A stretch of DNA of 14,550 nt from an uncultured archaeon (GTDB lineage Archaea; Asgardarchaeota; Lokiarchaeia; Sigyniarchaeales; SOKP01). Positions 1-14,550 of this stretch are shown in pieces (the stretch's first letter is position 1; each line of letters opens with the position of its first letter). The DNA lies in contig CAZBPC010000086.1 of the NCBI GenBank assembly GCA_964493715.1, positions 1-14,550 on the forward strand, in the 5' to 3' direction. The position numbers and the translations under genes were made by a program. The notes beneath the pieces were generated by a model that saw only the letters and a program-made list of their open reading frames with translations, was not told the origin of the DNA and ran no database searches.

Positions 1-7
1 TTGAATC

Positions 8-445
8 ATGCCCAAGTATGCTTATTGTGATATATGCAAAAAAGAAATAAGCGATCCAACACGCAAACCCATGGAAACGTTTACAAAAGTAATTTGGGTC
101 CTTCTAATTATTGCCTCTTTAGGAATTCTTACTATAGTTTTCATAATAATATATGCTAACAAGCCAAAACATTTTTGTCCTACCTGTTTTTCCAAGTTAA
201 GATTTACGAGTGAACCGATTAAATCTGAAAAGGAAGAAGAGAAAGAACTCATGGCTAATTTATCATCTAAAGAGAAAATCCTGAGAAAAACAGAAAAAGC
301 CCAAGCTAAGAGGAGATCGGGGGAAAAAGTAGCATTAAAGCAAGATGATGATGACGATGTTGAAGGGGATACTTATTGCGAGTTTTGCGGGGAAGCCATC
401 TCGTTTTCCGATACGAGATGTCCCTATTGTCATTCAAAACTATAA
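8..445 (+). CDS. LITAF-like zinc-ribbon membrane protein with a second C-terminal zinc ribbon
   Basis: CDIC (aa 7-10), one hydrophobic segment (aa 28-49), then HFCPTC (aa 55-60), which is the CxxC-hydrophobic-HxCxxC layout of LITAF domains. A charged linker and an acidic DDDDD run follow, then CEFC...CPYC at the C-terminus. Confidence 0.7.
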   Translation: MPKYAYCDICKKEISDPTRKPMETFTKVIWVLLIIASLGILTIVFIIIYANKPKHFCPTCFSKLRFTSEPIKSEKEEEKELMANLSSKEKILRKTEKAQAKRRSGEKVALKQDDDDDVEGDTYCEFCGEAISFSDTRCPYCHSKL

Positions 446-591
446 TTCACTTTTTATTAACTCCTATTTTATTAATATATCAACTACATAAATATTTAAA
501 GAGCAAAAACATTCAAATAATCTAAAATGGATAGAATTATTATATTTCAAATTCTTATCTTATTTTAATTACTAATTCAAGAGGATATATT

Positions 592-1362
592 ATGGCAAGA
601 AAAGCTAGACGAGCACCAAAAAAACCAGTTGACCCATTAGCAGAATATAGCACTTGGGACCTTAGGATTGCGAAATCGATATATTATGGAGTCATCCTTG
701 CTTCAATCATTACAGTCTTGGGAATCTGGCTAACTATTATGGGTTGGTTAGTAGAAACGAAGAGAATTGATGAAATTTTAAGTTTAGGACCGGGTATAAT
801 GGCATTGATTATCATAGGTATCATAGCCGGTCATATGTTCTTACTTGTCCTTTTTTACACCTTATTCCGAGGAGGAATACTCAAATTGTGCAGAAGAATC
901 TTTAAGGATAGATTGATTGCGAAAAAATATGAAGATTATTCTACGCTCAGGCTACTTCTAGCAGTTACCTTGATAGTTGTCTATATGTTCGTGATCACCT
1001 TGATCGTCTATATTTTACCATCATTTTTCTGGAGTATCGTTGCAAATTTTTGGCTTTATGTAATCTATAACTTTAACCCCGGTGAATGGGTGTTATTTGT
1101 AGGGGTGGTGATGTTTATCATCATTCTATTAATTTACCTTGGATTCGTCATATGGAACCATGGAGTGTATGCCGTTCTCAAACGCGTGAAGAGAATTGAA
1201 GAAGAACAAGAGATTGACGAAGTTATCAAAATTGAAGGGTTAAAAGAGGCCGATGAAGAAACTCTCATGGAAACGTATGAAAAACAAACTGGAAAGCATG
1301 CTCTTTATCGAGGTAAAGAGACGAATGGGTATTTAAATTGGAAAAAGAAAGTATTAGGATAA
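592..1362 (+). CDS. Hypothetical multi-pass membrane protein (about 4-5 TM segments, internal two-fold repeat)
   Basis: 256 aa ORF with an ATG start preceded by GAGGA. It has a basic N-terminus, long hydrophobic segments and a charged C-terminal tail. No family recognised. Confidence 0.8.
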   Translation: MARKARRAPKKPVDPLAEYSTWDLRIAKSIYYGVILASIITVLGIWLTIMGWLVETKRIDEILSLGPGIMALIIIGIIAGHMFLLVLFYTLFRGGILKLCRRIFKDRLIAKKYEDYSTLRLLLAVTLIVVYMFVITLIVYILPSFFWSIVANFWLYVIYNFNPGEWVLFVGVVMFIIILLIYLGFVIWNHGVYAVLKRVKRIEEEQEIDEVIKIEGLKEADEETLMETYEKQTGKHALYRGKETNGYLNWKKKVLG

Positions 1363-1405
1363 AAATTAAAAATAAAAAGATTTTTCATAATTTTTTTTTA
1401 TTATA
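1363..1405. terminator. Probable bidirectional oligo-T termination region between convergent genes
   Basis: A T9 run at 1391-1399 on the + strand follows the stop at 1362. A-tracts at about 1361-1378 are T-tracts on the - strand, downstream of the stop at 1406. This fits archaeal oligo-T termination. Confidence 0.5.
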
Positions 1406-2329
1406 TTACCGACGCATCATTCGGGGGTTTCTAAAAAGCATTAGTTCAGTTCTTGGAATGACATAATCACTAGTTCCACTGGATTTCATCTTCCTATACA
1501 AGCGTTTGATTAACTTTTGGCTATCATCCATGAAGTTGCAAGCGATTCCAAAAAGGATCATGTAATTCTTAAAAACTTTATCTTTCGCATAATCCTTGTC
1601 GTAAATCTCAATCGCATATTCTTTTTGTATTGGATGACCGTCAATGCGTGCAATCAAAACATTACCGATATAAATCTTATAATTTCTCCCCGGTCCCACT
1701 ACTCCTTTCGCCATTACCATTTGAAGTTTGTCATCCTTCTCTTCAGGTAAAAGGGGAAAAGACCATCGAGAACCTATGAGTCTCCATCCCCGACAACATC
1801 GTATCAAATTAATGACACCTGGTACTTGGAAGAAAAATACGGGAGCAGCGTGCCTTATTTCATAACTTTGAATTAAACTATGAGCTATACTTAATTCTAC
1901 GCCTCCCTTAAAATTGCCTCCCTTAGGTAGAGAATCCATTGATTCCTCCATGATAGTAAAAAATCGACAGACAAACCTCTTTTCTTCAAGAGGTTTTTCT
2001 TCCCAATCTTCTTTATTGAATGCAATAACGTATTTCTTCTCGCCATCAACCTCAATAAGACCTTCCATATCGAAATTCTTGGAATACCATCTAGTCTTCG
2101 CTTGGTACTTAAGTTGTTGATGGATACCTAATTCTTCGTCATGGAGTCTTGTTCTCCAGAAGTTTACTAACATTTTTAAATGTACGATTTTAGAGGCATC
2201 AGCTTCTGGTTCTGCTCCAGCAGCTGCTTTTTTTGGCTTTTGTTTTCCTGAAGGTTTTGCACGAGCTTTTTCTCTAGGTTTTTTAGGTTTCTTTTCTTCA
2301 ATTTCTTCTATTGGATCTTCTTCAGTCAT
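1406..2329 (-). CDS. Hypothetical protein with K/E-rich disordered N-terminus and putative Tubby-C/LURP-one/scramblase-like barrel domain
   Basis: The ORF track start at 2338 is GTG; the ATG at 2329 (MTEEDP) is preferred. The C-terminal pattern KGVVGPGRNYKIYIGNVLIARIDGHPIQKEYAIEIY...YMILFGIACNFM resembles the final beta-hairpins and hydrophobic helix of LURP-one/Tubby-C proteins. The family call was made by eye. Confidence 0.55.
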   Translation of the reverse strand: MTEEDPIEEIEEKKPKKPREKARAKPSGKQKPKKAAAGAEPEADASKIVHLKMLVNFWRTRLHDEELGIHQQLKYQAKTRWYSKNFDMEGLIEVDGEKKYVIAFNKEDWEEKPLEEKRFVCRFFTIMEESMDSLPKGGNFKGGVELSIAHSLIQSYEIRHAAPVFFFQVPGVINLIRCCRGWRLIGSRWSFPLLPEEKDDKLQMVMAKGVVGPGRNYKIYIGNVLIARIDGHPIQKEYAIEIYDKDYAKDKVFKNYMILFGIACNFMDDSQKLIKRLYRKMKSSGTSDYVIPRTELMLFRNPRMMRR

Positions 2330-2512
2330 ATTTTTCACATATTCTTATTCTTTTTTTAGACAATCTTAAAATTAAATTCTCCAGATTGTTTTTAATTTTT
2401 TCTTAAAATATTGTTTAACTATAAACAAATAATTACAAATTTAAATTTATAATCTTTTATCTTTGATATTATAAATAGAAGAAAATAGAAATGTGTTAAT
2501 TTCGAGTTTTAC

Positions 2513-4747
2513 CTAAAATTTGACCTCACACTTATCGCTATCACAATATCTTTCTCCTATTGCACGATCACGTGTATCTCCAAGGAATAAGGGTTGAATT
2601 ATTGAGATCATTTCTTCATATCGTTCTTTCGAGATTTCTTCATAGGGGGCTTGTTTATATCCATGATCTTTATTGGGTAAAAAGCTAACACTTTTTAGCT
2701 TGTCTTCAAAACATTCTAAGACGTGCTTGATTTGACCAGCTTCTTCTGGTTTGAATGTTATCGTGATCGATACTTGATTATCGGACCAAAACTTTTGATA
2801 ATCTGCGGCGTTCTGGGCTTGTTCCCAAATGGAAACATCATTTTTGGATCTATCGAAATATTTTTCATGAATGGGAAATTCAGCAACAACTGTATTTGGA
2901 GAATAAGCATCTTCTTCTACAACATAACCCGCCTTTTTTATTGGTTCGATTAGATCTGAATTTTTAGAAAGACGAATCCTTCGAATGTAATATTCTGAAT
3001 GAGGATAATGAATTCCTGGAGTAACTCCAGGTAATAAACTCACACTTCCACTTGGTTTAACTGTTGTTAGTTTAATTGAATGAGGAATGCAAAGCCAATT
3101 CGAGTATTCTTCGTCCAGGTCCTTTAAAAAATCATAAGCTTTATCGCACCACTCAATCATTGTTCTCCTTCCATGCTTTACGAACGCTTCGATTATCCCA
3201 GTTTGAGAAATGCCCATTCTTCGATTTTTCAACATTACGGCGTTAGTCTCCTGCCATTGCGTATTTATGAGAGTTACGCTCTTCGCATATAAATAGGCAT
3301 ACTTTAAAGTTTCTTGAAATTCCTCGTATGAATTGTGTCTCGATGGAAACGTTTCTACAAGGCAACAAAGTTCAAAGGATTCTAGAGTTTGTTCTCCACA
3401 TGGATTTACTCCCGCAGCTTTCTTATCCTTATAATCTGGTTTATCCTTCATCCTGGAATAAGCTCGTGCGTTCTCTAACCAAAAAATCCCTGGCTCTCCA
3501 TTCACTTCAATCTGTTTACTAATAAAGGAGTAATCCAAACCTTTTACAGCAAACACGGAATTATTGCTGGCCCAACGATGTGAGTATAATTTGTCTTGAT
3601 CTTGCTTGCAAGTGACAAAATCATAATCGGTGGGATCTCCTAAAGCGATTTCAGCGGAACGACGAACGTTACCGGCCACAACACATTTCCCAATTAAATT
3701 CATGATATCAACAATATCAACTGAAGTTATTGGCTCACTGATTCTAACTGTTAAAATTTTCTGAATTTCGTTTAACATATCTTTTAGTGGGTCTGGGCCA
3801 CTAGCGATTCCTCCAAATCCTCTAATTGGTTTACCTGCTGGTCTGATTTGAGAAAAATCATACGTAGGGATTTGTTTACCTAGAAAATAGGCTTCTAGGG
3901 TTAATTTAAGAGCTTCTACCCATCCTTCTCTACTATCAGGAATTTGAAAATCAAAATGACCGACTGCAGGTTTTTTAATCGTAATCTTTCCCGCTCCTTT
4001 CGTGTCAAATCCCACTCCTACCCCTAACATTAGGGCATCCATTACGAATTCGAAAGCTTTTGATACTTTTAAGTTAATGTCTTTCGTAGATGCGAATCCA
4101 CAATTGTTAAGAGACATGGATCCGTTCTTTAAGACAAATTCCGTGCCTGACATCCACAGACCCCTGCCTGGAGGCAAGAATTTAAAATTCCACATTTTAG
4201 AGAACATTATTTTGGCAGATTTCTGGGCTTTTTCGTCACTCCATGGTAAACTCAATTTAATGCAATGTTCTTTCTGAATTGAATAACACCCTTCAACAAC
4301 ACGTCTCACAGTTTCCCAAAATTCCTCTTTTCGGTTTTCTTCTTCAATTAATCGGGCATATGTTCTCTTGTAAGTGACATAACCTAACGGACCCCAATTT
4401 GGTTGAGCATCCTTGTAATTTTTTAAAAAGTCTTCATCTAATTTAAACGAGATATTTTCCAAGTTTATGGCGCGTGCAAAGAGATTACGATATTTATTCA
4501 TTCCTCTTTGCGTGAGTTCAACACATACAAGCTCTCTAATATAATTCGTCGAGATCTCATCTACTCCCAAACCGATTATTTTTCGAATGACATCTTCTGA
4601 TACTTCGGTTGCGAATCTCATATCAAGTCCCGTTTCTTTATTTAAGATCTTGGCAATATTCATTTCATCAAATTTTTTTTTCTCTCCTTTTGAATTTATT
4701 ACGAATTTTGGGAAGAGATCAGTTAATGAAAACGAGTTATCCGTCAT
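2513..4747 (-). CDS. nrdJ: Class II adenosylcobalamin-dependent ribonucleoside-triphosphate reductase (monomeric RTPR/NrdJm type) with N-terminal ATP-cone
   Basis: Motifs FLPPGRGLW, SLNNC, GNVRRSA, finger loop NPCGEQ..ELCCLVE, RRMG and TTVKPSGSVSLL, plus the C-terminal redox pair CDSDKC. The N-terminal VINSKGEKKKFD...ISTNYIRELVCVEL is ATP-cone-like. The track start at 4768 is TTG; the ATG at 4747 (MTDNSF) is preferred. Confidence 0.93.
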   Translation of the reverse strand: MTDNSFSLTDLFPKFVINSKGEKKKFDEMNIAKILNKETGLDMRFATEVSEDVIRKIIGLGVDEISTNYIRELVCVELTQRGMNKYRNLFARAINLENISFKLDEDFLKNYKDAQPNWGPLGYVTYKRTYARLIEEENRKEEFWETVRRVVEGCYSIQKEHCIKLSLPWSDEKAQKSAKIMFSKMWNFKFLPPGRGLWMSGTEFVLKNGSMSLNNCGFASTKDINLKVSKAFEFVMDALMLGVGVGFDTKGAGKITIKKPAVGHFDFQIPDSREGWVEALKLTLEAYFLGKQIPTYDFSQIRPAGKPIRGFGGIASGPDPLKDMLNEIQKILTVRISEPITSVDIVDIMNLIGKCVVAGNVRRSAEIALGDPTDYDFVTCKQDQDKLYSHRWASNNSVFAVKGLDYSFISKQIEVNGEPGIFWLENARAYSRMKDKPDYKDKKAAGVNPCGEQTLESFELCCLVETFPSRHNSYEEFQETLKYAYLYAKSVTLINTQWQETNAVMLKNRRMGISQTGIIEAFVKHGRRTMIEWCDKAYDFLKDLDEEYSNWLCIPHSIKLTTVKPSGSVSLLPGVTPGIHYPHSEYYIRRIRLSKNSDLIEPIKKAGYVVEEDAYSPNTVVAEFPIHEKYFDRSKNDVSIWEQAQNAADYQKFWSDNQVSITITFKPEEAGQIKHVLECFEDKLKSVSFLPNKDHGYKQAPYEEISKERYEEMISIIQPLFLGDTRDRAIGERYCDSDKCEVKF

Positions 4748-4997
4748 ATTTTTCCGCTCTAGACACAATATATGATTTTTTATTTGCGCGTTATTGCAAA
4801 TTTTAAAATGCTAAATTAAAATGCCTTAACCTACCTTATATTTAATGTTCAGTTGTAATATAAATTTATGGTTCACTTTTATTAGCACATTGATGAATCT
4901 CTGAAATTCTTGCTTGCTTGTTATTAATATAATCCATAATTTATATTGAAATTCTGATTTTAATATTTAACCATTTTGTTTTATTGATTGTTCATAA

Positions 4998-5030
4998 ATT
5001 AATGTCGTATTAATGTCGAAATAACGACAT
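4998..5030. promoter_or_regulatory. Putative transcription-factor operator (direct plus inverted ATGTCG repeats)
   Basis: ATTAATGTCG occurs at 4998-5007 and 5009-5018. ATGTCG-N6-CGACAT forms an inverted repeat at 5013-5030. It lies in the divergent nrdJ/dehydrogenase intergenic region next to a TATA-like run at about 5039-5050. Confidence 0.45.
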
Positions 5031-5104
5031 GATTCAAATTATATATATAAAACAAGATATTTAAAGAACAAACGGATAGTGGATTTTTGAAAATCTTGAA
5101 GTTT

Positions 5105-5119
5105 GAAATTTTATAAATA
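5105..5119 (+). promoter_or_regulatory. Candidate archaeal BRE/TATA box for the dehydrogenase
   Basis: GAAA then TTTATAAA (5110-5117), about 70 nt upstream of the ATG at 5188. The AT-rich background weakens the call. Confidence 0.3.
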
Positions 5120-5187
5120 ATAAAACTAATTCTAAATTAATTCATCAAATTGCAAACAATAAATTATAGAATAATGAGTAAAAAATC

Positions 5188-6195
5188 ATGAAGGCTGCTT
5201 TATTCGATGGTAAACATCTTAAAATTGAAGAAATTGAAGAGCCACTCATGACAGAAACTCAAGTATTAGTAAAAGTTAAAGCAGTCGGAATATGTGGTAC
5301 AGATATTGCTATATATAAAGGTCATTTGCCAACTCCTACTCCTATAATACTCGGACATGAATTTTCCGGAGAAATCGTCAAGATTGGTAAAAAAGTAGAT
5401 TCTTTCTGGCTCAATAAGCGAGTGACGGCAGAAATCAATGCTAATATTGATTTTACTTGTTTTTACTGCCAAAGAGCCATGTACACCCAATGCATTTCTC
5501 GGAAAGCACTAGGTATTGATATCAATGGTGCTTTAGCTGAATATATTGCGCTCGATTCCTATTTAATTCACGAAATTCCTGACAAAATATCATTTGAAGA
5601 GGCTACGTTTATCGAACCTTTAGCAGCTGCGTTTCAAACTTTTGTCATGATGCCGGTAGATAAGGATGATAAAGTAATTGCCATATTCGGATTAGGCAAG
5701 TTAGGACTCCTATTAGCCCAAGTTGCTTTACTAAAGGGATTAGAAGTGATTGTAATCGATGGCTCAGATAAAAAACTCAACATGACAAAAAAATGGGGGG
5801 CTCATCATTTGATTAATCGCTTTAAATGTAAAGAAATCCCTGAAGAAATTAAAAAATTAACTAAAAATTTAGGAGCAGACATCGTAGTCGATACGTCGGG
5901 GAATCCAGATTCATTACATAATGTTGTTAAGTCTTGTAGAACCAGAGGAAAGATCCACATCAAAAGCACTCATGGTCTCGAGGTACTCATGAACTTGACT
6001 GATATAGTTGTAAGGGAAATAACGATATACAGTAGTCGTTGTGGTCCATTTGAATTAGCAATCCAAGGACTTGAGTCTGGAAAGATTCAAGTTAAATCTT
6101 TAATCTCAAATGTCACTAAAATTTCTGAAGTTGAAGAAGTATTTAATTCCTATAATAAAAATAAAGATCAAATAAAAACAATTATCAGATTTTAA
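5188..6195 (+). CDS. Zinc-dependent medium-chain alcohol dehydrogenase (MDR, threonine/sugar dehydrogenase-like)
   Basis: GICGTD and GHEFSG catalytic Zn motifs, structural Zn lobe DxxCxxCx7C, EPLAAA, Rossmann GLGKLG, and KST and SRCGPF motifs. The substrate cannot be assigned. Confidence 0.92.
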   Translation: MKAALFDGKHLKIEEIEEPLMTETQVLVKVKAVGICGTDIAIYKGHLPTPTPIILGHEFSGEIVKIGKKVDSFWLNKRVTAEINANIDFTCFYCQRAMYTQCISRKALGIDINGALAEYIALDSYLIHEIPDKISFEEATFIEPLAAAFQTFVMMPVDKDDKVIAIFGLGKLGLLLAQVALLKGLEVIVIDGSDKKLNMTKKWGAHHLINRFKCKEIPEEIKKLTKNLGADIVVDTSGNPDSLHNVVKSCRTRGKIHIKSTHGLEVLMNLTDIVVREITIYSSRCGPFELAIQGLESGKIQVKSLISNVTKISEVEEVFNSYNKNKDQIKTIIRF

Positions 6196-6230
6196 TTTTA
6201 ATTACAATTTCCTTGGGAGTTTTAAGCTCA

Positions 6231-6247
6231 AGAAAGGATTATAAATA
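6231..6247 (+). promoter_or_regulatory. Candidate BRE/TATA box for the first LbH cluster
   Basis: Purine-rich AGAAAGGA followed by TTATAAAT (6239-6246), about 70 nt upstream of the TTG at 6317. Confidence 0.3.
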
Positions 6248-6316
6248 AATCATTAACGAAATTATTATAGATTAGATTTTATTTTTATTCATAATAACTA
6301 TCTAGAGAGATAAAAA

Positions 6317-7252
6317 TTGACACTCGAAGAGGATAATAACAGTACAATATTTGATGTAAATGTTCCCGACGATAGTCCCATAAACAAGGAACATATAAAT
6401 CTGCAATATCATTGGTATCTCAGTATTTTTTTTGTTATTTACTACATATCATACGTGATCCCTGGAATTGTATTCATGTACTATATCATACTGTTTTTTA
6501 TTCCGAATTTCTTAAGAATAGACAGCCTTATCACGGTTTTTACGAATATGGAGTATTTATTTTCCTTTTTAATGCTTCCCATCGTACTTTTAGCTAGTTA
6601 TTTATTCCACTTGCTTCTTGTAGGATTGATCACACGTGTTTTTTGGAGAATTACTGAAAAAATCAGTCCTTCCAAGGATGGGATCATTCCACGAAATATT
6701 GCATCTAAAACAGCTAATTTATACCATATTCGATCCTTTATGATTAAGTACGGAAAGAATGCATTCATGAAGGGAATTTTACCATGGTTATCAAATTGGT
6801 TTTTTAATTTTGTTGGAGCAAGTATCATAGAAAAGGGATCTACACTTGAAGAATCTGTTGTTAACGATAGAAATTCGATTGTGGGGAAAAATTGCTATGT
6901 TGGAGTGAATTCCGCACTATCTAGTCATTTTGTAGAAGGGATCTTCGGTAATATTGTTTATTTTAAAATAAGATTAGGAGATAATGTAACACTAGGAGGT
7001 TTTAACAATATCGCTCCCGGTTGTGAAATCAGTGATAATTCCTACTTATTGCCCATGGCAGCTGCTACTAAACACAATACTACAAAAGGAGATAATTATT
7101 ATTTCGGGATGCCTTTACGCAGAATCTTCAAAAAAAAAATAATGGAATATTTACAAGTGACAGAAGAAGATTTAGATCGTGCAGAAGAACTTCGAATGAA
7201 ACAAGAAGAGTTAAAATCTAAAATAAGCAATGAAGATAAATTGGAAGAGTGA
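6317..7252 (+). CDS. Membrane-anchored left-handed beta-helix acyltransferase-like protein, module A (copy 1)
   Basis: TTG start, supported by a similar-length acidic N-terminus in the paralog at 9652. Two long hydrophobic segments are followed by hexapeptide repeats (IVGKNCYVG, LGDNVTLG, IAPGCEISDNSYL, YYFGMP) and the loop motif SSHFVEG. Confidence 0.8.
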   Translation: MTLEEDNNSTIFDVNVPDDSPINKEHINLQYHWYLSIFFVIYYISYVIPGIVFMYYIILFFIPNFLRIDSLITVFTNMEYLFSFLMLPIVLLASYLFHLLLVGLITRVFWRITEKISPSKDGIIPRNIASKTANLYHIRSFMIKYGKNAFMKGILPWLSNWFFNFVGASIIEKGSTLEESVVNDRNSIVGKNCYVGVNSALSSHFVEGIFGNIVYFKIRLGDNVTLGGFNNIAPGCEISDNSYLLPMAAATKHNTTKGDNYYFGMPLRRIFKKKIMEYLQVTEEDLDRAEELRMKQEELKSKISNEDKLEE

Positions 7253-7258
7253 AAAGAT

Positions 7259-8170
7259 ATGGAAAACGATAATTTAGATGATAATATAAATCCCGAAGAA
7301 CAAAATATTAAAGATAACGAAGATGATTTTTCTATTGATTTTACAACAAGTTCTGCAATAAGTAGTGTTGGAATCAAGTTTCTTATCCTATATATACCAA
7401 TTTTTTGGTTCAGTGGGCTTGTAGTTGCGACTTTTTGGTATGGATATGCTGCTGGAACGACGAATTGGATAATAAAGCTGTTATATCTACCTTTGTTTTT
7501 GTTATCTCTGATGTTTCTTTTCATTTTCACGAGTTTCTTCTTTTGTAAACTGTTGTTAATTTTAATAAATTTGATGTGTGTTCCAAAAGAAGGTATTTTT
7601 CGGATTGATACTAAAGATCCAAATTTCGAATTCTGGAAATTGAGAATCGAATTGAAAAAAATTGTGTTATGGTTCTTACGAAATTGGCCTTTACCATGGC
7701 TAGATGTGCTAGCTTTTCGCTTTTTTGGGGTAAAAATAGACTTTTCAAGCCACCTTAATGATGCATGGGTAGATTGTGAATTCATCGAATTCGGTAAGAA
7801 TATAACTGTAGGTCAAGGGGCCGTTTTGATGAGTTCCATGGTAGTTGGCAATTATTTAATTATAAAAAAGATAACTCTGGATGATTTTTCCTTAATTGGA
7901 GGTCAAAGCACGATCGCTCCAGGAACTCACTTTGGAAAAGACACCGTTTTAGGAGCGGTATCTGTCACCACGCTAAACCAAATTTTAGAAGATGGATGGA
8001 TTTATGGGAGTATTCCAGCTCGCAAGTTGAAGCTTAATAAATATGCCGAAGAACGCACGGCTTCTATCCATAAAGTAGATGTTGATGGAGAAGAGAAGGT
8101 TGAGGTTGAACATGATATTAATATTGATGAAGATAAAAGAAAATTTCTAAGGAGGAGTTCTAAAGAATGA
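7259..8170 (+). CDS. Membrane-anchored LbH acyltransferase-like protein, module B (copy 1)
   Basis: Two TM segments, PKEGIF...FWKLR, FFGVKID, and hexapeptide repeats (FGKNITVGQGA, IAPGTHFGKDTVLGA, WIYGSIPA). Homologous to the C-terminal half of 9652..11553. Confidence 0.8.
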   Translation: MENDNLDDNINPEEQNIKDNEDDFSIDFTTSSAISSVGIKFLILYIPIFWFSGLVVATFWYGYAAGTTNWIIKLLYLPLFLLSLMFLFIFTSFFFCKLLLILINLMCVPKEGIFRIDTKDPNFEFWKLRIELKKIVLWFLRNWPLPWLDVLAFRFFGVKIDFSSHLNDAWVDCEFIEFGKNITVGQGAVLMSSMVVGNYLIIKKITLDDFSLIGGQSTIAPGTHFGKDTVLGAVSVTTLNQILEDGWIYGSIPARKLKLNKYAEERTASIHKVDVDGEEKVEVEHDINIDEDKRKFLRRSSKE

Positions 8171-9105
8171 GTGTACCAAATTCTATGCGCGTGGGTCCAT
8201 TTTGTGCTTCTGTTTTGGTAAAAAGGAAATATTTAATCTTGTACATCTTCTTGATATGGGTAACCATACTTCCGGGATTATTAGAACTATGGGCATATTG
8301 GCAAGTATTATGGAATGATGTAAGACCACTCCATTTTTATGTATATTTACCTCTCTTATTAATTGCGATTTATATTACAACTGTATTTGCGGCGATCATT
8401 TCTACAAAAATAGCATTAATGTTTATAAACATCTTACATAAACCAAAAGAAGGAGTATTTCTAAGAGATCGTTCAGATAGAGATTATAGATATTGGAGCC
8501 TCAGAAATACAATAAAAAAATGGCCTACGTGGCTTTCTCATAAATTCCCCTTCCCTTTTTTAGACAATCTCTGTTTTAAAGCATTTGGTGTACGAACTAC
8601 CTTTTCAAATTCCTTATTCGAGGGCTGGGTTGATACGGAATTTGTTACATTTGGCAAGAACGTGGTTTGCGGGCAAGGTGCAATCATTCAATCCAGTGTC
8701 ATAATTGGCAATTTTTTGATAATAAGAAAAACCGTAATTGAGGATAATGTCCGGATAGGAGCACATGTAATAATTATGCCGGGCACTCACATTGGGAAAA
8801 ATTCCATCTTGAATACATGGTCCTCTACGATGGTAGGACAAGAATTAGAAGAAGGATGGATATATAATGGGGGTCCTGCTAAAAAATTTAAAAAAAACAG
8901 GTTTTTCGAAGACATTCCGATCGAAAAGCTTACTCGTGAAGTAGGAGATTATGAAGGATTATTGAAAAAATATGATGAGCAATACGTTAAACGGGAAGTG
9001 AAAAAACGTCATCTATTAGAAAAAACCATAAAACCCCCTCTCCACTTAAGAGATAGATTACATTTAGGAAAAGATAAAGATAATGATACTGATGATGAAA
9101 ATTGA
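8167..9105 (+). CDS. Membrane-anchored LbH acyltransferase-like protein, module C (copy 1)
   Basis: ATGA overlap with module B and an SD-like AGGAGG at 8150-8155. Two TM segments, PKEGVF..DYRYW, and hexapeptide repeats (FGKNVVCGQGA, IEDNVRIGAH, IMPGTHIGKNSIL, WIYNGGPAK). Confidence 0.8.
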   Translation: MSVPNSMRVGPFCASVLVKRKYLILYIFLIWVTILPGLLELWAYWQVLWNDVRPLHFYVYLPLLLIAIYITTVFAAIISTKIALMFINILHKPKEGVFLRDRSDRDYRYWSLRNTIKKWPTWLSHKFPFPFLDNLCFKAFGVRTTFSNSLFEGWVDTEFVTFGKNVVCGQGAIIQSSVIIGNFLIIRKTVIEDNVRIGAHVIIMPGTHIGKNSILNTWSSTMVGQELEEGWIYNGGPAKKFKKNRFFEDIPIEKLTREVGDYEGLLKKYDEQYVKREVKKRHLLEKTIKPPLHLRDRLHLGKDKDNDTDDEN

Positions 9106-9123
9106 AATATTTACCCTTAATAT

Positions 9124-9516
9124 TCAAATATCTATTTTAAATTGATCTTTCAGGTATTTCATAATTTCTAAGCAGGTTTTTTTGATTTTACTTTTGTCAG
9201 GGTATATTAGATATGGTTTTGGGCAGTCTCCATCAAACATACATTCATTTTCTTTCAAGTCATAAATTAAGGGATAAAATTTGCATCCTTGAGGCCTATT
9301 TTCATAAATATTGCACTTTTTGGTAGTCTCATCATAAAAATAGCAATGATGTTCCTTATTTCTTAATTGTATATAACCGTCTCTTCCAATATAACAAAAA
9401 TCTCCTTGTTTTAAATCTCCCTTGAACTCTTTTATAATTCGTTGTATATCTTCTTGAGATAGTATCATTTCCGTTTCTAAGCAGCATTTTCCGCAATCAA
9501 AACAAACTTTAGTCAT
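9124..9516 (-). CDS. YkgJ-family cysteine-cluster (CxxCxxCC) putative Fe-S/Zn protein
   Basis: CFDCGKCC at the N-terminus, then CYFYD...KCNIYENRPQGCKFYP, and an extra C...CP. Confidence 0.88.
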   Translation of the reverse strand: MTKVCFDCGKCCLETEMILSQEDIQRIIKEFKGDLKQGDFCYIGRDGYIQLRNKEHHCYFYDETTKKCNIYENRPQGCKFYPLIYDLKENECMFDGDCPKPYLIYPDKSKIKKTCLEIMKYLKDQFKIDI

Positions 9517-9651
9517 GATGATGGATAAATTAACTTATTATTTGCTAAATATTTTCTTTTTTTTATTTTATTATTATTTTCTAAGTAGATATATTTTAAA
9601 AACTTAAAACTTTAAGACTAAATATTAGAAACCATTAGTGAAATTATAGAA

Positions 9652-11553
9652 ATGCTGGAAGATTCCCAAGAAAATGATTCAATCGTGATGGACGTTCCTA
9701 AAGATGAAGTATTAAAAGAGGAAATTAACATGCCATTTGGATGGTATACTCTCATTTTCATTATAAATTATTATTTATCTTGGTTATTAGCTGGTTTCAT
9801 TTTTCTGTCATATTTCCTTATTGAATTTATGCCTAATGTTCTCCAAGTCACCTCTTTTATCACTCTTTTCACAAATCCAAAATCAATAGTACCATTATTA
9901 TTAATGCCGTTAATAGTAATAGCTTGTTACGTGATTAGATTGATATTTGTTGGCATTACAACTCGGATTTTGTGGAGAATTTCCGAAAGAATTTCTCCAA
10001 GTAAAGATGGAGTGATTCCAAGAAATATTAAATCTAAGGCAGCAGATTATTACCATCTTCGATCCTTCATGCTAAAGTACGGTAAAAACCTTTTTACCAA
10101 GGGAATGTTCCCATGGCTATCAAACTGGTTCTTTAATTTCGTTGGATCTTCAAAAATTGGTAAAGGAACGACATTAGAAGAGTCTGTTGCGTCAGATAAG
10201 TTTGTAACTGTTGGAAGAAACACGTATATGGGCGTTAATGCAACGTTAGCAAGCCATCTCGTTCAAGGAATCTTTGGGAACATCCAATATTTCAGAATGC
10301 ATGTCGGAGATAATGTAACAATGGCCGCGATGAATCAGATTGGACCTGGGAGTGAGATTATGGATGGTTCATATCTTTTACCTCTTGCATCAACGAATAG
10401 ACACAGCGTTTTAAAGGGAGGGCATAATTACTATTTTGGTATTCCTCTTAGAAAAATATTCACGAAGAAGACAATGAATTATTTAGGAATTACAGAAGAA
10501 GATTTGGAAAAAAATGAGAATATGGAAGAGTATTTAAAAAAAATCAAATTAAATCCTCCTAAAAAACAGAAAAAGGACAAAATAATCGAATCCACTAAAA
10601 TCGTCACTACAGAGGTAACAGAAGAACCACAAAAAGAAAAGATAGATGTAGAAAAACTCTCAAAGGAAGATCTCGCCATCGATTTTACAACTTCGAGTGC
10701 AATTAGCAGGATCAATATTAAGTTTCTTATAGTGTACGTCCCAATTTTGTGGTTAGCGGGTTTAATCATCTCAATCTTTTGGTATGAATATACAAAAGGA
10801 GCGTGGGATTTTTCAAATCAAACGAATTTGATCAATTCCATTTTTAAAAATATCAGTACTATTCTCTTTCTACCCGTTGCAATCTTTATCATGATATATC
10901 TCTTCATCTTAGGGGTATTGGTTTTTAGCAAACTACTGTTAATACTCATCAACATGATCCATTTACCAAAAGAAGGTATCTTTTTAGCGGAAGTAGGGAA
11001 CGTAGATTATGATTTTTGGATGTTTCGCACTGAATTAAAGAAAATAGCTTTATGGTTTTTAAGAAATAGCCCTCTACCGTGGGCCGATTTTATTGCTTTG
11101 AAGTGGTTTGGCGTCAATATGGATAGCTCGAGTCATTTATATGATGCATGGTGTGATGTGGATTTTGTTTCTATTGGGAGAAAAGTTCTTATCGGGCAAG
11201 GGGCCACAATCATGTCATCCATGGTGATTGGAAAATATTTGATCATTAAGCGCGTGGTATTTGATGACTATGTCATGGTGGGTGGTCATACTACTATAGC
11301 ACCAGGTACAATCATGGGGCATGATTCTGTCATAGGTGCAATCAGTTCCACTACTTATAAGCGCATTCTTGATCCAAATTATATATACTTTGGAATTCCT
11401 GCCATTCCCTTGAAAGAAAATAAATATGCTGAAGAACGCAGGGATATCGTGGTAAAAAGACTTGTAGATGAATCAAAAAAAGCAGAAGAAACCCATGAAG
11501 TTAATATTGATGAAGATAAAAGGAAATTTATTAAAACCGGAGATGATGAGTGA
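9652..11553 (+). CDS. Fused A+B membrane-anchored double LbH acyltransferase-like protein (copy 2)
   Basis: The N-half matches 6317..7252 (ISPSKDGxIPRNI, YHxRSFMxKYGKN, PWLSNWFFNFVG). The C-half matches 7259..8170 (IDFTTSSAIS, PKEGIF, SSHLxDAW, NIDEDKRKF). A K/E-rich linker joins them. Confidence 0.85.
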   Translation: MLEDSQENDSIVMDVPKDEVLKEEINMPFGWYTLIFIINYYLSWLLAGFIFLSYFLIEFMPNVLQVTSFITLFTNPKSIVPLLLMPLIVIACYVIRLIFVGITTRILWRISERISPSKDGVIPRNIKSKAADYYHLRSFMLKYGKNLFTKGMFPWLSNWFFNFVGSSKIGKGTTLEESVASDKFVTVGRNTYMGVNATLASHLVQGIFGNIQYFRMHVGDNVTMAAMNQIGPGSEIMDGSYLLPLASTNRHSVLKGGHNYYFGIPLRKIFTKKTMNYLGITEEDLEKNENMEEYLKKIKLNPPKKQKKDKIIESTKIVTTEVTEEPQKEKIDVEKLSKEDLAIDFTTSSAISRINIKFLIVYVPILWLAGLIISIFWYEYTKGAWDFSNQTNLINSIFKNISTILFLPVAIFIMIYLFILGVLVFSKLLLILINMIHLPKEGIFLAEVGNVDYDFWMFRTELKKIALWFLRNSPLPWADFIALKWFGVNMDSSSHLYDAWCDVDFVSIGRKVLIGQGATIMSSMVIGKYLIIKRVVFDDYVMVGGHTTIAPGTIMGHDSVIGAISSTTYKRILDPNYIYFGIPAIPLKENKYAEERRDIVVKRLVDESKKAEETHEVNIDEDKRKFIKTGDDE

Positions 11554-11559
11554 ATAATC

Positions 11560-12510
11560 ATGTCAATTCCAAATTCCATGAGGGTTGGCCCTTTTCTCCC
11601 TACAGTTTTAGTAAAAAAAAGATATTTGATTTTTTACATCTTAATAGTGTGGTTAAGTGCAATTCCACTATTTGTTGAATTTTGGGTTTATTATAGATTT
11701 GTTTGGAGTCCGGTTAGACCAATTTTCTTCTTCATATATCTACCCTTATTATTATTACCAATGTATTTGACTTTAGCATTTTTTGGGATGTTCTGGGCTA
11801 AAATTTTCCTAATTATCGTTAATTGGATACATTCTCCACGCGAAGGAGTATTTCTAAGGGATCCTTCTGATCGGGACTATAGATTTTGGTCATTGAGAAA
11901 TACAATAAAGCGATGGCCTTTTTGGGTTTGCCATAGATTTCCTTTCCCTTTTCTTGATAATATATGCTTTAAAGTTTTCAATGTCAAAACTAAGTTCTCT
12001 AATAGCTTGTTCGAAGGATGGGTGGATACGGAATTCATTACATTTGGTAAGAACGTGGTTTGCGGTCAAGGTGCAATTATTCAATCAAGCGTAATAATAG
12101 GTAATCTCTTAATAATTAGAAAAACCATTATAGGAGATGATGTTCGCATTGGATCACATGCAATTGTCATGCCTGGAACTCAGATTGGAAATAGAAGTGT
12201 GCTGGCAGCAAATTCGGTAACCACTGTAGGACAAGTTTTAAAAGATGATTGGATCTACGTGGGCATTCCCTGCAAGGAATTTAAACAAAATTGGTTTTTT
12301 GAAGATAATTTAGAAGATAAATTAGGTGTAGCTGAAGATGTTAGTGCATTATTAGGAAAATATGAAAAAATTATTACTAAGGTTAGATGGACAGAAAATC
12401 TTACTTTAAAAGAACGCAAAGCGATAAAAAGGCAACAAAAAGAAGAAGAAGAACGTCGTTGGGAGCTGAGTAAAGAAATGGATGATGAAAAACAAGAAGA
12501 TATATTCTAA
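11560..12510 (+). CDS. Membrane-anchored LbH acyltransferase-like protein, module C (copy 2)
   Basis: Close paralog of 8167..9105 (MSxPNSMRVGPF, FPFPFLDN, FSNSLFEGWVDTEF, FGKNVVCGQGAIIQSSVIIGN), with a charged C-terminal tail. Confidence 0.85.
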   Translation: MSIPNSMRVGPFLPTVLVKKRYLIFYILIVWLSAIPLFVEFWVYYRFVWSPVRPIFFFIYLPLLLLPMYLTLAFFGMFWAKIFLIIVNWIHSPREGVFLRDPSDRDYRFWSLRNTIKRWPFWVCHRFPFPFLDNICFKVFNVKTKFSNSLFEGWVDTEFITFGKNVVCGQGAIIQSSVIIGNLLIIRKTIIGDDVRIGSHAIVMPGTQIGNRSVLAANSVTTVGQVLKDDWIYVGIPCKEFKQNWFFEDNLEDKLGVAEDVSALLGKYEKIITKVRWTENLTLKERKAIKRQQKEEEERRWELSKEMDDEKQEDIF

Positions 12511-12588
12511 TTATTTATCTCATTAATAGTACAAATAGAGAATTAAAAGAATAAAAAAAGAAATAATAAAGAAAAAAGAATTTATCGT

Positions 12589-12792
12589 TTAACGAGATGA
12601 TACGCGTACACATTGGTCAGATCCATGAACGTTTACTAGTTCCATTCCATTTTTTGTCATGTGTTCTTCGATATATGCGAGAGCACTTGCGTAAAAATCT
12701 TTTTTATCGTACTTTATTGTTGAGGCACCTGATGAAGTCGCGTGACTTAAAGAATGACCGAGTAAATTCAGCACAATGATTTCTACTTTCAT
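12589..12792 (-). CDS. Small hypothetical protein (67 aa), weak DUF4177-like pattern
   Basis: ATG start with AAGGA upstream, and downstream T-tracts on the - strand (about 12540-12580). HMTKNGMELVNV recalls the 'GWELV' motif. It fills an otherwise empty 430 nt gap. Confidence 0.5.
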   Translation of the reverse strand: MKVEIIVLNLLGHSLSHATSSGASTIKYDKKDFYASALAYIEEHMTKNGMELVNVHGSDQCVRVSSR

Positions 12793-12944
12793 TTTTAGTA
12801 ACCGATCCTTTTTGGTGTTTGAATTTTATATGGTAGTTTCAACGATGTCAAATTCTTATATAAATCTATCATTCGAGCAAATGACCTAATGATGAAGTTA
12901 ATTCTGAAACGGATCTTGGGAAAAATTATTAAATTCGAGTAATT

Positions 12945-13652
12945 TTACTTTATAACAAAATACATTCTTCGGTTTTTTGCGCCTTTATTGACTGTTTTGG
13001 TCAACTCAATTGTTCCAATTTCTTTTAAATGGCTTACATGAGTTCCCCCATCAACTTGTTCATCAATATCTCCAATTTTTACTATTCGAAATTCTTGAAG
13101 GTCTTTAGGTAAACCGGCAGCTAAACGAGCAAGCTCTGGTTTCTCCATGACATCCTCAGGAGTCATGTAATCAACAGTTACCGGCAAATCTTGTTGAATG
13201 ATTTTGTTAGCTTCATCAACAAAAGCTTGAAGTTTCTCGGGAGAATAATCATCCATTGAAAAATCCATTCTACTTTTATCCAATTCGATTTGATTACCCG
13301 TAATTTTAGCTTTCGCTTTTCTATACAAGATGTTACTGATCAGATGACAAGCTGTATGATATCTCATGAAAGTAAATCTTCGCTCCCAATTTATTTCACA
13401 AGATACAAAATCTTCTTCATTCAAGCCTGGTTTATCGACTTCATGGCTTATTTCTCCCGAAAATTTACCAACATATACGACCTTGAACTTTTCTCCATTT
13501 TTAGTAATGAATCCCTCATCGCAGGGCTGACCTCCTGATTTTGGATAAAAAGCGGTTTTATCGAGGATTAAGAATTTCCCTTCAGTTACTTTAAGCACTT
13601 TCGCATTCCATTGTTTCAAATAAGAATCATTCATGTATAACGCATTGGTCAT
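12945..13652 (-). CDS. alaXM: Alanyl-tRNA editing protein AlaX-M (free-standing trans-editing domain)
   Basis: LYMNDSYL, ILDKTAFYPKSGGQPCDEG, MRYHTACHL (HxxxH), SRMDF, RIVKIG..DGGTHV and NKGAKNRR. The length of 235 aa is typical of AlaX-M. Confidence 0.92.
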   Translation of the reverse strand: MTNALYMNDSYLKQWNAKVLKVTEGKFLILDKTAFYPKSGGQPCDEGFITKNGEKFKVVYVGKFSGEISHEVDKPGLNEEDFVSCEINWERRFTFMRYHTACHLISNILYRKAKAKITGNQIELDKSRMDFSMDDYSPEKLQAFVDEANKIIQQDLPVTVDYMTPEDVMEKPELARLAAGLPKDLQEFRIVKIGDIDEQVDGGTHVSHLKEIGTIELTKTVNKGAKNRRMYFVIK

Positions 13653-13868
13653 AGTTTAAACAAAGAATGATTTTTTTAAATTGTTATTATATTATCCATA
13701 TTTTTTATTTAATAGGGATCTACCTAGGTTATGAGGCACTAATTATTGATTTGATATATTCAACTTAAATTTAGTTTAGACAAAATTGTAATTTTGATTA
13801 GTCAAATTTAATACATTTTCTATCTATATATCTCATTATATTATATAAAACAATGAAACTTGATTATC

Positions 13869-14550
13869 ATGAATCTAAAAACAAAATTTAGCTTTACTTT
13901 CTCAATAGTTTTACTCCTATTACCGCTCATATCGAATTTTATGATTCCTACTAATATTACTACTAGAATCGCTCAGTTCAATGTGAATGATAATCTAAAG
14001 TCATCTAGTTATTGGATTATAAGTCCAATTTATATCAATGGATCAGCTATAGGAGTTGATGCTCATAATTGGACCTGGGCAGAAAGCCAACCTTGGTGCA
14101 CTGGTAATGGTACATTAATAAACCCTTATCTTCTTGAAAATATTACAATCGATTGTGGAGGTGGAAGTGGGATATTCATAGAGAATTCAGTAAATGTGTA
14201 TTTCATTGTAAAAAACTGTACAATAATGAGTGCTGGAACAAATGGAGGCATTAGACTTATAGAGGTTCAAAATGGTACTATTTTTAATAATAATATTAGT
14301 AATAATTATGTGGGAATGTATCTTGATCAATGCGAAGGTATCAACATAACAAAAAACATAGTATACGATAATATTGGCCAAGGTATTATCTTGCTCCTTA
14401 GTATGTATAATCTCATTATTAATAACACACAAAAAGGTAGTCGATACTACGGTTTGTTCTTACAAGGTCAAAGTAATAATAACACAATAATTGGCAATAA
14501 TTTTACAGAAAACACTCATTCAGTCTATGATGGAGATGGGATTAAAATTA
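13869..14550 (+). CDS. Secreted NosD-like right-handed parallel beta-helix protein (partial, runs off window)
   Basis: Not in the ORF track because there is no stop in the window. Manual translation from ATG 13869 is open to the end: MNLKTKFSFTFSIVLLLLPLIS (signal-peptide-like)...LKSS...PIYINGSAIGVDAHNWTWAESQPWCTGNGTLINPYLLENITID...GIFIENS...GIRL...NNNISNNYVGMYL, with repeated G-I-x-L / N-N-x-I turns. Confidence 0.88.
   Translation, partial: MNLKTKFSFTFSIVLLLLPLISNFMIPTNITTRIAQFNVNDNLKSSSYWIISPIYINGSAIGVDAHNWTWAESQPWCTGNGTLINPYLLENITIDCGGGSGIFIENSVNVYFIVKNCTIMSAGTNGGIRLIEVQNGTIFNNNISNNYVGMYLDQCEGINITKNIVYDNIGQGIILLLSMYNLIINNTQKGSRYYGLFLQGQSNNNTIIGNNFTENTHSVYDGDGIKI

Follow-up and report, generated by a model that had tools for sequence, protein, structure and literature searches.

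Enzymes built on the left-handed beta-helix (LbH) are homotrimers as a rule, with active sites where the subunits meet and usually a His as catalytic base. The synthetases of the Pls/PosA family (NCBIfam TIGR02353), among them those for epsilon-poly-L-lysine and delta-poly-L-ornithine, carry adenylation and carrier (PP-binding) domains within one polypeptide and make isopeptide-linked homopolymers of a diamino acid. An arrangement related to the LbH trimers has been modelled for the C-terminal polymerisation domain of the Pls/PosA synthetases, in which three repeats of two transmembrane helices and an LbH (3x(2TM+LbH)) are packed with approximate threefold symmetry (PMC10522769). The PosA paper describes this domain as catalytic and as being without an experimental structure (PMC10522769). 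No structure of it turned up in the set of chains solved until April 2026. In the literature searched, the PosA paper was the sole relevant item and no published description of the Asgard three-class system presented here was found, in line with an earlier note on this DNA, which had recognised no described archaeal counterpart.

Organization of the locus

The window, i.e. the whole stretch of DNA that was analysed, comprises 14,550 nucleotides of contig CAZBPC010000086.1 (assembly GCA_964493715.1), which belongs to a member of the Lokiarchaeia (Asgard). Twenty-four sequencing runs are listed as containing this stretch, all of them DNA; 23 are labelled salt marsh and one sediment. The existing annotation of the proteins is solely "DapH/DapD/GlmU-related". 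The modules, their classes, conserved order and fusions, and the predicted assembly described below were computed here. The boundaries of the region 6317-12510 coincide exactly with the first ORF's start and the last ORF's stop; between them lie six homologous modules in five ORFs, not six genes. The features are as follows:

6317-7252, + strand: A1, class A module, 311 aa, TTG start; two TM helices, linker, LbH
7259-8170, + strand: B1, class B module, 303 aa; begins 6 bases past A1
8167-9105, + strand: C1, class C module, 312 aa; 4-base overlap with B1
9124-9516, - strand: CxxCxxCC (PF03692) protein, 130 aa; Pfam 50.1 bits
9652-11553, + strand: A2=B2 fusion, 633 aa; A approximately residues 1-318, B approximately residues 319-633
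11560-12510, + strand: C2, class C module, 316 aa; begins 6 bases past A2=B2

In each module, two membrane helices are followed by a short linker and an LbH. Hydropathy gives two hydrophobic stretches in every module, and two long helices per module are present in the AlphaFold models. The six 2TM+LbH modules that the earlier note had described in this region are thus recovered by coordinates, BLASTP and hydropathy alike. The tight coupling that it had seen inside each set is also found: the spacings are 6, -4 and 6 bases, and A2=B2 is a single protein in which the module HMM matches two domains. The two sets are separated by 546 bases, with the opposite-strand gene (9124-9516) in between.

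Same-class identities measured by BLASTP are 52% for A1 and the A half of A2=B2, 50% for B1/B2 and 55.5% for C1/C2. Across classes, B and C are 38-41% identical, and A is 20-28% identical to B or C (E 1e-8 to 1e-16). At the level of sequence, the homology of the modules is far above chance level. The P-x-[ED]-G..[YF] segment previously attributed to all modules holds for two classes: right behind the second helix, B and C carry a strict P-x-E-G-x-F (VPKEGIF, LPKEGIF, KPKEGVF, SPREGVF). The class A equivalent, P-S-K-D-G-[IV]-I, is extended by one residue and lacks the aromatic one.

The CxxCxxCC gene is divergent from A2=B2, with a spacer of 135 bases. Its orthologue stands head-to-head with an A or A=B gene, 96-195 bases apart, in 10 of the 10 loci that hold one, and it is a conserved neighbour of the module operons. 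No coherent pathway was found among the flanking genes of the window and the related loci; these are housekeeping genes, which vary between genera.

Module classes and fusions in related genomes

The distribution of modules was surveyed in 20 loci from 17 related genomes and in four contigs of the host genome (24 stretches). In the module tree, the 117 modules resolve into the deep clades A (43), B (38) and C (29), with 7 outliers; A1 falls in clade A. The three clades and the BLASTP identities both agree with three distinct types in two colinear sets, as first noted from the window, and the sequences indicate an old divergence of the paralogue classes A, B and C. The cyclic order A-B-C is kept in 31 of the 31 sets on the 24 stretches, nineteen of them three-gene sets, nine A=B plus C, and three C=A plus B.

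Three types of natural fusion were seen: A=B, C=A and C=A=B, the latter in a 797-aa protein from a Promethearchaeota MAG. Fusions at two different junctions, together with the full C=A=B, fit a ring arrangement. A2=B2 has 408 homologues, and the 120 of them that were listed all measure 608-646 aa. C2 has 660 homologues at E<1e-5; among the 120 listed, the closest is 90% identical and the remainder, from Asgard MAGs, 64-73%. Only two proteins were found as longer forms of C2, both of them C=A, and no B=C fusion was seen. In the ESM Atlas, the clusters retrieved by A1 were all from Promethearchaeota, apart from one Bdellovibrionota Hexapep cluster.

The protein family is present in all the searched genomes of two Lokiarchaeial families (66/66 and 7/7), and the host genome contains at least 12 modules in total. 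Seven A=B fusions lack their own C gene, and an additional A, a solitary A-like gene and an X+X pair were also encountered, so that a 1:1:1 composition is not universal. A sister family has A plus a single other module only. The earlier note had counted single modules in relatives as evidence against its reading; such genes do exist in more distant Asgard families, but they fall outside the A, B and C types.

Predicted assembly

The C=A=B triple fusion was predicted by AlphaFold2 as one body (mean pLDDT 80.4, pTM 0.82), with six membrane helices and three LbH. Every one of its modules runs from two long helices through a strand and a further pair of helices into the beta-helix. The AlphaFold2 model of A2=B2 alone was poor (pLDDT 59.4) and was for this reason left out of the fold search. 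A2=B2 and C2 were predicted to bind (ipSAE 0.83, 0.82 and 0.83; best of 3 controls 0.00), with a score that may partly reflect memory of homotrimers, since LbH trimers are common among solved structures, and in a test that close paralogues may pass too. In calibration, solved complexes reached the ipSAE mark in 58 of 80 cases and mismatched pairs in 2 of 110. The A2=B2/C2 runs agree in at least 81% of contacts, with a partner pLDDT of about 80, and C2 is predicted to touch A2=B2 on its A part (residues 63-298) as well as on its B part (residues 336-582). Among the modelled contacts with C is an E-E-S triplet of A. The hetero-oligomer of A, B and C put forward in the earlier note is therefore a reading to which four lines of sequence and model evidence point: the cyclic order in the 31 sets, the fusions, the triple-fusion model and the A2=B2/C2 prediction.

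These data bear on another reading, according to which A, B and C would be separate homotrimeric membrane-anchored acetyltransferases with different substrates, the operon reflecting mere co-regulation. It would agree with the usual homotrimeric state of LbH enzymes, with the single-module genes of distant Asgard families, and with the orphan A=B fusions and the lone A-like gene. We consider it quite improbable: modules joined in one chain, as in A=B and C=A=B, could not make three separate homotrimers, barring a larger lattice, and the cyclic order kept in all 31 sets, the predicted contact of C2 with both halves of A2=B2, the single body of the triple fusion and the restriction to class A of a conserved His (see below) all argue against it.

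Relationship to Pls/PosA

The likeness to Pls/PosA claimed in the earlier note stands in part. The layout equals that of the PosA model, and TIGR02353 is the best NCBIfam match for B1, C1 and C2, but the bit scores on this family are 11.4 (A1), 32.6 (B1), 42.4 (C1), 49.4 (A2=B2) and 36.1 (C2), for a cut-off of 423.1. No match above the cut-off was found in the whole host genome, and by this sequence measure the proteins of the window are not Pls/PosA family members.

A class profile retrieves bacterial stand-alone three-module proteins of 651-683 aa, as well as a 960-aa bacterial protein with an N-terminal short-chain dehydrogenase domain. The named sources of the stand-alone proteins P0314, P0325, P0366 and P0381 are Elusimicrobiota, a Planctomycetales MAG and an Omnitrophota MAG. 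These proteins obtain 157-184 bits on TIGR02353. P0314 is colinear with 24 of its 25 listed records over 86-94% of the length, at 22-25% identity; most of these records are annotated as Pls/PosA synthetase or adenylation-domain protein, and several are unannotated.

With hhalign, A, B and C align to the bacterial stand-alone proteins at 98.2-99.2% probability over 155-175 columns, and to true Pls modules at 95.5-98.4% probability over 104-136 columns, mostly within the LbH. When the non-LbH parts were compared, a moderate signal was obtained between Asgard and bacterial stand-alone proteins (75-85% probability, P ~1e-5; reversed-sequence controls, P 0.19-0.92) and no signal between Asgard and true Pls (P 0.5-0.85). 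A similarity to Pls reaching beyond the hexapeptide repeats, as the earlier reading implied, was thus not recovered in the direct comparison. As far as these alignments indicate, the link to Pls passes through the bacterial stand-alone three-module proteins.

Candidate catalytic residue and donor

In Pfam, the five ORFs match Hexapep families only, which agrees with the previous statement that the window has no adenylation or carrier domain. The PF00132 cut-off of 27 bits is passed by C1 (36.0), A2=B2 (37.2) and C2 (41.1); A1 (25.1) and B1 (12.6) score below it, and both are clear homologues of the rest. The best PDB sequence matches are soluble hexapeptide-repeat acetyltransferases. The best Foldseek matches are acetyl-CoA-dependent LbH transferases, with maltose and galactoside O-acetyltransferases first (top example 3ftt, E 1.8e-5, TM 0.57 on target). 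Matches of both kinds include non-catalytic LbH subunits, namely complex I CA-like subunits and dynactin.

Class A carries a nearly invariant His in an LbH coil (H204 in A1, H202 in A2=B2), the corresponding residue being Ser in B and C. A His is also present in the same alignment column in Pls module 3 and in single-module relatives. The alignments place the catalytic His of LpxD away from the class A His. Besides this His, the class A LbH has a set of invariant polar residues. The most conserved residues sit close to the membrane helices.

This location of the strongest conservation, the complex I and dynactin matches and the lack of an obvious catalytic His in B and C would suit a non-enzymatic function, as an LbH scaffold on a membrane channel or anchor comparable to the gamma-carbonic-anhydrase-like subunits of complex I or to dynactin p25/p27. 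Such a role appears unlikely to us, given that the top fold matches are active acetyl-CoA-dependent transferases, that class A retains its His and invariant polar LbH residues, and that the related Pls domain is catalytic (PMC10522769).

Neither a PP-binding domain (PF00550) nor a phosphopantetheinyl transferase/ACPS (PF01648) was found in the host genome, which is rated 100% complete. An adenylation or carrier gene was likewise found neither in the window nor among the 20 related loci, so the linked AMP-ligase or carrier genes that the earlier note had suggested searching for in the neighbourhoods did not turn up there. With no PP-binding carrier and no phosphopantetheinyl transferase in the genome, a carrier-fed polymerase is unlikely. 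In its full form, a true Pls-like polymerase would receive a monomer (amino acid or similar) from a separate adenylating enzyme and carrier, and would export a polyamide through the six-helix bundle. The layout shared with the PosA model, TIGR02353 as the best family match for B and C, and the homology chain via the bacterial stand-alone proteins speak for it; set against the missing carrier, transferase and adenylation genes and against TIGR02353 scores of 11-49 bits for a cut-off of 423, they leave it highly improbable in our estimation. A polymerase role is unsupported.

Proposed complex and wider meaning

The best explanation, which we hold with about even confidence, is a heterotrimeric membrane acyl-CoA-dependent transferase-like complex, i.e. 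a split, stand-alone archaeal relative of the Pls/PosA polymerising domain. Each set (A1+B1+C1; A2=B2+C2) would form one membrane-embedded pseudo-threefold complex, with six membrane helices beneath three different LbH domains packed side by side like LbH acyltransferase trimers. We infer that the LbH face is cytoplasmic because of the K/E-rich charged tails and of the basic residues past the second helix. The putative activity would be the transfer of an acyl group from acyl-CoA, probably acetyl-CoA, onto a membrane-bound or exported acceptor. Class A may supply the catalytic His, the remaining parts of the inter-subunit sites and of the helical bundle would come from B and C, and the complex would operate without an adenylation or carrier part.

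The family probably modifies the envelope or the lipids of its Asgard host. A broader and rather doubtful scenario would see in it Lokiarchaeia-wide, multi-copy, combinatorial heterotrimeric machines, in which a highly conserved C may serve alternative A=B proteins, and which might acylate or polymerise a surface molecule and translocate it. The unfused, carrier-independent device would later have been tethered by bacteria into poly-lysine-type synthetases, along a series going from homotrimer to two-gene, three-gene and fused pseudo-trimer forms. The gene family itself documents a stepwise path through single-module, two-gene, three-gene and fused forms. For Asgard biology, it is a conserved multi-copy membrane protein family in the archaeal lineage closest to eukaryotes. 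Being small, split and carrier-free, and having subunits that are differentiated, it would also be an easier target for work on the structure and mechanism of Pls/PosA-type domains.

Comparison with known systems

The Pls/PosA domain and the Asgard modules both show, in models, three repeats in which two TM helices, a strand and a second helix pair precede a short LbH, with approximate threefold symmetry. In the combined alignment, a glycine past the second helix and an aromatic residue two positions on are shared with Pls modules 1 and 3. The Asgard form differs from Pls/PosA by its two or three polypeptides, by the lack of an adenylation or carrier domain and by its archaeal host. TIGR02353 is characterized by three tandem repeats in one domain, whereas the Asgard repeats are carried by 2-3 polypeptides and make up one body in the predicted models.

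The bacterial stand-alone proteins resemble the Asgard ones in having no adenylation and carrier domains, and each of their three modules is hit by the Asgard class profiles from the second helix across the linker to the LbH. They differ in that the three modules stand on one polypeptide and belong to none of the classes A, B and C, and they are much nearer to TIGR02353 than the Asgard proteins are. One of their genes adjoins dTDP-sugar and glycosyltransferase genes, a context that was not encountered in the Asgard loci.

The soluble hexapeptide acetyltransferases (maltose and galactoside O-acetyltransferases, AntD, LpxD) have the LbH fold in common with the Asgard modules. They are soluble homotrimers with identical sites, whereas in the Asgard system every module brings two membrane helices, the three subunits are differentiated, and only one class carries a candidate catalytic His.

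Genes and modules of the window

The window spans an entire contig of 14,550 bases, which belongs to an assembly of 3.68 Mb in 160 contigs, with completeness rated 100%. Six modules were identified in five ORFs. All have the same build: two hydrophobic helices (2TM), a conserved turn, a helical linker and a short hexapeptide-repeat domain (left-handed beta-helix, LbH). They belong to three paralogue classes, A, B and C ("=" denotes fusion in one ORF):

6317-7252, + strand, A1, ORF with a class A module
7259-8170, + strand, B1, ORF with a class B module
8167-9105, + strand, C1, ORF with a class C module
9652-11553, + strand, A2=B2, 633-aa ORF with an A-type and a B-type module fused
11560-12510, + strand, C2, ORF with a class C module

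The two colinear A/B/C sets described in the earlier note are real, with two amendments: A2 and B2 are fused in one ORF, and classes B and C have P-x-E-G-x-F in the turn after the second helix, where class A has P-S-K-D-G. Within classes, identities are 52% (A1/A2), 50% (B1/B2) and 55.5% (C1/C2); between classes they are 38-41% for B/C and 20-28% for A against B or C. The two sets are not a recent tandem duplication: C2 is about 70% identical to relatives in other genera and only 55.5% to C1.

Distribution, classes and gene order

A search with C2 returned 660 homologues (E<1e-5); among the 120 listed, of Asgard MAG origin, identity is 90% for the closest and 64-73% for the others, and their names go at most as far as "DapH/DapD/GlmU-related". 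At E<=1e-10, matches were present in 102 of 299 genomes of the phylum, including all 66 of the window's family and all 7 of the sister family, usually with at least seven per genome; most other families in this survey showed no match or weak ones.

We then considered 117 modules split from 20 loci (17 related genomes) and from four contigs of the window's genome. Their tree contains three deep clades (A 43, B 38, C 29) and 7 outliers. Because the loci were picked via C-type matches, finding C in them is a given; the selection does not fix whether A and B occur or how they are arranged. In 31 of 31 complete sets the modules follow a cyclic A, B, C order, distributed as follows: 19 three-gene sets, 9 A=B plus C, and 3 C=A plus B, two of the latter having a C-like module just outside the C clade. 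The three types are old.

Exceptions to the A-B-C pattern were also observed. Seven A=B fusions lack a C gene of their own (L023, L024, L025, L036, L039 and L040); five of them are separated from a complete set by about 0.1-1.1 kb, and that of L036 by about 3.7-3.9 kb from the sets on both sides. Taken with the fact that C is the most conserved class, these fusions suggest that one C subunit may be common to alternative A=B partners. The other exceptions are one extra A and, in the sister family, three sets of two genes each, A+X, with X denoting divergent modules outside the three classes. The second gene of sister-family two-gene sets (L029 9684-10988, L030 9290-10558) encodes 422-434 aa, including about 130 extra residues at the C-terminus. 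Three other contigs of the window's genome carry modules:

C25 18419-20813, C-like=A fusion plus B, a cyclically permuted set
C89 5202-6782, X+X pair of divergent modules
C9 37502-38287, isolated A-like gene, not flanked by other modules

Evidence for a hetero-oligomer

Fusion was seen at two junctions, A-B and C-A, and a 797-aa protein from Promethearchaeota (P0243) is a complete C=A=B fusion. Such cyclically permuted fusions (A=B, C=A, C=A=B) are what a three-member ring would permit. The AlphaFold2 model of P0243, whose alignment comprised C=A rows over repeats 1-2 and A=B rows over repeats 2-3, has a mean pLDDT of 80.4 and a pTM of 0.82; in every repeat, two long helices lead into a short strand, a second pair of helices and the beta-helix.

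A2=B2 by itself was modelled poorly (pLDDT 59.4). The predicted complex of A2=B2 with C2 gave ipSAE values of 0.83, 0.82 and 0.83, the best of three controls giving 0.00. Of 80 solved complexes in a benchmark, 58 attained this ipSAE mark, as did 2 of 110 mismatched pairs; the counts hold only roughly here because custom alignments were supplied. Contact agreement between runs was at least 81% and partner pLDDT about 80, and C2 is predicted to contact both the A half and the B half, through helices, linker and beta-helix. The model supports binding of C2 to A2=B2, short of demonstrating it; solved structures include many LbH trimers, and such a test can be passed by close paralogues. The cyclic order in 31 sets, the fusions, the P0243 model and the A2=B2/C2 prediction all favour the 3x(2TM+LbH) architecture and hetero-oligomer proposed earlier, and we consider it probable that A, B and C assemble into one body.

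Gene neighbourhood

No coherent pathway emerged from the neighbours of the A/B/C sets in the window and related loci. The following genes flank or separate the sets of the window:

2513-4768, - strand, class II (B12-dependent) ribonucleotide reductase with ATP-cone
5188-6195, + strand, zinc-dependent alcohol dehydrogenase
9124-9516, - strand, CxxCxxCC (PF03692) gene
12945-13652, - strand, AlaX-like editing protein

Among 23 clustered stretches, 8 have a ribonucleotide reductase gene near the sets, 7 an alcohol dehydrogenase gene and 5 an AlaX-like gene, a recurrence in several related genomes that apparently reflects synteny. At other loci the neighbours include a nitrilase-family (carbon-nitrogen) hydrolase, heliorhodopsin, DUF6512, DUF1295 and acyl-CoA dehydrogenase. 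The sole recurrent partner of the sets is the PF03692 gene: in all ten loci having it, it stands head-to-head with A or A=B of a C2-type set, with spacers of 96-195 bases in three genera. A longer PF03692 gene is located upstream of another set in L027, from a fourth genus.

Two further genes were observed near the ends of the window. The first (8-445, +) encodes a small membrane protein with a LITAF-like zinc ribbon (PF10601, 24.3 bits, cut-off 23.8) and a second, C-terminal zinc ribbon; the LITAF-like domain family is known mostly from eukaryotes. The second (13860-14549, +), running off the contig end, has a signal-peptide-like start and NosD/right-handed beta-helix repeats, and its product is probably a surface protein.

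Proposed activity

None of the five ORFs contains an adenylation or carrier domain, and searches of the window's genome for PP-binding domains and phosphopantetheinyl transferase returned no match, the control genomes being matched. A carrier-fed polymerase is therefore unlikely, and the word "polymerase" in the earlier note overreaches; the simplest alternative is that the donor is free acyl-CoA. Foldseek matches among solved structures were confined to soluble LbH enzymes, with acetyl-CoA-dependent maltose/galactoside O-acetyltransferases on top and no membrane LbH assembly.

Class A has a near-invariant His in one beta-helix coil, just ahead of a small loop; the residue at this position is Ser in B, C and X. 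The same column of the combined alignment holds His in Pls module 3, in the middle module of the bacterial three-module proteins and in single-module proteins; the class A His could not be matched to any known catalytic His. We read class A as the putative catalytic subunit, and tentatively, at slightly under even chances, the complex as an acyl-CoA transferase. No description of this system was found in the searchable literature.

Bacterial relatives and relation to Pls/PosA

We searched 1.84 billion representatives with a profile built from 68 B, C and X modules. The number of matching proteins was 4293, 491 and 87 at E thresholds of <=0.001, <=1e-10 and <=1e-30, respectively. The best 150 include four complete stand-alone three-module proteins (651-683 aa), a 960-aa three-module protein with an N-terminal short-chain dehydrogenase (P0337) and single-module proteins of about 230 aa; P0244 (651 aa) is not counted among the four, being an Asgard C=A=B fusion truncated at its N-terminus. 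The three-module proteins with a named source belong to Elusimicrobiota; two loci lie on MAGs, one of Planctomycetales and one of Omnitrophota. In the former (L063 7971-16404), the three-module gene heads a same-strand run continuing with a GT1-type glycosyltransferase, a GMC oxidoreductase, a short-chain dehydrogenase and RmlA/RmlD/RmlB-like dTDP-sugar genes, a weak hint of sugar or glycolipid acylation; the neighbours at the second stand-alone locus differ.

TIGR02353, the Pls/PosA (poly-lysine/poly-ornithine synthetase) family, is the top NCBIfam match of B1, C1 and C2 and the second of A2=B2, at 32-49 bits, a few bits above generic acetyltransferase families. The stand-alone three-module proteins score 157-184 bits, under the cut-off of 423.1, and the single-module P0348 matches profile positions 3 to 218, helices included. 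P0314, a bacterial stand-alone three-module protein, had matches in 91 plasmid records, and in 27 of these the match spans 80% or more of the protein. Of the 25 records listed, 24 align colinearly with it (86-94% of its length, 22-25% identity, best E 1e-23); most of those matches fall under genes annotated as Pls/PosA-family synthetase or adenylation-domain protein, and several in unannotated stretches.

With hhalign, the Asgard classes aligned to the bacterial three-module proteins at 98.2-99.2% probability (155-175 columns), the latter to four true Pls/PosA C-terminal domains at 99.8% (174 columns), and Asgard to true Pls at 95.5-98.4% (104-136 columns, mostly beta-helix). Once the beta-helix was removed, B, C and X kept a moderate signal with the bacterial proteins (75-85% probability, P about 1e-5; reversed-sequence controls P 0.19-0.92), class A lost it, and Asgard against true Pls gave none (P 0.5-0.85).

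In distant Asgard families, 2TM+LbH genes occur singly or in pairs, encode 240-290 aa and match the profiles from the second helix onward; two-gene sets occur in the sister family and one other family of the class, and A, B, C and their fusions in the window's family. In bacteria the module occurs singly, in stand-alone triples, and in triples that follow adenylation and carrier domains in a fused protein. We infer an Asgard series from single or paired genes through two-gene sets to A, B, C and fusions, with a parallel bacterial series.

PMC10522769 describes the predicted C-terminal domain of PosA as six bent membrane helices beneath three five-turn LbH with approximate threefold symmetry, two helices and a strand preceding each beta-helix, and states that it has no experimental structure; the P0243 model has the secondary-structure order described there. 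The A/B/C proteins are part of a wider 2TM+LbH superfamily that includes the Pls domain: they have their architecture in common with Pls/PosA, but are not members of that family.
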